From an uncultured Candidatus Saccharibacteria bacterium (GTDB taxonomy: Bacteria; Patescibacteriota; Minisyncoccia; Phycocordibacterales; PALSA-1337): a stretch of 64,000 nt of DNA. The notes below the pieces were generated by a model. The model had not been told where the DNA came from. It did not search any database and saw only the letters and a list, made by a program, of their open reading frames with translations. The stretch is from contig CAYMGJ010000001.1 of assembly GCA_964389975.1 (NCBI GenBank), positions 22,240-86,239 on the forward strand. The letters run 5' to 3'. The position numbers and the translations under genes were made by a program. Position 1 is the stretch's first letter, and each line of letters begins with the position of its first letter. Below, one piece after another: positions 1 to 64,000 of the stretch.

Positions 1-227
1 ATGCGGGTAGATTATTTGTTTATTATAGCCCCAAATTAAATACTTGTATCTCTGGCTATCAGCTAGATGTATTAAATTTTGAAATAGACGACGATAGAAG
101 TTCTATAAAAAATATTCTTACAGGTGAGACTCTCTTTAATTTCGATAATTACAATGAATATTTAGAAAAGATTGAGGAGCTTACTCGACCATCAATTTTT
201 ATGATTGATAAATATTTAAATGATTAA
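1..227 (+). CDS. hypothetical protein, 3' fragment (5' end outside window)
   Basis: Open frame from window edge (frame 3) to TAA at 225-227; no recognisable motif. Confidence 0.25.
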   Translation, partial: AGRLFVYYSPKLNTCISGYQLDVLNFEIDDDRSSIKNILTGETLFNFDNYNEYLEKIEELTRPSIFMIDKYLND

Positions 228-444
228 TAAAATACTCTTCCAAGCTAAAAGAAATAAAATTGTACTTCTTGCGATACTAGTTGTAATAAGTTTTTATTGG
301 TATTCTCTAAGACCATATTTAATAGTTAAGAAATGCATTCAGTTAGCTAATGACAAGGTCGACAATATTCGTGGTGATCAGACGGATGTAAGATATTTTT
401 TTGGAAATGTGAAAAACAAAATGGCATATCTAATTAACAAGTAA
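220..444 (+). CDS. small hypothetical membrane protein (74 aa, one hydrophobic helix)
   Basis: ORF track; hydrophobic stretch IVLLAILVVISFYWY. Confidence 0.3.
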   Translation: MINKILFQAKRNKIVLLAILVVISFYWYSLRPYLIVKKCIQLANDKVDNIRGDQTDVRYFFGNVKNKMAYLINK

Positions 445-479
445 AATGACTCGCCGGATTAGATTATGCAGAAACAGAT

Positions 480-824
480 ATGATTAATAGGGTTATTGAT
501 TTAGCTAAGCGAGCAAAAGAAATATATATGAAGCGATCCCCGGAAGAAAAGAGATTACTTCTGAGTCATATTTTTTCGAACTCGATGCTAAAAGATCAGA
601 AGGTGGCTTATACACTTACTAAAAATGTAGAGTGTATTACTCAGAGGGTCCAAGAGAAATTAGATAGTGAAAAAGTCTTAGAACCGAACAAGTGTGGCCC
701 TACTAAAGGGCAAAAGGACTCTTTTGAGTCCATCTGTTCTGCTATGTTCTCCTTGCAGGACAATTTTCAGACAATATTTAAGATATGGTTATGTGTAATT
801 TATGCAAGACCTCGTCTATATTAA
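480..824 (+). CDS. hypothetical protein (114 aa)
   Basis: ORF track; no recognisable motif. Confidence 0.3.
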   Translation: MINRVIDLAKRAKEIYMKRSPEEKRLLLSHIFSNSMLKDQKVAYTLTKNVECITQRVQEKLDSEKVLEPNKCGPTKGQKDSFESICSAMFSLQDNFQTIFKIWLCVIYARPRLY

Positions 825-856
825 AATTCGTCATTATCTATGATAATATATAATCT

Positions 857-1552
857 ATGAAGGATCTTATTCATAAGAATTTTTTTTTGATCGAGGATCT
901 TTCTTTTGATATTCTATACTCCCTACTTAGAAGGATGTTGTGCCTACCAATTAGATTTCTATGGATAAAAAACGTTGTCGGCTTTGATAAAATTCCTAAA
1001 AAGGGTGGGGTTATACTAGCAATGAATCATCAAAGCTACTTTGATTTTCTTTGTTTAGCTGCCGTGTCTCCTAGAAATATACACTTCCTTGCTGCTGAAA
1101 AATTTTTCGAGCACTGGTTGTGGAGGTATCTCATGAAGGTAACAAAACAGGTTAGGGTTAATAGATTTGAAACTGATAAAAAGGAGATGCATAATCTTGT
1201 TCATGATCACTTAGAACAGAAAAGGGTGATTGGAATTTTTCCTGAGGGGACAAGATCACCGCACGAACATGAAATGTTAAAAGCTTTTACTGGTGTTGCT
1301 CAGTATGGACTTTTAAAAAAAGTTCCAATTATCCCCATCGGTATAAAGGGGACATTTTCTGTTATGTCTAAATATGATAGAAGGCCTCATCTAGTAAAAA
1401 GAGTAGAGATAATTATCGGGGATCCTATACATTTTCTTGAATATCACAAAAGAAATGATTTGACCCATGTTGATTATAATGCCGTTACTCACAAGGTAAT
1501 GAAAGAAATATCAATTCTTTCTGGAAAATCTTATCCACATAAACATGATTAA
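857..1552 (+). CDS. plsC: 1-acyl-sn-glycerol-3-phosphate acyltransferase family (PlsC-like)
   Basis: Acyltransferase HX4D motif (NHQSYFD) and FPEGTRS motif in translation. Confidence 0.75.
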   Translation: MKDLIHKNFFLIEDLSFDILYSLLRRMLCLPIRFLWIKNVVGFDKIPKKGGVILAMNHQSYFDFLCLAAVSPRNIHFLAAEKFFEHWLWRYLMKVTKQVRVNRFETDKKEMHNLVHDHLEQKRVIGIFPEGTRSPHEHEMLKAFTGVAQYGLLKKVPIIPIGIKGTFSVMSKYDRRPHLVKRVEIIIGDPIHFLEYHKRNDLTHVDYNAVTHKVMKEISILSGKSYPHKHD

Positions 1553-2255
1553 ATATAAAAAAGTTGCTTTTTTGGATTTTGATGGAACTTTGATTAATGG
1601 TCAAAGTCAGAGATATTTAATTAGATATTTTTTTAAGAAAGACATTATTAGTTTTTTTAGATATTTCGTAGTATTGATTTGGTTTTTATTTTTTAAATTT
1701 TTAAATTTCAAAGATACAAAGGGAATATTGGAATTTGCAGTTTCTGGAATTTCTGGAAAAAATAAGGATTACATCTCTCAAGTTTTTGATAATTTTTTTA
1801 ATTCTGAATGTAAGTGTTTAATATATAGGAATAGTAAAAATTTAGTTAGAATCTTGAAACAGAAAGGTTTTTATGTCATCCTTTTTTCAAGCGCAATTGA
1901 TGATCTGGTTAACAGAGCGTCTATTTTTCTTGAGTGCAATGAACATATATCAACTAAACTAGAAGTAAAAAATAATTGTTATACAGGTAGAATTGATGGA
2001 GATGTTTTGTATGGTAAAAATAAGACAAAGGTATTTCTTGATTATATTTATAAAAATAAAATTGATCTTAACTATACATATGCATTTGCAGATCATTTTT
2101 CTGATCTCAATTTATTATTAAAGGTTGGACACCCCATCCCGACTAACCCTTCTAGACAACTGTGGAAATATGCGAATAAAAATAACTGGCCCGTGTTATA
2201 CTTAGATAATAATGAATCTTTTCAGTATTTCGAGTCTAATATTGTGTCTGAGTAG
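1545..2255 (+). CDS. HAD-superfamily hydrolase (HAD-IB/phosphoserine-phosphatase-like)
   Basis: N-terminal DxDGT motif (VAFLDFDGTLING); HAD-like organisation. Confidence 0.65.
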   Translation: MIKYKKVAFLDFDGTLINGQSQRYLIRYFFKKDIISFFRYFVVLIWFLFFKFLNFKDTKGILEFAVSGISGKNKDYISQVFDNFFNSECKCLIYRNSKNLVRILKQKGFYVILFSSAIDDLVNRASIFLECNEHISTKLEVKNNCYTGRIDGDVLYGKNKTKVFLDYIYKNKIDLNYTYAFADHFSDLNLLLKVGHPIPTNPSRQLWKYANKNNWPVLYLDNNESFQYFESNIVSE

Positions 2256-3810
2256 TATTGCGTTCAGTTTTATTATCTATAGAACAGACCGAACAAATAA
2301 AATAAATAAATCATGGTTTTATTCATGCATTTCCTTTTCCCTGTGGGCACTTGGGTTGACCGGTGTGACTTTGTCTAAAATGGAAAGTTCAGCGATTTTT
2401 TGGCAGTATTTATTGGATGTGTCAGCAATATTTCTTCCTTTCTTCTATCTTGTCTTTATTTTTAATCTCTTGAAGTTAAAAAAGATATCTATAATCTATC
2501 TTTTTGCATTAATTGCATCCGGACTTGCTTTGTTCAGTTTTACTCCGCTATTTAAACACGGGGTAACAGTACTCTATGGTTTTTATTGGATTAAACCAGG
2601 TGAATATTATATAGTTTTCCCAGCATATTTTTTATCAGTTGCTGTAATAACTCTGGGGTTATTAATAAGGCAATATTTTATATATAAAAAAGATAGCTTA
2701 TTAAGATCTCAAATTAGGAATACTCTAATAGCAGGAATTATTGGCTATACTGGTGGGCTTACAAATTTTTTTCCACAATTATTTAGTATCTATCCCTATG
2801 GGAATTATCTAGTTATTCTTTATATAGTTTTCATGGTTTATGGGGTTTTAAAATATAAACTTCTTAGTACCAAGGTCATTTCTGCACAAATATTCTCTAC
2901 TGCTCTTATATTGGTATCTCTGTTTAATCTTTTAAAATCAGAGCAAATTAATGATTGGTTGTTAAATTTTTTGATCCTCCTTCTTATTTCAGTCTTCAGT
3001 TATTTTTTGATAAATAGTGTGAATGAAGAAGTAAGAGCCCGCGAAAAAATAGAAAAACTAGCAACTGATCTCAAGGTGGCAAATACACGTTTAGTCGAAC
3101 TTGATAAACAAAAATCTGAGTTCGTATCATTTGCAACCCATCAGCTTAGAGCTCCTCTTACTGCAATGAAGGGATACACCTCTCTTATGCTTGAAAACGA
3201 AATGGGGACTCTTTCAGCTGAGGTTCGCACTGCTATTTCTCGCATTTATGAATCAGCCAAGACTCTAACTTCTATAGTTGATGACTATCTCAATATTTCT
3301 CGTATTGAGCTCGGTACTATGAAATACGCTTTCTCGGTTCTCGATCTAAAAGTTATGGTTTCTAATGTTATCGGAGAACTTAAGCCTAATATTGAGAAAA
3401 GCGGTCTTGTTACATCTTTTTCAACATCTCCATCAGGAGAATCTGAACGATTTATGGTCCGAGCCGATCAAGACAAACTTAAACAGGTTATAGCTAATCT
3501 CATTGATAATTCAATTAAATACACTCCTCAAGGTTCTCTTAACATATCTCTCATTAAGGATACGGATAAGAGAATAATTACATTTAAGATAAAGGATACA
3601 GGGGTAGGTATCGCCCCTGAGGTTATGCCGAAACTTTTCTCAAAATTTGTTCGTGCTGATAATGCTAATAAGCAAAATATCTATGGAACAGGTCTTGGAC
3701 TCTTTGTGGCAAAAGAGATAGTACTGGCTCATCATGGAAAGATCTGGGCTGAGTCTGAGGGGGATGGAAAGGGTAGTTGTTTCTATGTTGAGTTAGAAAT
3801 GTCAGTATAG
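2212..3810 (+). CDS. membrane sensor histidine kinase (multi-TM N-terminus, HisKA + HATPase_c)
   Basis: H-box FVSFATHQLRAPLTAMKGY; G-box GTGLGLFVAKEIV; multiple N-terminal hydrophobic helices. Confidence 0.85.
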   Translation: MNLFSISSLILCLSSIAFSFIIYRTDRTNKINKSWFYSCISFSLWALGLTGVTLSKMESSAIFWQYLLDVSAIFLPFFYLVFIFNLLKLKKISIIYLFALIASGLALFSFTPLFKHGVTVLYGFYWIKPGEYYIVFPAYFLSVAVITLGLLIRQYFIYKKDSLLRSQIRNTLIAGIIGYTGGLTNFFPQLFSIYPYGNYLVILYIVFMVYGVLKYKLLSTKVISAQIFSTALILVSLFNLLKSEQINDWLLNFLILLLISVFSYFLINSVNEEVRAREKIEKLATDLKVANTRLVELDKQKSEFVSFATHQLRAPLTAMKGYTSLMLENEMGTLSAEVRTAISRIYESAKTLTSIVDDYLNISRIELGTMKYAFSVLDLKVMVSNVIGELKPNIEKSGLVTSFSTSPSGESERFMVRADQDKLKQVIANLIDNSIKYTPQGSLNISLIKDTDKRIITFKIKDTGVGIAPEVMPKLFSKFVRADNANKQNIYGTGLGLFVAKEIVLAHHGKIWAESEGDGKGSCFYVELEMSV

Positions 3811-3815
3811 TTTCT

Positions 3816-4703
3816 TTGTCTAATGTTATATTATTGTTACAATCAGAATATGAAATCAAGAGGCTTTTTACACTCATTGAACTTCTCGTAGTTATATCTG
3901 TCATATCACTTCTCTCAAGTGTTGTGCTTGCTGTAACAAATACAGCTCGTGAACGTGCACGTATTGCCGCTTCACAGACATTCAGTGGATATAATTTTCG
4001 AAATCTAGGTGCTGAAGCAGCTTTTTCTTTTAATTTCGATGAAGGAACTGGTCTTGTAACAAATGATTTCTTTAATAACTATAGTGCAAACCTCATCAAT
4101 GTTAACTGGAGTGCTGAAACACAAAACAACAAGGGGAGTTCCATGTATTTCCCTGGAATTGGTCCAGGGGCAGGGGCTGCAAATCAATATGTGTATATAA
4201 CCGGTCCAGGAGGGGTTCCTAAACAGGTGATGGTACCTACAGTTGTTACTGTGTCGGGGTGGATAAAGACAGCAACAGATTCATATGGAACTGTTTTTAC
4301 CAATAGAGGAAGTAGTGATACAGGCGTTGCGGGTAGTGGTAAATTTGCCTTCCTCATTACCACAAAAAGACTGTATATATATGCAAACAATGGGACGCCG
4401 TCCCTCTCCATGATTTCTCAGAAAGCAATTGCTGATAACAAATGGCATCATGTTGCATTTACATCAGATGGAACTCTTTGGATTCTTTATATAGACGGAA
4501 AAGAAGATTCTCGAATGGTTAATACCATGGGAGGAACGGCAGGGTGGGGAAGAATTGGGGCTGATGGCGCCTACTACACAACAGGATATCTTGATGACGT
4601 TAGTCTCTACAATCAATCCCTCACCTCTTCACAGATTGAATATCTCTACGCACAGGGAGTTGATTCTCATAGGGATTTTGCATCATCTCCTTCATATCGA
4701 TAA
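3816..4703 (+). CDS. type IV pilin-like (pseudopilin) protein with LamG/concanavalin-like domain; frame problem at 5' end (see findings)
   Basis: FTLIELLVVISVISLL prepilin N-terminal helix; WHHVAFTSDGTLWILYIDGKE laminin-G-like segment. ORF track starts at TTG 3816 with no RBS. ATG 3850 gives MKSRGF but is out of frame because of a T5 run at 3865-3869. Confidence 0.65.
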   Translation: MSNVILLLQSEYEIKRLFTLIELLVVISVISLLSSVVLAVTNTARERARIAASQTFSGYNFRNLGAEAAFSFNFDEGTGLVTNDFFNNYSANLINVNWSAETQNNKGSSMYFPGIGPGAGAANQYVYITGPGGVPKQVMVPTVVTVSGWIKTATDSYGTVFTNRGSSDTGVAGSGKFAFLITTKRLYIYANNGTPSLSMISQKAIADNKWHHVAFTSDGTLWILYIDGKEDSRMVNTMGGTAGWGRIGADGAYYTTGYLDDVSLYNQSLTSSQIEYLYAQGVDSHRDFASSPSYR

Positions 4704-4722
4704 TTAATGATATACTAACTTT

Positions 4723-5172
4723 ATGAAAATACTTTTAGCGACAGATCATGCTGGTTTTAATTTAAAAAATGACATAAAAGACTTCCTTACCACGGAAGGT
4801 TTTGAAGTTGAAGATATGGGTGCTCACGTTCTCGATCCTGAAGATCACTATCCTGAGATTATGGTCCCTCTTGCTATGCGACTTCTTCAGTCAGAAACAG
4901 GTACACGTGCAATTGTTTTTGGAAAATCTGGACAAGGAGAAGCTATGCTCATGAATCGTTTTCCTGGTGTTCGAACCGCTGTTTACTATGGAAAAAATAT
5001 TGATATTATTAGACTTTCTCGTGAGCATAATGATGCAAACGTTCTTTCTCTTGCTGCTGGTTTCCTTACCCCTGAAGAAGCACGGGAAGCTGTGAAGCTC
5101 TGGATTTCAACACCATTTAGTGGTGATGCGCGACATGTGAAGAGAAATACCATGCTTGATACGATAGAATAA
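4723..5172 (+). CDS. rpiB: ribose-5-phosphate isomerase B
   Basis: MKILLATDHAGFNLK N-terminus characteristic of RpiB/LacAB family; size 149 aa. Confidence 0.85.
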   Translation: MKILLATDHAGFNLKNDIKDFLTTEGFEVEDMGAHVLDPEDHYPEIMVPLAMRLLQSETGTRAIVFGKSGQGEAMLMNRFPGVRTAVYYGKNIDIIRLSREHNDANVLSLAAGFLTPEEAREAVKLWISTPFSGDARHVKRNTMLDTIE

Positions 5173-5177
5173 AATAT

Positions 5178-5843
5178 ATGAAAATAGTACCCGCCATACT
5201 TCCTAAAGATTTTGCTGAACTTGAAGAGAAAATAGAATTAATTCACGGAGCTGTTCATGCTGTACAGGTTGATATTTGTGATGGAAAATTTGTCCCTTCT
5301 TCAACGTGGCCATACAAGAAACATGATGAAAATTTTGAATCAATCTTACGCGAAGAGAGAGGTATGCCTGCATGGGAAGATATTGATTATGAATTTGACC
5401 TCATGATCTCAAATCCTTCTGAAGATGATGCACGAACATGGATATCTGCAGGAGCTGCTCGAATCATTCTTCATGTTGAATCTTCTCCTGATCTCACCCC
5501 TGTACTCAAAATTCTTCACGGTCTTGTTGAGGTTGGTATTGCACTTAATATCGACACACCTACATCAGATATTCTTAAGTACAAGGAATATATTCAAGTT
5601 GTTCAGTGCATGGGTATTCGAAGAATTGGATATCAAGGTGAAGCTTTTGATGAAAGGGTGCTTACAAAAATACATGAAGTAAAGGAAATATTGCCCGGTA
5701 TTCCTGTTTCTGTCGATGGGGGAGTTTCTCTCGATACTGTCACAATGCTAAAGGATGCTGGTGTTGATACTGTTGTTGTGGGTTCTGCTCTTTTCTCAAG
5801 TGATGATATTATTCACACTATCGCAGAATTAAAACGTATTTAA
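5178..5843 (+). CDS. rpe: ribulose-phosphate 3-epimerase-like
   Basis: IVPAILPKDFAEL and DICDGKFVP motifs resembling Rpe (PSIL.ADFA / DVMDGHFVP); pentose-phosphate neighbourhood. Confidence 0.65.
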   Translation: MKIVPAILPKDFAELEEKIELIHGAVHAVQVDICDGKFVPSSTWPYKKHDENFESILREERGMPAWEDIDYEFDLMISNPSEDDARTWISAGAARIILHVESSPDLTPVLKILHGLVEVGIALNIDTPTSDILKYKEYIQVVQCMGIRRIGYQGEAFDERVLTKIHEVKEILPGIPVSVDGGVSLDTVTMLKDAGVDTVVVGSALFSSDDIIHTIAELKRI

Positions 5844-6716
5844 GTGCTACAATATACGGGTATGTCATTACCTCGTCTAACTGAAGAAAAAGTTCAATTT
5901 CTCTTTGAGAAAGCTCTCGATGTACGACGTTCTGTTATACAAATGCTCATCGAGGCTCAGAGTGGGCACACTGCTGGACCTCTCGGTATGGCAGATATAT
6001 TTGTCTATCTCTATTTCCATGCCTTACAGCATGATCCTAAAAATCCAGCTTGGCCATATCGTGATCGTTTCGTTCTTTCTAATGGTCATATTTGCCCAGT
6101 TCTCTATGCTACGATGGCTCATGCAGGATATTTCCCTGTATCAGAACTTTCAACCTTACGAAAATTTGGTTCAAAACTCCAAGGACATCCTCATCGAGAG
6201 TTTCTTCCTGCCCTTGAGAATTCTTCGGGTCCTTTAGGTTCTGGACTCTCTCAGATTGTGGGAATGGCATTGGCTGAGCGTATTGATTTTGGTAGAACCT
6301 CAGGAAAACAATTTGTTGCTGTAACGGGAGATGGAGAACTTGATGAAGGGCAAAATTGGGAAGCAATTCTTCTTGCGGGTAAAGAGAAGATTCAAAATAT
6401 TACTGTTTTCATTGATCGTAACAATATACAAATTGATGGATTCACTGAAGACGTCATGCCCCTTAATCCTCTTGGAGACAAATTCCGTGCTTTCAATTGG
6501 CATGTACAAGAAGTTGATGGCCATAATTTCCGTGCTATCGATGAGGCATACACACAGGCACTTTCTGTTTTCGACAAACCTTCAGTTATTATCGCAAATA
6601 CCATTTCATCAAAGGGAATACCTGAGTTTGAACGAAAGTTTGAATGGCATGGTAAGCCACCAACAACTCCAGAAGAGATTCTCATAGCTCGGAAAGCTTT
6701 GGGAATTAGGGTGTAG
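5844..6716 (+). CDS. tkt: transketolase, N-terminal (TPP-binding) subunit
   Basis: GHTAGPLGMADIF, SNGHICPVLYA, GDGELDEGQNWEA motifs; split-gene form. Confidence 0.85.
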   Translation: MLQYTGMSLPRLTEEKVQFLFEKALDVRRSVIQMLIEAQSGHTAGPLGMADIFVYLYFHALQHDPKNPAWPYRDRFVLSNGHICPVLYATMAHAGYFPVSELSTLRKFGSKLQGHPHREFLPALENSSGPLGSGLSQIVGMALAERIDFGRTSGKQFVAVTGDGELDEGQNWEAILLAGKEKIQNITVFIDRNNIQIDGFTEDVMPLNPLGDKFRAFNWHVQEVDGHNFRAIDEAYTQALSVFDKPSVIIANTISSKGIPEFERKFEWHGKPPTTPEEILIARKALGIRV

Positions 6717-6746
6717 AGAAAAAACTCACTCAACATTAATTATTAA

Positions 6747-6866
6747 AAGAGTCTCGGTATTGCACAATCTGCTTTGGCACGTTTTGAATCAGGACGTGGA
6801 AATCCAACTCTGTTATTTTTACAAAAGATCACCTCAGGTCTCGGACTCAAACTCACAGTCATCTAA
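6747..6866 (+). pseudogene. remnant of an XRE-family helix-turn-helix regulator (C-terminal half of HTH only, no start codon)
   Basis: In-frame translation KSLGIAQSALARFESGRGNPTLLFLQKITSGLGLKLTVI* matches HTH_XRE helix 3 and following; bounded upstream by TAA. Confidence 0.4.
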
Positions 6867-6881
6867 TTTGTCTTTGTAAAC

Positions 6882-7151
6882 TTGGTGTATAATAGAGGGA
6901 TGATGCGAAACTTTGAAATCATTTTAAAAATTGCCTTTCTTGCAGGATCTATTGTGTTTCTTTTTACAAAAGATTTTAATTCTGTTGGTTTTCTCATATT
7001 TCTCATTGTCTGTGCTGTACTTGGTTGTGTTCTTGTTGTTAACAAAGATTCCAGCTATCACTATCCTCAAACACCTCGTGATTTAGTAATACGAAAGATT
7101 GAGGGCATTCTTCTTGTTGTGTTCTCGATAATTACCTTTATCTATGCTTAA
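6882..7151 (+). CDS. small hypothetical membrane protein (89 aa, 2-3 TM)
   Basis: ORF track; strongly hydrophobic; sits between the two transketolase genes. Confidence 0.35.
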   Translation: MVYNRGMMRNFEIILKIAFLAGSIVFLFTKDFNSVGFLIFLIVCAVLGCVLVVNKDSSYHYPQTPRDLVIRKIEGILLVVFSIITFIYA

Positions 7152-8148
7152 TCCTCATCAGAAACTTAATTCGAAGATATTTGATACTAATATTGAACAA
7201 GTTCCCATTCGTAAAGGATTTGGAGAAGGTCTTGTAATTGCTGGAGACATGAACAAAAATGTTGTGGGGCTCTGTGCTGACCTTACTGAATCAACACAAA
7301 TGCATCTCTTTAAAAACAAATACCCAGATCGCTTTATCGAAATTGGTATTGCAGAACAAAATCTTGCGAGTGTTGCTTCTGGAATGGCTGCTATGGGAAA
7401 AATTCCCTTCATAACTTCATATGCAATGTTTAGTCCTGGTAGAAACTGGGAACAGATACGTACTACCATCTGCTACAATGACCGACCTGTAAAGATTGCT
7501 GGTTCTCATGCAGGTATTTCTGTTGGTCCAGATGGAGGTACTCATCAGGCAATTGAAGATCTCGCCATTACTCGAGTCATTCCTAATATGGTAGTCATTT
7601 CTCCATGTGATGTTCATGAAGCCCGTAAAGCAACTATCGCATGTGCTCAAACTCCACACCCTACATATATTCGTCTTGCACGTGAGAAAACACCTGTCAT
7701 AACGACAGAAGAAACACCCTTTGAAATTGGGAAGGCACAACTTGTTTTTGAACCTCAGAATCATGAACGAGCAGAGATTGGTATCATTGCCACAGGTGCT
7801 CTTCTGTACAAAGCCCTTAAGGTTGCTCAAGAACTTGAAAATCAAGGCAAGAAGGTTAAGGTATTGAATCTTGCTACCATTAAACCTCTTGATGAAGATG
7901 CTGTATGGAGACTTGCTCATGAAGCTGGAGCCGTCGTTACCGTAGAGGAGCATCAAATTGCAGGAGGTATGGGTTCTGCAATTGCTGAATGTCTTGCTCG
8001 AAACTACCCAGTTCCAATGGAATTTGTTGGTGTGAAAGATCTTTTTGGTCAATCAGGTACACCCGATCAACTTCTCGAACATTACGGTATGGGGGAAAAG
8101 CATATTATGGAAGCTGTTAAAAAAGTATTGCTTCGAAAAGGGAAGTAG
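7144..8148 (+). CDS. tkt: transketolase, C-terminal (pyrimidine-binding) subunit
   Basis: IEIGIAEQNLASVASGMA, GSHAGISVGPDGGTHQAIEDLA motifs. Confidence 0.85.
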   Translation: MLNPHQKLNSKIFDTNIEQVPIRKGFGEGLVIAGDMNKNVVGLCADLTESTQMHLFKNKYPDRFIEIGIAEQNLASVASGMAAMGKIPFITSYAMFSPGRNWEQIRTTICYNDRPVKIAGSHAGISVGPDGGTHQAIEDLAITRVIPNMVVISPCDVHEARKATIACAQTPHPTYIRLAREKTPVITTEETPFEIGKAQLVFEPQNHERAEIGIIATGALLYKALKVAQELENQGKKVKVLNLATIKPLDEDAVWRLAHEAGAVVTVEEHQIAGGMGSAIAECLARNYPVPMEFVGVKDLFGQSGTPDQLLEHYGMGEKHIMEAVKKVLLRKGK

Positions 8149-8267
8149 GGTAGAATATTTGTTACATTATGATATTTTCATATGTCACATTCACTAAGCT
8201 TGTCATTGCCCGGGAATATATTTCCAGGTCTGGTGTTTGTGATGTATCTCTGTAAGTGATAGATTGC

Positions 8268-8310
8268 AAAAACGAGTTCTGGAAAAAAACCGGAACTCGT
8301 TTTGTATATA
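8268..8310 (+). terminator. rho-independent terminator after tkt genes
   Basis: 12-bp stem aacgagttctgg/ccggaactcgtt with A7 loop followed by T-rich tract. Confidence 0.6.
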
Positions 8311-8343
8311 GTGTACAAAATAGCTCTTCAACATGAGGTGTAT

Positions 8344-8679
8344 ATGCCAATTAATAGTCGTATCTATAGGAGGAAACAAGGAGATGCCTTGGTATCCACT
8401 CGGGATTCACAAGGATGGGTTCAGGAAGAGTCTGGTAATCGTGTACTGATGTTTCGATCGCAGTATGATCGAGATGTGTGGCTTGATGGGATGTCATATC
8501 AAGCCGAGCGGAGGAAAATTCTTTCAGAATACTCTGTCTTTAAGACACGTCATGGATATTGTCCTGCACAAAAAATCCCTAATTCTGTCGGGTATCAAAT
8601 GGTTCTTCGCCCGTCACAGCGTAGGGTTCCTGTAGTGTTTGACGGAGGCAGGTGGATACCTCTACGTATATCGCCATAG
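8344..8679 (+). CDS. hypothetical protein (111 aa), GC-shifted orphan
   Basis: GAGGTG RBS before ATG 8344; ORF track 8302..8679; own terminator downstream. Confidence 0.4.
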   Translation: MPINSRIYRRKQGDALVSTRDSQGWVQEESGNRVLMFRSQYDRDVWLDGMSYQAERRKILSEYSVFKTRHGYCPAQKIPNSVGYQMVLRPSQRRVPVVFDGGRWIPLRISP

Positions 8680-8696
8680 TTCACCTTCGTTTCAAA

Positions 8697-8733
8697 GACC
8701 GCACGGATTCGTCCATGCGGTTTTTTTATGCTA
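8697..8733 (+). terminator. rho-independent terminator
   Basis: accgcacgga-ttcg-tccatgcggt hairpin followed by T7. Confidence 0.65.
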
Positions 8734-8743
8734 ATCTATCCCT

Positions 8744-10762
8744 ATGTCATTGTTTCAGATATCACAAGATATGGCACCTGCAGGTGATCAGCCAAAGGCT
8801 ATTAAAGGACTCACCGAAGGGCTCTCAAAGGGTTTGAAGAAACAAACTCTTTTTGGCGTTACAGGATCGGGTAAAACATTTACCATGGCAAATGTCATTG
8901 CACAGCATGGTAAACCAACTCTTGTGATCGCTCATAACAAAACTCTTGCTGCACAGCTTGCTCAAGAATATCGAGAGTTTTTTCCTCATAATGCTGTTCA
9001 CTATTTCGTCTCATATTATGACTACTATCAACCTGAAGCATATATGCCCGTCACGGATACGTATATAGAGAAGGAGGCAATGATTAATGAAGAAATTGAA
9101 CGTCTTCGCCATGCCTCAACCCAGGCTCTCCTTACAAGAAAAGATGTTATCATCGTTGCTTCAGTATCTTGTATTTATGGTCTTGGTTCTCCTGTTGAAT
9201 ATGAAAAAGTAAATTTAAAGCTTGGAAAGGGACTAGAAATCCCTCGTGCTGAACTGATTCGCAAGCTCATCGATATACATTTTGAACGAACAACAACTGA
9301 TCTAAGTGCTGGTCAGTTCAGAGCTCTTGGGAATATGATTGAAATTATGCCGGTTAATGAAAGAACAATCTATCGTATTGAGTACGAAGGTAGTGTCATT
9401 TCAGATATCATTGAACTTGATCCTGTTACCATGGCTGTGCGTACCACACATACTGTCATCTTCCTTTTTCCTGCAAAGCACTTCATTAGTACTGATGAGC
9501 AATCAAAGAAAGCGTTTGAGAGTATAAAGAAGGAATTGGAGGGACGATTAAAGGAATTGGAAAAGGCGGGTAAGAATCTTGAGGCTGAGCGTTTGAAACG
9601 TCGAGTGAAGTACGATCTCGCTCTCATTCGTGAAGTTGGGTATTGTAATGGTATTGAAAACTACTCACGTCATTTCTCTGGCAAGAAATCAGGAGAAGCA
9701 CCTGATACTCTTCTTTCATATTTCCCCCATAAGAAGGATGGCAGTCCTGATTTCCTTACCGTTATCGATGAATCTCATGTGTCCGTACCGCAATTGGGAG
9801 GTATGTTTGCTGGAGATGCATCACGTAAAGAGACTCTTGTAGAGTTTGGTTTTAGACTTCCTTCTGCAAAAGACAATCGACCATTGAAATTTGAAGAATT
9901 CGAAGAAAGGGTTGGACAAGTTATCTACACCACCGCTACACCAGGAAAGTTTGAGAAGGAGCATAGTGAAAATATTGTAGAACAGATCATTCGCCCTACA
10001 GGTCTCATTGATCCTGTCATTGAGGTACGACCTGTTGCGGAGAAGGGGACATATGTTGGTCAGATCTTTGACTTCATTGCTGAAGCTGAGAAAGTCATAC
10101 GCCAAGGCGATCGAGTTATCGCCACCACCCTTACCAAGAAAATGGCAGAAGATTTAAGTGAATTTCTTAAGGACAAGGGGATAAAGGCGGAATATTTGCA
10201 TAGTGATATTAAAACCATTGACCGTATTACCATCCTTACTGATTTTAGAAAGGGAAAATTTGATGTACTTGTAGGGGTTAATCTCCTACGAGAAGGACTT
10301 GATCTTCCTGAAGTTTCACTCATTGGGATTCTTGATGCAGACAAAGCTGGTTTTCTTCGTTCTGAAACCTCCCTCATTCAGATCATTGGACGTGCTGCAC
10401 GAAATATCAATGGACGTGTCATCCTCTATGCTGATGTTATGAATGATGCTCTTCGCTATGCGATGAGTGAGACAGAACGTCGTCGCAAGATTCAAATGGA
10501 TTACAATACCAAACATGGTATTACTCCAAAGACAATCATCAAGAAGATTCAAGATATTACCGATCAACTTAAAACCGATCATGATAAAGCAGTGGCAGAA
10601 TTGATGAGAATTGATGAAGACATGCTTAAGGTTAATCCAAAGAAACTCCTTAAAGACAAGGAACAACAGATGAATGAAGCTGTGAAGGTTCTTGATTTTG
10701 AAACTGCCGCTATTCTCCGTGATGAAATTACTGAAATCAAGAAGAGGGTAGACGTTGAATAG
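8744..10762 (+). CDS. uvrB: excinuclease ABC subunit B
   Basis: GSGKTFTMANVIAQ Walker A, helicase motifs, C-terminal UVR domain; 672 aa. Confidence 0.95.
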   Translation: MSLFQISQDMAPAGDQPKAIKGLTEGLSKGLKKQTLFGVTGSGKTFTMANVIAQHGKPTLVIAHNKTLAAQLAQEYREFFPHNAVHYFVSYYDYYQPEAYMPVTDTYIEKEAMINEEIERLRHASTQALLTRKDVIIVASVSCIYGLGSPVEYEKVNLKLGKGLEIPRAELIRKLIDIHFERTTTDLSAGQFRALGNMIEIMPVNERTIYRIEYEGSVISDIIELDPVTMAVRTTHTVIFLFPAKHFISTDEQSKKAFESIKKELEGRLKELEKAGKNLEAERLKRRVKYDLALIREVGYCNGIENYSRHFSGKKSGEAPDTLLSYFPHKKDGSPDFLTVIDESHVSVPQLGGMFAGDASRKETLVEFGFRLPSAKDNRPLKFEEFEERVGQVIYTTATPGKFEKEHSENIVEQIIRPTGLIDPVIEVRPVAEKGTYVGQIFDFIAEAEKVIRQGDRVIATTLTKKMAEDLSEFLKDKGIKAEYLHSDIKTIDRITILTDFRKGKFDVLVGVNLLREGLDLPEVSLIGILDADKAGFLRSETSLIQIIGRAARNINGRVILYADVMNDALRYAMSETERRRKIQMDYNTKHGITPKTIIKKIQDITDQLKTDHDKAVAELMRIDEDMLKVNPKKLLKDKEQQMNEAVKVLDFETAAILRDEITEIKKRVDVE

Positions 10763-10831
10763 TTTGTGTGGTATATATAGTTTTAGAGAAATAGTTTTCA
10801 AAAACAACAAAAACACAACACAAGGAAACGT

Positions 10832-11146
10832 ATGAACTTTAGTAGTTTGATTGCTCTTTATCGTCAGAACAGGGAGCGTTTAGAGGGCAAGATGGATTGG
10901 GCTGTATTTTATCAGGGAAATCTGTATGTACCTCTCTCGATCCCACCACATGTGACATCTCTAAATGACTCTCAGGCGGTATTGGATTATCTTTCATCCT
11001 GCTGGGGTACAAAGATTGATGCAAGTAGTGCTTCAGTTGGGTACGTGGAGGATACCCAAGGGTACTTCTGTTTCTCTCCGGGATCCAACTATCTACAATC
11101 CGATCATCGAATGTACATTCATTGGTCGAGGATTATCTGGGTATAA
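10832..11146 (+). CDS. hypothetical protein (104 aa), GC-shifted
   Basis: AAGGAAA RBS 4 nt before ATG; followed by 9-bp perfect hairpin at 11166-11190. Confidence 0.4.
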   Translation: MNFSSLIALYRQNRERLEGKMDWAVFYQGNLYVPLSIPPHVTSLNDSQAVLDYLSSCWGTKIDASSASVGYVEDTQGYFCFSPGSNYLQSDHRMYIHWSRIIWV

Positions 11147-11246
11147 GCTCATTCCGTTCAATCACACCGCAAGGCTCACCACCTTGCGGTATTTCGTATG
11201 GTGGAAAACTAACCTTGCTTCACATGAGGTGTGATATAATAGTTGC

Positions 11247-12041
11247 ATGAAAGAAATTGTTCTCATTGCTTTAAGTGACACTACACTTGCAACCCATATC
11301 TCAGAAAATCTTGAAGAACATGGGTATGAAGTTGTTTTAGCAGAAGATGGTAATGATGCACTTACAAAGATGAGAGAACTTCTCCCTTCTCTCGTCCTCA
11401 TTGATACACACCTTACGGGCATGGATGGATATAGTGTTCTTCATGAGAAGAGTTTTGATAAACATATAACTAAAATTCCTGTCGTTATCATTTCAAACTC
11501 AGGAAATCCTGTTCAAATGCATCGTATTCCCTCAACACCTACCATTCGTGACTATATAATCAAGACACATATAGAACCAAGTGAAGTTCTTCAGAAGGTA
11601 AGTCTCATCATTGGTAATTCTTCAGGAAATGAACTCGATGCAAATTCAAAAGGAGAACCAGTTAAGGCATCGAAAGGGAAGATAATATTATGGGTAGAAG
11701 ATGATAATCTTCTCAGTAATATTTTGTCGAAAAAGTTTGAAAGTTCTGGATATGAACTCGTTAAAGCAAAGGATGGAGATGAAGCTCTTCGTAAAGTTGA
11801 TGCACACTCTCCTGACATTATCATTCTCGACATTCTCCTTCCTGGTATGACAGGTTTTGAAATACTTCAAAAAATACGCATGAAAGAACATCTTAAGAAA
11901 GTTCCTGTTATGATGCTTTCAAATATGAGTAAGGAGAGTGATATAGAGAAGGCAAAAACTCTTGGTGCTCAGAGATTTGTGGTAAAGGCTGCGGTATCTC
12001 TCGATGAGATAATACGAGAAGTAGAAGCACTCATACGGTAA
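11247..12041 (+). CDS. response regulator with two receiver (REC) domains and no output domain
   Basis: Two CheY-like segments (LIDTHLTGMDG; ILDILLPGMTGFE) each with a conserved Asp and Lys. Confidence 0.8.
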   Translation: MKEIVLIALSDTTLATHISENLEEHGYEVVLAEDGNDALTKMRELLPSLVLIDTHLTGMDGYSVLHEKSFDKHITKIPVVIISNSGNPVQMHRIPSTPTIRDYIIKTHIEPSEVLQKVSLIIGNSSGNELDANSKGEPVKASKGKIILWVEDDNLLSNILSKKFESSGYELVKAKDGDEALRKVDAHSPDIIILDILLPGMTGFEILQKIRMKEHLKKVPVMMLSNMSKESDIEKAKTLGAQRFVVKAAVSLDEIIREVEALIR

Positions 12042-12089
12042 TATCTTTACCCAGCTCTCATAATCTGGTATAGTTATAGCCATTTATAT

Positions 12090-14693
12090 ATGGCAAAACC
12101 CACAAAAAAAACATCACATGAATCTGAGAAGATCATTGTAAAAGGAGCTCGTACACATAATCTCAAGAATATAACGGTTGAGATGCCTCGCAATACCATG
12201 ATTGCCATTACTGGTCTCTCTGGATCAGGGAAATCTTCCCTTGCTTTTGATACCATTTTTGCTGAAGGACAGAGACGCTATGTTGAGTCTCTTTCTTCAT
12301 ATGCTCGTCAGTTCTTGAAGCAAATGCAAAAGCCTGATGTTGATGAGATTGTTGGACTATCTCCTGCCATTTCAATTGATCAGAAATCACGATCGAATAA
12401 CCCTCGATCAACCGTTGCAACAATTACTGAGATCTATGACTATCTCCGTATTCTCTTTGCTCGCGTAGGTAAACCTCATTGTCTTACCTGTGGTCGAGTC
12501 ATTCACCGTATTTCAAAGGAAGAAATACTCACCACCATACTTGGTCAAATATCTCTTCATACGAAAGGAGGAAAGAAAGTTATGGGTGTTGAACTCAATG
12601 AAGACAAGGTTCGTGTATATGCTCCTGTTATCGTTGGACGAAAAGGTGAATACTATCAACTTCTCTATGATCTTCTTGGTAAGGGATATGACAAGGTGAA
12701 GGTTGATGGAAAGGTTATGAGACTTCGAGAACAAATCATTCTCGACAAGAACAAGAAGCATGATATTGATGTGCTTGTTGATGAACTTTTCTTAAGTGAA
12801 TTTAAGGACAAGAAACAATCAGAAAATGCACGGGAACGTCTTTCTGAAGCTCTTGAGAAAGCAATTGAAGAAGCTCAGGGACTTATAAAAATAGAGTTTG
12901 AGCAGGGAGGTGAGATTGAGGAAAAACTCATGTCAATTAAGTTTATGTGTCCCTATGATGGTTTTTCATATCCTGAAATTGAACCTCGTCTCTTCTCTTT
13001 CAATTCTCCATATGGTGCTTGTGCTACGTGTAATGGACTTGGAACTCGAGAGTTCTTTAGTAACGAAGCATGTCCAACATGTAAGGGAGCACGTCTTCGT
13101 GATGAGGCTTTGTATGTAAAAATTGGTGAGAAGAATATTGTTGAAACAACTCATCTCTCAATTGAAAAGGCTCAAGCTTTCTTTGAAGAACTTGAATTGA
13201 CTGATACCGAAAGAGAGATTGCAAAAGTTGTTTTACGTGAGATTGAATCCCGACTCCAGTTTATGATCAATGTAGGTATTGATTACCTCACCCTTGATCG
13301 TCGGGCCCATACTCTCTCAGGTGGTGAAGCCCAGCGTATTCGTCTTGCTTCACAGCTTGGTAGTGGACTTGTTGGCGCACTCTATGTTCTTGATGAACCT
13401 ACCATCGGACTTCATCAGCGTGACAATGATCGCCTCATTAAGACCCTTACGTCTCTTCGAGACCTCGGTAATACCATTGTGGTTGTTGAACATGATGAGG
13501 ATACTATGTATGCCTCTGATTATATTATCGATATCGGTCCGGGAGCAGGGGTTCATGGAGGGAATGTGGTAGTTTCAGGATATCTTGAAGATCTCCTTAC
13601 CGCTAAGACAAATCCATCAAACTCTCTCACTCTCGCATATCTTCGAGGAGAGAAGAAGATTCAAATTCCTGAAAAACGTCGTGAACCTAAGGGAAAGATT
13701 ATGATCCGTGGAGGTAATATATTTAATATCAAAGACTTACATGCAGATATTCCTCTCGGATGTCTCAATGTCATTACAGGGGTATCAGGTTCAGGAAAAT
13801 CTTCTTTTATGTACGAGATTCTTCACAAGAATCTTCAGGCACGTCTCGAGTTTAGACATCGAACAGCTCAGGTATTCAATTGTGATTCATTTACAGGAAC
13901 TGAATATCTCGGAAGAACAATTCTCATTGATCAGAGTGCAATTGGAAGAACTCCACGATCAAATCCCGTAACATATACAGGCGCATGGCAGCATATACGA
14001 GATCTCTTTGCTGCATCTGCAGAAGCTCGTGCACATGGTTGGGGACCTGGACGTTTCTCATTTAATGTAAAGGGAGGACGCTGTGAAGCATGTCAGGGTA
14101 ATGGAGAAATTGCAGTTGAAATGCATTTCCTCCCTACTGTATATGTATCATGTGAGGTGTGTGGTGGAAAACGATTTACAAAAGAAACTCTTGAAGTTAA
14201 GTACAAGGGAAAGAATGTGCATGAAATTCTTCACCTTACCGTAGAAGAGGGTCTCGCATTTTTTGAAGATATTCCTGCAGTATATGATCGTCTCAAGACA
14301 CTTGAAGAAGTTGGACTTGGATATCTTAAACTCGGGCAATCAGCAACGACTCTTTCAGGTGGTGAGGCACAGCGTGTAAAGATATCATCTGAACTCTATC
14401 GAGCTCATCTTCAGAAAACTATATACCTTCTTGATGAACCTACCGTTGGTCTCCATTATGAAGATGTGCGTAAACTCATTGAAATTCTCGAGAGACTTGT
14501 ACAGAAGGGAAATACTGTTGTTGTCATTGAGCACAATCTTGATCTCATTAAATGTGCTGATTATGTTATCGATATCGGACCTCTTGGCGGTGAGAAAGGT
14601 GGTAAGATTGTAGCAAAGGGTACTCCTGAAGATGTTGCTCGGAATGAAAAATCATTTACAGGAATGTATCTCAAGAAAATTTTGAAGAAATAG
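12090..14693 (+). CDS. uvrA: excinuclease ABC subunit A
   Basis: Two ABC ATPase modules ([14 protein letters not shown]; [13 protein letters not shown]), zinc-finger cysteines, LSGGEAQR signatures; 867 aa. Confidence 0.95.
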
Positions 14694-14695
14694 GT

Positions 14696-15901
14696 ATGAA
14701 GAAGAGTGAACTTACACATCTCCCCCAAGCTCCGGGAGTATATTTCTTTCGAGATGCAGACAACAATATTCTGTATATTGGACGTGCAACCTCACTTAAG
14801 GATCGTGTTTTAAGCTACTTCTCATCTGATCTCATAGTAACTCGAGGTCCACTCCTTGTTGATATGGTGACAAAGGCCCACACGGTGACCTCTGTACAAA
14901 CCGATTCAGTTCTTGAAGCCATTATCATGGAAAGTCGGGAGATAAAGAGATGGTTACCATATTACAATACTAAAGAGAAGGATAATCGAAGCTATAACTT
15001 TGTTGTCATTACTGATGAAGATTTCCCTCGTGTTGTCATTGTTCGAGGCAGGGAATTAGACAAGCTCAATGAGGAGGAATTAAAGTTCAAGGTTAAGTAT
15101 CAATTTGGTCCATTTCCTCAGGGGAATCTCTTGAAAGATGCGCTTAAGATATTACGTAAAATATTTCCTTTTCGTGATGAAAAGGCTCGCATACCTCATC
15201 AAAACTCTTTCTATCAATCCCTCGGACTTGCCCCTAAGACTGATACTCTAGAGGATCAGAAGAAGTATGCCCTTACCATACGTAATCTCGTACTCTTCTT
15301 TGAGGGAAAGAAGCAGGAATTGATTACTACTCTCGAGAAAGATATGAATACATATGCAGATAATCAAGAGTTTGAAGAAGCTCAGCGTGTAAGGAACACC
15401 TTGTATGCATTGACTCATATTCAGGATGTTTCGCTCATTAAAGAAGATACTCCTCGTGGTCGGGAAGGATTTCGCATTGAGGCATATGATATTGCTCATA
15501 TGGCTGGTAAAAGTACGGTAGGGGTTATGACGGTTGTCACGGGAGGAGAACCTGAGAAGAGTCAGTACAAGAAGTTTAAGATATCAAAAGATGTGAATGA
15601 TGATGTCGGGGCTCTCAGAGAAGTACTTACCCGACGCTTCTCTCATCCAGAATGGAGATTTCCTGATCTCATTGTTATCGATGGTGGTGTGTCTCAGAAA
15701 AATGCTGCAGAAAGTATTGTACATGGTATACCTCTCGTAACAGTGGTAAAGAATGATGCTCATAAGCCTGATCATTTCTTGGGAGATGAATCTATGATAC
15801 GTGATCATGGACCTGCAATATTGCTTGCAAACTATGAAGCTCATCGTTTTGCCATCGCATATCACAAGAAACTTAGAAGCAAGAAATTTTTTGGTGTATA
15901 A
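14696..15901 (+). CDS. uvrC: excinuclease ABC subunit C, short form lacking C-terminal HhH domain
   Basis: GIY-YIG (GVYFFRDADNNILYIGRATSLKDR), UVR domain (EEAQRVRNTLYAL), RNase H-like endonuclease segment (RIEAYDIAHMAG); only 401 aa. Confidence 0.8.
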   Translation: MKKSELTHLPQAPGVYFFRDADNNILYIGRATSLKDRVLSYFSSDLIVTRGPLLVDMVTKAHTVTSVQTDSVLEAIIMESREIKRWLPYYNTKEKDNRSYNFVVITDEDFPRVVIVRGRELDKLNEEELKFKVKYQFGPFPQGNLLKDALKILRKIFPFRDEKARIPHQNSFYQSLGLAPKTDTLEDQKKYALTIRNLVLFFEGKKQELITTLEKDMNTYADNQEFEEAQRVRNTLYALTHIQDVSLIKEDTPRGREGFRIEAYDIAHMAGKSTVGVMTVVTGGEPEKSQYKKFKISKDVNDDVGALREVLTRRFSHPEWRFPDLIVIDGGVSQKNAAESIVHGIPLVTVVKNDAHKPDHFLGDESMIRDHGPAILLANYEAHRFAIAYHKKLRSKKFFGV

Positions 15902-15909
15902 TATACCTC

Positions 15910-16878
15910 ATGCATACAGTACGTGTTGGAGTTTTACGTGGAGGTCCAAGTGATGAATATGAAGTCTCACTTCAAACAGGTGCGACTGTTTTGAAACATA
16001 TACCACAGTCGAAATATACTGTTCGAGATATTCTTGTTGATAAGCAGGGTATATGGCATGTTGCTGGTGTACCCACACTACCTCACGAAGCACTCAATCA
16101 TGTTGATGTTGTGTTCAATGCTCTCCATGGATATTACGGTGAAGATGGAAAGGTGCAACATATACTCGAGACTCATAAGATTCCTTTTACAGGGTCCACA
16201 TCCATACCTTCAAGTATTGGTATGAACAAGGTTATGAGCAAGGAGGTGTTCAAGAATGCAGGTATTAAGTCACCTCTTCATAAGGTTGTGACCATTTCAT
16301 CATTGAATGAAGATGAGATATATACTCTTTTCAAAACATTTACATTACCTTTCATTGTAAAACCAGCTTCAAGTGGTTCATCTGTGGGTGTTTCTGTTGT
16401 AAGGGATTTTGAATCATTTCCTCTCGCTCTTGAAAAGGCTTTTCAATATGATGATGCTGTACTTGTAGAAGAGTATATATCAGGAAGGGAAGCAACATGT
16501 GGAGTGATTGATGGATATCGAGATCATGATATATATGTCTTACCTCCAATTGAAATACGTACACCTAAGGGGCATTTCTTTGATTTTGATTTGAAATACA
16601 AGGGTGGTATTGAAGAAATTGTACCAGGCAATTTTACTGAACATGAGAAAAAGGAATTAGAGAGAATGGCTAAGGAGGCGCATAAGGCTCTCGGTTTGCG
16701 AGACTATTCTCGATCAGATTTCATCATACATCCACGACGGGGAATATTCATTCTTGAAACAAATACCTTACCAGGACTTACTGAATCATCCCTTATCCCA
16801 AAAGCATTACATGCTGTTGGTGCACCTCTCCATCATTTTATCGATCATATTCTTGAGCTTGCATTACAGCGAAAATGA
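15910..16878 (+). CDS. ddl: D-alanine--D-alanine ligase
   Basis: VGVLRGGPSDEYEVSLQTG N-terminus and ATP-grasp motifs; 322 aa. Confidence 0.85.
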   Translation: MHTVRVGVLRGGPSDEYEVSLQTGATVLKHIPQSKYTVRDILVDKQGIWHVAGVPTLPHEALNHVDVVFNALHGYYGEDGKVQHILETHKIPFTGSTSIPSSIGMNKVMSKEVFKNAGIKSPLHKVVTISSLNEDEIYTLFKTFTLPFIVKPASSGSSVGVSVVRDFESFPLALEKAFQYDDAVLVEEYISGREATCGVIDGYRDHDIYVLPPIEIRTPKGHFFDFDLKYKGGIEEIVPGNFTEHEKKELERMAKEAHKALGLRDYSRSDFIIHPRRGIFILETNTLPGLTESSLIPKALHAVGAPLHHFIDHILELALQRK

Positions 16879-16905
16879 GGTAGAATGATTCAATTGAAAA
16901 ATATT

Positions 16906-16978
16906 GGGCCCGTAGCTCAGTTGGTAGAGCAATCGCTTTGCAAGCGAAAGGTCAGGAGTTCGAATCTCCTCGGGTCCA
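16906..16978 (+). tRNA. tRNA-Ala (anticodon UGC)
   Basis: Cloverleaf: GGGCCCG acceptor stem with G3:U70, D-arm GCUCAGUUGGUAGAGC, anticodon loop UUUGCAA, T-arm GGAGUUCGAAUCUCC; CCA not encoded. Confidence 0.9.
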
Positions 16979-17078
16979 CAACTATTGATTACAATATATA
17001 ATTGTGGTATAAAATATCACAGTTCTTTTATATTATCTACAGGATAGTCATAGCCAAAAGATCTTAATGAATTGAGGT

Positions 17079-17654
17079 TTGTTGGCTATGACTACCCGCA
17101 CTTTGTGGATGTCCTCTAGTATAAACAAGCGAAAACCAAAAGGAAAAAACGCTATGTACTGTAAACAAACAGGAAAACTGCTTGCGCGTGTGGCAGAGTC
17201 TATGCCTCACATGCATTCAGATGCGATGCGACAATGGATCGATAATCCATTAGGACTACAAAGAGTTCTCAAGAGGGCTTTAAATCCTTCTGCGATCATC
17301 CGACCGGCAAATGTGTCGGTTTGGAAAACCAGTTTAGCAAAGGGTGACTTTGCTGCAGTGACGCCCGCACAGCTTGGCTTCGCAAATGGGAATGTGACGG
17401 CTGGAGAGATTTGCGATCGAGCGATTGAAATCAGCTTAGAATATTGCACTAGAGGATCTTTTAATCAGTTGCCAGTACAGGAAGTGAACAACGGTTTGAT
17501 CGTGCTGTTCGAGCCCGTGAGTCCATACGCAAGTCATTGTGGTTATATCGAGTTTTACAAAGGTGAAGAAAACCGCTCGATTAGCGGTCAGTTGAATCTA
17601 AACGAAACTCGGTCTGGCAAAGTTCGCTGGCTCTTCCTCATACCCCCAAAGTAA
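17079..17654 (+). CDS. hypothetical protein (island ORF 1; start may be internal ATG MYCKQ)
   Basis: ORF track; first ORF 3' of tRNA-Ala; terminator immediately downstream. Confidence 0.4.
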   Translation: MLAMTTRTLWMSSSINKRKPKGKNAMYCKQTGKLLARVAESMPHMHSDAMRQWIDNPLGLQRVLKRALNPSAIIRPANVSVWKTSLAKGDFAAVTPAQLGFANGNVTAGEICDRAIEISLEYCTRGSFNQLPVQEVNNGLIVLFEPVSPYASHCGYIEFYKGEENRSISGQLNLNETRSGKVRWLFLIPPK

Positions 17655-17692
17655 AGTTAAATGCTTTTACGATATTTGGTGACCAAATCCTA

Positions 17693-17728
17693 CCCCAAGC
17701 AAGTTCGTTGCTTGGGGTTTTGTGTTTT
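17693..17728 (+). terminator. rho-independent terminator
   Basis: ccccaagcaagttcgttgcttgggg hairpin followed by ttttgtgtttt. Confidence 0.65.
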
Positions 17729-17827
17729 CATATCACCACTCAAATACTTCAAAATATTTCTCAAAATTCCGCATTTGTAAGGGTGAAATGCGAACAACCG
17801 CAGAGTCACATCTGTGGTTTGTCTTTT

Positions 17828-17924
17828 TTATTTCAAAATTTCTTTTAAATACCACACCCCTTCACAAACTGGTTTTAGAAAAGTTAAACTGAGATCCATC
17901 CACAGAAATAGCCCTATAAATAGG
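17828..17924. repeat. 97-bp direct repeat, copy 1 (island intergenic repeat)
   Basis: ttatttcaaaatttcttttaaataccacacc...atccacagaaatagccct; ~96% identical to 19441-19538. Confidence 0.85.
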
Positions 17925-18097
17925 CAAGAGTTGAAACTAACAAGTGATTGCCGGGTTTTTTGAATCTAGGAGAGGTTCGAATTGAAATATTTACAATTAT
18001 TATAATTTATGTTATTATCTAGTCAGAACCGCACCTTGAAAGATGTCGGTTTTTTTCAATTTTCCACAACAATCAACAATCCAAATAGGAGGACCTT

Positions 18098-19270
18098 ATG
18101 TCTCAAAAAAATCAAAACTTTGGAGAGCCTATAGACCGGCTTCTTCGTAGTTACGAAGTTACTATGCAGTTTCTCTCTTTCGTGATTGAAATCTTCACAA
18201 AAGGACAGACAGGTCAGTTTGCTGATCCTTTCTGGAATCGGATCTTAAAAGGTCCAGTCACACATTGGCAAAGTTTTCGAAATTCTTTGCTTAAAGTGCA
18301 CACTGATGGATTTGACGTTGAAAAATACGTTGGACCAACACACAATAGTCATCCTCAAAGTATGAAGGAGTTCGAGTTCACCCAACCACGCTTGGTGGCA
18401 ATGCGTGTTGCTGAGTGGACAAAATCCTCTCGCAGAGTTTACCGTGTGCCAAAGGACCTTCAGTTGCTTTTGGCAGCCACAAGCCTTCAAGGTATCGACT
18501 GGTCAATGATCAAATGGCCTTTCGACTCGTTACTCATCTCTCTCGAGGAGCCACTGGTTTTTGGAGGGAAGACAATCGATGCGATCTTGATTGCCAAAGA
18601 AATTGTTCATGGTCATGAAGTCATGGCTATTGAAACTATTGCTACCGACTTGCCAACTATGGAGTCGGTGTTCATTGGCGATCAGCGTTCGAGGATTAAA
18701 AAAGCAATCCAAAAGGGCGACAAGGTTTCACTGGATTATGCAAAAGAAAAACTTGCATCCGCCGTCAAGAACCGTATGAATGGAGGTGGCAAAATATGGC
18801 TGACAAAAAAAGCCTGTTTTGAACCCGGAGGATTCGCTTCGAAATTTGAAGAACTTGATCTCGGAAAGGCAGATGAAACCTCGGCTTCAAAGGTGATCTT
18901 CAGGATCGTCTTTGGGTTGATGCTCTATCTACAGTCTCGTCCAACAAAGGAACTCATTCCAAAAGGATGGGAGCTGTCAACGTTTGAACGGCGAGAGGGT
19001 CCGAGTCGTGTAATCAGACTTGCATCGGAGGTTTGTGTGGTAAAAAGCATCTACTCACTGACTAGTGCAGAACGAGAGGTGCTTGAGCCAATTCTTCGTG
19101 GTGGTTATGTGGAGATTGCTCCGCATCACCGTGAAGGTCACTGGCGTCGTCCTCCCGGAAAAGGAGATGACCCTAATCATCCAAAGACTGTGTGGGTCTG
19201 TCCGACAATCGTGAGGCGTGACAAACTTGCTGATGGAGGATTGCCTCTTGGAAGCACTGAAGTCGTCTGA
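18098..19270 (+). CDS. hypothetical protein (390 aa; island ORF 2), GC-rich
   Basis: AGGAGG RBS 6 nt before ATG; no recognisable motif; ~50% GC against ~37% flanks. Confidence 0.5.
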   Translation: MSQKNQNFGEPIDRLLRSYEVTMQFLSFVIEIFTKGQTGQFADPFWNRILKGPVTHWQSFRNSLLKVHTDGFDVEKYVGPTHNSHPQSMKEFEFTQPRLVAMRVAEWTKSSRRVYRVPKDLQLLLAATSLQGIDWSMIKWPFDSLLISLEEPLVFGGKTIDAILIAKEIVHGHEVMAIETIATDLPTMESVFIGDQRSRIKKAIQKGDKVSLDYAKEKLASAVKNRMNGGGKIWLTKKACFEPGGFASKFEELDLGKADETSASKVIFRIVFGLMLYLQSRPTKELIPKGWELSTFERREGPSRVIRLASEVCVVKSIYSLTSAEREVLEPILRGGYVEIAPHHREGHWRRPPGKGDDPNHPKTVWVCPTIVRRDKLADGGLPLGSTEVV

Positions 19271-19293
19271 CATCATTCAGTCACAATATTAAC

Positions 19294-19334
19294 AAGCCCC
19301 TTCCATGTTCAATCCGTGGTTGAGGGCTTTTTTA
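19294..19334 (+). terminator. rho-independent terminator
   Basis: aagcccc...gagggcttttttag hairpin + T-run immediately after ORF. Confidence 0.5.
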
Positions 19335-19440
19335 GTTCACGAAAATAAACAAGACCAGATATTGAAACCCCTCGACTGCTTCACAAGCTCCCCGTTACCC
19401 TTGACGAGGTCATTCAGCAACTTGGCGATCTTGTTAATTA

Positions 19441-19538
19441 TTATTTCAAAATTTCTTTTAAATACCACACCACTTCACAAACTGGTTTTAGAAAAGTTAA
19501 ACTGAGATCTATCCACAGAAATAGCCCTAGAAATAAGG
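19441..19538. repeat. 97/98-bp direct repeat, copy 2
   Basis: Near-identical to 17828-17924 (3 substitutions, 1 indel). Confidence 0.85.
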
Positions 19539-19561
19539 GTTATTTTGATATTTAACAAGTA

Positions 19562-19591
19562 TTGACAAATAGATATTTAGTATGCTATAAT
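19562..19591 (+). promoter_or_regulatory. sigma-70-type consensus promoter (TTGACA-18-TATAAT)
   Basis: Exact TTGACA at 19562-19567 and TATAAT at 19586-19591. Confidence 0.55.
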
Positions 19592-19805
19592 ATAAACAAT
19601 CAAGTTAGATCATTGAAAATTAAATAGTGAAAGTTAGAAGATTGGCTTGTTCCAGTTGGAGTAGTATCTTGCATACCTAACCTCTTGTGGGGATTAGGTG
19701 TTCAAGAAAACTGCTCCGACAGAAAACAATGGAGCGGGTCAGTCACATGGGTGGGATCATCCCGCATTGTGAGCTAGTCCGCGAGACTGCAGAAAGCCTG
19801 CATAT
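19592..19805 (+). promoter_or_regulatory. ~210-nt GC-rich structured 5' leader (candidate cis-regulatory RNA)
   Basis: Several local hairpins (cctaa..ttagg; gctcc..ggagc; tggga..tccca) and a long-range ggctt/aagcc pairing that overlaps the region just upstream of ATG 19806. Confidence 0.3.
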
Positions 19806-20696
19806 ATGAAAACAATCGAAAATAATACCGTTAAGCTCGTTAGTCACTTCCAACGTGGTGGTTGGGTCAGTCAATGGGATGGACAAAAGTTTGTCAAAGT
19901 CGCCAGTGCCGCGGAGAATACCTGGTATGACGATGGTGACGACTCAAAAGAAGTCGCCCTTCCCGAAGGTTTCAAGGGTGCGGTCGGTGAGTTCCATGGC
20001 GTGTCATCATCGGTCGCATTGGTTGGATTCACTGATGAGGAGCTCAATGCTCCCTCACCAGTTCAAGGTTGGGACAATGTTGGTGTTGGATTTCGTGCTG
20101 AAAGGTGCGAACTCATCAGGAACCTTGGGGATTACCTCAAGGCAATTGCCAACAACTCGTTCGTTGCCATTCCTGAAAAGGGTGACGTACACACAGTCTC
20201 CGGCAATCGCCTCGTCGAACTTCCGTTCGATTGGGGTGATCAAGCAGCAAATCACTATGCTATCATTTCGCCGAAAGGTGAAATTCTAAGCGAAGTGAGT
20301 GGCTGTGGCGATCAAGCCCCTTACCCGCTCAAGGCGGATATGACAAAGGACTGGGAGTTCTCCTCGTTGTTTGAGGACATGAATCGTAAAAACGAGCGTA
20401 ACAACGCCGCGTTCAAGGCGGGGTGGTCCGACAAGTGGCAGGAAGTCGCGAATCATCTTCGCTCTTGCTATAAGATGGGTCAAAACCCCCTGCCAACACT
20501 TCGCAAGAAGTATACTGGCAAATGGGTTTACCATCAGGCAGGAACATTGCCGGAAGATAGTGAAGTCGGGGAAGTCCGCTTCACCGAACTTCCCCAACGG
20601 GAGAACGAAACAGCGACAGCGCCGGACGGACACTCCAGTTTCTGGGGCAACGTTTGGAATCGCTGGCAGGTGAGTTACATCCCTGCAACGCTTTGA
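19806..20696 (+). CDS. hypothetical protein (296 aa; island ORF 3), GC-rich
   Basis: ORF track; ~52% GC; no recognisable motif. Confidence 0.5.
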   Translation: MKTIENNTVKLVSHFQRGGWVSQWDGQKFVKVASAAENTWYDDGDDSKEVALPEGFKGAVGEFHGVSSSVALVGFTDEELNAPSPVQGWDNVGVGFRAERCELIRNLGDYLKAIANNSFVAIPEKGDVHTVSGNRLVELPFDWGDQAANHYAIISPKGEILSEVSGCGDQAPYPLKADMTKDWEFSSLFEDMNRKNERNNAAFKAGWSDKWQEVANHLRSCYKMGQNPLPTLRKKYTGKWVYHQAGTLPEDSEVGEVRFTELPQRENETATAPDGHSSFWGNVWNRWQVSYIPATL

Positions 20697-20719
20697 AGGG
20701 CGTTCAACAAAATCTTCAA

Positions 20720-20752
20720 CCCTCGAGCAATTTGGCTCGGGGGTTTTATTAT
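20720..20752 (+). terminator. rho-independent terminator
   Basis: ccctcgagc-aatttg-gctcggggg hairpin followed by ttttatt. Confidence 0.6.
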
Positions 20753-20824
20753 TCCAATTTTTTAAATATCACACTCCTCCACATCCTTAGTAAGGGCCAT
20801 TTAGCTAGAATTCAAGTATAGATA

Positions 20825-20853
20825 TTGACAAATCTATTATATAGTAGTACTAT
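20825..20853 (+). promoter_or_regulatory. candidate sigma-70 promoter (TTGACA-17-TACTAT), shares ATATTGACAAAT with 19558-19571
   Basis: TTGACA at 20825-20830; -10-like TACTAT 17 nt downstream. Confidence 0.4.
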
Positions 20854-20910
20854 CAAGATCGGGTTCTTGGATAAAACCGAGGACAGATTGAATTAAAAAT
20901 AATACATGAA

Positions 20911-21324
20911 GTGAGAACTCAAACTAATTCTTTCTGCCTCAAAACAGAAAGGAATAGTGTGTGTGATCACCAGTCGCTAGTAGGTTACGAAGAGTATGCA
21001 TTCTTTGGTAGGAATTGTCTGTCCTGCCTAAACCCGGGGGAGACCTCACCCTACGATGCAGCTGTTAAATATGCTGCAAAGTTTCCGGGTGCTTGTGTGA
21101 TTGAGGAGAGGGATGGCTTTCGGATCTTTGGACCGAGTAAAATCAGTCTCTCATCTCTATCACAAGAGGATGTGGAGTTACTCGAGAGATTTGCAAGTGG
21201 GTCTGCTTTACCTCCTTTGTCAGAACATGACAGAAAGGTGCTTACAGATTTTCTCAGGACACCTCTTGAGGATCATATCGAAAGATGGAAAAAGAACATT
21301 CCCTGGAGGAATGAAGAAACGTAA
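20911..21324 (+). CDS. hypothetical protein (island ORF 4; true start uncertain, possibly GTG near 20958)
   Basis: ORF track; Cys-containing N-terminus; terminator downstream. Confidence 0.35.
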   Translation: MRTQTNSFCLKTERNSVCDHQSLVGYEEYAFFGRNCLSCLNPGETSPYDAAVKYAAKFPGACVIEERDGFRIFGPSKISLSSLSQEDVELLERFASGSALPPLSEHDRKVLTDFLRTPLEDHIERWKKNIPWRNEET

Positions 21325-21331
21325 CTAAATT

Positions 21332-21364
21332 GGCCGTCACTCTGTGTGGCGGTCTCTTTTTATT
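21332..21364 (+). terminator. rho-independent terminator followed by degenerate copy of island repeat motif (tttatttcaaaattttt)
   Basis: ccgtcac-tct-gtggcgg hairpin then tctcttttta. Confidence 0.4.
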
Positions 21365-21410
21365 TCAAAATTTTTAAAATGTGAATATCTCTGTTATATT
21401 GATTTAATAT

Positions 21411-22049
21411 ATGAAAAACTTAAAAAGTAGTTTTGTAGTCCAGATAATAATCACAATGATTATTATGGTTTTAATAGGTGGAGGAATATATTATGTAGTG
21501 GAATATAGATATTCAGAACCATCTACAGTAATGGAAGGTTTTTCTAATAATTTGATACCAACTAAGAAAAATATTGAAGTAGACACAAAGCAGGTCGTTG
21601 ATTCAGGTTCAAATACCTCATTGACTAAGATTTATAAAGATTCTAAATATTTCTTCACTGTAAATTACCCAAATACATGGATCGCCTCTAAGGGAGAGGA
21701 ATCAGATATGGGAGGTTTCCATTATACTCATTTTGGAGTTTCAAATATTTACGAAAAGCCATTTGTGTGGATTAGAGTCTATCCTAGACAGACCTCTCTG
21801 GATAACTTCCTAAGATATTATAAAGGATTATCTGGAATTTGGTCTGATACTGTTGTAGATGGAATTCCTGCTAAAAAACTTAATAACATAAATCAAGATA
21901 ATCAGGGAATAATACTGATTGCATTTGTTAAGGATGGATACGGTTACGACATAGCTTCTACAGCATTTGGGCAATATGGATCTGTAGCAAATGAGATGGC
22001 TCTAACCTTTAAATTTGCCTCATCAACAAATACAACCTCAGACGAATAA
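21411..22049 (+). CDS. hypothetical membrane-anchored protein (N-terminal TM, 212 aa)
   Basis: IIITMIIMVLIGGGIYYVV hydrophobic anchor; returns to low-GC composition. Confidence 0.45.
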   Translation: MKNLKSSFVVQIIITMIIMVLIGGGIYYVVEYRYSEPSTVMEGFSNNLIPTKKNIEVDTKQVVDSGSNTSLTKIYKDSKYFFTVNYPNTWIASKGEESDMGGFHYTHFGVSNIYEKPFVWIRVYPRQTSLDNFLRYYKGLSGIWSDTVVDGIPAKKLNNINQDNQGIILIAFVKDGYGYDIASTAFGQYGSVANEMALTFKFASSTNTTSDE

Positions 22050-22130
22050 ATTCTGGTCCAGTATAATAATGTAGTTCTTCTACCCAAAGAGTCCTACAAT
22101 TCCTCATAAAAGGGTAGTTCTGGTATACTA

Positions 22131-23510
22131 GTGCCTATGACACCCACCATTTTCATCATTTTCGGTATTACTGGTGACCTTGCAGGACGTAAGCTTCTTC
22201 CCGCTCTTCTCAATCTCTATGTTAAAAAACAATTACCTTCAAAGTTTGCTATCGTAGGATTTTCTCGTAAAACATTTTCCAAAGAAGAATTTCGTAGCTT
22301 CATTCGAGATCATATGCAGATTCGTCCTGGAGAATTTAAGGAAGAAGATGTTAAACACTTCATTGATCATATGAGTTATGAACAAGGTTTCTTTGATCGT
22401 CCAGAATCATATGCTAATCTCCTTAAACGTCTTGAATTTATCGATCAAGGATTTCGTCAATGTTCGAACAAATTGTTCCACCTTTCAATTCCACCAACTC
22501 TCTATGAATCTATCTTTACCCATCTTGCTGAATCAGGACTCACTGTTCCATGTATTGGAGATGAAGGATGGACACGTGTGCTTGTAGAAAAACCATTTGG
22601 AAATGATATTGAAACAGCAAAGAAGCTCGAGAAGCTTCTTGGAGAACTTTTTCAAGAATCTCAAATATTCCGTATCGATCACTATCTCGCAAAGGAAGCA
22701 CTTCAGAATATCATTGCATTCCGTTTTGCAAACTCACTTTTTGAACCACTATGGAATCGGAATCATATAGAGAGGGTACATATAAAGTTATTAGAAAAGA
22801 TTCCTGTAGGAAGTCGTGGTGCTTTCTATGACAAGATTGGAGCCCTTAAAGACGTGGGGCAAAACCATATGCTTCAGATGCTTGCTCTCATTGCTATGGA
22901 CAAGCCAGAAAGTCTTGAGGCATCGTTTCTTCGTAAAGAGAGAGCAAAGATTCTCAAGAATCTTAAACCTTTCACTCAAAAGAGTATTGCAGGAGGAGCA
23001 GTGCGTGGTCAGTATGAGGGGTATCGTTCTGAACCAGGGGTATCAGAACATTCTCAAACTGAAACATATTTCAGATTAGAAACATATATTGAGACATCAC
23101 GTTGGAAAAATGTCCCTTTCTATCTCGAAAGTGGTAAATCATTAGCAGAAACAAAAACTGAGATTGATGTATATTTCAAAAATGAAGAAGGGGAATCTCG
23201 ACAGAATATCCTCACCTTCCGTATTCAGCCTGATGAGGGTATCAAGATACGTTTCTGGGTAAAGACACCTGGCTTTGGTCTTGATGTTGAGCCTAAGACA
23301 CTTAAGTTCCGTTACAGTGATTTCCCTTCACTCTCTGATCTTCCTGATGCATATGAACATGTTCTCTATGATGCCATCATTGGAGATCAAACTCTCTTTA
23401 CAAGTACTGATGAGGTTCTCTCAGCATGGAAATATATTACCCCCATTATCAATCTCTGGAATATTGTTCCTCTAACATCGTACAAGAAGGGTTCAGTGGA
23501 TGTGATATAA
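22131..23510 (+). CDS. zwf: glucose-6-phosphate 1-dehydrogenase
   Basis: FIIFGITGDLAGRKLLPAL NADP-binding N-terminus; RIDHYLAKE active-site motif. Confidence 0.85.
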   Translation: MPMTPTIFIIFGITGDLAGRKLLPALLNLYVKKQLPSKFAIVGFSRKTFSKEEFRSFIRDHMQIRPGEFKEEDVKHFIDHMSYEQGFFDRPESYANLLKRLEFIDQGFRQCSNKLFHLSIPPTLYESIFTHLAESGLTVPCIGDEGWTRVLVEKPFGNDIETAKKLEKLLGELFQESQIFRIDHYLAKEALQNIIAFRFANSLFEPLWNRNHIERVHIKLLEKIPVGSRGAFYDKIGALKDVGQNHMLQMLALIAMDKPESLEASFLRKERAKILKNLKPFTQKSIAGGAVRGQYEGYRSEPGVSEHSQTETYFRLETYIETSRWKNVPFYLESGKSLAETKTEIDVYFKNEEGESRQNILTFRIQPDEGIKIRFWVKTPGFGLDVEPKTLKFRYSDFPSLSDLPDAYEHVLYDAIIGDQTLFTSTDEVLSAWKYITPIINLWNIVPLTSYKKGSVDVI

Positions 23511-23544
23511 TGCTACAAAATTATTTATTTAATCAACGACATAT

Positions 23545-23772
23545 ATGTTTCAAAGTTTTCTGTTAAAGACCATGCTCAAGAAGCAGATGAAAGGAGTTCC
23601 ACAAGAACAACAAGATCAGATTTTCGCTATGATTGAAAAGAATCCTGATTTTTTTATGAAAATCGCTCAAGAGGCACAGGAAAAGATAAAGGGAGGGATG
23701 CCGCAACAGCAAGCAATGATGGCTGTTATGCAGGCACATGAGAAAGAACTTCGTGAAGTGATGGGGAAATAG
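23545..23772 (+). CDS. small hypothetical protein (75 aa, Gln/Met-rich)
   Basis: ORF track. Confidence 0.35.
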   Translation: MFQSFLLKTMLKKQMKGVPQEQQDQIFAMIEKNPDFFMKIAQEAQEKIKGGMPQQQAMMAVMQAHEKELREVMGK

Positions 23773-23817
23773 GGGATTGACAGAGGAAGGTTCTCCCCAC
23801 TATACTTATCTCCAGTT

Positions 23818-24147
23818 ATGCTCGTCGTTAGATTGATGTGTTTGATGTATATCGGCGGTATCGCTGGTGAAGATCGGATTTCGTCTCGTTATGACGATAT
23901 CCACGCATGGGTATTTGCTCAAAGCGATGTCTATCGCTCGTATGGACCTCCACCAGATTCACTGTTTCTTAGAGTACCAGTCGAACAGGTTTTTCGTGTC
24001 ATGCATCCAGATGCATGTCCAGTTCGTTCGACACCCGTCATCGTTCCGTTTCAAGGGATTACACTCCCTCATCAATCATCTCAACAGATGATTCCGTATC
24101 GTTACCGCAGGTGTATCGCCCAAGACTGGGTGCCTCCTCCGGTATGA
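23818..24147 (+). CDS. hypothetical protein (109 aa) in GC-shifted segment; coding status uncertain
   Basis: Promoter-like TTGACA-17-TATACT at 23780-23812, strong terminator at 24188-24218, but no RBS and an overlapping second-frame ORF. Confidence 0.25.
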   Translation: MLVVRLMCLMYIGGIAGEDRISSRYDDIHAWVFAQSDVYRSYGPPPDSLFLRVPVEQVFRVMHPDACPVRSTPVIVPFQGITLPHQSSQQMIPYRYRRCIAQDWVPPPV

Positions 24148-24187
24148 AAGGTTTGCGTTTTTGTTTTTGGTTTTTTGCTTAAGGATA

Positions 24188-24218
24188 GCGGCTCTCCACC
24201 AGGGGGAGCCGCTTTTTC
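24188..24218 (+). terminator. rho-independent terminator
   Basis: agcggctctcc-accag-ggggagccgc followed by ttttt. Confidence 0.7.
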
Positions 24219-24268
24219 GTTCCATATGTAGTGTATACTTTATTACTAGAGGAAAGGAGGTGATACGT

Positions 24269-24502
24269 ATGAAAGATGATGAAGAAACAATGCTTGAACC
24301 CTATGTGGATTTCTTTGTTGAAATAGAAGGGGCATTGACTGCTCATCCATCGAAGGAAGAGATTGCTCGAAAGTGTCGAAGAATTATTCTCACAGGTGTC
24401 AAAGAAGATAAACATCCTTCAGGTCCAGCTATTCTCCAAAGAGTTCTTGCTCAACACAGACCATCTGTCCGTGATTCGCGACCAGTAAGGTTTGTCTCTT
24501 AG
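24269..24502 (+). CDS. small hypothetical protein (78 aa)
   Basis: GGAAAGGAGGTG RBS before ATG 24269; hairpin ccggtcacatacttgtggccgg downstream. Confidence 0.4.
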   Translation: MKDDEETMLEPYVDFFVEIEGALTAHPSKEEIARKCRRIILTGVKEDKHPSGPAILQRVLAQHRPSVRDSRPVRFVS

Positions 24503-24592
24503 TCATCATCAAGACTCCGGTCACATACTTGTGGCCGGGGTTCTTTGTACCCAATCTAGCCCCAAATCAACACGTATGCTACACTCTCTACC

Positions 24593-25690
24593 ATGTCACT
24601 ATCAATCGGAATTGTAGGTCTGCCAAATGTTGGTAAATCAACATTGTTTGTCGCCCTTACCAAAAAAAGTGTTCTCATTGCAAACTATCCCTTCGCTACC
24701 ATTGATCCTTCAGTGGGTGTTGTTCCTGTGCCTGATGAGCGTCTCCATACTCTCGCTGCATTCTCTCAGACACAGAAAACTGTGCCTGCAATCGTTGAAT
24801 TCGTTGATATTGCCGGTCTTGTAAAAGGTGCGTCTGATGGGGAGGGACTTGGTAATCAATTCCTCACTAATATCAGAGAAACAGATGCAATTGCTCATGT
24901 TGTTCGTATTTTCGAAGATGATAACATCATCCATGTTGATGGGAAGATACATCCGATAAAAGATATTGAGGTTATAAATCTCGAACTCATTCTTGCTGAT
25001 CTTCAGACAGTTACGAAGCGACTCTCGAATCTTCAAAAGGAAGTGAAAGCGGGAAAGAAGGAAGCACTTCTTGAATCCTCACTTCTTGAAAAGATTAAGG
25101 TTGCTCTTGAAGCAGGAAGATTAGCACAAACAGTAGACATGACTGATATGGAGAAACCATTTCTAAAGTCTATGCATCTCCTTACTGCTAAACCTATGAT
25201 GTATGTACTTAACAAGAAAGCAGGAGGAAAGAATCTTGATGAGGTTAATGATGAGAGGTATCAAGCACTCATCTCATTTTTCAATGAAAACAAAGCAAAG
25301 TGGGTTATCGTCGATGCTGGTATTGAACATGAACTTAAAGATCTTGAAGACAAAGACAAGAAAGAACTTCGAGAAGGACTTGGATCACAGGATGATGGTA
25401 TTGATAACTTGATACGTAAGGGATACGAACTCCTCAATCTCATCACCTATTTCACAACAGGGGAGAAAGAAACCCGTGCTTGGACTATTGGACGTGGTTG
25501 GACAGCACCAGAAGCTGGTACCGCTATTCACAATGACTTTAAAGACAAGTTCATCCGTGCAGAAGTAATTGAGTGGGATAAACTCATTGAAGCAGGATCA
25601 TTTGCTCAAGCTCGAGAGAAAGGACTTATACGAACAGAAGGGAAGGAATATATTGTAAAGGATGGTGATGTGATGGAGTTTAAGGTGTAG
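24593..25690 (+). CDS. ychF: ribosome-binding ATPase YchF (Obg-family GTPase)
   Basis: GIVGLPNVGKSTLF G1 motif, TGS-like C-terminus; 365 aa. Confidence 0.9.
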   Translation: MSLSIGIVGLPNVGKSTLFVALTKKSVLIANYPFATIDPSVGVVPVPDERLHTLAAFSQTQKTVPAIVEFVDIAGLVKGASDGEGLGNQFLTNIRETDAIAHVVRIFEDDNIIHVDGKIHPIKDIEVINLELILADLQTVTKRLSNLQKEVKAGKKEALLESSLLEKIKVALEAGRLAQTVDMTDMEKPFLKSMHLLTAKPMMYVLNKKAGGKNLDEVNDERYQALISFFNENKAKWVIVDAGIEHELKDLEDKDKKELREGLGSQDDGIDNLIRKGYELLNLITYFTTGEKETRAWTIGRGWTAPEAGTAIHNDFKDKFIRAEVIEWDKLIEAGSFAQAREKGLIRTEGKEYIVKDGDVMEFKV

Positions 25691-25777
25691 ACAAAAAGTT
25701 AGCCCGACAACTTTCGTTGCCGGGCCCTGATTCCGCCTCTAGGAGATCAGTGGGCGTAACCTCTTGAAGAGGGATGA

Positions 25778-25834
25778 TACCTTTACTTAAAGATTATCAC
25801 AGAAGATGGTGATGCGATAGAGTTTAAGATTTAG
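25778..25834 (+). pseudogene. duplicated fragment of ychF 3' end (C-terminal ~15 codons)
   Basis: YLYLKIITEDGDAIEFKI* parallels YchF C-terminus KEYIVKDGDVMEFKV*; ~26/30 nt identity over the last 30 nt. Confidence 0.5.
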
Positions 25835-26519
25835 GTAAAAGAAAAGGTCGCAATGCCACGGAAAGTATATTATCCGCAACATCCGACCCGGTGAGTTACA
25901 AGGCATTCGTCAGTACAAGCACTGCTTGATTTTTGACTCAGTCATCGGGCCAGGTATCTAATCCGACCTTTTGCAACTATGTTCATGATACCATGAAAAA
26001 GACTTAGGTCTTATAGGGCTCAAAATTCAAACACACATAGCAAATATACACAATATATATAAGATATAGTCAATACAGCACATCAAGCCCTTAACCATGG
26101 GCTACGATAGGAAATGGGGGTCTGTCAATAGTCCTGTGGATTATAAAAACATTGTCAAAAGGGGATAAAGGAGTACCATTTCTCCTTGGGTAAGCTTCAA
26201 TAATTAGTTCATTTTATGTTAGACCTCACTTTCAATGCGTTCATTGCAGTGGCCATATTTTTCGGGTTGTCAGGTCTGATATTCATTGGATATCGATCTT
26301 CCACTCGAATCATTTCGTGGTTTCTGCTTTCAGGTGGTTGGATGGCAGCACTTCTCCGTACTCTTGGTAATTTTTAACATCCCGGAAGTTCCCCGGCGAT
26401 GTAACAGGTCCCAGCTCATTGATCACACTCACGATTATGCGTTTCGTGATGGTGGGAGAGCTGGGACTCTTTTTTATATCTGGAAATATCTCCATTTCTG
26501 TTGTATGATGACAATCACT

Positions 26520-28826
26520 ATGAACCAATATGATCATATAAAAATTGAGAAGAAGTGGCAGAAACATTGGGAATCAAAGAAGGTAAACAAAGTAAAAGAG
26601 GATTCAAAGAAAAAGAAATTCTTTGCTCTCGTTGAATTTCCATATCCATCAGGATCAGGTCTTCATGTTGGTCATATTCGTAGCAATACAGCAATGGATA
26701 TCATTGTTCGTAAACGTCGTCGTGAGGGGTATAACGTGCTATACCCCATGGGTTGGGATGCATTTGGTCTTCCCACTGAAAACTATGCGATAAAGACAGG
26801 GATATCTCCTCATATAGTAACGAAACAAAATACTGATATATTTCGAAAGCAGTTAAAGTCTCTCGGTTTTTCTTTTGATTGGTCTCGAGAGATTGATACA
26901 ACTGATCCTGCATACTACAAATGGACTCAGTGGATATTTCTCCAGTTTCTCAAGAAAGGTTTGGCATACAAAAAGAAGATGAGTATCAATTGGTGTCCTA
27001 AAGATCTCATTGGTCTTGCTAATGAAGAGGTAATACAAGGTTGTTGTGAACGCTGTGGAACTCCTGTAGAGAAGAAGGAGAAGGAACAGTGGATGCTTGC
27101 CATCACAGAGTATGCCGATCGTCTTGATGGGGATCTCGATGATACAGATTTTCTAGAAAAAATTAAAATACAGCAAAGAAATTGGATAGGGAAAAGTGAG
27201 GGGGCTGAAATTGATTTCCCTGTAATTGGAGGTGAGGAAAAAATACGAGTATTTACAACTCGAATTGATACCATTCATGGTGTTACCTATGTTGTACTTG
27301 CCCCAGAACATCCTCTTGTTGAGAAGCTTATGCCACGTATTGAAAACAAGGAAGAGGTTCGTGCATATATTTCTCATATTCGTACAAAAACTGATATACA
27401 GAGAACTGATGCAACATCAGAGAAGACGGGTGTGGCTCTCAAGGGTATTATGGTTACAAACCTTGTTCAAGGGGAACATATTCCTGTGTGGATTGCTGAC
27501 TATGCTCTTCTTGATTATGGTACAGGGGCAGTTATGGCTGTACCTGCATATGATGAACGAGACAAGATGTTTGCGGAAAAGTATGGACTTCCTGTTCGTG
27601 ATGTCCCTCTTGAGAACAAAGAAGAGATGGTAAAGAAATATGGAACATCAGTTGTTAAGTACAAGCTTCGAGATTGGATATTCTCTCGTCAGAGATACTG
27701 GGGTGAGCCGATTCCTGTAGTGCACTGTGCTTCATGTGGTATTGTCCCCGTACCCGAGAAGAATCTCCCCGTAAAGCTCCCTAGGGTTAAGAATTATGCT
27801 CCAACAGAGACAGGAGAATCTCCTCTCTCACTTATCGATTCATGGGTTAACACCAAGTGTCCTCAGTGTAAGGGAAAGGCACGACGAGAAACAGATACCA
27901 TGCCTAATTGGGCAGGTTCAAGCTGGTACTATCTCCGCTATACCGATCCAAAAAACAAGAAAGCATTTGCATCGAAGAACAATCTTGAATATTGGACTCC
28001 TGTTGATTGGTACAATGGAGGGATGGAACATACAACACTTCATTTGTTGTATTCACGTTTCTGGCATAAGTTTTTGTTTGATATTGGACTTGTTCCAACT
28101 AAAGAACCATATCAGAAGAGAACTTCACATGGACTCATCCTTGCTCAAGGGGGAGAGAAGATGTCGAAGTCAAAGGGAAATGTTGTTAATCCTGATGAGA
28201 TTGTAAAAACTGTTGGTGCAGACACACTTCGTATTCATGAAATGTTTATGGGGCCATTTGATCAAGCTATCGCATGGGATATGGATAGTATTGCGGGATC
28301 ACGAAGATTCATTGAACGAATGTGGAAACTTCAAGAAAAGGTAAAGAGTGAAGTACCCCTGGATGAGAAACTTGAGACAGTACTTCACAAGACCATTCAG
28401 AAAGTATCCGATGACATTGAAGGTATGAGATTCAACACTGCAATCAGTGCAATGATGATTGCACTTAATGAATGTGAGTCTCGAGATTCTCTACGAAAAG
28501 AGCATTATGAGATTATGCTACAACTTCTCGCTCCATTTGCCCCTCATGTTACTGAAGAAATCTGGTCGAATCTTAAGAACAAGATTTCAATCCATCAAAC
28601 TCCTTGGCCTGTTCCTGATCCTTCTAAGATGATGAGTGCTACTACCACGATCGTAGTGCAGGTTAATAGCAAGGTTAAGGCACGATTTGAGGCGTCACGA
28701 GATATGTCTGAAGAAGAAATAACTTCCAAAGCTCGTATGCTTCCTGAAATCGAAAAAGCTCTTGCAGGTAAGACTGTCCTTAAAACCATTGTTGTTAAGG
28801 GTAAATTGGTCAATTTCGTGGCTTAA
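26520..28826 (+). CDS. leuS: leucine--tRNA ligase
   Basis: Motifs resembling class-I HIGH (HVGHIRS) and KMSKS (KMSKSKGN); LeuRS-specific insertion pattern. Start set at ATG 26520 (MNQYDHIKIEKKWQKHW); ORF-track upstream extension is non-coding. Confidence 0.9.
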   Translation: MNQYDHIKIEKKWQKHWESKKVNKVKEDSKKKKFFALVEFPYPSGSGLHVGHIRSNTAMDIIVRKRRREGYNVLYPMGWDAFGLPTENYAIKTGISPHIVTKQNTDIFRKQLKSLGFSFDWSREIDTTDPAYYKWTQWIFLQFLKKGLAYKKKMSINWCPKDLIGLANEEVIQGCCERCGTPVEKKEKEQWMLAITEYADRLDGDLDDTDFLEKIKIQQRNWIGKSEGAEIDFPVIGGEEKIRVFTTRIDTIHGVTYVVLAPEHPLVEKLMPRIENKEEVRAYISHIRTKTDIQRTDATSEKTGVALKGIMVTNLVQGEHIPVWIADYALLDYGTGAVMAVPAYDERDKMFAEKYGLPVRDVPLENKEEMVKKYGTSVVKYKLRDWIFSRQRYWGEPIPVVHCASCGIVPVPEKNLPVKLPRVKNYAPTETGESPLSLIDSWVNTKCPQCKGKARRETDTMPNWAGSSWYYLRYTDPKNKKAFASKNNLEYWTPVDWYNGGMEHTTLHLLYSRFWHKFLFDIGLVPTKEPYQKRTSHGLILAQGGEKMSKSKGNVVNPDEIVKTVGADTLRIHEMFMGPFDQAIAWDMDSIAGSRRFIERMWKLQEKVKSEVPLDEKLETVLHKTIQKVSDDIEGMRFNTAISAMMIALNECESRDSLRKEHYEIMLQLLAPFAPHVTEEIWSNLKNKISIHQTPWPVPDPSKMMSATTTIVVQVNSKVKARFEASRDMSEEEITSKARMLPEIEKALAGKTVLKTIVVKGKLVNFVA

Positions 28827-28890
28827 ATCAAGCTCTATTGACAATATATTGCGCTTAATGTAGTATGAAAACTATCTAATTATTATTTGT

Positions 28891-29925
28891 ATGACAACGA
28901 TACAATTTAAACCAAAACAAGTAACCAAGAAACTGCTTTCAGTGCTTCCTGATCGTGCTCGTGATGTACTCATTAGTCGCTATGGTCTTGGTAAGAATAC
29001 CGACAAGATGACTCTTGATGCTATTGGTAAGACTTATGGTATTACCCGTGAGCGTGTACGACAGATTGAAAACTATGCACTTACGAATATTCGTAAGTCT
29101 GATGCATACAAATCTGAGAAATCATCTTTTGTTGGTCTTGAAGAAGCCCTTCATAGTCTTGGTGGTATCGTTGTTGAAGATGATTTCCTTGGACATATGT
29201 CAAAAGATGTATCTCTCCAGAATCATATCCATTTCATCCTCGTTGTGGGTGATACCTTTAAGAAACGAAAGGAAGATGATGATTTCAAGCATCGATGGCA
29301 TGTAAATGAAGAACTTGCTCGACAGGTTGAAGAATCTCTCAAGAAACTCTATTCAGGTCTTTCAAATGATGATCTCCTTCCAGAATCAGAAGTTCTCTCA
29401 AACTTCTTGAAGCATCTTGAAAATGTATCTGAGAAATACAAGAATCAGGAGATCATGAGACGATGGCTCGGACTTTCAAAGAATATTGCAAAGAATGCTC
29501 TTGGTGAATGGGGTGTTTCTTCATCTCCAAATGTTAAGGCGAAGGGAATGAGAGATTACGCTTTCCTTGTTATCAGAAAGCATGGATCTCCAATCCATTT
29601 CAAAGAGGTTGCAAAGCAGATTACTCAGGTGTTTAAGAAGAAGGCCCATGTTGCAACAACTCACAATGAACTTATCAAAGATCAACGTTTTGTACTTGTG
29701 GGACGAGGGCTCTATGCTCTTAAGGAATGGGGATATGTATCAGGAGTTGTTAAGGATGTTATCAAGAAGATTATAGAAAAGAATGGTCCTCTCACTCGAG
29801 AAGAGATCATCGACAAGGTTTTGAAAGAAAGATATGTAAAGGACAATACTATCATTGTGAATCTTCAGAATCAGAAATATTTTAAGAAAGACAAGGAAGG
29901 AAGATATCACATCGTAACTGAGTAA
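28891..29925 (+). CDS. sigma-70 region-4 (HTH) domain-containing protein
   Basis: N-terminal LSVLPDRARDVLISRYGL...TLDAIGKTYGITRERVRQIENYAL resembles sigma-70 region 4.2; remainder unassigned. Confidence 0.5.
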   Translation: MTTIQFKPKQVTKKLLSVLPDRARDVLISRYGLGKNTDKMTLDAIGKTYGITRERVRQIENYALTNIRKSDAYKSEKSSFVGLEEALHSLGGIVVEDDFLGHMSKDVSLQNHIHFILVVGDTFKKRKEDDDFKHRWHVNEELARQVEESLKKLYSGLSNDDLLPESEVLSNFLKHLENVSEKYKNQEIMRRWLGLSKNIAKNALGEWGVSSSPNVKAKGMRDYAFLVIRKHGSPIHFKEVAKQITQVFKKKAHVATTHNELIKDQRFVLVGRGLYALKEWGYVSGVVKDVIKKIIEKNGPLTREEIIDKVLKERYVKDNTIIVNLQNQKYFKKDKEGRYHIVTE

Positions 29926-29952
29926 TACACAGAAAGCCCCGCAAGGGGTTTT

Positions 29953-31149
29953 TTGTATATTCTAAAAATGATATACTTTGTTGGTATGATTGACTTACTC
30001 ATTTCTCTACTTGGATCAAGTATTACTCTTGTCTTCAGACTATCCGTTATCTGGTTCCCCCTTATCCTCCTGTATATCTTCTGTATATTGTGGGTACGCT
30101 ATGCACGTATGCATTTCCTTAACAGTCTTGAATGGGATCTCCTTGAAATACGGGTTCCTCAAGAAGTTTCTAAATCACCTCTTGCTATGGAGACCTTCCT
30201 TTCATTCCTGTATCAAACAGGTGGAGAAAAGAAGTTTAAGGACAAGTATATTAAAGGATCAGTACGTCCATACTTTTCACTTGAAATTGCTTCCATTGAA
30301 GGACAAGTTAAATTCTATATCTACACTCAGAAGAAATTTCGTAATTTCATAGAAACAGGTCTCTATGCGCAGTATCCTAATATTGAAATACATGATGCTC
30401 CTGACTATACCCGTTCAGTACATTTTGATGAAGAAAAGACTGAAATGTTCACCACGGAATACAAGCTTTCTCAGCCTGATCCATATCCGATAAAGACATA
30501 TGTTGATTATGGAATTGAGAATACTGCGGTAAAAGAAGAATTCAAGACGGATCCAATCAATACCATTGTTGAATTTATGGGTTCAATTGGTGCTAATCAG
30601 CAGTGTTGGATGCAGATTGTAATTCGTGCCCATAAGAAAGATCACAAGGAGGGTATATTTTCTGAACCCATTGATCTCTGGAAGAAACAGGCTAAGGATG
30701 AGATTAAGAAAATTAAGGAAGGGACAGTTACAAAGGAGGGGGATAGCAGTTTTGCAAATCCAACAAAGGGAGATATGGAGAAAATTTATGCAATTGAGAA
30801 AAGCGTATCTAAAATATCTTTTGATACTGGTATTCGAGTTGTGTATTGGGGAAAGAAAGGATTCTTTAATTCTGCAAACAAGAGTGGTGTATCCGCACTT
30901 CTCCGTGCATATAGCTCTCCAAATCTTAATAGCTTTGAAACTGAGAATGATGAGGATAATGATGCTCAAGGTCTTCTTGCATACAAAACTCGTAGTTTCT
31001 TCTACTATCCAATTATCGGCAAGAAAATTGTGCTTAATGTAGAAGAACTTGCTTCAATATTCCATCTTCCTGGCCAAGTTACTCAGACACCTACATTTGC
31101 TCGTATTCCTTCACGTAAATCAGAAGCTCCAAGTAATCTACCTATCTAA
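29953..31149 (+). CDS. hypothetical membrane protein (2 N-terminal TM helices, 398 aa)
   Basis: ORF track; hydrophobic N-terminus. Confidence 0.4.
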   Translation: MYILKMIYFVGMIDLLISLLGSSITLVFRLSVIWFPLILLYIFCILWVRYARMHFLNSLEWDLLEIRVPQEVSKSPLAMETFLSFLYQTGGEKKFKDKYIKGSVRPYFSLEIASIEGQVKFYIYTQKKFRNFIETGLYAQYPNIEIHDAPDYTRSVHFDEEKTEMFTTEYKLSQPDPYPIKTYVDYGIENTAVKEEFKTDPINTIVEFMGSIGANQQCWMQIVIRAHKKDHKEGIFSEPIDLWKKQAKDEIKKIKEGTVTKEGDSSFANPTKGDMEKIYAIEKSVSKISFDTGIRVVYWGKKGFFNSANKSGVSALLRAYSSPNLNSFETENDEDNDAQGLLAYKTRSFFYYPIIGKKIVLNVEELASIFHLPGQVTQTPTFARIPSRKSEAPSNLPI

Positions 31150-32105
31150 TGCCGTCATCTCCTCTTCGATTTGTCATATTTCTCACTACAAGCGCTGTTC
31201 TTGCATGTGCACTCCTTGTTACCTATGTATCTTTACCACCGCAAGATTTTCCCACAGTACAAACTGATGTGCATATAGGGGAGGAGATGAGTCTTTCGAG
31301 AGTAGCGTCTCAACTTTCTCAAGAACATATCATACGTTCACCTTTCCTGTACAAAGTTGCAACATATCTTGTTCCAGGTCATCGAAGTGTTCTTGCTGGT
31401 GACTATCGCTTTACCAAACCAGTATCGGTATGGGAGATTGCATACCGTATTTCAAATGGTGATCAAGGACTCCCTAAAATTAAAGTCACCATTCCTGAGG
31501 GTACCAATGTTCGTGATATGACTCTGATACTGATGAACAAAATTCCTGGTTTCAATGGACCTCAGTTCTATGGTCAAGCACAGAAATATGAAGGATACTT
31601 GTTTCCTGATACATACTTCTTTCTTTCAAATGTAAAACCAGAAACAGTGATACAAGAGATGAGGGATACCTTTGTTCTCCGAACCAAAGATCTTGAATCT
31701 TCCATACGTTCATTTAAATACAATCTGAAGGATATCGTTACTATGGCATCATTAGTTGAAGAAGAAGCTCATATTTACGAAGATCGTCGAATTGTTTCTG
31801 GAATACTATGGAAAAGACTTGAACGAGGTATGCTCCTTCAGGTTGATCCCCCCTTCTACTACATCACAGGAAAAACAGGTACTGTTACTTATGATGATTT
31901 GAAGATTGATTCTCCCTACAATACGTACAAATACAAGGGATTACCCCAGGGACCAATTAGTAATCCAGGACTTGAAGCTCTCAAGGCTACACTTAATCCC
32001 ATATCCACCCCATATTTCTTCTATTTGACTGGTAAGGATGGAAAGATGTACTATGCGGAAACATATGAAGGACATCTTCGGAACAAAAACAATCACCTTA
32101 GATAG
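31149..32105 (+). CDS. mltG: endolytic murein transglycosylase MltG/YceG family
   Basis: N-terminal TM anchor; YceG-like motifs (GLPQGPISNPGLEALKA). Confidence 0.7.
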   Translation: MPSSPLRFVIFLTTSAVLACALLVTYVSLPPQDFPTVQTDVHIGEEMSLSRVASQLSQEHIIRSPFLYKVATYLVPGHRSVLAGDYRFTKPVSVWEIAYRISNGDQGLPKIKVTIPEGTNVRDMTLILMNKIPGFNGPQFYGQAQKYEGYLFPDTYFFLSNVKPETVIQEMRDTFVLRTKDLESSIRSFKYNLKDIVTMASLVEEEAHIYEDRRIVSGILWKRLERGMLLQVDPPFYYITGKTGTVTYDDLKIDSPYNTYKYKGLPQGPISNPGLEALKATLNPISTPYFFYLTGKDGKMYYAETYEGHLRNKNNHLR

Positions 32106-33183
32106 GGGGAAGAAGGTATATCTTGGCATGTCAGGCGGAGTTGATAGCTCTGTATCAGCTCTTCTCTTACAAAAAGCAGGATATGATGTCACAGGGGTTT
32201 TCATTAAGGTGTGGCAACCAGATTGGCCAGGAATGGAGAAGGTGTGTACATGGAGAGAAGATCGAAGAGATGCAATGAGAGTTGCTGCGCAACTTAATAT
32301 TCCATTTATAACTCTCGATCTTGAAAAGGAATACAAGGAATATGTTGTTGACTATATGATTTCAGAGTACAAGGCGGGGAGAACCCCTAATCCTGATATT
32401 ATGTGTAATCAATATGTGAAGTTTGGGGGATTTTTTGAATGGGCATTGGGACAAGGTGCTGATTATGTTGCTACAGGTCACTATGCTCAAATACAGAAGA
32501 ACGACGATACATATCATTTGGTACAGGGAGAAGATTCTACGAAAGATCAATCATATTTCCTATGGACACTTACCCAGAAACATCTCTCGAGAACTTTGTT
32601 TCCTGTTGGAACAATGGAAAAGAAGAAGGTACGTGAATATGCTGAGAAGTATAGTCTTGCAACTGCTCATAAGAAAGACAGTCAGGGACTATGCTTCATG
32701 GGGAAGATTGATATAAAGGAATTTCTTTCCCACTATATACCTCTACAGAGGGGTGTTGTTCGTAATGAAAAAGGTGAGATTATAGGACATCATGATGGTG
32801 CTCTCTTCTTTACCATTGGAGAACGACATGGTTTTACCGTTACAGAAAAAACTCCTCATGACACTGCATACTATGTCATTTCGAAAGATATTGAGCGTAA
32901 TGAACTTGTCGTATCCCACAAGACACATGAGGGGAATTTAGCACATACTGCACGAGAAGCTGTACTCAAGGATATATGCTGGAATCAAGGTGTACGACCT
33001 CAAGGGAAACAACTTACTGCACGCTCACGATATCGAGAGAAATTACAATCAGTTACAGTAACAGAACATGATCATATTGTTTTCACTCATGATCAAAGTA
33101 CCCTTACGGTAGGGCAATCGATTGTTGTCTATGAAGGCACTCTTTGTCTCGGTGGAGGAATTATTTCCGAAGTGATACAATAG
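32065..33183 (+). CDS. mnmA: tRNA-specific 2-thiouridylase
   Basis: KKVYLGMSGGVDSSVSALLL PP-loop; start inferred (ATG 32065) and overlaps mltG 3' end. Confidence 0.8.
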   Translation: MKDIFGTKTITLDRGKKVYLGMSGGVDSSVSALLLQKAGYDVTGVFIKVWQPDWPGMEKVCTWREDRRDAMRVAAQLNIPFITLDLEKEYKEYVVDYMISEYKAGRTPNPDIMCNQYVKFGGFFEWALGQGADYVATGHYAQIQKNDDTYHLVQGEDSTKDQSYFLWTLTQKHLSRTLFPVGTMEKKKVREYAEKYSLATAHKKDSQGLCFMGKIDIKEFLSHYIPLQRGVVRNEKGEIIGHHDGALFFTIGERHGFTVTEKTPHDTAYYVISKDIERNELVVSHKTHEGNLAHTAREAVLKDICWNQGVRPQGKQLTARSRYREKLQSVTVTEHDHIVFTHDQSTLTVGQSIVVYEGTLCLGGGIISEVIQ

Positions 33184-33188
33184 GGGGC

Positions 33189-34034
33189 ATGAATCATTTG
33201 ATTACAATTACGAAAGCGGATGGAACTCGTGAATTATTCGAAGAAAGTAAGCTGGTTGAATCTCTCAGGAATGCAGGAGGTTCTGATGATATTATCGAGG
33301 AGATAATTAATCATGTTGCTAAGGAAATGTGGGATGGAATGCCTACAAGTGAGATATATTCTCGCGCATTCAAGCTTTTGCGAAGTCATTCGATGCCTTT
33401 GGCGGTAAAATATTCTCTTCGTCGAGCTCTCTCTGAACTCGGTCCTGATGGATTTCCTTTTGAAAAGTATGTATCTCGTATTTTTGAGGCATGGGGATAC
33501 TCAACTCTTGTTGATCAAACCGTACCTGGTGTATGTGTTCCTCATGAAGTTGATGTTGTTGCATGGAACAAAGAAAAACTCCTTATGGTTGAAGCAAAAT
33601 TTCATAATGAACTTGGTCTTAAGTCAGATCTTAAGGTTGCTCTGTACATCAAAGCTCGCTTTGATGATCTTCGAGGAAATATGTTTGATTATGGAGGGGT
33701 TGTACGTAAGCTTGATGAGGGATGGCTCATCACTAATACCAAGTTTACCGAACAAGCAATACACTATGGTGAGTGTAATGGTGTGAAGATGCTTGGTTGG
33801 AACTATCCTAAGAAGGGTAATCTTCAGGATATCATTGAAGAACTTCGATTACACCCCTCTACTTGCCTTATAAGTCTTTCAAATGAGTCAAAACGTGCTC
33901 TTTTGACTAAAGGTGTGGTACTATGCATGGATATTTACAAGCGACCACAGATTCTCTCTGAAATTGGCATGAGTCAAGCAGATGCAGAAGAAGTGTTAAC
34001 AGAAGTACGAAGCGTATGCGGAATCGAACAGTAA
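33189..34034 (+). CDS. ATP-cone domain protein fused to restriction-endonuclease-like (Mrr/PD-(D/E)xK) domain
   Basis: N-terminal ATP-cone-like segment (LITITKADGTRELFEESKL); HEVDVVAW...LMVEAKFH resembles a PD-(D/E)xK core; AGGGGG RBS. Confidence 0.45.
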   Translation: MNHLITITKADGTRELFEESKLVESLRNAGGSDDIIEEIINHVAKEMWDGMPTSEIYSRAFKLLRSHSMPLAVKYSLRRALSELGPDGFPFEKYVSRIFEAWGYSTLVDQTVPGVCVPHEVDVVAWNKEKLLMVEAKFHNELGLKSDLKVALYIKARFDDLRGNMFDYGGVVRKLDEGWLITNTKFTEQAIHYGECNGVKMLGWNYPKKGNLQDIIEELRLHPSTCLISLSNESKRALLTKGVVLCMDIYKRPQILSEIGMSQADAEEVLTEVRSVCGIEQ

Positions 34035-35839
34035 ATCAATTTCTTGAGTATATAAATACAACACATCATCGATTACATAGTGCCTATGAGAAGGCTTTTT
34101 GGGTGTCATATATGGGAGACCATAGTGTCGACAAGAAGAAGGATAGGGCACAAGAGAAGCGTGATGCTTTCCGTTCTAATGCACAGCTCAAAGCTGAGCT
34201 TGAATTACATTTAAAGAAAGCTCGATCACAGAAGAAGAAGGCTCTCATAAAGAGATTGGAAATTTGGAACAATTTCTTCTCTCTGTTTCAGATTCCCGCT
34301 CATGCTGTTCCTCTACGAAACAAGGCGAGAGAGATAGAGTCAAAGATTGAAGATATACGATCAAAGCGTAAGGAGGGATATACCGATCCTTCTTCTGGTG
34401 TCTTTGTTGAAGCATCGGAGAACAAAATGCGTACCATAATGCGTACTCATTCAGATGAAGCTGTGCGTAAGGCTTGTTTTGAGGCAATGGAAAAGCTTCC
34501 TCTCGATACTCTCGACCTCTATGTGGAATTGATAGAGGTGCGTAATGAATATGCTCGATTGCTCGGATACGAAGATTTCTATGATTACAAGATACATCTT
34601 GATGAGGGTATGTCGAAGAAAGAACTCTTTTCTATATTCGATACCATCTACGAAAAGACAAAATATGCATATGCATCACTACGAGAGTTGGAGAAAGAGA
34701 TGCCTGGACTTCGTAAGCCTTGGAACTTCTCATATATGCTTACCGGTGATTTTACTCGTGAAGAGGATCAGTATTTCTCATTTGAAAATGTTCTTTCATA
34801 CTGGGGAAGATCATTCGCAGCTCTGGGTATAGACTATCAGAAAGGTAGTTTAGTTCTCGATCTTGTCGATCGAAAAGGTAAGTACAATAACGGGTTTTGT
34901 CACTATCCAACTCTTGTACACATGAAGGGTTCAAAACTTATGCCAGGATCTGCTCAATTCACGTCGAATGCAGTTCCAGGACAGGTGGGGTCAGGTAATG
35001 CTGGTATTCAGACTGTATTTCATGAAGCAGGACATGCAGCTGATCGTCTCAATTCAGTACAAGTAGAGACATGTATCAATACCGAGTATCCACCATCAAC
35101 CGTATCATGGGCTGAAACCCATAGTCAGTTTATGGACACTATTTCATCAAGTATTGAATGGAAAATGCGTTATGCGCACAATGAAAAAGGTGAGGCATAT
35201 CCTTTTTCTCTCTATGAAAAAAAGGTTAAGAAAAATCATGTACTTACACCCCTCTACATGAGTAGTATTCATTTTGTGGTTGAATTCGAACGACATATAT
35301 ATGAATGTAAGAATCTTACCCGTGATTTTGTTATCAATTGTGCTCGAGAAATGCATAGGAAGTTCTTTGATCGAGATGGCGATGGTCTCACTGCACTTAA
35401 TATTCCCCACATATATTCATGGGAAAGTTCCGCATACTATCATGGATACGGATTAGCTGATCTCATGGTATCTCAGTGGAGAGAGTATTTCTTCAAAAAA
35501 TATGGCTATATCGTAGACAATCCTAAGGTAGGGAAGGAGATGAAAAAGGCATGGGAATATGGTTCTCTCTTCACATCGAGGGAGAGTATACGACGTGCAA
35601 CAGGAAAAGAACTCTCAAGTGATGCATTTCTTCGTGATGTCACCCTTTCATATGATCAGATGATTGCCCGTGCAAAGAAGAGAATATCTGCGCTTAAAAA
35701 AGTACCCCTCTTTACAAAGCCTATACGTCTTAATGCTCGTATCACCATGATGCATGGAAAGAAGAAAATTGCTGACAACACAAAGAGTTTTGAAGATATG
35801 GATGAGAAGTACAAGAAGTGGTTGAAAACTTTAAGGTAG
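34016..35839 (+). CDS. HExxH zinc metallopeptidase, M3 (oligoendopeptidase F)-like
   Basis: FHEAGHAAD zinc-binding motif; 607 aa; family assignment tentative. Confidence 0.45.
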   Translation: MRNRTVNQFLEYINTTHHRLHSAYEKAFWVSYMGDHSVDKKKDRAQEKRDAFRSNAQLKAELELHLKKARSQKKKALIKRLEIWNNFFSLFQIPAHAVPLRNKAREIESKIEDIRSKRKEGYTDPSSGVFVEASENKMRTIMRTHSDEAVRKACFEAMEKLPLDTLDLYVELIEVRNEYARLLGYEDFYDYKIHLDEGMSKKELFSIFDTIYEKTKYAYASLRELEKEMPGLRKPWNFSYMLTGDFTREEDQYFSFENVLSYWGRSFAALGIDYQKGSLVLDLVDRKGKYNNGFCHYPTLVHMKGSKLMPGSAQFTSNAVPGQVGSGNAGIQTVFHEAGHAADRLNSVQVETCINTEYPPSTVSWAETHSQFMDTISSSIEWKMRYAHNEKGEAYPFSLYEKKVKKNHVLTPLYMSSIHFVVEFERHIYECKNLTRDFVINCAREMHRKFFDRDGDGLTALNIPHIYSWESSAYYHGYGLADLMVSQWREYFFKKYGYIVDNPKVGKEMKKAWEYGSLFTSRESIRRATGKELSSDAFLRDVTLSYDQMIARAKKRISALKKVPLFTKPIRLNARITMMHGKKKIADNTKSFEDMDEKYKKWLKTLR

Positions 35840-35875
35840 TTTTCTCTTGTCTTTTCTTGTGCTAAACTCATTTTT

Positions 35876-37678
35876 ATGAACACATCGTTATCAAGTTCTC
35901 AAATACGTGAAAGATTCTTAGCTTTCTTCGAAAAAAGAGGTCATACCATCATTCCTTCAGCTTCTCTTGTTACCCCTGATGAAAAGGGTATTACTAATTC
36001 AACTCTTTTTAATACTGCAGGTATGCAGCCACTTGTTCCATATCTTCTTGGAAAACCACATCCTCAAGGTACTCGTCTTGTTGATGTTCAAAAATGTATT
36101 CGTACTGTCGATATTGATGATATTGGTGACAAAACTCATGCAACTTTCTTTGAGATGTTGGGAAACTGGTCTCTTGGTGACTATTTCAAACAAGATGCTA
36201 TACAGTGGAGTTTTGAATTTCTTACGTCTCAAGAAGAGGGACTTGGTCTTGATCCACAGAGACTCTATGTAACTGTTTTTGAGGGTGATGAGAATGCTCT
36301 TCGAGACACTGAGGCAGCTCAAATCTGGACTGATATATTCATGAAGAAGGGTATAGAGGGTAATCGTATATTCTTCTTGCCGAAAGAGAATAACTGGTGG
36401 CAAGCAGGGGACAATGGTCCTTGTGGTCCTGATACTGAAATGTTCTATGATGTAACCAATCGCTTCAAGGGACGAGGAATTACTCATGAAGAATATCTCT
36501 CTGCAGATGAATCTCGTGATCTTATCGAGATATGGAATGATGTCTTTATGCAGTATGAGAAGAAAGATGGTCTCATCATCGGTAAGTTACCTAAACCTTC
36601 AGTCGATACAGGAGCTGGTCTTGAGCGTCTCTCAATGCTTCTTCAGGGAGCTCTTTCAATATATGAGACAGATCTCTTTTCAAAGATTATGGAGATTACG
36701 AGTACCCTTGCATCAGATGTTTCAAGACAGAGAATCATTGCAGACCATATGCGTTCTGCTACATTTCTCATAGCTGATGGTGTCGTTCCTTCGAATACAG
36801 GTCGGGGATATGTCTTGAGACGATTGATACGAAAATCAGTATACGTAACTGAACACAAGCATCTCTTAAAAGAAAAAATACAACCCATCATTACCGCAAT
36901 TTCTCAGATATACGCTACTGCATATCCAGATATACAGAACAAGTATGATGTCATCGTCGATGAGATATCTAAAGAAGTTACTAAGTTCGATGAAACTCTC
37001 ATTTTGGGACTTCGTGAGTTTTCAAAATTAAAAGGAGATGAAATATCTGGAAAAGAAGCGTTCATTCTCTTCTCTACCCATGGATTCCCTCTCGAGTTAA
37101 CGGTAGACCATGCTCGATCTCAGGGAAAAACTGTTGATATTGAGGGATTCAAAAGAGAACTTCAGGCTCATCAAGATCTCTCTCGTACAGGTGCAGAAAA
37201 GAAATTCAAGGGAGGACTTGCTGATACGAGTGAGATATCAGTTCGATACCACACAGCAACTCATCTTCTCCATCAGGCACTTCATGATGTTCTCGGTGGG
37301 CATATAGCTCAGAAGGGGTCAAATATTACCCCAGAACGTCTCCGTTTCGACTTTTCTCATACAGCAAAATTGACTGATGAAGAGAAAAAGAAGGTTGAGG
37401 ATATCGTGAATGAGAAGATACAGGCATCATTACCTGTTCAGAATATCATTCTCCCTAAAGAACAGGCTCTCGCTACGGGTGCACGACATTTTTTTGGTGA
37501 AAAATATGGTGACGAAGTTTCGATATACTTCATAGGTAATGATATTGAGCATGCATATTCAAAGGAATTTTGTGGAGGTCCTCATGTTACAAATACATCT
37601 GAATTAGGAACATTTAAGATTCAAAAGGAAGAAGCTGTGGGAGCAGGGGTGAGGAGGATAAAGGCGGTACTTTTGTAA
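35876..37678 (+). CDS. alaS: alanine--tRNA ligase, short form (600 aa, no C-Ala domain)
   Basis: FNTAGMQP, GNWSLGDYFK, HTATHLLHQAL and CGGPHV editing-site motifs. Confidence 0.9.
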   Translation: MNTSLSSSQIRERFLAFFEKRGHTIIPSASLVTPDEKGITNSTLFNTAGMQPLVPYLLGKPHPQGTRLVDVQKCIRTVDIDDIGDKTHATFFEMLGNWSLGDYFKQDAIQWSFEFLTSQEEGLGLDPQRLYVTVFEGDENALRDTEAAQIWTDIFMKKGIEGNRIFFLPKENNWWQAGDNGPCGPDTEMFYDVTNRFKGRGITHEEYLSADESRDLIEIWNDVFMQYEKKDGLIIGKLPKPSVDTGAGLERLSMLLQGALSIYETDLFSKIMEITSTLASDVSRQRIIADHMRSATFLIADGVVPSNTGRGYVLRRLIRKSVYVTEHKHLLKEKIQPIITAISQIYATAYPDIQNKYDVIVDEISKEVTKFDETLILGLREFSKLKGDEISGKEAFILFSTHGFPLELTVDHARSQGKTVDIEGFKRELQAHQDLSRTGAEKKFKGGLADTSEISVRYHTATHLLHQALHDVLGGHIAQKGSNITPERLRFDFSHTAKLTDEEKKKVEDIVNEKIQASLPVQNIILPKEQALATGARHFFGEKYGDEVSIYFIGNDIEHAYSKEFCGGPHVTNTSELGTFKIQKEEAVGAGVRRIKAVLL

Positions 37679-37700
37679 AAAAAATATATGATATACTAAT

Positions 37701-38891
37701 GTGTATCATATGGCATTGTTCTCTCACACGACAACGGAAGAACTCTCACTTCTCATCGATATACAGAGTGGTCTTGTACGAGGCTCGCTCATTTCATTTA
37801 AGAAAAACACTGCTCCTCATATTATCTTCGTAGCAACTCGAGCTATTCCTCGGAAAGAAAAGACTTCAAGTGAGCAATTGACGAATGATATGCTCGTGGC
37901 TGTACGAGATATTGTTGAATTGCTTGGAATCGAGGGTGTTGAACGTGCTCAATCACTTGGTTTTAACAAGAGAGATCTTAAGGATATTCATTATGTTCTT
38001 TCTTCGCCGTGGGTTATGTCAGAGTCAAAAACTATTCATGTAGTATTTGATACAGAAACAAGTGTTTCAGAGAAGTTGATCAATACCATTGTCGACAAAG
38101 AGAAGATTCATCTCAAGGATGATTTTAAAGAAGGACTTGAACAGAATGGTGGACTTCAGGATCTTGTCTGTATGGAACAGAAGATATTTGAAATCAAACT
38201 CAATGGGTATCGTGTTGAGGAGTATATAGGGAGAAAAACACATGCAATTGATATTTCTTTTGCATCTACCTTATGTTCAGGAAGTCTTCTTGAGAAAATA
38301 CATTCATGTGTACAGTCAGTTCTTCATATCAAGAAGCATTCTTTCCACTCATCTCTTCTCCTCTACTTCGCTTCTCTACGACTCATTGTGGGTAACAGGG
38401 ATGAATTCATATCGATACATGTTCACAGTGAATTAACTGATATTGTTGTTGTGAAGAGATCTACCTGTGCATATATCGCTTCATTTCCTTTCGGTACGAA
38501 TACTCTGAGTCGAAAGGTTGCTCTGATTAACAAGTCATCTATAACTGAAGCAGATTCAGTACTCTCTCTTCTCTATGGAAAAAAACTTGAAGAACATGAG
38601 GAGTACCGAGTGGGTAAAATCATAGATCCTGTACTCACAGAATGGCATGAGCAATGTCTTGCGTGCATTGAGGCTCTTGGTGAGCGTACCATCATTCCTA
38701 ATGTTGTATATCTCTCATCACATGATCATTTCGAAGTATTTAAGGAATTGCTGATTCATAGGAATAGCTATACATTTGAAATTCTTCCTTTCGATGAAAC
38801 TCTCATGACAGATCTTGTTGTATTTGAAAAAACGGCTGAACACAATCCACTGGTATCAGCATATGCACTTGCATTGAAGGATATGATATAA
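37701..38891 (+). CDS. hypothetical protein, possible actin-like ATPase fold (PilM/FtsA-like)
   Basis: LIDIQSGLVRGS and AIDISFASTL segments loosely resemble phosphate-binding motifs of the ASKHA fold; weak. Confidence 0.3.
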   Translation: MYHMALFSHTTTEELSLLIDIQSGLVRGSLISFKKNTAPHIIFVATRAIPRKEKTSSEQLTNDMLVAVRDIVELLGIEGVERAQSLGFNKRDLKDIHYVLSSPWVMSESKTIHVVFDTETSVSEKLINTIVDKEKIHLKDDFKEGLEQNGGLQDLVCMEQKIFEIKLNGYRVEEYIGRKTHAIDISFASTLCSGSLLEKIHSCVQSVLHIKKHSFHSSLLLYFASLRLIVGNRDEFISIHVHSELTDIVVVKRSTCAYIASFPFGTNTLSRKVALINKSSITEADSVLSLLYGKKLEEHEEYRVGKIIDPVLTEWHEQCLACIEALGERTIIPNVVYLSSHDHFEVFKELLIHRNSYTFEILPFDETLMTDLVVFEKTAEHNPLVSAYALALKDMI

Positions 38892-38906
38892 TAGAGAAAA
38901 ATTGTT

Positions 38907-40265
38907 ATGCCTGCAAAAAAAGTTGTACAAGATATAGTTCCCAGTGAACGACGTACTATACGGAATATTCCTGTACGGGTTATGCCCACAGAACCACCTC
39001 CTCCAAAGAGAACGCGAGCGCGTATACCGAAAGAAGAATCACCTGTCATTCATATTGAGGAAGATGAGATTGTTCCACCACCTCCATTAAGTCGAAGACC
39101 TCGAGGGGGTTCTTCTCGTAGTAAGTTATTACTTACCTTTGGAATCATACTTACATCTGTCATAGTTATTTGTATTGCTCTTTCTTTCTTGTATTCAAAA
39201 GCTGTGGTGACGATAACTCCACAGATAACAGAACTTGAGGTTGCGGGAACATTTACTGCTCATAAGGAATCTACAACATCAACGCTCATTTATGAGGTTA
39301 TAAACGTAAGTGATACTCGTCATGAGACTATTGTGGCAAGCGCAGGTCCTCGTATTGAAACTAAGGCGAAGGGAACTATCACTCTCTATAACAATTACAG
39401 TGCAACTGCACAGAAAATCGTTGCAGGTACTCGTCTCTCTGATCCTGATGGACATATTTACCGAACTTCTTCAACGATTACCATACCAGGTAAGAAGACT
39501 GTTAGTGGAAAGGTTGTTCCAGGAAGTAGTGCTGTTATGGTAATTGCTGATATTGCAGGGGAAGCATATAACACGACGATGGCTGAACTCAAGGGTGATT
39601 ACAAGATCGTTGCATATAAGGGAACTCCTAAATATGATGGTTTCTATGGACGTTTGAAGACAGATCTTTCAGGTGGATTTTCTGGTAACAAGATGATTAT
39701 AGATCCTGAAGCAGAGAAGACTGCTATCACATCAGGAGAAGAAGCACTCAAGGCTGAACTTCTCATCAAGCTCAAGAATGCTGTTCCTGAGAACTATGTT
39801 CTCTATGACTCAGCATATATTCCTTCATTTACAAAAGGATCTGCAACCTTTAAAAGCACAACCACTGCTGATATTTCTCTTCAGGGAAATCTTCAGGGTA
39901 TTATCTTTAAGAAAGATGCTCTCCTCAAAAATATTGCGGGTAAGGAGATTCAGAAATTTCCTTCAAGTACATATGATGTAAAGGGAATGGAGGAATTAAC
40001 GTTTACAATCCTAAACACCAAGGATATATCTCTTAAAAAGGGAACTCCCGTAATATTCTCTCTCAAGGGAAACATGATGATAATTGGTACGTTTGAAGAA
40101 GGTGAATTGAAGAATAAATTGAAGGGTATAGCTCTTGAAGATAGCAATGCTGTGTTTGCAAAGTATGGTGCTATCAGTAATGCCTATGCCCTCATCACTC
40201 CTTTCTGGCTTCGCCACTTCCCAAATACAGAAGAACGTATTATACTAGAGTACAAGTCTGAATAA
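38907..40265 (+). CDS. hypothetical bitopic membrane protein (Pro/Arg-rich cytoplasmic N-term, one TM, large extracytoplasmic domain)
   Basis: TM segment LLLTFGIILTSVIVICIALSFLY; no recognised domain. Confidence 0.4.
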   Translation: MPAKKVVQDIVPSERRTIRNIPVRVMPTEPPPPKRTRARIPKEESPVIHIEEDEIVPPPPLSRRPRGGSSRSKLLLTFGIILTSVIVICIALSFLYSKAVVTITPQITELEVAGTFTAHKESTTSTLIYEVINVSDTRHETIVASAGPRIETKAKGTITLYNNYSATAQKIVAGTRLSDPDGHIYRTSSTITIPGKKTVSGKVVPGSSAVMVIADIAGEAYNTTMAELKGDYKIVAYKGTPKYDGFYGRLKTDLSGGFSGNKMIIDPEAEKTAITSGEEALKAELLIKLKNAVPENYVLYDSAYIPSFTKGSATFKSTTTADISLQGNLQGIIFKKDALLKNIAGKEIQKFPSSTYDVKGMEELTFTILNTKDISLKKGTPVIFSLKGNMMIIGTFEEGELKNKLKGIALEDSNAVFAKYGAISNAYALITPFWLRHFPNTEERIILEYKSE

Positions 40266-40329
40266 GGTAGGAATGGCCTATTGACTTTTATGGGTGGTTT
40301 CTGCTAGTATATTCAAACGCGCAATTTTA

Positions 40330-40560
40330 ATGGATTCCAACATCAAAAAGCCTAACATATCAAACACTGCGTACGGAGTAGTGACTGAGGCATTGCCCAA
40401 TACTCTTTTTAGAGTAAAGCTTGATGGTAAGGATGATATAGTGCTCGCGTATTTAGCGGGAAAGATGAGAATGCATAGAATCAGAGTACTTATCGGCGAT
40501 AAGGTTGAACTCGAACTCGACCCATATGGTGGTAGAGCACGTATTACTAAAAGACAATAA
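40330..40560 (+). CDS. infA: translation initiation factor IF-1
   Basis: [52 protein letters not shown] matches the IF-1 S1-like fold; start placed at internal ATG 40330 (76 aa). Confidence 0.85.
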
Positions 40561-40577
40561 TTTTGAGTATTATTCAA

Positions 40578-40694
40578 ATGAAGGTAAAGGCATCAGTCAA
40601 GAAAATTTGTCCAAAATGCAGTGTGGTCCGAAGAAAGGGCTATGTATATGTGATATGCAAATCCAATCCTCGACACAAACAGCGACAAGGTTAA
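40578..40694 (+). CDS. rpmJ: 50S ribosomal protein L36
   Basis: Translation [38 protein letters not shown] read directly from sequence; below ORF-track size cutoff. Confidence 0.85.
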
Positions 40695-40706
40695 TTTATT
40701 TTATAT

Positions 40707-41087
40707 ATGCGTATACTTGGTATTACAATTCCAGATAATAAAAGACTTGAAATTGCTCTAACCTCACTTTATGGTGTGGGCCGAGCTCGTGCTCTCTCAG
40801 TACTCAGTGATGCTCAAGTTGATCCAGCTCTCAAGGCTAAGGATTTAACTGTTGATCAAGAAAATGCAATTCGAAAGATTCTCGAATCTTTCCGTATCGA
40901 AGGAGACTTGAAGCGAGAAGTTGCTTCAAATATTAAGCGTCTCAAGGATATTAAGGCATATCGAGGAAGTCGACATGCTCGTAAATTACCAGCACGAGGC
41001 CAGAGAACAAAAACAAATTCTCGAACTATACGAGGAAATGTTCGAAAGACCATGGGATCTGGACGAAAGAAGGAAGAGAAGAAATAA
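40707..41087 (+). CDS. rpsM: 30S ribosomal protein S13
   Basis: MRILGITIPDNKRLEIALTSLYGVGRARA N-terminus. Confidence 0.95.
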   Translation: MRILGITIPDNKRLEIALTSLYGVGRARALSVLSDAQVDPALKAKDLTVDQENAIRKILESFRIEGDLKREVASNIKRLKDIKAYRGSRHARKLPARGQRTKTNSRTIRGNVRKTMGSGRKKEEKK

Positions 41088-41106
41088 CAGGAGATAACAT
41101 AACACT

Positions 41107-41535
41107 ATGGCAAAGAAGACAACAACAACAGAAGAGAAAAAGGTTCAAGATGGTGCTCCTAAGGCTACCTCATCTTCTTCACGTAAGAAGCTTGATTCAG
41201 GTATATTGTATGTTCAGTCTACCTACAACAACACTAAGGTTCTCCTTACTGATGTAAAGGGTAATGCTGTTATGTGGTCATCAAGTGGATCTCTTGGATT
41301 CAAGGGAGCAAAGAAGGGTACTCCTTTTGCAGCTGCAAAGGTTGGAGAAACTCTTGCTGCAAAGGCAGCTCTCATCGGTCTTAAGGATATTCATGTGGTT
41401 GTGAAAGGAGTAGGTTCAGGTCGTGAGTCAGCAATACGAGGTTTTATTTCAAAGGGAGTAACTATTTCATCTATTCAAGATGAAACTCCAGTTCCTTTCA
41501 ACGGCCCACAGCCTAAGAAGCCACGACGAGTATAA
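41107..41535 (+). CDS. rpsK: 30S ribosomal protein S11
   Basis: ILYVQSTYNNTKVLLTDVKGNAVMWSSSGSLGFKGAKKGTPFAA. Confidence 0.95.
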   Translation: MAKKTTTTEEKKVQDGAPKATSSSSRKKLDSGILYVQSTYNNTKVLLTDVKGNAVMWSSSGSLGFKGAKKGTPFAAAKVGETLAAKAALIGLKDIHVVVKGVGSGRESAIRGFISKGVTISSIQDETPVPFNGPQPKKPRRV

Positions 41536-41550
41536 TAAATATATTTATAT

Positions 41551-42156
41551 ATGAAAATTGGACAACGATACAAAATAGCACGAAGATTGGGAGCTCCTGT
41601 TTTTGAGAAAACTCAGAATCAGAAGTTTGCTTTGCGTTCAGAACGAAAGGGGTCAACTGGTGGAAAGCCAAAGACACGAAGTGATTACGGTCTTGGACTT
41701 ATCGAAAAGCAGAAGGCTCGATATAGTTATGGAATTACAAGTAAGCAATTCACAAACTACGTAAAGAAAGCTATCTCTCTTAAGGGAAATGCCTCAGAGC
41801 ATCTTACACGTATGCTTGAATCACGACTTGATACCGTTGCTCTTCGTGCCGGATATGCAACCACTCGTCAGGCAGCTCGACAACTCACTTCACATGGTCA
41901 TCTCACTGTAAATGGAAAGATTGTAACTATTCCTTCATATGCTGTTAAGGTTGGTGATGTTATCGGTATTCGAGAGGGAAGTAAGAAGAAAGTACTCTTC
42001 GCTACTCTCGATGATCGTTTCAAGACAGTGAAGCTTCCTGCATGGCTCAAACTCAATTTTGATAAGAAGGAAGTTACTATTGACGGTATTCCTCATATTG
42101 CAACTACAGAACTTCTGTTTAATCCGGGAACAGTGCTTGAGTTTTATAGTCGTTAA
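41551..42156 (+). CDS. rpsD: 30S ribosomal protein S4
   Basis: S4 N-terminal region plus S4 RNA-binding domain (RLDTVALRAGYATTRQAARQL). Confidence 0.95.
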   Translation: MKIGQRYKIARRLGAPVFEKTQNQKFALRSERKGSTGGKPKTRSDYGLGLIEKQKARYSYGITSKQFTNYVKKAISLKGNASEHLTRMLESRLDTVALRAGYATTRQAARQLTSHGHLTVNGKIVTIPSYAVKVGDVIGIREGSKKKVLFATLDDRFKTVKLPAWLKLNFDKKEVTIDGIPHIATTELLFNPGTVLEFYSR

Positions 42157-42176
42157 TAATTTTTAATATAAAAACC

Positions 42177-43145
42177 ATGTCGAATCATAATGTTATAGTT
42201 CCATCAAAGCCAAAAATCATCCGAGAGGAGGGGTTTAGTGGTATTTATGAAATAGATGGTCTTTATCCTGGATACGGACATACTCTTGGAAACTCTCTTC
42301 GAAGAATCATTCTTTCATCTCTTCCTGGTGCAGCTGTTACTAAGGTAAAGATTGCTGGTGTTGAGCATGAATTCTCATCAATCGAAGGTGTTAAGGAAGA
42401 TGTCATCATCATTCTTCTCGCTCTTAAGAAACTCCGTATTCGACTCAGTACTGATGAAGCTCAAACTCTAAATCTTAAGATTAAGGGGATAAAGGATGTT
42501 ACTGCAAAGGATATTGAGGTACCAGGACAGGTTGAAATTCTCAATCCTGAACTCCACATTGCATCTCTTACAGACAAGAATTCAAATCTTGATATTGAAA
42601 TTACTGTAGAAAAGGGTCTTGGATATGTTGCTAAGGAAGTTATCCAGAAAGATCGAGTTGATATTGGAACAATATCTCTTGATGCAACATTTACTCCAAT
42701 CAAGAAGGTTAATTATGAAGTTGAGAATATGCGAGTTGGAGATCGAACAGATTTCAATCGACTTCGTATCTCAATTGAAACAGATGGTACTCTCACTCCA
42801 AAGGAGGCTCTTGAGAATTCAATCTCAATCATGATTCATCAGCTTAAGGCAATTGTAGGATTCAAGGAGGAAGAAGTGATTGTTCCTCAAGCTTCAATTG
42901 AAGAAACTGGAGGATCAGAAGAAGGATCAAAGATGGAGCTTGATGTTGAGTTCTTGAAAACTCGAATTGACTCTATCGGTCTTTCTCCTCGAACAACCAA
43001 GGCACTTACGAATGCAAACATCCGAACAGTTGGAGGTCTTGCACGAAAGAAGGAAGTAGATATTCTTGATATCGAAGGACTTGGAAGTAAGGGTATACAG
43101 GAGATCAAGAAGGTACTTGCACAGTACAATATTACCCTCAAATAA
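42177..43145 (+). CDS. rpoA: DNA-directed RNA polymerase subunit alpha
   Basis: N-terminal dimerisation domain and C-terminal alpha-CTD (LSPRTTKALTNANIRTVGGL). Confidence 0.95.
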   Translation: MSNHNVIVPSKPKIIREEGFSGIYEIDGLYPGYGHTLGNSLRRIILSSLPGAAVTKVKIAGVEHEFSSIEGVKEDVIIILLALKKLRIRLSTDEAQTLNLKIKGIKDVTAKDIEVPGQVEILNPELHIASLTDKNSNLDIEITVEKGLGYVAKEVIQKDRVDIGTISLDATFTPIKKVNYEVENMRVGDRTDFNRLRISIETDGTLTPKEALENSISIMIHQLKAIVGFKEEEVIVPQASIEETGGSEEGSKMELDVEFLKTRIDSIGLSPRTTKALTNANIRTVGGLARKKEVDILDIEGLGSKGIQEIKKVLAQYNITLK

Positions 43146-43164
43146 TTAGTTATTATAAATTCCC

Positions 43165-43515
43165 ATGAGACACCATTCATCAACACGAAAATTTGGACGA
43201 GAGAAAGATCAGAGAAATGCACTGATGCGCTCTTTGGCACGCAATCTCATCAATGAGACTCGAATCACAACAACTCTTCCTAAGGCTAAGGAGCTTCGAC
43301 CATATATCGAAAAGCTTGTTACTAAGGCAATTTCAGGAACTGTTGCTTCACGACGTCTCATCTCATCTCAGATTGGTGGTATAAAGGAATCAAAAACTCT
43401 CATTGAAACTATCGCTCCTAAATACAAGGATCGAAAGGGTGGATATACCCGAATTATTAAATTGAACCGCCGTGAGCTTGACGCTACACCGATGGCTATG
43501 ATTGAATTTGTATAA
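43165..43515 (+). CDS. rplQ: 50S ribosomal protein L17
   Basis: MRHHSSTRKFGREKDQRNALMRSLARNLI N-terminus. Confidence 0.9.
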   Translation: MRHHSSTRKFGREKDQRNALMRSLARNLINETRITTTLPKAKELRPYIEKLVTKAISGTVASRRLISSQIGGIKESKTLIETIAPKYKDRKGGYTRIIKLNRRELDATPMAMIEFV

Positions 43516-43870
43516 CATAAAGATTATGATTCACACACTAGACGCACAAGGAAAGAAGATCGGACGAGTCGCAAGCGAAGCGGCTAAGATTCTCATGGGT
43601 AAAAATCTTGTTACCTATGTACGTAATGCTGTATCAGCAGAACAGGTAAAGATTATCAATGCAGGAAAGGCTGATATCGATGAGAAGAAGAAGGATGACA
43701 AGGTATATGTTACATTCACAGGATTCAGAGGAGGATTGAACTCAGAGAAACTCGGTGATCTCATTACACGAAAGGGTGCTCGAGAAGCTATAGAGCGAGC
43801 AGTATATCGAATGCTTCCTTCAAATAGTCTCCGAAAGAAGATTATGAAGAATCTAACCATCACTGAATAA
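43502..43870 (+). CDS. rplM: 50S ribosomal protein L13 (start 43502 or 43526)
   Basis: TLDAQGKKIGRVASEAAKILMGK resembles the L13 N-terminal core. Confidence 0.9.
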   Translation: MNLYNIKIMIHTLDAQGKKIGRVASEAAKILMGKNLVTYVRNAVSAEQVKIINAGKADIDEKKKDDKVYVTFTGFRGGLNSEKLGDLITRKGAREAIERAVYRMLPSNSLRKKIMKNLTITE

Positions 43871-43874
43871 CTAT

Positions 43875-44291
43875 ATGAATACACAAACAAAACATTCAGA
43901 TCGATATATTGAAACTGTAGGACGTCGAAAGACAGCCGTTGCTCGAGTGCGAATAACTCCAGCTCCTAAGATGTCATATGATATCAATGGAAAGAAAGTT
44001 GATGAATATTTCCCAACACGAGAACTTCAGAGTCTTGTTACCGAATCATACACAACTTCAAAGCTTACCGAAACTATGTTCAAGGTAACTGCAATTGTAA
44101 AAGGAGGAGGAATCAATGGACAAGCAGAAGCTCTCCGACATGGTATAGCTCGAGCATTGATTGAGTATGACAAGGAACTTCGAGGAAAGCTCAAGAAGGC
44201 AGGACTTCTCAAGCGAGATCCACGTGCAAAGGAGCGACGAAAGTTCGGATTGAAGAAGGCTCGAAAGAGTCCACAGTGGTCAAAGCGATAA
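43875..44291 (+). CDS. rpsI: 30S ribosomal protein S9
   Basis: C-terminal ARKSPQWSKR typical of S9. Confidence 0.95.
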   Translation: MNTQTKHSDRYIETVGRRKTAVARVRITPAPKMSYDINGKKVDEYFPTRELQSLVTESYTTSKLTETMFKVTAIVKGGGINGQAEALRHGIARALIEYDKELRGKLKKAGLLKRDPRAKERRKFGLKKARKSPQWSKR

Positions 44292-44296
44292 AAGAA

Positions 44297-44320
44297 AAAA
44301 CCGGCACTTGCCGGTTTTTT
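44297..44320 (+). terminator. rho-independent terminator after ribosomal protein operon
   Basis: aaccggcacttgccggtt followed by ttttt. Confidence 0.8.
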
Positions 44321-44347
44321 CATATTTCGTGTATACTAACATCTACT

Positions 44348-44908
44348 ATGGATAACGAAAAAGATATTACAATAGAATCAGATGAAAACCTTGATGACTC
44401 AGTTATAGCTGAGGAAACAGCCCTTGCAACGGTTAAAACCCTTAAAGAGAAGCTTAAGAAAGCTATCGAAGAGAAACAAGAGTACCTCAATCTCTGGCAA
44501 AGAGACAAGGCTGAGTTTGTGAATGCTCGTAAGCGTGATCAAGATGCTCAGAAAGATTTTGCTCGTTTCTCTAATGAGAATCTCATTTCAGAACTCATAC
44601 CAGTTCTTGATAGTTTTCATATGGCAATGGGGAACAAAGAAGTATGGGAAAAGGCGGACAAGAATTGGAGAATTGGGGTTGAGTACATTGCTCAGCAATT
44701 AACAAAAGTTCTCACAGACTTTGGTTTGAAGGAGATTGATCCTCAGGGTAAGATCTTTGATCCTCTCCGCGATGAAGCCATTGAACAAGTTGTTGTCTCA
44801 AATGAAAAGGAGAACAATACAGTTGTAGCTGTGATACAGAAGGGATATGAGCTTCATGGAAAAATACTTAAAGCTCCTAAGGTTAAAGTGGGGGAGTTTA
44901 AGGGATAG
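44348..44908 (+). CDS. grpE: nucleotide exchange factor GrpE
   Basis: Coiled-coil N-terminus plus FDPLRDEAIEQV C-terminal domain; start at internal ATG (MDNEKDITIES). Confidence 0.8.
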   Translation: MDNEKDITIESDENLDDSVIAEETALATVKTLKEKLKKAIEEKQEYLNLWQRDKAEFVNARKRDQDAQKDFARFSNENLISELIPVLDSFHMAMGNKEVWEKADKNWRIGVEYIAQQLTKVLTDFGLKEIDPQGKIFDPLRDEAIEQVVVSNEKENNTVVAVIQKGYELHGKILKAPKVKVGEFKG

Positions 44909-44963
44909 AAAAATCCCCCGAGCTAAAGTGCTCGGGGGAGGTGAGGTATTGAACCTCCGTTAC

Positions 44964-45329
44964 TTATTGGGGGCGTCTTCCTTTGCTTATGGAATTGAGA
45001 ATATCATCGAGCTCTCTCATAACTGACTCAAATCCATTTAACTTGCTGATATTTTCAATGACACCTGACCTATCGCCATTCCTTACCGCCTCCCTGAGTC
45101 CCATAAGGTACTTCCTGGGGTGATCGAACACATCACCTTGCATTTCCTGAAGTACCGATTCTATCAAATCGATGATATTTTTTTTGGTATCAGCGAACAG
45201 GATTTCCCCTCTAAGAAGAAGGGTTGCCTGAAGAACAAGCTGTGGCATATTGATCCCGTTTCGAACAGATTTCCACTCCCGAATCATATCCACTAGAAAT
45301 GTCTGTCTATTTTCACTAAAAGTTCTCAT
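44964..45329 (-). CDS. hypothetical protein (121 aa)
   Basis: ORF track; no recognisable motif. Confidence 0.4.
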   Translation of the reverse strand: MRTFSENRQTFLVDMIREWKSVRNGINMPQLVLQATLLLRGEILFADTKKNIIDLIESVLQEMQGDVFDHPRKYLMGLREAVRNGDRSGVIENISKLNGFESVMRELDDILNSISKGRRPQ

Positions 45330-45601
45330 ATGTTTTCTTTTTTCTCAACTGTTTGTCGAGAAACTTCTCACTGCCCGTGAGTTGAGGGGGATGCTTTCGC
45401 ACCGTCATTGCTAGAGGACTTGGCCAAAGGTTTCGTCATAGTAGAGAATGACCCATCTCTCGAGTCGCTGTCTGCTATGACGAATTAATAAGTAATTTCA
45501 ATGTCCTTATCTTGTATTATTATATAACTATATTATACAAAAGTCAAGTAGTAGTCCATATAGAAAAAGGCACCACATTGCTGTGGCACCATGGTGTGGA
45601 G

Positions 45602-45886
45602 CTATGGCCAACGAGGCGAGAGAGCCCTGTAGTACGGAACTACCTCAGGTGATATGTGGAAGTTAAATGATTCGCCACAGTTAGGGCAATCAATGATTGC
45701 GATTGAGTGAGCTTTGTTGTACCCACCAACTGCCCGTATCCAATTCAAGGCATTATGGTTTTCGAAATCACCATTGCAGAAGTATGAGAATTTTTCACAA
45801 TGGGGACAACAGTGATCTGTGGAGAAGAGTAGGTTGCCACAATACCGATCTCTCCAGGGGGTTGTAAGTAATGGTGGTTGATGTGC
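45602..45886 (-). CDS. hypothetical Cys-rich protein (putative zinc ribbon), GC-shifted; start inferred at MAHQPP
   Basis: CCPHCEKF...CPNCGESF cysteine pairs; hairpin + T5 downstream on minus strand (~45565-45595). Confidence 0.3.
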   Translation of the reverse strand, partial: AHQPPLLTTPWRDRYCGNLLFSTDHCCPHCEKFSYFCNGDFENHNALNWIRAVGGYNKAHSIAIIDCPNCGESFNFHISPEVVPYYRALSPRWP

Positions 45887-45992
45887 CATAAAATATGGGG
45901 AGGTTGAATGAAGAACGCCATGCAAAAGTATACTCTTTTTGGGAGCCTCTGGACAACTCTGTACAGAGATATATAATACAGGTGTAATAGGT

Positions 45993-46298
45993 ATGATTAC
46001 AACAACACAAGGACAATTAAATAAGGTTTTTGAACGTATTGTACATGACAAGAATGGTGTCCTCATTCGTGTCCTCTTTACCGTTGTACATACCCCTCAA
46101 GGATTCCAAGCACAGATCATATCTGCAACACCTCTTGTTGTTGAAAAGAAAACCGCTACTGAACATGTATATCTTCCTGCTTTAGAACAGAATGAGTATA
46201 TACCTTTTGTATACACAGAATCTCTGTATACGCACATCTCTCCGTTCAATCCTCTTTTCTTTTTTAATAGTCAACCAACACGGGCTCCATCTAACTAA
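45993..46298 (+). CDS. hypothetical protein (~100 aa)
   Basis: ORF track 45939..46298 trimmed to ATG after AGGTG. Confidence 0.3.
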   Translation: MITTTQGQLNKVFERIVHDKNGVLIRVLFTVVHTPQGFQAQIISATPLVVEKKTATEHVYLPALEQNEYIPFVYTESLYTHISPFNPLFFFNSQPTRAPSN

Positions 46299-46328
46299 AA
46301 AAGCCGAATCGCATAACGATTCGACCCT

Positions 46329-46454
46329 TCATAGTGTCACATCTTTTTTCTCACTGCTCATGTTTTTGAGGGTATACATGAGACGTAGTAGACCAAAACA
46401 GAGGAGCCAGAGAGGACAAAGAATGATGACAAGTATACTGAGAATATTTCTCAT
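46329..46454 (-). CDS. candidate small hydrophobic peptide (41 aa) antisense, just upstream of dnaK
   Basis: Minus-strand ATG with AAGGGAAA RBS; translation [41 protein letters not shown]. Confidence 0.2.
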
Positions 46455-46492
46455 ACGTTTCCCTTTCTACTAACAATATAATACACATATCT

Positions 46493-48382
46493 ATGTCTAA
46501 AATAATTGGAATTGATCTCGGTACCACCAACTCTGCTGTTGCAGTGATGGAAGCTGGTACACCTAAAATATTAGAAAATGCTGAGGGAGCACGAACAACT
46601 CCTTCAATTGTTGCTCTTTCAAAAACTGGAGAGAGAACTGTTGGACTTCTTGCAAAACGACAAGGAGTAACTAATCCCAAGAACACCATATATCAAATTA
46701 AGCGATTTATCGGACACACCTTCGATGAGGAGGCTGTACAGAAAGACAAAGCTTCAGTTCCTTTCGAGATGCAAAAGAGTGCCAATGGAGGCATTGAGGT
46801 AAAGATGGGTGACAAGTGGTATCGACCTGAAGAGATTTCAGCCATGATTCTTGGAAAAATGAAAGCTGATGCTGAGGCTCGTCTCGGTGAACCTGTCACT
46901 GAAGCAGTGATTACTGTGCCTGCATACTTCAATGATGCACAGCGACAAGCAACAAAGGACGCTGGTAAGATTGCTGGACTTGATGTGAAGCGTATCATCA
47001 ATGAACCAACAGCAGCGGCACTTGCCTATGGTTTCGACAAAAAGAAGGATGAAAAGATCGTTGTATTCGACTTCGGTGGAGGTACATTCGATATATCAGT
47101 TCTTGAAGTAGGTGATGATGTTGTGGAGGTAAAATCAACTGATGGAGATGCACACTTGGGAGGTAAGGATATTGATCAGAAGATCATCAATTGGCTTGCT
47201 GATGAATTCAAGAAGCAAGAGGGAATTGATGTTCGAAATGATGCCCTTGCTCTTCAGCGTCTTGATGAAGCTGCTGAAAAAGCAAAGATCGAACTCTCAA
47301 CAGCAGTACAAACAGAAGTTAATATCCCATTCCTCACCTCTGGTGTTGATGGACCAAAGCACCTTCTCATAACCATGACTCGAGCAAAACTCGAAGAGTT
47401 AACACGGGAGTTCATTGATCGTGCCATTACCATTACCAAGCGTGCAATGGAAGCTTCTCCTTTTAAGATTACTGATATTAATGAAGTGATTCTTGTAGGA
47501 GGACAAACTCGAATGCCTGCTATGCAAAAGGCTGTGAAAGATTTCTTCGGTAAGGAATTACATCTCGGTGTAAATCCTGACGAGGTGGTTGCGGTTGGAG
47601 CTGCCATTCAAGGAGGAATCCTTGCTGGTGATGTAAAAGGAGTTCTCTTGCTCGATGTAACACCCCTTTCTCTTGGTATCGAAACAATGGGAGGAGTTGC
47701 TACAAAATTGATTGAGAAGAATACAACCATACCTACCCAGAAGTCTCAAATCTTCTCTACAGCAGCTGATAATCAAACATCAGTAGAGATTCACATAACT
47801 CAAGGAGAACGACCTATGGCGAGTGATAACAAGTCATTAGGAAGATTCATTCTCGATGGTATTCCACCAGCACCACGAGGTATGCCACAAGTTGAGGTTA
47901 CCTTCGATCTCGATGCAAATGGAATTCTTAATGTAACAGCTAAAGACAAGGCAACCAACAAGGCTAATAGTATTAAAATTACTGCAAGTTCTGGTCTTTC
48001 AAAAGAAGAGGTTGAAAAGATGAAGAAAGAAGCAGAAATGCATGCTGCTGATGATGCAAAAAAGAAAGAGATGGTTGAAGCAAAGAATCAGGCAGAACAA
48101 CTCATATATACTTCAGAAAAATCTCTTAAGGATGCTGGAGAGAAAGTTCCTGCAGAAACTCGTAAGAGTATCGAAGACAAGATTGCTGATGTAAAGACAG
48201 CAAAAGAAGGAACAGATCCTGTTCAACTTAAGAAAGTAACTGATGTACTCTCAACTGAACTTTCAAAGATTGGAGAAATTCTTTCTAAAGCTCAAGCTGA
48301 AGCAAGTCAAACTCCACCACAGGGGAATACACAAGGACCTGAAGGAGATGTAAAAGACGCAGAGTTTAAGGAGAAGAAATAG
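46493..48382 (+). CDS. dnaK: molecular chaperone DnaK (Hsp70)
   Basis: [22 protein letters not shown], Hsp70 signatures; 629 aa. Confidence 0.95.
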
Positions 48383-48449
48383 GGCGGGAAAAAGAACCGC
48401 CAGAGCCTTCCTGAGGTGACTCGGGAGGGTCGGTGACGGTTCTTCGAAC

Positions 48450-48554
48450 TCACATCGTGGGCACTGGGCGTTTTGAAGCGCAACACAATGCGGCGATGAA
48501 GAGGGAAACGATAATGAAGAATGCGGAAGCAGTAACAATCAGTGCAGACGTCAT
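48450..48554 (-). CDS. candidate small hydrophobic peptide (34 aa) antisense between dnaK and dnaJ
   Basis: Minus-strand ATG with AAAGGA RBS 6 nt upstream; translation MTSALIVTASAFFIIVSLFIAALCCASKRPVPTM; GC-rich spacer. Confidence 0.2.
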   Translation of the reverse strand: MTSALIVTASAFFIIVSLFIAALCCASKRPVPTM

Positions 48555-48603
48555 AAAGATCCTTTCAGGATTAAGTATACCACCACATAACCATTAACAA
48601 TAT

Positions 48604-49461
48604 ATGAAAGATTATTACAACACACTTGGAGTACCAAAAACAGCTACACAAGATGAGATAAAGAAAGCGTTTCGTAAACTTGCTCATGAATATCATCCTG
48701 ATAAGAATAAGGGGGATGATACTAAGTTCAAAGAAATAAACGAGGCGTATACGGTGCTGTCTGATAGTCAAAAGAGACAGCAGTATGACACTTTTGGTTC
48801 TGCTGGACCACAGCAGGGTGGTTTTAATGGTGGAGGATTCGGTGGTTTTGACTTTTCAGGTTTCGCACGACAGCATCAAGGACAGAATGGTCAATCTTTT
48901 GAATTTGATCTTGGTGATATTTTCGGAGAATTTTTCGGAGGTGGAGGACGTCGACCACGACGTGGGTCAAATATCACTGTGGATACAAAACTAACATTTA
49001 AGGAATCTGTTTTCGGAGTTGAAAAAGAATTCTCGCTTGGAGGAAAGGAGAAAATTGTTGTAACTATTCCAGCAGGTATTGAGAATGGACAAGGTCTTCG
49101 TGTATCAGGAAAAGGTGAGGAGGGGGCTGGGGGTCGAGGAGATCTCATTGTACGTGTATGGGTTGATGAGCATAAGGTGTTTCGTAAGGAAGGATTTAAT
49201 CTCATCATGGAACTTGATTTAAAGCTCACCACAGCACTTTTGGGAGCTTCTCTTGATATTGAAACTCTTGATGGAGTAATTGAATTGAAAGTTCCTGCAG
49301 GAACAACTCATAATGAAGTATTACGCATCAAGGGAAAGGGAGTACCTCATCCTCATGGAAAGAGAGGGGATATACTTGTGGTGACTAAGGTAGAGATGCC
49401 ACGTAAACTTTCAAAAACTGCTCATAAATTAGTTGAGGAATTGAAGAAGGAGGGTCTGTAG
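48604..49461 (+). CDS. dnaJ: DnaJ-like co-chaperone lacking Cys-rich zinc-finger domain (CbpA/type II-like)
   Basis: J-domain with HPD ([12 protein letters not shown]), G/F-rich linker, C-terminal substrate-binding domains; no CxxCxGxG repeats. Confidence 0.8.
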
Positions 49462-49557
49462 TTGACTGGTTTTATATAGCATGAGAGTCTTTATTTTAGA
49501 ATTTCTATTTTATATCATCGCATGGTGATAGGGTAGGAAGGCTTTTTTAATTGTTGT

Positions 49558-49920
49558 ATGAAGAAGAAAGTTATAATAGGCACTTTAACGAGACAAATCT
49601 TAGTGCCTGCAGTTTTTGGATTCAAGTTAAATCCACCTTGCAAACCTTCCATAATTAAACCTTTGAAACGCAAGGGGTGGTGCGCTCTGAGTGATGTAGA
49701 AAATTCCACTGTGACTTCTGGCATCAAGAGGGACGAGTTCTTGAAGATCTTGGGTCATGAATGGTGTATTACATCATTCCCTAGGTCTATAATTACGCAT
49801 ATTACCAAAGGATCTCTCGCTGATCTCCATCGGGCAATCAAAAATAACGGTACAGGTGATATCTATATTCCTCATACACGTCTAATTAAAGTTCTCGAGT
49901 ACGTGTGCAAGAAGAAGTAG
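49558..49920 (+). CDS. hypothetical protein (120 aa)
   Basis: ORF track. Confidence 0.35.
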   Translation: MKKKVIIGTLTRQILVPAVFGFKLNPPCKPSIIKPLKRKGWCALSDVENSTVTSGIKRDEFLKILGHEWCITSFPRSIITHITKGSLADLHRAIKNNGTGDIYIPHTRLIKVLEYVCKKK

Positions 49921-49998
49921 CGAGAAATCCACTTCACCCACATAAGCCAGCATCACTGCTGGCTTTTCCTTTTACCCTCATTTTGCTATGATACATAC

Positions 49999-50949
49999 AT
50001 GTCAAAAAAGATTCTTCTTTCGGGTATTAAGCCAACAGGTCGTCCTCATATAGGAAACTACTTTGGTGCAATGAAGCAAATGGTGGATATGCAGAACAGT
50101 GGTATGTACGAAACATACTTTATGATTGTTGACTATCATGCTCTCAATTTCATACAGGATCAGAAGACAATGCGTGAACATACATACGATTTAACCCTCG
50201 ACTATCTTGCTATTGGTATCAATCCTGGTACATCAGTATTGTTTAAGCAATCTGATATAAGTGCTCATACAGAACTTACATGGATATTTGATACCATCAC
50301 AACTATGCCATATCTCATGAGAGCTCATGCTTTTAAAGATGCTGAGGCAAAGAACAAGGAAATTAGTGTAGGAACTTTTAACTATCCTATGCTCATGGCT
50401 TCAGATATTCTTCTCTATGATGCTGATGTTGTACCCGTTGGGCAAGATCAGAAACAGCATATTGAGTATACACGTGACACAGCAATGAAGTTTAACAATA
50501 TATTTGGAGAAACATTCAAACTTCCCGAACCTCTCATTGTAGAAAATGTTGCAATAGTACCTGGAATTGATGGACGAAAGATGTCGAAAAGTTATGGAAA
50601 CACCATCCCTCTCTTTGCTTCATATGAAGAGATATCAAAAGCTGTTATGAGTATTGTTACTGATTCAGGATCTGATATTCCTCTCAATGTATATAATATT
50701 CATAAACTTTTGAAAACAGAGGAGGAACTGAAACCTCTCTATGAGACAAACAAAGGTAAGTACAAGATCTTAAAGGAAGCATTGATTGCAGATCTTGAAG
50801 CCTTCATTAATCCTCTTCGTGAACGACGCAATGAACTTGCACGTGATCCTCAATTGGTAAAGAAAACGCTCGAGGAAGGTAAGGCACGAGCTCAAGCACG
50901 AGCGGGGGAGAAACTGAAGGTTGTAAAAGAAAAGATTGGGGTGATGTAA
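49999..50949 (+). CDS. trpS: tryptophan--tRNA ligase
   Basis: SGIKPTGRPHIGNYFG (HIGH-type), KMSKS (KMSKSYGN); 316 aa. Confidence 0.9.
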   Translation: MSKKILLSGIKPTGRPHIGNYFGAMKQMVDMQNSGMYETYFMIVDYHALNFIQDQKTMREHTYDLTLDYLAIGINPGTSVLFKQSDISAHTELTWIFDTITTMPYLMRAHAFKDAEAKNKEISVGTFNYPMLMASDILLYDADVVPVGQDQKQHIEYTRDTAMKFNNIFGETFKLPEPLIVENVAIVPGIDGRKMSKSYGNTIPLFASYEEISKAVMSIVTDSGSDIPLNVYNIHKLLKTEEELKPLYETNKGKYKILKEALIADLEAFINPLRERRNELARDPQLVKKTLEEGKARAQARAGEKLKVVKEKIGVM

Positions 50950-50995
50950 AAGAAAAGGACTTCCGGTGAGGAGGTCCTTTCTGATACAGACGATG

Positions 50996-51526
50996 CTATT
51001 CGATAATTTCATGAGCTAATCCGTACCGGATGATCTGATCGGGGTAGAGGTTTGACGTTTTTTTCATCAGTTTCCTTACCTCGCGAGCACTTATTTTTCC
51101 TGATTGTTTGGCAATAATCTCAGAGTACCATTCCTCATCCTTTCTGAGACTACCTGTCCTAAATCCAGACTCACGCGTTGTTATCCTTTCTCCATCGGTA
51201 GTGTAACCGAGTTCATGAAAAAAGAAACTAGTGTGAGGAGTGATAATCCTCCGTGCCGCACTCATAAATACAGGAATTGCCATGGAGCCAACAGCTGATA
51301 CTCCAACAGAGGTAAGTGTGAGGCCTCTTCTTTGGAAAAGAGTAAGTAAATCTACGAGGGCAAAACCAACATCAATAATTCCACCCCCAGAACTTATGAT
51401 GAGATCAACCGGCAATGTTGGTGTATTCTTGCGAAGCTCCGTCATCTCACGATAAACCCTGTCTATCGTGGGATATTCAATTTTGCCAAAAAGAGAGCAT
51501 GTGGCTGAACGACTCTGTGTTTTCAT
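50996..51526 (-). CDS. ClpP-family serine peptidase-like protein (ClpP/TepA)
   Basis: Sequence pattern resembling the ClpP/crotonase fold (LIISSGGGIIDVGFALVDLL; AVGSMA). Confidence 0.6.
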   Translation of the reverse strand: MKTQSRSATCSLFGKIEYPTIDRVYREMTELRKNTPTLPVDLIISSGGGIIDVGFALVDLLTLFQRRGLTLTSVGVSAVGSMAIPVFMSAARRIITPHTSFFFHELGYTTDGERITTRESGFRTGSLRKDEEWYSEIIAKQSGKISAREVRKLMKKTSNLYPDQIIRYGLAHEIIE

Positions 51527-51641
51527 AAAGATATTTTTTCTATCAGCATACGATGCTGATTTCTAATATGCACAATATCATGAATACACCACACATGTCA
51601 ACGTTCTATAAACCCACATTTCAAGATAGTATTAGTATCAT

Positions 51642-53039
51642 ATGACAAGAACATACATTAAAGATCTTAAGCAGTATCTTGGACAGGAAGTGTCCATATC
51701 AGGATGGGTAGACATCCGACGTGATCAGGGTAAACTCATATTCCTTGATTTTCGTGATATAACGGGAAAGGTTCAAGGAGTTATACTCCCTAATGCACAA
51801 GATGCTCATGTAGTAGGATCAACTCTTCGACCAGAATGGGTTGTATCTGTTCAGGGAAAGGTAAATCCTCGTCCTCCAAAGAATATTCAAGCTGATAAGC
51901 TCAATGGTGATATTGAACTTGAGATACTTGGTATATCCGTTCTCAATACAGCAGAAACTCCTCCTTTCGATATTCATGGGGATGGCAAAGAAATCAATGA
52001 AGAGACACGATTGAAATATCGATACATTGACCTTCGCCGAGCACGTCTTCAAAAGAATATGATTCATCGTCATGATGTTATGCTTCGTGTAAGAAACATG
52101 TTTGCTGGAGAAGGCTTTAGAGAAATTGAAACACCTCTTCTCTCAGCAACCACCCCAGAAGGATCACGTGACTATATAGTTCCTTCACGTCTTGACCGTG
52201 GACTCTTCTACTCACTTCCTCAGAGTCCTCAACAATACAAGCAACTTCTCATGGCTTCAGGATTTGAGAAATATTTTCAATTCGCACGATGTATGCGTGA
52301 TGAAGATACTCGAGGGGATCGACAACCTGAGTTTACACAGCTCGATATGGAAATGAGTTTTGTTGAACAGAAAGATGTTATGGCTATCAATGAGAAAGCC
52401 ATTCTCGATATTGTACAGAATCTGTATCCACACAAGAAAATACAGAAAACTCCAATTCCTGTTATGACTCATAAGGAAGCTAAGGAGAAGTATAATTCTG
52501 ACAAGCCAGATATACGTGTTAATAAAGATGATCCAGACGAATTAGCATTCATATGGATTGTTGATTTTCCTTTCTTTGAAAAAGATGAGGAAACAAAAGG
52601 ATGGACATTTAGTCACAATCCATTTTCTGCTCCAAAGCCTGAATATATGAATGACCTTATGGCAGGAAACAATATTGAAAATATCCTTACCACTCAGTAT
52701 GACCTCGTATGTAATGGATATGAGATTGGGGGAGGAAGTATACGAAATCACAATCCTGAAGCTCTCAAGATGGTATTTAAAATCATGGGATATGATGATG
52801 AGAGAATTGAAAAGAACTTTGGACATATGCTCCATGCTCTCGGATCAGGAACACCACCTCATGGAGGTATGGCATGGGGATTTGATCGTCTTATGATGAT
52901 TCTTGAAAATGAACCTAATATTCGTGAAGTTATTCCATTTGCAAAAACAGGTGAAGGACGTGACCCTATGATGGGAGCTCCTGGTAAGGTTCAGGACAAG
53001 CAATTGAAAGAATTGGGTATCAAGATACAAGGAGAGTAG
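51642..53039 (+). CDS. aspS: class IIb aminoacyl-tRNA synthetase, aspartate(/asparagine)--tRNA ligase, short archaeal/eukaryal-type
   Basis: OB-fold N-terminus, motif 2 (FRDEDTRGDRQPEFTQLDMEMSF), motif 3 (GGGSIRNH); 465 aa. Confidence 0.8.
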   Translation: MTRTYIKDLKQYLGQEVSISGWVDIRRDQGKLIFLDFRDITGKVQGVILPNAQDAHVVGSTLRPEWVVSVQGKVNPRPPKNIQADKLNGDIELEILGISVLNTAETPPFDIHGDGKEINEETRLKYRYIDLRRARLQKNMIHRHDVMLRVRNMFAGEGFREIETPLLSATTPEGSRDYIVPSRLDRGLFYSLPQSPQQYKQLLMASGFEKYFQFARCMRDEDTRGDRQPEFTQLDMEMSFVEQKDVMAINEKAILDIVQNLYPHKKIQKTPIPVMTHKEAKEKYNSDKPDIRVNKDDPDELAFIWIVDFPFFEKDEETKGWTFSHNPFSAPKPEYMNDLMAGNNIENILTTQYDLVCNGYEIGGGSIRNHNPEALKMVFKIMGYDDERIEKNFGHMLHALGSGTPPHGGMAWGFDRLMMILENEPNIREVIPFAKTGEGRDPMMGAPGKVQDKQLKELGIKIQGE

Positions 53040-53064
53040 GTATATTCTCTGGTATAATATCTTC

Positions 53065-53793
53065 ATGCAATCTTTTAGGATAAAGACTGGAACATTCGAA
53101 GGTCCTCTTGATCTTCTCCTTTCTCTTGTTGAAAAGAAGAAACTTTTCATCAATGATATATCTCTTGCACAGGTTACTGATGATTTCATACATCATATAG
53201 AAAACTTTGAAAATATACCTATGGGAGAATCTGCCCAATTCATACTCATTGCCTCAACTCTCCTTCTCATTAAATCAAAATCTCTTCTTCCTGTTCTTAC
53301 CCTCACTGAAGAAGAAGAGCAGGGGATACATGATCTTGAAACACGTCTCAAGATATATCAGAGGATAAAGGAGGGGAGTGTACATATTAAGAAAATGTTT
53401 GGAGAACATATTCTTTTTTTTCCAGAAACAACACATGCAACTCCTGTGGTTTTCTCCCCTCATCAATCAATGAATCTTCTTTCTCTTGTTGAGGTATTAA
53501 AAAATATCATTACCTCATTACCAAAGAAAGAATCTGCACCTAAAGCTGTTATACGTCAGGTTATCAGTCTTGAAACTATGATTGATAGTCTTTCAGAGAG
53601 GATTACCCATAGCTTACGTATGAAGTTCAGTGATTTCTCTGCTAGTCACAAACATGAAAAAGTTAATGTCATTGTGAGCTTTCTTGCTATGCTTGAACTT
53701 GTAAAACAAGGAGTTATCCATGCCACACAGGATGATCATAAGGGAGATATACACATGGAAACTCAACAGATAGGGGTTCCGCGGTATAATTAA
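53065..53793 (+). CDS. scpA: segregation and condensation protein A
   Basis: FEGPLDLLLSLVEKKKLFINDISLAQVTDDF N-terminus typical of ScpA. Confidence 0.8.
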   Translation: MQSFRIKTGTFEGPLDLLLSLVEKKKLFINDISLAQVTDDFIHHIENFENIPMGESAQFILIASTLLLIKSKSLLPVLTLTEEEEQGIHDLETRLKIYQRIKEGSVHIKKMFGEHILFFPETTHATPVVFSPHQSMNLLSLVEVLKNIITSLPKKESAPKAVIRQVISLETMIDSLSERITHSLRMKFSDFSASHKHEKVNVIVSFLAMLELVKQGVIHATQDDHKGDIHMETQQIGVPRYN

Positions 53794-53796
53794 AAT

Positions 53797-54348
53797 ATGT
53801 CATATTCACTTGAAACAGCTCTTGAGGCCATTCTCTTCTGGAAAGGGGAACCGATGTCACTTAAAAAACTAAGTGGTTTTCTTAAATGCACAGAGAAAGA
53901 TATACACGATGCATTACCTCGATTGAAAGAATCTCTCAAGGGAAGGGGAATCACAGTGGTTGAATATGATACTGAAATAAGTCTTGCAACTTCACCTCTT
54001 GTATCTCAGTTGATACAAGATATAACCAAAGATGAACTTTCGAGAGACTTAGGGAAAGCTGGTCTTGAAACTCTCTCTATCATTCTCTATCAAGGCCCTA
54101 TTTCTCGTCCTGATATAGATTATATACGAGGGGTAAGTTCACAGTTTATTATCCGCAATCTCCTTGTACGTGGTCTTATAGAGCGGAGCGATAATGAAAA
54201 AGATGCACGAAGTTTCTTGTATAAGCCGAGTCTCGAACTTCTGTCCCACTTGGGTATTTCTCATATACAAGATTTACCTGAATTTGAAGCCATACGGAAA
54301 GATATAGAGAACTTTAAAAATACTACAATCAATGCAGAACAAGCCTAG
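53797..54348 (+). CDS. scpB: segregation and condensation protein B
   Basis: LEAILFWKGEPMSLKKL winged-helix N-terminus; adjacent to scpA. Confidence 0.8.
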   Translation: MSYSLETALEAILFWKGEPMSLKKLSGFLKCTEKDIHDALPRLKESLKGRGITVVEYDTEISLATSPLVSQLIQDITKDELSRDLGKAGLETLSIILYQGPISRPDIDYIRGVSSQFIIRNLLVRGLIERSDNEKDARSFLYKPSLELLSHLGISHIQDLPEFEAIRKDIENFKNTTINAEQA

Positions 54349-55432
54349 TATTGATACCTTATTCCTCATCAATGTCACAGCACTTGCCCTTGCTGGTTTC
54401 TTTATCTTTAGCTCAGCATCACTTGGCCTCCTTGCTCGAACAGGAGCAAGTTTTGCATCAGTTGCACTCAATCAAACTATTGGATTAATTATCGGGGGTC
54501 TTGCATTCTGGGGAATGTCTAAGGTTCACTACAAACTACTTCGTAAATATGCTTTCTTCATACTCCTTGGAGCTCTTGTACTTAATCTCCTCTTATTCAT
54601 ACCAGCCCTTACCCTTACCCATGGAGGAGCATCAAGATGGATTGATCTTGGTTTTGTAACATTTCAACCTTCAGAATTTCTTAAAATTGCCTTCATTATA
54701 TATTTTGGAGCATTACTCTCCTTAATGAAGGACAAGATACATACATTTAAACATGGGGTTCTACCATACCTTGGTATTATGGGATTACTCGGTATTCTCC
54801 TTCTTCTCCAATCGGATACTGATACATTGATTGTGATAGCGGTAACAGGTTTAGCTATGCTCTTTATTTCAGGTGCACGATTGAAGCACATTGCGATTAT
54901 TGCATTCATTTCCCTCATAGCTCTTGGTTCAGTTATGTATGTTCGTCCCTATATACGTGAACGTATCATGACCTATCTCAATCCCTCACAGAATCCTCAG
55001 GGATCTGGATATCAAATTCAACAATCACTTATCGCTATTGGATCGGGACAAATATCAGGTAGAGGTTTTGGACAAAGTATACAGAAATTCAACTATCTCC
55101 CTGAGCCGATAGGGGATTCAATATTTGCTGTTCAAGCTGAAGAATTCGGTTTCCTCGGTAGCACATTTCTTGTTATTGCATTCTTCCTTCTTTTCTTACG
55201 ATCAATATGGATTGCATCACGATCTCCAGATACCTTTGGTGGACTTACTGTGATTGGAATTGCTATACTTATCATCGTAGAGTCATACATGAATATTTCA
55301 TCCATGCTCGGACTCATACCACTTTCAGGAATGCCTCTTCTCTTTGTGAGTCATGGAGGTACAGCACTCATCATTACCCTTGCCGCAGTGGGAATCATTG
55401 CAAATATTTCTAAATATAAAGTAACGAAATAA
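54332..55432 (+). CDS. ftsW: SEDS-family peptidoglycan polymerase (FtsW/RodA)
   Basis: Multi-TM, DLGFVTFQPSEFLKIAFIIYF and GSGYQIQQSLIAIGSG motifs; upstream of murG. Confidence 0.8.
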   Translation: MQNKPSIDTLFLINVTALALAGFFIFSSASLGLLARTGASFASVALNQTIGLIIGGLAFWGMSKVHYKLLRKYAFFILLGALVLNLLLFIPALTLTHGGASRWIDLGFVTFQPSEFLKIAFIIYFGALLSLMKDKIHTFKHGVLPYLGIMGLLGILLLLQSDTDTLIVIAVTGLAMLFISGARLKHIAIIAFISLIALGSVMYVRPYIRERIMTYLNPSQNPQGSGYQIQQSLIAIGSGQISGRGFGQSIQKFNYLPEPIGDSIFAVQAEEFGFLGSTFLVIAFFLLFLRSIWIASRSPDTFGGLTVIGIAILIIVESYMNISSMLGLIPLSGMPLLFVSHGGTALIITLAAVGIIANISKYKVTK

Positions 55433-55435
55433 CTT

Positions 55436-56572
55436 ATGAAAATTCTTTTTACAGGAGGAGGAACAGGAGGTCATTTCTATCCCATCATTGCAGTTGCTCA
55501 ATCAGTTTATGAAAAAGCAAAGGAACGTAAAATACTTACTCCTCAACTCTATTACATGGCTCCAAGTCAGTATAATCCTCGAGCATTGTTTGATAATGAT
55601 ATAGAGTTCGTATCAGTACCAGCAGGTAAGATTCGACGCTACTTCTCTCTTCTCAATCTTACTGATATGTTCAAAACTGCTTTCGGTGTTCTCCAAGCGA
55701 TTATAAAGCTCTACAGAATATATCCTGATGTTGTATTTGGAAAAGGTGGATACGCTAGTTTTCCTGCACTCTTTGCGGCTCGACTTCTCCGTATACCTGT
55801 AATCATCCATGAATCTGATAGTGCTCCAGGAAGAGTGAATGGATGGGCTGCGAAGTTTGCTACTCGAATAGCTCTATCATACCCTGATGCAGGAGAAACT
55901 TTTACTATGGTTAAGGACAAGAGCCGTATTGCATTCACCGGAAACCCTATACGAAAAGAAATACGTGAACCCCTTACCAATGGTGCACGTGAATTCCTTA
56001 ATCTCGAGGAAGGAACTCCTACTATACTCATCATGGGTGGATCACAAGGATCTCAAACCATTAATGATGCCATTATCGATGGTCTTCCTGAACTTGTTAC
56101 CCGATATCAAGTTATTCATCAAACTGGTAAAAAGAATTTTGAATCTGTAAAAGAGACAGCCAAGATTAGTCTTGGAACCAGTGAATATGCATATCGATAT
56201 CATCCTTTCGATTACCTCAATGATCTTGCCATGCGTATGAGTGCAGGGGTAAGTGATGTCATCATATCACGTGGTGGTTCAACTATATTTGAAATTGCAG
56301 CATGGGGTATTCCTTCAATTATCATTCCTCTTTCAAAGAAAATCAGTCATGATCAGGTAAAGAATGCTTTTTCATATGCTCGCAACGGTTCATGTGTTGT
56401 TATTGAGGAAGAAAACTTAAGTTCCCATATTCTCATCTCAGAAATTGACAGGATTAATAATAATCAGCATATTAAGGATGCAATGCGTCAAAATGCTAAG
56501 CAATGGAGCCATATTGATGCTGCTGATAAAATAGCGAATGTTATACTTGAAATTGCATTGAAGCATGAGTAA
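55436..56572 (+). CDS. murG: UDP-N-acetylglucosamine--N-acetylmuramyl-(pentapeptide) pyrophosphoryl-undecaprenol N-acetylglucosamine transferase
   Basis: ILFTGGGTGGHFYPIIAVA N-terminus, GT28 C-terminal domain. Confidence 0.85.
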   Translation: MKILFTGGGTGGHFYPIIAVAQSVYEKAKERKILTPQLYYMAPSQYNPRALFDNDIEFVSVPAGKIRRYFSLLNLTDMFKTAFGVLQAIIKLYRIYPDVVFGKGGYASFPALFAARLLRIPVIIHESDSAPGRVNGWAAKFATRIALSYPDAGETFTMVKDKSRIAFTGNPIRKEIREPLTNGAREFLNLEEGTPTILIMGGSQGSQTINDAIIDGLPELVTRYQVIHQTGKKNFESVKETAKISLGTSEYAYRYHPFDYLNDLAMRMSAGVSDVIISRGGSTIFEIAAWGIPSIIIPLSKKISHDQVKNAFSYARNGSCVVIEEENLSSHILISEIDRINNNQHIKDAMRQNAKQWSHIDAADKIANVILEIALKHE

Positions 56573-56641
56573 GAAAATGCTATACTAACTTACAAGCTTA
56601 TATAGAGAAGCCTATTAATAATTTAATTTAAAACATACTAT

Positions 56642-57148
56642 ATGGAACCAGCAGGAACAGGTATAAAGACATGGCAGTGGGTGGTAACAGTCATTGTTAT
56701 CATCGCTCTCGTTGTCGTTGGTTATGTTATGTTGAAGGGTGGATCTTCTACTCCTACTGACGTAACAGATGATACATCTTCAGAAGTTGATGGAATTAAG
56801 ACAGGAGACATTAATCGAGTTGTTGTCTCAGATCAATTCCCAGGAAATATCGTATATATTTCTTCAGTTCAATTTTCTCAACCAGGATTCGTAGTTATTC
56901 ACAAGGATAACAATGGAACACCAGGAGATGTAATTGGATACCAGTATTTTGACAAGGGAATCAATCCAGGCAAGATAACTTTGACAATGCCAACAGTTGA
57001 AGGTGGTGTATACTACGCTATGCTTCACACTGATGATGGAGACAAGAAGTTCGATGCTAAGAAGGATATGCCTTTGAAGGATTCACGAGGAGAAATCATC
57101 ATGAAGATCTTCCGAGCCTCAGCTAGTGTTACAGGAATCAAGGGATAG
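56642..57148 (+). CDS. hypothetical membrane-anchored/secreted protein (168 aa)
   Basis: N-terminal TM WQWVVTVIVIIALVVVGYVML. Confidence 0.4.
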   Translation: MEPAGTGIKTWQWVVTVIVIIALVVVGYVMLKGGSSTPTDVTDDTSSEVDGIKTGDINRVVVSDQFPGNIVYISSVQFSQPGFVVIHKDNNGTPGDVIGYQYFDKGINPGKITLTMPTVEGGVYYAMLHTDDGDKKFDAKKDMPLKDSRGEIIMKIFRASASVTGIKG

Positions 57149-57204
57149 TAAACTCTGAGATATATTCAACAAAAAAGTACCCTAAGAGGTACTTTTTTGC
57201 TATA

Positions 57205-58512
57205 ATGTCCCCATCTATGAAAGTTGTCACACGTTTTGCACCATCACCTACAGGTCTTCTTCATTTAGGTAATTATCGTACCGCTCTTTTTGCATACATC
57301 TATGCTCGCCAGAATGGTGGTAAGTTCATTCTTCGTATTGAAGACACTGATAAGGCTCGATCAAAGAAAGAATACGAAGACAATATTCTTGAAAGTCTTT
57401 CATGGCTTGGTCTCTCTCACGATGATTTTTTCCGTCAATCAGAGCAGGTGGGAAAACATTCTGAAGCATTACAGAAACTGATTGATTCTGGTCATGCATA
57501 TATTTCTAAGGAGACTCCGAAAGAAGAAGGGGGTAGAACTGAAGTTATCCGCTTTAAAAACCCTAACAAGAAAGTTTCCTTCAATGATATTATCCGAGGT
57601 CGTATTGAATTTGATACTACAGATCTCGGCGATTTCATCATTGCAAAAAATATGCAAGAACCAGTTTTTCATCTTGCTGTTGTTGTTGATGATATGAATA
57701 TGGGGGTAACCCATATTATTCGCGGTGAAGATCATATCTCAAATACACCTCGCCATATTCTCATCTATGAAGCACTTGGGGCACCTGTTCCTCAATACGC
57801 TCACATTCCTCTTGTTCTCAGTACCGACCGATCGAAGCTCTCGAAGCGACGTGGAGCTCTTCCCATCACTGAATATCGTGACAGAGGATACCTTCCACAA
57901 GCCCTCATCAACTCTATGGTTCTTCTTGGATGGAATCCTGGAACTGATCAGGAAATACTTTCTCTCGAAGAGATTGTGTCTCAGTTTAAGCTTGAGAAAG
58001 TGCAGAAAGCAGGTGCAGTATTCGGTGAAGAAAAGCTTCAATGGATCAACAAGAAATATATTGAAATGCTTTCACTTACTGAATTTACCTCATATGCTGA
58101 ATCTTTTGCACAGAGAACTCTCTCACCTCAAGTTATACAACTTCTCAAGGAAAGAATTGTATCCTTTGGAGAAATTCCTGGACTCATAGCAGGGGAGCTC
58201 TCTTTTGTCGAACATGTCGAGAACTATACCCCTGATGCCCTTCTCTGGAAAAAAGAACCTGATCGAGAGAAAACAAAATCTCATCTTCAGTATATCCTCA
58301 CAACCCTTTCATCACTTACTGATTTCTCAAAAGAATCTGTTAAAACTGCCCTCTGGTCATATGCAGAAAAAGAGGGGAGGGGTAATGTACTTTGGCCTAT
58401 GCGCTATGCCCTTTCAGGGAAAGAAAAATCTCCTGATCCCTTTATCATCTCAGAAATTCTTGGCAAGGAAGAAACGCTTAAACGCCTCACCCATGCCTAC
58501 GAATCTCTCTAG
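57205..58512 (+). CDS. gltX: glutamate--tRNA ligase
   Basis: RFAPSPTGLLHLGN (HIGH), KLSKRRGA (KMSKS-like); 435 aa. Confidence 0.9.
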   Translation: MSPSMKVVTRFAPSPTGLLHLGNYRTALFAYIYARQNGGKFILRIEDTDKARSKKEYEDNILESLSWLGLSHDDFFRQSEQVGKHSEALQKLIDSGHAYISKETPKEEGGRTEVIRFKNPNKKVSFNDIIRGRIEFDTTDLGDFIIAKNMQEPVFHLAVVVDDMNMGVTHIIRGEDHISNTPRHILIYEALGAPVPQYAHIPLVLSTDRSKLSKRRGALPITEYRDRGYLPQALINSMVLLGWNPGTDQEILSLEEIVSQFKLEKVQKAGAVFGEEKLQWINKKYIEMLSLTEFTSYAESFAQRTLSPQVIQLLKERIVSFGEIPGLIAGELSFVEHVENYTPDALLWKKEPDREKTKSHLQYILTTLSSLTDFSKESVKTALWSYAEKEGRGNVLWPMRYALSGKEKSPDPFIISEILGKEETLKRLTHAYESL

Positions 58513-59776
58513 AAAAATTATTTCACTCAGTATTCTCATATTCATGTTCCTTACGGGATCATATATTTCTCATGCTCAAAGTGTTGAGGAGCTTAAAAAC
58601 AAGATTGAAGCAGGGAATGATACGATTAAGAAACTTGAGAAAGAAATACAAGGATATCAGAAAGAAATTGAAGCTATCGGTAAAGAGAAAGCAAGCCTCA
58701 GTTCAACCCTTAAGGAGCTTGATATTTCTCGCAAGAAACTCGAGGCTGATACGAAGATAACAGAGAGCAAGATTGCAACAAAAAATCTCGAGATTAAGCA
58801 ACTCTCATTAGAAATCGGTGACAAAAGTGAACGGATTACCGATGGACATAGAGTAATCGCTCAATCATTTCGAGCAATGGGACAAGCTAATGCTCTTTCT
58901 CCTCTTGAAATCATATTAAGTTCAGCATCTCTCTCAGAACTTTGGAATACTTCTCATGAACTCGATACCCTGCAAGGGAATATGCAGGGGAAGATCGAGG
59001 ATTTGAAGAATATAAAGACAGATCTTGAAAAAAACAAGAAATTAACTGAGCAGAAGAAAGCTGAGTTAGTTGATCTTACAAACGATCTTAAGAATCAAAC
59101 AAGTGTCATTAAAGAGACGGTAAGGCAGAAGAATACTCTCCTTGCTGAAACAAAAAATACAGAAGCAGATTACAAAAAACTTCTTGCAAACAAACTCCTT
59201 CAAAAAGAAGCATTTGAGAGGGAAGTCGCTTCATTCGAATCTGCCCTCAAGATTGCCATCGATCCCAACAGTATACCAAGTACTGGTACAGGAGTACTTA
59301 AATGGCCCCTTTCAAGCATACGTATAACCCAATACTTTGGTAATACGGAGTTTGCTACTAAAAACCCTCAGATCTACAACGGTAAAGGTCATACAGGAGT
59401 TGATTTCGCTGCTTCAATTGGTACACCAGTACAAGCAGCTCTCAGTGGTACCGTTATCGGAGTTGGTAATACTGATATCGTACGTGGTTGCTATTCATAT
59501 GGTAAATGGGTCATGATTAAACATCCCAATGGACTTTCAACCCTCTATGCCCATCTCTCGCTTCAGAAAGTTGTACAAGGACAGGAAGTATCTACTGGTG
59601 ACATGATTGGATACAGTGGTAATACAGGATACTCAACAGGCCCCCATCTTCATTTCGGAGTATATGCTTCTGAAGGAGTTCGTATTACGAAACTCACCAG
59701 TAGTGTGAATTGTAAAAATGTAACAATACCTCTTGCTGATATAAAGGCATACCTTAATCCACTTTCATTCCTTTAA
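58493..59776 (+). CDS. M23 family metallopeptidase with signal peptide and coiled-coil N-terminal region
   Basis: Signal-like MPTNLSRKIISLSILIFMFLTGSYISHA; coiled coil; GHTGVDFAA and HLHFGVYA M23 motifs; start inferred, overlaps gltX by 20 nt. Confidence 0.75.
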   Translation: MPTNLSRKIISLSILIFMFLTGSYISHAQSVEELKNKIEAGNDTIKKLEKEIQGYQKEIEAIGKEKASLSSTLKELDISRKKLEADTKITESKIATKNLEIKQLSLEIGDKSERITDGHRVIAQSFRAMGQANALSPLEIILSSASLSELWNTSHELDTLQGNMQGKIEDLKNIKTDLEKNKKLTEQKKAELVDLTNDLKNQTSVIKETVRQKNTLLAETKNTEADYKKLLANKLLQKEAFEREVASFESALKIAIDPNSIPSTGTGVLKWPLSSIRITQYFGNTEFATKNPQIYNGKGHTGVDFAASIGTPVQAALSGTVIGVGNTDIVRGCYSYGKWVMIKHPNGLSTLYAHLSLQKVVQGQEVSTGDMIGYSGNTGYSTGPHLHFGVYASEGVRITKLTSSVNCKNVTIPLADIKAYLNPLSFL

Positions 59777-59831
59777 ATCATGTGTCTGAGGATGGTATAC
59801 TTGAAAGGTATATAAATAAATTAAAATCTTT

Positions 59832-60110
59832 ATGATTAAATGGATTATCATATCAGTTATTGCCCTTGTGGTACTTGGAGCCCTTGGGTTTGATGTACGG
59901 AAGGCTATAGAGTCACCAGTAGCTCGAAGCAACATAGAATATGCTAAAGATGCAGTAGTATACATCTGGACAACGTATTTGAAGAAACCTGTATTATTTT
60001 TGTGGAATGAAATTTTTATAAAACTTATTTGGAATACAGCTCTCTCATCACTCATGCAAAAAGATTCTCCAGACATCAATTATAATTTTTTAGAACTCAG
60101 TAGGGGGTAG
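59832..60110 (+). CDS. small hypothetical membrane protein (92 aa)
   Basis: ORF track; N-terminal TM. Confidence 0.3.
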   Translation: MIKWIIISVIALVVLGALGFDVRKAIESPVARSNIEYAKDAVVYIWTTYLKKPVLFLWNEIFIKLIWNTALSSLMQKDSPDINYNFLELSRG

Positions 60111-60335
60111 GTAGAAAATGAGGCCGGTAGAAATACCGGCTTTATTTTAAGGTATGTAATGCGTAAAAGATATATTGTGCGACGTGGTATGGCCTGAGAG
60201 TATCGTAGTTAAAATCACGGAACTCATACTCTCCCCCTTTATCAAACCAGATAAAAGAAAACCGCCCGACGGAAAGCCGTTTGGTTTTCGTGAGCGGTTA
60301 CACACAACCCTGAGAGTTGTTATCTTGGATATCCC

Positions 60336-60677
60336 TTACATTAAAGACCCATACATTTCATCTCTGATAGTCTTGAGCTTTGCAATGATCTCTCGATCAA
60401 GAATGCGTTGGAAACGTGGAAAAGTTTTACCGTCTTTGGTTACATCCCCCATCCACATATCTAGTGGACGTAGATCAAAAAGTTTACCGGCCGTAAACAC
60501 AGTTGATTCATAGAGTGGCCGATATACAACCATATTCGCATCCTCTGGACGACAATCATCTTCAGTATGAACGCCAACTCCCACAACCTCGTAGGCATAG
60601 TCGTTTATAGGTCCATTAAGATTATGCTTGTAATGATAGTAGAAACCATTTTCTGGAACTTTAGCTGGTATTTTCAT
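60336..60677 (-). CDS. DUF1653-like protein
   Basis: GFYYHYKH...YEVVGVGVHTEDD...MVVYRPLY pattern typical of DUF1653. Confidence 0.5.
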   Translation of the reverse strand: MKIPAKVPENGFYYHYKHNLNGPINDYAYEVVGVGVHTEDDCRPEDANMVVYRPLYESTVFTAGKLFDLRPLDMWMGDVTKDGKTFPRFQRILDREIIAKLKTIRDEMYGSLM

Positions 60678-60751
60678 ATTCTTTCCTTTGTTAAATTTGT
60701 ACTTTTAGATATTGTAGCACGACATGTTGATAATGGTCGCTTAAGTAAAAA

Positions 60752-60790
60752 ATTAAAAACCGCAGGGCGCGACCATGCGGTTTTTCTTGA
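60752..60790. terminator. hairpin terminator, copy 1 of repeated 35-bp element (serves minus-strand gene 60810..61160)
   Basis: aaaaccgcagggcgcgaccatgcggtttttcttga; A-run/stem/T-run, bidirectional. Confidence 0.65.
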
Positions 60791-60809
60791 AAAGATTCTC
60801 CTTCGGGGG

Positions 60810-61160
60810 TTACTTTCCTTCCCCACGCTTCCATCCAGTGACAAAAGAGACGTAATCATGCTGATGAGAAGGATTTGTTGGGTTTTCCAGAGCATGTGAC
60901 CTTACTTTCACGAAATCTCCAGGAACCAACTTGTTTGTAGTGAGCATGCTTGCAGAAACGAGAGCAGGAGAGTGCTCGGATAGTGTGACCTCCCAAATAT
61001 CTCCACTCGCGAGCTTGAGAGACGTGACTTCAAACCAATCACCTCCTGATCCGCGGACATCTCTGCTCTTGATGTTAATTAATGCTGCTAGTATGAGCAT
61101 TACAATCACAAGTCCGAGGAAACCACGGACAATGTTCTTAAGGAGCCATTTAATATTCAT
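60810..61160 (-). CDS. small membrane-anchored protein, paralog A (PGDxVKV motif)
   Basis: N-terminal TM; C-terminal LVPGDFVKVRSH; tandem with 61308..61739. Confidence 0.5.
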   Translation of the reverse strand: MNIKWLLKNIVRGFLGLVIVMLILAALINIKSRDVRGSGGDWFEVTSLKLASGDIWEVTLSEHSPALVSASMLTTNKLVPGDFVKVRSHALENPTNPSHQHDYVSFVTGWKRGEGK

Positions 61161-61261
61161 TTTTCTTTGATCTCAATAACGACATTCATTGCCTCTACTG
61201 AGATTCCTTTCCTTCAAATATACTAACATTTATATTTGAGGTAGTCAATATATCACATAAA

Positions 61262-61300
61262 AAAAAACCGCAGGGCGCGACCATACGGTTTTTCTTGAGA
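61262..61300. terminator. hairpin terminator, copy 2 of repeated 35-bp element
   Basis: aaaaccgcagggcgcgaccatacggtttttcttga (1 mismatch to copy 1). Confidence 0.65.
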
Positions 61301-61307
61301 GGAGTGA

Positions 61308-61739
61308 CTACTCAATCCTATCAATGATAACAAGACTAATGAGAACAGGTTCCGCGTAAGGGGGATTGTCTTTAGGCCGAACAAGCCTTCCGACTTTAAC
61401 CTTGTCTCCCGGAGCCCAATCGCCAATATCAGCGATCTGAGGATCAATGATCCCCAAACATTCTCTTTTGGTAATATCCGAAGTGAAGGAAATGACAAGG
61501 AAGTCACTTGTTTTGAACGCCTGGTGCTGGGCATGTGAGGGAGTTGAAGTGATGACTCCAGTTCCCCATGGTTCAATATGCCAAGCTGGAGTGGTAGCTA
61601 CCTGCTTCGGTGGTAATTTCAGAAGTTCACGATAGATGACCGCAATACCCGCTCCAATAACCATGGCAATGAATACTGGCCATAGCTGTGTGTGTTTTCG
61701 TCTCATAAAAGAAGTTCTGGAGTAAAGGATGAGAAACAA
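61308..61739 (-). CDS. small membrane-anchored protein, paralog B (PGDxVKV motif)
   Basis: N-terminal TM; WAPGDKVKVGRLVRP; same architecture as 60810..61160. Confidence 0.5.
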   Translation of the reverse strand: MFLILYSRTSFMRRKHTQLWPVFIAMVIGAGIAVIYRELLKLPPKQVATTPAWHIEPWGTGVITSTPSHAQHQAFKTSDFLVISFTSDITKRECLGIIDPQIADIGDWAPGDKVKVGRLVRPKDNPPYAEPVLISLVIIDRIE

Positions 61740-61849
61740 ATGCTTCCCATTACTGACCTTTACATTCTAACAATAGATTACAATTTAATTATACATATGT
61801 CAATACAAACAAAAAAGACCAGGTTTCCCTGATCTCTTTTGTTTGAATA

Positions 61850-62305
61850 TTATTTCATTGAGAGTGCCTTGTCTCCCCAACATTTAGCTGAGGCATTCCA
61901 TGGCTCTGTTCCATATTTCTTGTAAAGATATTCTGCATATGCAGCATTACCTTCTACTGTATATATGTTATATCCAAGCTTCTTGGCTGTTTCGAGGTGA
62001 TATCGTTCGTTAATTTGCATAACTCCGACATCAGCATCATCTACCATACCTCGAGTCACCTTTCCATTTTTATCGAAATGAGAGAATGTTGACTCACATC
62101 GTGCAATTTCAATGAGAATTGGTGTGTCAGCATAGCGTTCATTAAGATAGTTTTCAACTTGCTTTCGATCCATCTTCCCTACCACTACTGTTGAAGGGTT
62201 AATTGATACAGAATCTGCTGTTGCTACCGCTCCAAGATTGTCTGTTGTTGATCCTCCATACATTGAGGTCAAGAGAAACATCACACCTGTTGTAAGTTCA
62301 ATCAT
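61850..62305 (-). CDS. lytic transglycosylase (SLT/lysozyme-like) domain protein
   Basis: EIARCESTFSHF...DVGVMQINERYH resembles the SLT catalytic Glu and GLMQ region; N-terminal TM anchor. Confidence 0.55.
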   Translation of the reverse strand: MIELTTGVMFLLTSMYGGSTTDNLGAVATADSVSINPSTVVVGKMDRKQVENYLNERYADTPILIEIARCESTFSHFDKNGKVTRGMVDDADVGVMQINERYHLETAKKLGYNIYTVEGNAAYAEYLYKKYGTEPWNASAKCWGDKALSMK

Positions 62306-62513
62306 ATAATTTAAATGAGGTACCTATAGATATGACTCTACAAATACCTCACTCTTGACCATAATCTTAGCATATTTCATAATATCTGTCAAGCGTTTTG
62401 ATGGTAAAAAAGACTAAAGTACCTTGTAAAATATGGGTTTTAGGACAATATCTATTACCACCCGTAAAGGGACTTGCTTTTATACCCTCTTTCGGTATAT
62501 ACTTGTTTTCACT

Positions 62514-62786
62514 ATGGCAACGAAAAAGTCAGGAGGTGCATCGAAGAACGGACGAGATTCAGGTCCAAAATACCTGGGTGTTAAGGTAAATGACGGCGAA
62601 GCTGTTAAGATCGGCTCAATTATCGTACGACAGCGAGGAACAGATGTTCTTCCTGGTAAGAATGTAGGTATTGGAAAGGATCATACTCTCTTTGCTTTGA
62701 AGGAAGGTACTGTTGAATTCAAGATGAAGCGAAAAGTTCATTTCGACAACACTACTATGAAGAAGAAGATCGTTAACGTTAAATAA
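62514..62786 (+). CDS. rpmA: 50S ribosomal protein L27
   Basis: [24 protein letters not shown]...IIVRQRGT matches L27; start at ATG 62514. Confidence 0.9.
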
Positions 62787-62797
62787 TTATTAGAATA

Positions 62798-62830
62798 CAA
62801 AAAAGACCGGAGTATCCGGTCTTTTTTGTT
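62798..62830. terminator. bidirectional rho-independent terminator between rpmA and rplI
   Basis: aaaaaagaccggagtatccggtcttttttg. Confidence 0.75.
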
Positions 62831-62846
62831 ATACCCCCTTCCCTTT

Positions 62847-63290
62847 TTAGAGAGGTTTAATATCGAGAGTGAAAGTAACCTTATGAGAACCTGCATGAAC
62901 AGGTATTTCATGAGCTCCAATCTCTTTGATAGGTTTTTCAAGAACAATACTTTCCTTTGGAATACTAAGCTTAGTAGTCTTTTCAATTGCAGAGAGTATC
63001 TCAGGAATATGAATACTTGCGAAGAGATGTCCCTTTTCATTTGCCTTCTCCTTAAGCTCTATAGTCTGTCCTGAGAGGTCTTTGAGGTTCTTAGCGAGAA
63101 GTTCTTCATTAACCTTCTTCTCACCCTCATGACGAGCTTTTTCAAGCTGAATTCGTCGTACAGCATCTGGAGTTGCAGCGATAGCAACACCCTTAGGAAT
63201 GAGCATATTGAGCGCATAACCGTCACTTATCTCCTTTGTTTCGTATCGTTTACCTACCTTTGGTATATCTTTCAATAATATTATTTTCAT
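62847..63290 (-). CDS. rplI: 50S ribosomal protein L9
   Basis: MKIILLKDIPKVGKRYETKEISDGYALNMLIPKG N-terminal domain typical of L9. Confidence 0.85.
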   Translation of the reverse strand: MKIILLKDIPKVGKRYETKEISDGYALNMLIPKGVAIAATPDAVRRIQLEKARHEGEKKVNEELLAKNLKDLSGQTIELKEKANEKGHLFASIHIPEILSAIEKTTKLSIPKESIVLEKPIKEIGAHEIPVHAGSHKVTFTLDIKPL

Positions 63291-63301
63291 ATATCTGTAT
63301 A

Positions 63302-64000
63302 TTAGTGTGCTTTTCGTAAAATTTCAACTGCCTTATTAAGCTGAACATCAACCTTACCCTCGATATCTTTCTGACTAGGCTTTACCTCAATATCAGGATT
63401 AAGGCCATCATGAGAGAGATTATGACCCTTAGGAGTGAGCCATCGAGCTATGGTTACCTTGAGAGAGGTTTCTGGGGTGATCTCTACAAGTTCTTGAACT
63501 GATCCCTTACCGAAGGTTTTTACACCAACAAGTTCTGCTACACCATGTTCCTGAAGAGCTCCTGCAAGAATTTCTGCTGCTGAAGCTGAACCCCCATCAA
63601 CAAGAATCATAATCTTGTACTTGGATGCACCAAAGTACTTGTTCATAACATCATATCCCTTGCTCCTGTACTCTCGGTTTTGAGAACTTCTACCTCCAAA
63701 GTCTTCAGTTACAATGATTTTACCAGAAGGGAGGAACCAACTTGCAATATCCCACGCAGCATCAAGATATCCACCTGGATTACCTCGAAGGTCGATAATG
63801 AGTTTATGTGAACCTGATTCAAGGAAGGAACGAAGAGCTGTTCGGAACAATTCAGGAGATTGTGCAGTAAAGCTAAAGAGACGAATGATATATATTCCAT
63901 CACTTCGAAGTCCAACCCCACCGTTATCAGCAGATCCAGAACCAGACTTCACCTCAGTTTCGATGGTGGGAATATCGATGACATCACGGATAATTTCTTT
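63302..64000 (-). CDS. S41 family C-terminal processing peptidase, partial (N-terminus beyond window end)
   Basis: DLRGNPGGY and GGSASAAEI catalytic-Ser region; ORF runs to window edge. Confidence 0.75.
   Translation of the reverse strand, partial: KEIIRDVIDIPTIETEVKSGSGSADNGGVGLRSDGIYIIRLFSFTAQSPELFRTALRSFLESGSHKLIIDLRGNPGGYLDAAWDIASWFLPSGKIIVTEDFGGRSSQNREYRSKGYDVMNKYFGASKYKIMILVDGGSASAAEILAGALQEHGVAELVGVKTFGKGSVQELVEITPETSLKVTIARWLTPKGHNLSHDGLNPDIEVKPSQKDIEGKVDVQLNKAVEILRKAH

Follow-up and report, generated by a model that had tools for sequence, protein, structure and literature searches.

Autoregulatory leaders, such as the S15 pseudoknot and the leader of T4 gene 32, place a structured operator, often a pseudoknot, beside the start codon of the gene that encodes the binding protein. 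In such systems, one RNA family belongs to one protein family, and the operator usually mimics the primary RNA target of the protein. Small pseudoknots are also typical of several riboswitches, including the preQ1-I/II, SAM-II/V, and fluoride riboswitches, the families of which are in Rfam. Patescibacteria account for a large share of bacterial diversity, and to our knowledge, almost nothing is known about how they regulate their genes. A review of the phylum mentions riboswitches only as possible future genetic tools (PMC11665869), and a literature search for leader RNAs of Patescibacteria returned no relevant description.

Other leaders carry a boxA element. In E. coli, suhB is subject to boxA- and Nus-dependent translational repression, an arrangement that has been compared with lambda nutL-N (PMC5725501). 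The boxA consensus GYTCTTTAANA was derived by the same authors for gamma-proteobacteria (Baniulyte et al. 2017, PMC5725501).

The locus described here lies in a window of 64,000 nucleotides, by which we mean the whole stretch of DNA that was analysed, from an uncultured Candidatus Saccharibacteria bacterium. The region of interest is the promoter and 5′ untranslated leader of a gene designated ORF3. The final ~75 nt of this leader are a conserved Patescibacteria RNA family outside Rfam. The transcription unit is delimited by the following features:

19562..19567, + strand: -35 hexamer TTGACA, conserved in loci L001, L005, L007, L008, and L011
19583..19591, + strand: extended -10 element TGcTATAAT, with TG at 19583-84 and TATAAT at 19586-91; TGCTATAAT is conserved at homologous loci
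19806..20696, + strand: ORF3, 296 aa, a long form of the NPLPxLRKxFPxxxW family
20718..20745, + strand: intrinsic-terminator-like hairpin that closes the one-gene unit, with an 11-bp stem, 7 G-C pairs, and a T run

The two hexamers are separated by 18 nt and form the sole perfect TTGACA-N16-18-TATAAT in the 64-kb window, for which the chance expectation is 0.08; such a match was present in 8 of 100 shuffled sequences. Transcription would start near 19598. Given this start, the leader measures ~208 nt (19598-19805), and 214 nt separate the end of the -10 element from the ATG at 19806. A first-pass annotation of this DNA had placed an exact TTGACA-18-TATAAT promoter ~215 nt upstream of this ATG, and both the exact match and its conservation at homologous loci bear this out. 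The same annotation called the leader GC-rich, which is true to a modest extent: the GC content is raised to 43.8% (19598-19805) and 49.7% (19655-19805), against 39.6% for the window. Its further suggestion that a related leader precedes ORF4 does not hold, as the two regions share the ATTGACAAAT promoter block only, and the covariance model detects the RNA nowhere else in the window, the region before ORF4 included. No intrinsic terminator was predicted within the leader (19598-19805), the hallmark by which a transcription attenuator would be recognized.

The window is chromosomal, with uvrC, ddl, tRNA-Ala, zwf, and ychF among the neighbours of the unit and a GC content of ~40%. A phage origin was rejected, as megablast against phages gave no match and the neighbouring genes are chromosomal. 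ORF3 itself belongs to an island of consecutive, unannotatable ORFs, with a tRNA gene at its start. Direct repeats of 98 nt lie near ORF3 in this island, and the island repeats were not found at the other loci that were compared.

The + strand of the leader folds with a minimum free energy (MFE) of -78.4 kcal/mol (z = -6.1), which none of 200 shuffles equalled, compared with -57.4 (z = -2.8) for the - strand (reverse complement). The + strand folds better because of its many G-U pairs, which points to an RNA made from this strand. The strand-specific fold also bears on the idea that the region works as DNA, as an inverted-repeat mobile element, an integration site, or a protein operator. Long inverted repeats are present in the region, and a gene in an island that adjoins a tRNA gene, with direct repeats nearby, would be in keeping with this. 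However, the element has a fixed position relative to the promoter and the ATG, occurs in a single copy per locus, and is found at loci where the island repeats are not. We therefore regard a DNA-level element as highly improbable.

Homologous leaders were collected both by sequence pattern and through the encoded protein. A metagenome scan with the pattern GTGAGYTARTCCGCGAGAYTG yielded 29 loci, and a genome scan with a relaxed pattern yielded matches in metagenome-assembled genomes (MAGs) of Candidatus Saccharibacteria, Paceibacteria, and the Parcubacteria group. The relaxed scan also gave 8 matches in high-GC Actinomycetota, Nitrospira, and Rhizobiales, which showed none of the other features and approximate the number estimated for chance. 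The collection amounts to 35 distinct RNA copies, each of which comes from a Patescibacteria MAG or from a metagenome. When 13 of these were used to build a covariance model, it matched the window exactly once, and each related locus once as well. Wherever a homologous locus was reached via the protein, its upstream 150-300 nt could be aligned to the window, promoter included.

As judged from these sequences, conservation is far stronger in the RNA than in the protein. When L008 is compared with the window, the proteins are 45% identical, while 164 nt of the leader are 86% identical. Between classes of the phylum, the identity of the proteins falls to 20-30%, while the RNA core stays near-invariant. 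A search of Rfam 15 at the gathering score returned no match in the window apart from a tRNA. With E-values up to 10, the only match in the leader was spurious (MEG8_3, 13.9 bits), and nothing was found over the motif at the short-form loci with E-values up to 5. The first-pass annotation had recognized no known riboswitch class in the leader, and in agreement with this, the Rfam scan assigns it to no family.

The core is made up of an H-type pseudoknot built on hairpin Ha (loop UCACN with N'GUGA), followed by a hairpin with the loop CGCGA and by a hairpin proximal to the start codon. The pseudoknot is of the H-type since the loop pairing, UCACA with UGUGA in the window, crosses Ha. The parts are arranged as follows:

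19728..19804, + strand: core motif, match to covariance model R1 (41.4 bits, E = 6e-10), the only match in the window
19739..19750, + strand: hairpin Ha, UCA 19739-41 with UGG 19748-50, loop GUCACA
19743..19747, + strand: pseudoknot 5′ strand UCACA, inside the Ha loop, pairs with 19768-19772
19751..19765, + strand: variable hairpin Hb, GUGGGA-UCA-UCCCGC, in pseudoknot loop 3
19768..19772, + strand: pseudoknot 3′ strand UGUGA, with pair types counted in the 33-sequence alignment
19776..19788, + strand: hairpin H2, AGUC, loop CGCGA, GACU; 4-bp stem, loop invariant
19789..19801, + strand: hairpin H3, GCAG, loop AAAGC, CUGC; ends 4 nt 5′ of the AUG

Hb is present, absent, or enlarged depending on the copy: it is missing from a "minimal" class and larger in L024, and GUCAC and GUGAG lie between 18 and 68 nt apart. 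The spacing to the start codon is narrow in nearly all copies, with 1-8 nt between the end of H3 and the ATG and 12-17 nt between the end of the core and the ATG.

Both MAFFT and the covariance model misregister some rows of the alignment, and the window row is difficult since GGGUCAGUCAC contains GUCA twice. Pairs were counted on an alignment (A9) from which the variable insert was removed and in which the register of Ha was chosen by hand. On A9, which holds 33 sequences, 90.4% of the cells of the core are paired, against 32-39% when the partner strand is slid, and its covariation score was reached by 0 of 500 shuffles. The stem of Ha covaries over the 33 sequences, with 3-5 pair types at each of its three inner pairs (AU 9, UA 7, CG 5, GC 4, and UG 4 at the first; CG 20, GC 8, and UA 4 at the second; CG 23, GC 5, and AU 2 at the third). 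The observed mean of 4.91 out of 6 Ha pairs was compared with two nulls, which gave 3.42 with shuffled sequences and 4.09 when 3′ strands were exchanged among sequences; 4.91 was not attained by either null in 2000 trials. The choice of the best of four registers therefore does not explain Ha.

Covariation was also found outside Ha. The second pair of H2, which was free to vary in both collection scans, is GC in 22 sequences and AU in 11 and is never unpaired. H3 shows UA to CG and GC to AU swaps, with stems such as UGUGG/CCACA, UGCAG/CUGCA, and GGAG/CUCC, the last of these in L071. The fifth pseudoknot pair is CG in 12 sequences, AU in 7, and UA in 4, and is unpaired in 10. The other four pseudoknot pairs are invariant, save for one C-G to U-G change at the fourth. 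Three of these four, along with three H2 pairs, were fixed by the search patterns and are uninformative. The fourth, which involves the last C of GUCAC, was left free by the metagenome scan and is still nearly invariant. The predicted pseudoknot rests on one covarying pair plus this invariance.

Constraint of this kind might also arise from a peptide, either a leader peptide or an N-terminal extension of ORF3, as implied by public gene calls that read ...CELVRETAESLH M.... Two frames across the core are closed, by UGA and by UAG/UAA, and the third is open. Gene callers have extended P0002, P0007, P0008, P0009, and P0012 into the core, and the window contains a short ORF of its own:

19729..19809, + strand: upstream ORF of 26 codons (MERVSHMGGIIPHCELVRETAESLHI), not conserved, the TGA of which overlaps the ORF3 ATG as ATGA

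In most of the 35 copies, however, the open frame has no ATG and is preceded by a stop 4-25 nt upstream of the core. Its relation to the frame of the main ATG varies between fusion, overlap, and separation, length differences between copies are not multiples of three, and the G-C to A-U double change in H2 would amount to two coordinated amino-acid changes. A peptide is thus a very unlikely source of the conservation, and the region is not explained by a conserved short ORF. Attenuation through a leader peptide (uORF) was likewise rejected, as no conserved short ORF with a start codon is present.

Shine-Dalgarno-like motifs are not enriched upstream of long ORFs, with 13% in the window against 18% in random windows, and the same was seen in related loci. 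The GGAG found in some H3 stems can therefore not be assumed to be a ribosome-binding site, and GGAG is missing altogether from the H3 of the window. In L021, the 16S rRNA terminates at its 3′ side in GGAUCAUUUAUUUA, without CCUCC. If Shine-Dalgarno pairing is little used in these organisms, the leader might be a constitutive structure without an effector, serving as a stabilizer against 5′ decay, as a processing signal, or to present the start codon, roles that the strong promoter and stable hairpins would suit. Yet the conserved flanks (GUCAC and the H3 region) outside the pattern-fixed 21 nt plus the CGCGA loop point to specific recognition, a competing helix, P0, suggests regulation, and the restriction to one gene family would be left unexplained. 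We consider a purely constitutive leader unlikely.

Upstream of the core, long-form leaders such as that of the window carry a long hairpin, and the MFE fold of the window contains helix P0:

19655..19720, + strand: long 5′ hairpin of long-form leaders, 66 nt, 27 pairs, apex loop UUGU at 19685-88
19640..19654, + strand: 5′ strand of helix P0, pairs with 19730-19744 in the MFE fold
19730..19744, + strand: 3′ strand of helix P0, overlaps the Ha 5′ strand and the GUC of the pseudoknot loop

Over 11 sequences, 92.5% of the cells of the long hairpin are paired, against 37-53% with the partner strand slid, and eight pairs have changed on both sides. It contains the cctaa/ttagg pairing, one of several local hairpins listed in the first-pass annotation; this hairpin and a second one, tggga/tccca, both exist and are conserved. 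A further one, gctcc/ggagc, can pair, but does so without covariation as aligned; GCUCC is the 3′ strand of the conserved, covarying long hairpin, with GGAGU at 19659-63 as its partner. The long-range ggctt/aagcc pairing that was thought to bracket the region is not supported: ggctt (19645-49) pairs with 19736-40 within P0, and AAAGC is the loop of H3. The base pairs invoked for an occlusion of the ribosome-binding region are thus not the conserved ones.

The P0 duplex has a dG of -20.7 kcal/mol (z = -5.4) and creates the 105-nt extended hairpin of the MFE structure. It is equally strong in L071, L056, and L028, where compensating changes are seen, weaker in L001, L008, and L011, and absent in L005, L007, L044, and L060. 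P0 is incompatible with the conserved core fold because it buries the Ha 5′ strand and the GUC of the pseudoknot loop. From the layout of the sequence, P0 would be complete before the 3′ parts of the core are transcribed. This suggests a switch-like competition between P0 and Ha/pseudoknot in the sub-clade of the window only, and to this extent, the switch architecture that had been proposed for the leader finds support in mutually exclusive folds.

The protein encoded by ORF3 consists of an N-terminal beta-rich part and a conserved C-terminal domain (roughly residues 188-296). An index of 5.8 billion proteins contained 15 relatives, none with a Pfam domain or an informative name, and a HMMER scan of 1.84 billion representatives found only 85 at E <= 1e-3. 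The family had no match in Pfam, PHROG, NCBIfam, PADLOC, or the PDB. No match came from a word-index protein search limited to the C-terminal domain, searches of viral contigs and viral structures gave no matches, and an HMM of the domain (NPL domain) matched only ORF3 in the window, with no paralogues in the island. RNA partners of mobile elements and defence systems (IS110 bridge RNA, IscB/TnpB omega RNA, retron ncRNA, and type III toxin-antitoxin RNA) were considered and rejected, since the protein matches nothing in Pfam, PHROG, NCBIfam, or PADLOC, no tandem repeats were found within the leader, and no viral contig was matched.

About 33 of the 35 RNA copies precede a member of the NPLPxLRKxFPxxxW family, and the downstream products form one BLAST cluster. 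The motif [NSEQ]P[LIF]..[LI][RQ], within the consensus Y..G.NPLPxLRKxFPxxxW, is present in 30 of the 35 unique products, and 2 more contain variants of it. These proteins measure 135 to ~310 aa, with short forms of 135-190 aa and long forms of ~300 aa. As the RNA is common to both forms, it follows the NPL domain. Conversely, when loci were collected from the protein first, 7 of 8 contained the core and the eighth a decayed version of it. The RNA family thus lies specifically upstream of the gene family of its putative binder, as is the case for autoregulatory leaders. The core was also found before other or vestigial ORFs, namely an unrelated ORF of 163 aa in L012, a membrane-like ORF of 136 aa in L037, and, in the L025/L032/L036 lineage, an ORF of 47 aa that is followed by 23S rRNA. 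H3 has been lost in L037 and in the L025/L032/L036 lineage.

The unit has its own promoter and terminator, and its neighbours differ between lineages without a consistent metabolic theme. In L005, L007, L028, and L044 (Saccharibacteria-type), it follows map at the end of the spc ribosomal-protein cluster, inverted in one of them, and in L008, L017, and L069, it comes just after a tRNA gene. In L036, L037, L038, and L040/L058, 23S rRNA follows it on the same strand at a distance of 400-600 nt. The minimal-class unit is flanked by glyA and by a divergent PaaX-like regulator, with thyA, folA, and tmk close by.

These data can be set against the features of riboswitches. The first-pass annotation had described the leader as a riboswitch or other cis-acting RNA switch. 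Comparison of homologous leaders did reveal a conserved structure with covariation, and a cis-acting, structured, conserved, and covarying 5′ UTR RNA is what remains of this description. The word riboswitch itself is unsupported, because the RNA precedes essentially one poorly conserved family that does not resemble enzymes, with no pathway set and no ligand that could be inferred. As a new riboswitch class, the pseudoknot and the CGCGA hairpin would form a metabolite or ion aptamer, with H3, and in the window also P0, as the expression platform. A conserved structured element with covariation is indeed located in the 5′ UTR, and near-invariant junction and loop nucleotides beside covarying stems, with an optional insertion hairpin, make up the usual pattern of an aptamer. 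Like the preQ1-I/II, SAM-II/V, and fluoride riboswitches, the core is a compact pseudoknot (of the H-type, as in preQ1, SAM-II, and fluoride classes) with invariant loop nucleotides, located in the 5′ UTR near the initiation region. The conservation of the RNA, which far exceeds that of the protein, the mutually exclusive folds in the sub-clade of the window, the few copies before unrelated ORFs, and the position of the minimal-class unit beside glyA, thyA, folA, and tmk also speak for this reading. Unlike these riboswitches, however, the RNA has no match in Rfam, even at E = 10, its pseudoknot does not include the initiation region, and it is tied to one protein family rather than to a pathway. 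Some 33 of the 35 copies precede a single small, soluble family without the signature of an enzyme or transporter; no pathway gene set accompanies them, the neighbourhoods do not form a coherent pathway, and no ligand can be proposed. A riboswitch is therefore a possible but doubtful reading, and an operator bound by a protein fits the data at least as well.

A boxA-like element lies near the 5′ end of the leader, as it does in many of the homologous leaders:

19610..19621, + strand: boxA-like element UCAUUGAAAAUU, near the leader 5′ end, in a block invariant in long forms

The TTGAAA of this element is invariant in six long-form leaders. Similar sequences occur in 23S leaders, with GAACUUUGAAAAUU in L040 and L036 and UAAUUGAAAAUU in L038, which are reminiscent of the boxA of rRNA leaders and resemble the UCAUUGAAAAUU of the window. 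In the leaders of L017 and L041, GCUCUUUGAGA scores 10/10 against GYTCTTTRANA, and five further leaders score 9/10. In other leaders, GGUCUUUGACA or GUUCUUUUACA is found, and the spacing to GUCAC is constant at 17-20 nt. A score of 9/10 or better against GYTCTTTRANA was reached by 20% of leaders and by 1.2% of control windows. UCAUUGAAAAUU and its relatives may be boxA elements. The minimal class has no such element, which is therefore accessory and not part of the core.

A boxA-like element raises the possibility of a nut-like site, at which NusB/NusE and the NPL protein would be loaded onto RNA polymerase with the help of this element and the pseudoknotted RNA. The NPL protein would then be a Patescibacteria-specific factor for antitermination or rRNA transcription, with a role like that of lambda N or SuhB, which would limit its own translation and modify the transcription of adjacent genes, such as 23S rRNA and tRNA. 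The element lies at a fixed distance 5′ of Ha and resembles the 23S-leader sequence of the same genome in L040. The positions of the unit upstream of 23S rRNA (L036, L037, L038, and L040/L058), just after tRNA genes (L008, L017, and L069, and in the window within an island that starts at one), and after map at the end of the spc cluster (L005, L007, L028, and L044) would agree with such a role, and precedents have been described (PMC5725501). On the other hand, the element is missing from the minimal class, no copy of the core was found in rRNA leaders, and in L040, the stretch from the gene to 23S contains a terminator as well as a separate promoter. A match to CUUUGA or UUGAAAA is weak evidence in AT-rich genomes, moreover, and the link with translation genes could reflect how common such genes are in genomes of ~1 Mb. 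A nut-like site is accordingly improbable.

The parallel with lambda nutL-N would consist of a strong promoter, a boxA with a hairpin, a structured leader, and a gene for an RNA-binding protein (PMC5725501). Unlike that system, the locus shows no similarity to boxB or N and is not of phage origin, and antitermination is here pure conjecture. E. coli suhB is similar in that a boxA-type element is located in the 5′ UTR of a protein gene near the start codon (Baniulyte et al. 2017, PMC5725501); repression acts on translation in suhB, and the genes are linked to the rRNA and ribosome machinery, points on which the leader can be likened to it. In contrast to suhB, what is universal here is the pseudoknot with two hairpins rather than boxA, one class lacks the boxA-like element, and the downstream protein is unrelated to SuhB.

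Our best reading, which we put forward tentatively, is that the leader is a translational operator bound by the product of its own gene, possibly together with Nus factors. The downstream gene product would be the likeliest effector. It is preferred since the RNA follows the NPL domain across short and long forms and unrelated neighbourhoods, since the only invariant patch of the protein is basic and aromatic, and since autoregulated RNA binders usually combine a near-consensus promoter with an operator. In this scheme, the invariant patch NPLPxLRKxFPxxxW would bind the pseudoknot/CGCGA core, and binding would set the accessibility of the start region beside H3 and thereby control translation initiation. 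The outcome would be negative feedback on the output of the near-consensus promoter. In the sub-clade of the window, P0 would close the long 5′ hairpin and hide the Ha 5′ strand, and with P0 competing, the core would be folded only if something stabilizes it. Through the boxA-like element, NusB/NusE may be involved, as is the case at E. coli suhB and lambda nutL-N.

The proposed operator resembles S15- and T4 gene 32-type leaders in its pseudoknotted structure adjacent to the start codon, its one RNA family per protein family, and its putative binding by the encoded protein. It differs from them in that no mimicked RNA target was found: searches for mimicry of, or complementarity to, E. coli 16S/23S or partial Patescibacteria rRNAs, the coverage of the latter being incomplete, gave nothing significant. 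A near-invariant core next to a drifting protein is more typical of a small-molecule aptamer or of a mimic of a universal RNA. This forms the strongest argument against the protein model and in favour of a riboswitch. Other observations also run against an operator: L012, L037, and the L025/L032/L036 lineage carry the core before something else, Shine-Dalgarno-like motifs are not enriched, and the H3 of the window is without GGAG. The minimal class, furthermore, has no boxA-like element.

The RNA is probably a new gene-control family of a known kind, akin to structured operators or riboswitches but belonging to none of those described. A highly constrained RNA that is found across a phylum and paired with a protein family unnamed in databases would constitute a small pair of RNA and protein, or of RNA and ligand. 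As a riboswitch, it would represent a new class. If it is an operator, the protein would be an RNA binder that may link to the machinery of rRNA transcription, and if the nut-like reading were true, it would add a so far overlooked component to the rRNA synthesis of a phylum whose genomes are minimal.

The delineation of the RNA also affects existing annotations. Public gene calls with N-termini that read ...CELVRETAESLHM... have probably been mis-started into the RNA, and the ORFs of several public MAG gene calls, extended wrongly in this way, can be corrected.

ORF3 (19806-20696, + strand), which encodes an NPLPxLRKxFPxxxW (NPL) family protein, lies in a run of unannotatable ORFs (the island, 17079-22049) with repeated sequence at its ORF junctions. 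The relevant features in the window are:

16906-16979: tRNA-Ala(UGC) gene, at the left edge of the run
17825-17922 and 19438-19535: 98-nt direct repeat, two copies, 96% identical
20760-20783 and 21357-21373: partial copies, matching the first part of the 98-nt repeat, after ORF3 and ORF4

The two 98-nt copies flank ORF2, and each separates the terminator of an island ORF from the promoter of the ORF that follows. Because these copies and the shorter ones occur at ORF junctions, the island looks like a series of cassettes sharing one junction. No copy of the 98-nt repeat was found in the 72 other loci fetched. tRNA genes also directly precede ORF3 homologs in the Patescibacteria loci L008, L017, and L069. 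In the last of these (118-524), a strong promoter right after the tRNA gene precedes the most divergent homolog, P0015, whose leader of ~375 nt retains only a remnant of the core, the ~75-nt pseudoknotted RNA motif (AAUCCGUAAAUACAGGUGAAAGUCCU versus AAUCCGCGAGAUUGUGGAAAGUCCA).

In the minimal class, in which the variable hairpin Hb of the pseudoknot loop is absent, the unit of promoter, leader, and NPL gene has a palindromic sequence, ATACACTAAGT...ACTTAGTGTAT, at its promoter (L012, L013, L016, L018, L024, and L029). The palindrome overlaps the -35 element and lies about 100-200 nt 5' of the core. A gene for a PaaX-like regulator is divergent from the unit in this class. Together, these suggest a further layer of transcriptional control on the unit.

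The conserved start codon of the ORF3 homologs is the ATG immediately 3' of H3, the last hairpin of the core. The public gene calls for P0002, P0007, P0008, P0009, and P0012 (loci L007, L008, and L011) begin within the leader RNA, and the N-termini that they add (...CELVRETAESLHM...) are spurious. Long ORFs in the window and related loci showed no excess of SD-like 4-mers in their upstream sequence. The 16S rRNA of L021 seems to lack the anti-Shine-Dalgarno CCUCC, since its 3' end (9476-9855, - strand) reads ...GGAUCAUUUAUUUA in place of ...GGAUCACCUCCUUA.

Two further near-consensus promoters were detected in the window:

20816-20853 and 23777-23806: one (TTGACA-17-TACTAT) before ORF4, the other (TTGACA-18-TATACT) before a small ORF at 23818-24147

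The ORF4 and ORF3 promoters have ATTGACAAAT in common, and the RNA motif was not found downstream of either additional promoter. GC content is ~30% in positions 1-3000, versus ~40% in the remainder of the window.

Matches to other RNA families lie near the unit in two loci. About 700 nt 3' of the NPL family gene, L033 carries a type III hammerhead ribozyme match (1316-1370, + strand; 41.3 bits, E = 4e-6) below the gathering score of 48.5. Immediately downstream of the unit in L058 is a 23S rRNA gene that contains an intron:

L058 920-1156, - strand: group I intron (92.5 bits), within the 23S rRNA gene

Follow-up and report, generated by a model that had tools for sequence, protein, structure and literature searches.

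Gene content of the ychF–leuS interval

The locus lies within a 64,000-nucleotide stretch of DNA, referred to here as the window, and comprises two plus-strand genes separated by a long spacer. The upstream gene, ychF (24593–25690, plus strand), is a 365-aa ORF encoding the redox-regulated ATPase/GTPase YchF. The protein is 60–86% identical to YchF proteins of Patescibacteria (Paceibacteria/Taylorbacteria-like) MAGs, and leuS lies downstream of ychF in several of these. The downstream gene is leuS (26521–28826, plus strand). Its true start is ATG 26521, where the N-terminus MNQYDHIKIEKKWQKHW agrees with the LeuRS starts of L002 and L004 and with the form common to relatives (M..QYDHxKIEKKWQK.W); L-numbered labels denote the related genome loci and the metagenome or phage contigs compared with the window. 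The ORF extension of leuS from 26286, which the first-pass annotation had judged implausible, is indeed spurious. The spacer is 830 nt long (25691–26520), in agreement with the length of about 830 bp given earlier. Other descriptions in that annotation hold in part. Spacers in the window are roughly, as stated, mostly shorter than 120 bp, but several gaps of 400–540 bp occur, along with one of 1083 bp just upstream of ychF. The reported elevation of G+C content is marginal (0.417 versus 0.396 in the window) and applies only to 25691–25801 (0.468) and 26378–26520 (0.455). No ORF of 60 aa or more lies inside the spacer, as claimed, but a minus-strand ORF of 85 aa (26310–26567) overlaps the leuS start.

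A second gene-poor stretch occurs at 23773–24592 (820 nt), between a conserved 75-aa gene (23545–23772) and ychF. Its G+C content (0.455) is the highest locally, and the corresponding interval is only about 40–55 nt long in L005 and L015. ORFs of 109 and 113 aa in this stretch have no Pfam match and the stretch has no Rfam match; it may be another insertion.

The spacer begins with a 111-nt unit (25691–25801) that lies between two copies of the ychF end and contains three hairpins (25701–25726, 25727–25751 and 25755–25777). The first is the pairing agcccgacaac/gttgccgggc noted previously, which is present at 25701–25726; it is terminator-like on the minus strand, where it is accompanied by a T-run. 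The unit is 75% identical to the reverse strand of L084 (474–581), and the ychF 3′ coding DNA of the pair is 73% identical. L084 is a close relative that also shares the first ~150 nt of the spacer; the two genomes differ completely beyond the second ychF-like copy. The hairpins show compensatory changes between the window and L084, the only two sequences compared. The 111-nt unit probably represents the remains of an inserted element older than the divergence of these two genomes. An A-run followed by a G+C-rich, sequence-variable hairpin after the ychF stop is found in the window (25701–25726) and also in L002, L003, L084, L091 and L096. This post-ychF hairpin reads as a minus-strand intrinsic terminator, although the neighbouring genes are all on the plus strand.

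Beyond the second copy, 25841–26151 is non-coding DNA without a nucleotide or translated homologue in 112 related loci, without an Rfam match and without excess folding; folding across 25835–26215 is no better than in shuffled sequences (z −0.65 and −0.97). More generally, the spacer past its first ~150 nt has no homologue in any related locus examined, and outside L084 the matching DNA in the Patescibacteria loci is confined to the ychF-like ~33 nt. A promoter-like site on the plus strand (TTGTCA-16-TACCAT, 26152–26179; a consensus match only) precedes a predicted hydrophobic ORF of 53 aa with two likely membrane helices (26216–26377, plus strand). This orphan has no homologue among 5.8 billion proteins and no Pfam match, and is possibly the cargo of a decayed cassette. 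It is followed, 45 nt before leuS, by a long plus-strand hairpin (26408–26477) with a perfect 10-bp base (GTCCCAGCTC/GAGCTGGGAC) and then a T-run, which resembles an intrinsic terminator; its folding energy of −50.3 kcal/mol (z −4.96) is reached by 0/200 shuffles. Its probable role is that of a terminator shielding leuS from transcription that arises upstream. It could also serve as a leuS leader or attenuator, but neither a T-box nor any other Rfam family matches it. Together, 26152–26477 looks like a small self-contained promoter/ORF/terminator unit, and a further promoter-like site, again a consensus match only, lies directly ahead of leuS (26481–26509, plus strand).

The earlier proposal that the spacer might carry a structured non-coding RNA finds little support, since no Rfam family matches it and 25835–26215 folds like shuffled sequence; conserved hairpins are confined to its first 111 nt, as judged from two sequences. 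The Rfam 15 scan used gathering scores for the entire window and E-values up to 10 for 25500–26700; the best spacer matches have E > 1, with 12.8–17.4 bits against cut-offs of 50–100. The only match at gathering score in the window is tRNA-Ala (16906–16978), which is also the only product of a tRNA/tmRNA scan of the window. Pfam searches of the spacer and of neighbouring small ORFs gave no matches. A MITE or IS remnant was rejected because no terminal inverted repeats or transposon ends bracket the unit; the inverted pairs present are short, scattered and 75–90% complementary.

A repeated ychF terminus in the spacer

The segment 25805–25840 repeats 25661–25696, that is, the last 30 nt of ychF and 6 nt past its stop, with 30/36 identical positions. 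The second copy reads in frame as ..LKIITEDGDAIEFKI and a stop (EDGDAIEFKI, stop), and the previously reported re-encoded YchF-like C-terminus with 26/30 identical nucleotides is confirmed over the last 30 nt of the ORF. The repeat is highly significant: its local score of 24 compares with 9.5 ± 1.3 in 2000 dinucleotide shuffles of the spacer (z about 11; 0/2000 reach it), and the next-best match to the repeat anywhere in the 64-kb window is 25/36.

When extended to a full site, the in-frame copy (25658–25696, plus strand) covers the last 10 codons and the stop of ychF and reads GATGGTGATGTGATG-GAGTTTAAGG-TGTAG+ACAAAA; it is of host type (B-O-B′-like, in the notation explained below) and lacks an inverted right arm (5/11). 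The extra copy (25802–25840, plus strand) reads GAAGATGGTGATGCGATA-GAGTTTAAGA-TTTAG+GTAAAA, is of attR type (C-O-B′) and matches a profile of extra copies from other loci with an nhmmer E-value of 5e-9. It shares 44/49 positions with an extra copy in L011 (7731–7779) and 30/32 with a phage-borne site in L098 (1196–1227), which makes it closer to that phage site than to the end of its own ychF (30/36).

Other origins of such copies were rejected. Extra copies are not the C-termini of separate small genes, because the open frames upstream of them span only 9–49 codons and often lack a start. A minus-strand ORF of 39 aa overlies the copy in the window, and third-position variation fits the plus frame instead. 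Mismatches between the copies are, by eye, not adenine-specific, which is inconsistent with the template and variable repeats of a DGR.

Recurrence of the repeat in related loci

A direct repeat of the ychF end beside the gene recurs in at least 16 related loci, so the ychF-like sequence is not a private duplication of this genome. Extra copies occur downstream of ychF, on the same strand, in seven genome loci (L002, L003 with three copies, L004, L005, L011 with three copies, L015 and L029), and they precede leuS wherever the contig extends that far. Scanning metagenomes with a pattern specific to the extra copies yielded 17 more contigs, nine of which carry ychF with one or two extra copies downstream on the same strand (L082, L084, L086, L088, L090, L091, L092, L093 and L096).

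The extra copies have their own consensus, GAAGATGGTGGTGCGATAGAGTTTAAGATTTAG, which translates as EDG[GS][AV]IEFK[IV] and a stop, whereas host in-frame ends read KDGDVMEFKI and a stop. Identity between the two classes is 64% over the left half of the site and 88% over the right. Between genomes, extra copies are 82% conserved and host ends 87%. The pattern used for the metagenome scan is degenerate at third codon positions, so the coding-like variation of the extra copies is partly built in; the third-position excess is modest in the set that was not selected by the pattern (permutation p 0.027). This variation probably reflects elements that track synonymous variation in the ychF ends of their hosts.

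The DNA between copies is non-homologous from locus to locus and sometimes contains cargo genes, such as those for a Fic/DOC protein in L004 and DoxX in L002. The cleanest integrase-less cassette observed is that of L004 (7099–8265), a 1.2-kb Fic/DOC unit (with an N-terminal winged-helix domain) whose insertion point coincides precisely with the ychF stop. On either side of it stands a ~68-nt copy of the ychF end, and the two copies differ mostly by synonymous changes; the DNA after the in-frame copy is non-native, and that after the distal copy is of native type. This looks like a fresh attL/attR-like pair and a recent event.

Association with tyrosine integrases and phage genes

Seven of the pattern-selected contigs lack ychF and instead carry the site 350–450 nt downstream of a tyrosine integrase gene (PF00589, E about 1e-25), preceded by a conserved hairpin (GGGCTA..TAGCCC). 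These seven integrase copies are 90–97% identical to one another. Related integrases occur on phage-like contigs with the order int, site and then phage genes in L098, L099, L100 and L101, with identities of 92%, 69%, 69% and 74%, respectively; the distance from integrase to site reaches ~490 nt in L101. The phage genes include an exonuclease gene in L098 (2e-28), genes for RusA, a DnaA-C domain protein, a tRNA and the large terminase (PHROG 2, 2e-31) in L099, genes for SSB, ParB-N and a methylase in L100, and tail-fibre and portal-like genes upstream of int in L101, an IMG/VR contig. L099 is 37.8 kb long, which is the size class of related phage contigs, and the overall order on phage contigs is int, site, early genes and terminase. 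tRNA genes occur on integrase-bearing phage-like contigs at 10203–10275 in L099 and 519–590 in L100, and in the latter the tRNA-like sequence immediately precedes int. In L112, phage late genes (lysin-like) are followed by int, a small HTH gene and a site whose right side is of host type, an arrangement that fits the right end of a prophage.

The site accompanies a particular integrase clade. Contigs L102–L109, which were reached through an attP-proximal phage gene, have the same phage architecture, but their integrase is 35% identical and a ychF-like site is absent. In the related phage L104 (40.5 kb), the layout is the same, the integrase is different and the site is missing, so integrase and site behave as a module. 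On the 186-kb host contig L110, a 59%-identical integrase likewise lacks a ychF-like site, which limits the site specificity to the closer integrase clade; related integrases such as this one appear to use other targets. In this region of L110 (1–9600), the integrase lies beside a defence-type island (Fic, type I restriction-modification and an SMC-like ATPase); small genes and one for an aminoacyl-tRNA synthetase come next.

Among NCBIfam models the ychF-site integrase is nearest to XerA, XerD and XerC, and it falls far below every curated cut-off (128 versus 220; 117 versus 330); it has no recognisable arm-binding domain. In L097, L081 and L087, host-like genes lie upstream of the integrase (M16 peptidase, GNAT and CYTH), with no ychF within 4.6–8.4 kb. 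These elements are not obviously phages and some integrase carriers may be islands instead. A 333-aa gene upstream of the integrase in L097, L081, L087 and L089 is 42–84% identical between contigs, compared with 90–94% for the integrase, so that either the integrase is far more constrained than this neighbour or it moves independently of it.

A conserved non-coding unit of ~220 nt lies directly upstream of the ychF-site integrase gene and includes a TTGACA box of its own as well as a terminator hairpin ahead of the int start. It is present in L081 (~3085–3300), L087 (~1970–2185), L097 (~6850–7075) and, on the minus strand, L089 (1395–1650) and L085 (2030–2280), and partially in L100 (651–707). 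RNAalifold predicts 43 pairs, 10 of which are kept through two-sided changes, and no Rfam family matches. We regard this unit as a candidate structured RNA associated with a tyrosine recombinase.

Searches by tblastn of the 64-kb window, and of the DNA up to 6 kb from ychF in 80 genome loci, found no integrase homologue, so the element in the window has either decayed or lacked an integrase; this fits a remnant rather than an active element. A search for phage proteins near ychF in 97 ychF loci returned only host SSB matches, and two IUPAC pattern scans of IMG/VR gave 0 matches.

Site architecture and proposed origin of the spacer

All site copies were aligned on an invariant centre. In the phage form, the left arm is followed by GAGTTTAAGA, TATAA and an inverted copy of the left arm, as in L098 (GATGGTGGTGCGATA-GAGTTTAAGA-TATAACACCACCGTC) and L101 (GACGGCACCGCTATC-TAGTTTAAGA-TATAACGGTCCCGTC). 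An inverted arm with 9/11 matching positions at the same offset (+4) occurs in L098 and L101 only, and the arms co-vary between these two phages; each of the four phage-form sites has GATATAA at its end. No such arm is present in the in-frame and extra copies, which number more than 50 and score 4–7/11 at scattered offsets; on the right, most of them have the host-type sequence TTTAG, TTTAA or TCTAG and then an A-rich run. Dyad symmetry was found in phage-side copies only. This is the pattern expected of three site types: a putative attP (C-O-C′) on the phage, attB (B-O-B′) at the ychF end and attR (C-O-B′) in the extra copies. We infer that crossover takes place in or next to GAGTTTAAGA.

The segment 25802–25840 is most probably an attR-type attachment-site scar, produced when a mobile element integrated site-specifically into the 3′ end of ychF. 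The suggestion in the first-pass annotation of a junction duplication left by an insertion, possibly of a now decayed mobile element, gains support from a family of ~33-nt sites that occur both downstream of ychF in many Patescibacteria and beside integrases on phage contigs, where they resemble attP. In the proposed mechanism, temperate phages and other integrative elements of Patescibacteria would encode the Xer-like tyrosine recombinase and carry attP about 350–450 nt (up to ~490 in L101) downstream of int. This attP would consist of inverted arms around a centre (GAYGGTGGTGCGATA-GAGTTTAAGA-TATAACACCACCGTC), with a left arm and centre that mimic the last codons of ychF (..DGxxxEFK). Strand exchange between the shared centre and the ychF end (attB) would place the element directly after ychF and leave the gene intact. 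In the predicted attL, the ychF end would be joined to the right arm of the phage site (..GATGTGATGGAGTTTAAGATATAACACCACC), and the far junction would gain a second, element-derived ychF end followed by host-type sequence (TTTAG and an A-rich stretch). Repeated integrations and internal deletions could then produce short, copy-bounded units between ychF and leuS. In the window, one 111-nt unit and one scar would be left, with the integrase gone. We would guess that the rest of the spacer is older cargo (a promoter, the 53-aa orphan ORF and a strong terminator) followed by the promoter of leuS itself.

No single contig was found on which ychF and the host gene downstream (leuS in relatives) enclose attL, an intact prophage with int, and attR, so integration at ychF is deduced from the junction types. 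The in-frame copy in the window is followed by host-type TGTAG, an A-run and a hairpin rather than by a phage-type right arm, which implies a history more complicated than one insertion and one deletion. The same arrangement is common to the window and L084 and is therefore old.

Alternative explanations

The integrase-less units could be trans-mobilized mini-cassettes, in the manner of cis-mobilizable elements or an integron-like array, moved by a phage or host Xer-like recombinase. The gap between ychF and leuS would then be a gene-capture hotspot, which would extend the scar interpretation rather than exclude it. Arrays of up to four copies exist, at intervals of ~280–350 nt in L011 and as much as ~1200 nt in L004, and they also occur directly downstream of the integrase gene in L083 and L095. 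Some units look complete, with TTGACA after the preceding site, a gene (Fic/DOC in L004, DoxX in L002 and a 181-aa protein in L015) and a T-run terminator hairpin before the next site; extra copies are also more alike mutually than to the host copy, as attC sites are relative to attI. We nevertheless regard this explanation as unlikely. Single cassettes showed neither a circular form nor an empty-site polymorphism, many units are too short for a gene, including the 111-nt unit of the window, and several copies are degenerate (e.g., L003 7504 and L011 8042). The integrase also fails the integron-integrase models (TIGR02249, 52.5 bits versus a cut-off of 265; NF011946, 30 versus 435) and the extra copies have no inverted partner arm of the kind that forms attC palindromes, so an integron in the strict sense was rejected. 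An active integron-like cassette array is unsupported so far. A broader conjecture is that the gap downstream of ychF in Patescibacteria is an active accretion site, where phage Xer-like recombinases shuffle integrase-less mini-cassettes bounded by mimics of the ychF end, possibly helped by the structured RNA upstream of int. This would amount to independently evolved, integron-like gene capture in very small genomes and is speculative, with a distinctly low probability.

The ychF-proximal 150 nt (25691–25840) could alternatively be a functional RNA, either a ychF 3′-UTR/terminator module or a small RNA, in which ychF-like sequence is kept through pairing within the RNA. The 111-nt unit is as conserved with L084 (75%) as is ychF coding DNA (73%), its three hairpins keep their pairing through changed bases and its fold is slightly better than in shuffles (z −2.3); hairpin 1 is a minus-strand terminator, and an A-run and hairpin follow the ychF stop in many relatives. 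On the other hand, covariation in a unit known from two sequences is anecdotal, Rfam yields no match whatsoever and extra copies in other genomes have entirely different flanks. This explanation also leaves the integrase link and the dyad symmetry of phage copies unaccounted for, and we consider it quite improbable.

A tandem duplication of the ychF 3′ end that arose locally, through slippage or unequal crossing-over and without a mobile element, would suit copies that are only 144 nt apart and that both contain GGTGAT, which is absent from most other extra copies. It is made very improbable by the greater similarity of the copy to the L098 attP (30/32) and to L011 (44/49) than to its own gene (30/36), and by the presence of the same copy class, with its own consensus, in at least 16 other loci and beside integrase genes.

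In some single-Xer systems, dif adjoins xer. The site could by analogy be a chromosomal dif for a host Xer, with the arrays representing Xer-exploiting elements (IMEX), because the recombinase is Xer-like (best NCBIfam models XerA, XerD and XerC) and lacks an arm-binding domain, and the core resembles an arm, short centre and arm. This is barely credible given that all Xer equivalog cut-offs are missed widely (128 versus 220; 117 versus 330), that the gene resides on phage contigs with terminase and tail genes, that the site lies inside a coding sequence, and that GC skew rises monotonically across a locus with genes on one strand on both sides, which is therefore not a replication terminus.

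Implications

Interpretation of 25802–25840 as an attachment-site scar explains the odd 830-nt gap without a new gene or RNA. It also supplies a concrete attB/attP pair and an integrase clade for temperate phages and islands of Patescibacteria, in which lysogeny and mobile elements have been little mapped. The 33-nt motif offers an easy means of finding integrated elements, remnants and cargo in metagenome bins of the CPR (Candidate Phyla Radiation), and could tie phage contigs to Patescibacteria hosts.

Comparison with known systems

The mechanism is standard site-specific integration at the end of a conserved gene. Phages and islands that integrate into the 3′ end of conserved genes and supply a replacement end are textbook examples, as are tandem accretion and integrase-less remnants at such attachment sites. 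Known targets of tyrosine integrases include the ends of tRNA genes and the 3′ end of fda for ICESt1/ICESt3 of Streptococcus thermophilus. As in those systems, attP lies beside int and mimics the target end, the gene is left intact, direct repeats of the gene end mark the junctions and scars outlast the decayed element. Unlike those systems, integration here targets the final ~10 codons of patescibacterial ychF, the enzyme is small and Xer-like, without a recognisable arm-binding domain, and crossover would fall at the very end of the repeat, so that the displaced copy would be the element's version rather than the host's.

CIMEs and tandem accretion are known at ICE attachment sites of S. thermophilus. 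The units described here share with CIMEs the organization of integrase-less segments bounded by att copies in tandem at one site, but they are much smaller (110–1200 nt) and are only candidates for mobilization. Integron arrays are similar in having short units with a recurring site, in that the extra copies are mutually closer than to the primary site, and in the position of arrays beside a tyrosine recombinase gene (L083 and L095); they differ in that the recombinase here fails the IntI model and is phage-borne, and the extra copies lack attC-like dyad symmetry.

The neighbourhood of ychF is an integration site in other bacteria. In S. pneumoniae, prophage PPH005 and an ST320 element lie between the DUF951 gene/dnaN and ychF, at a 14–26-bp repeat in the promoter region upstream of ychF (PMC8637289, PMC6375853), and pipolins with large serine recombinases have been reported at ychF (bioRxiv 10.1101/2024.05.22.595293). 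Neither case involves the 3′ end of ychF or Patescibacteria. A full-text literature search found no report of the ychF 3′ end as attB or of this integrase clade in Patescibacteria. The dusA-specific integrases, which act at the 5′ end of dusA in Proteobacteria (PMC4482086), offer a further parallel: in both cases a dedicated clade is tied to one conserved protein-coding gene and the element restores the coding end, whereas the dusA enzymes target a 5′ end, in Proteobacteria, and belong to a different integrase family.
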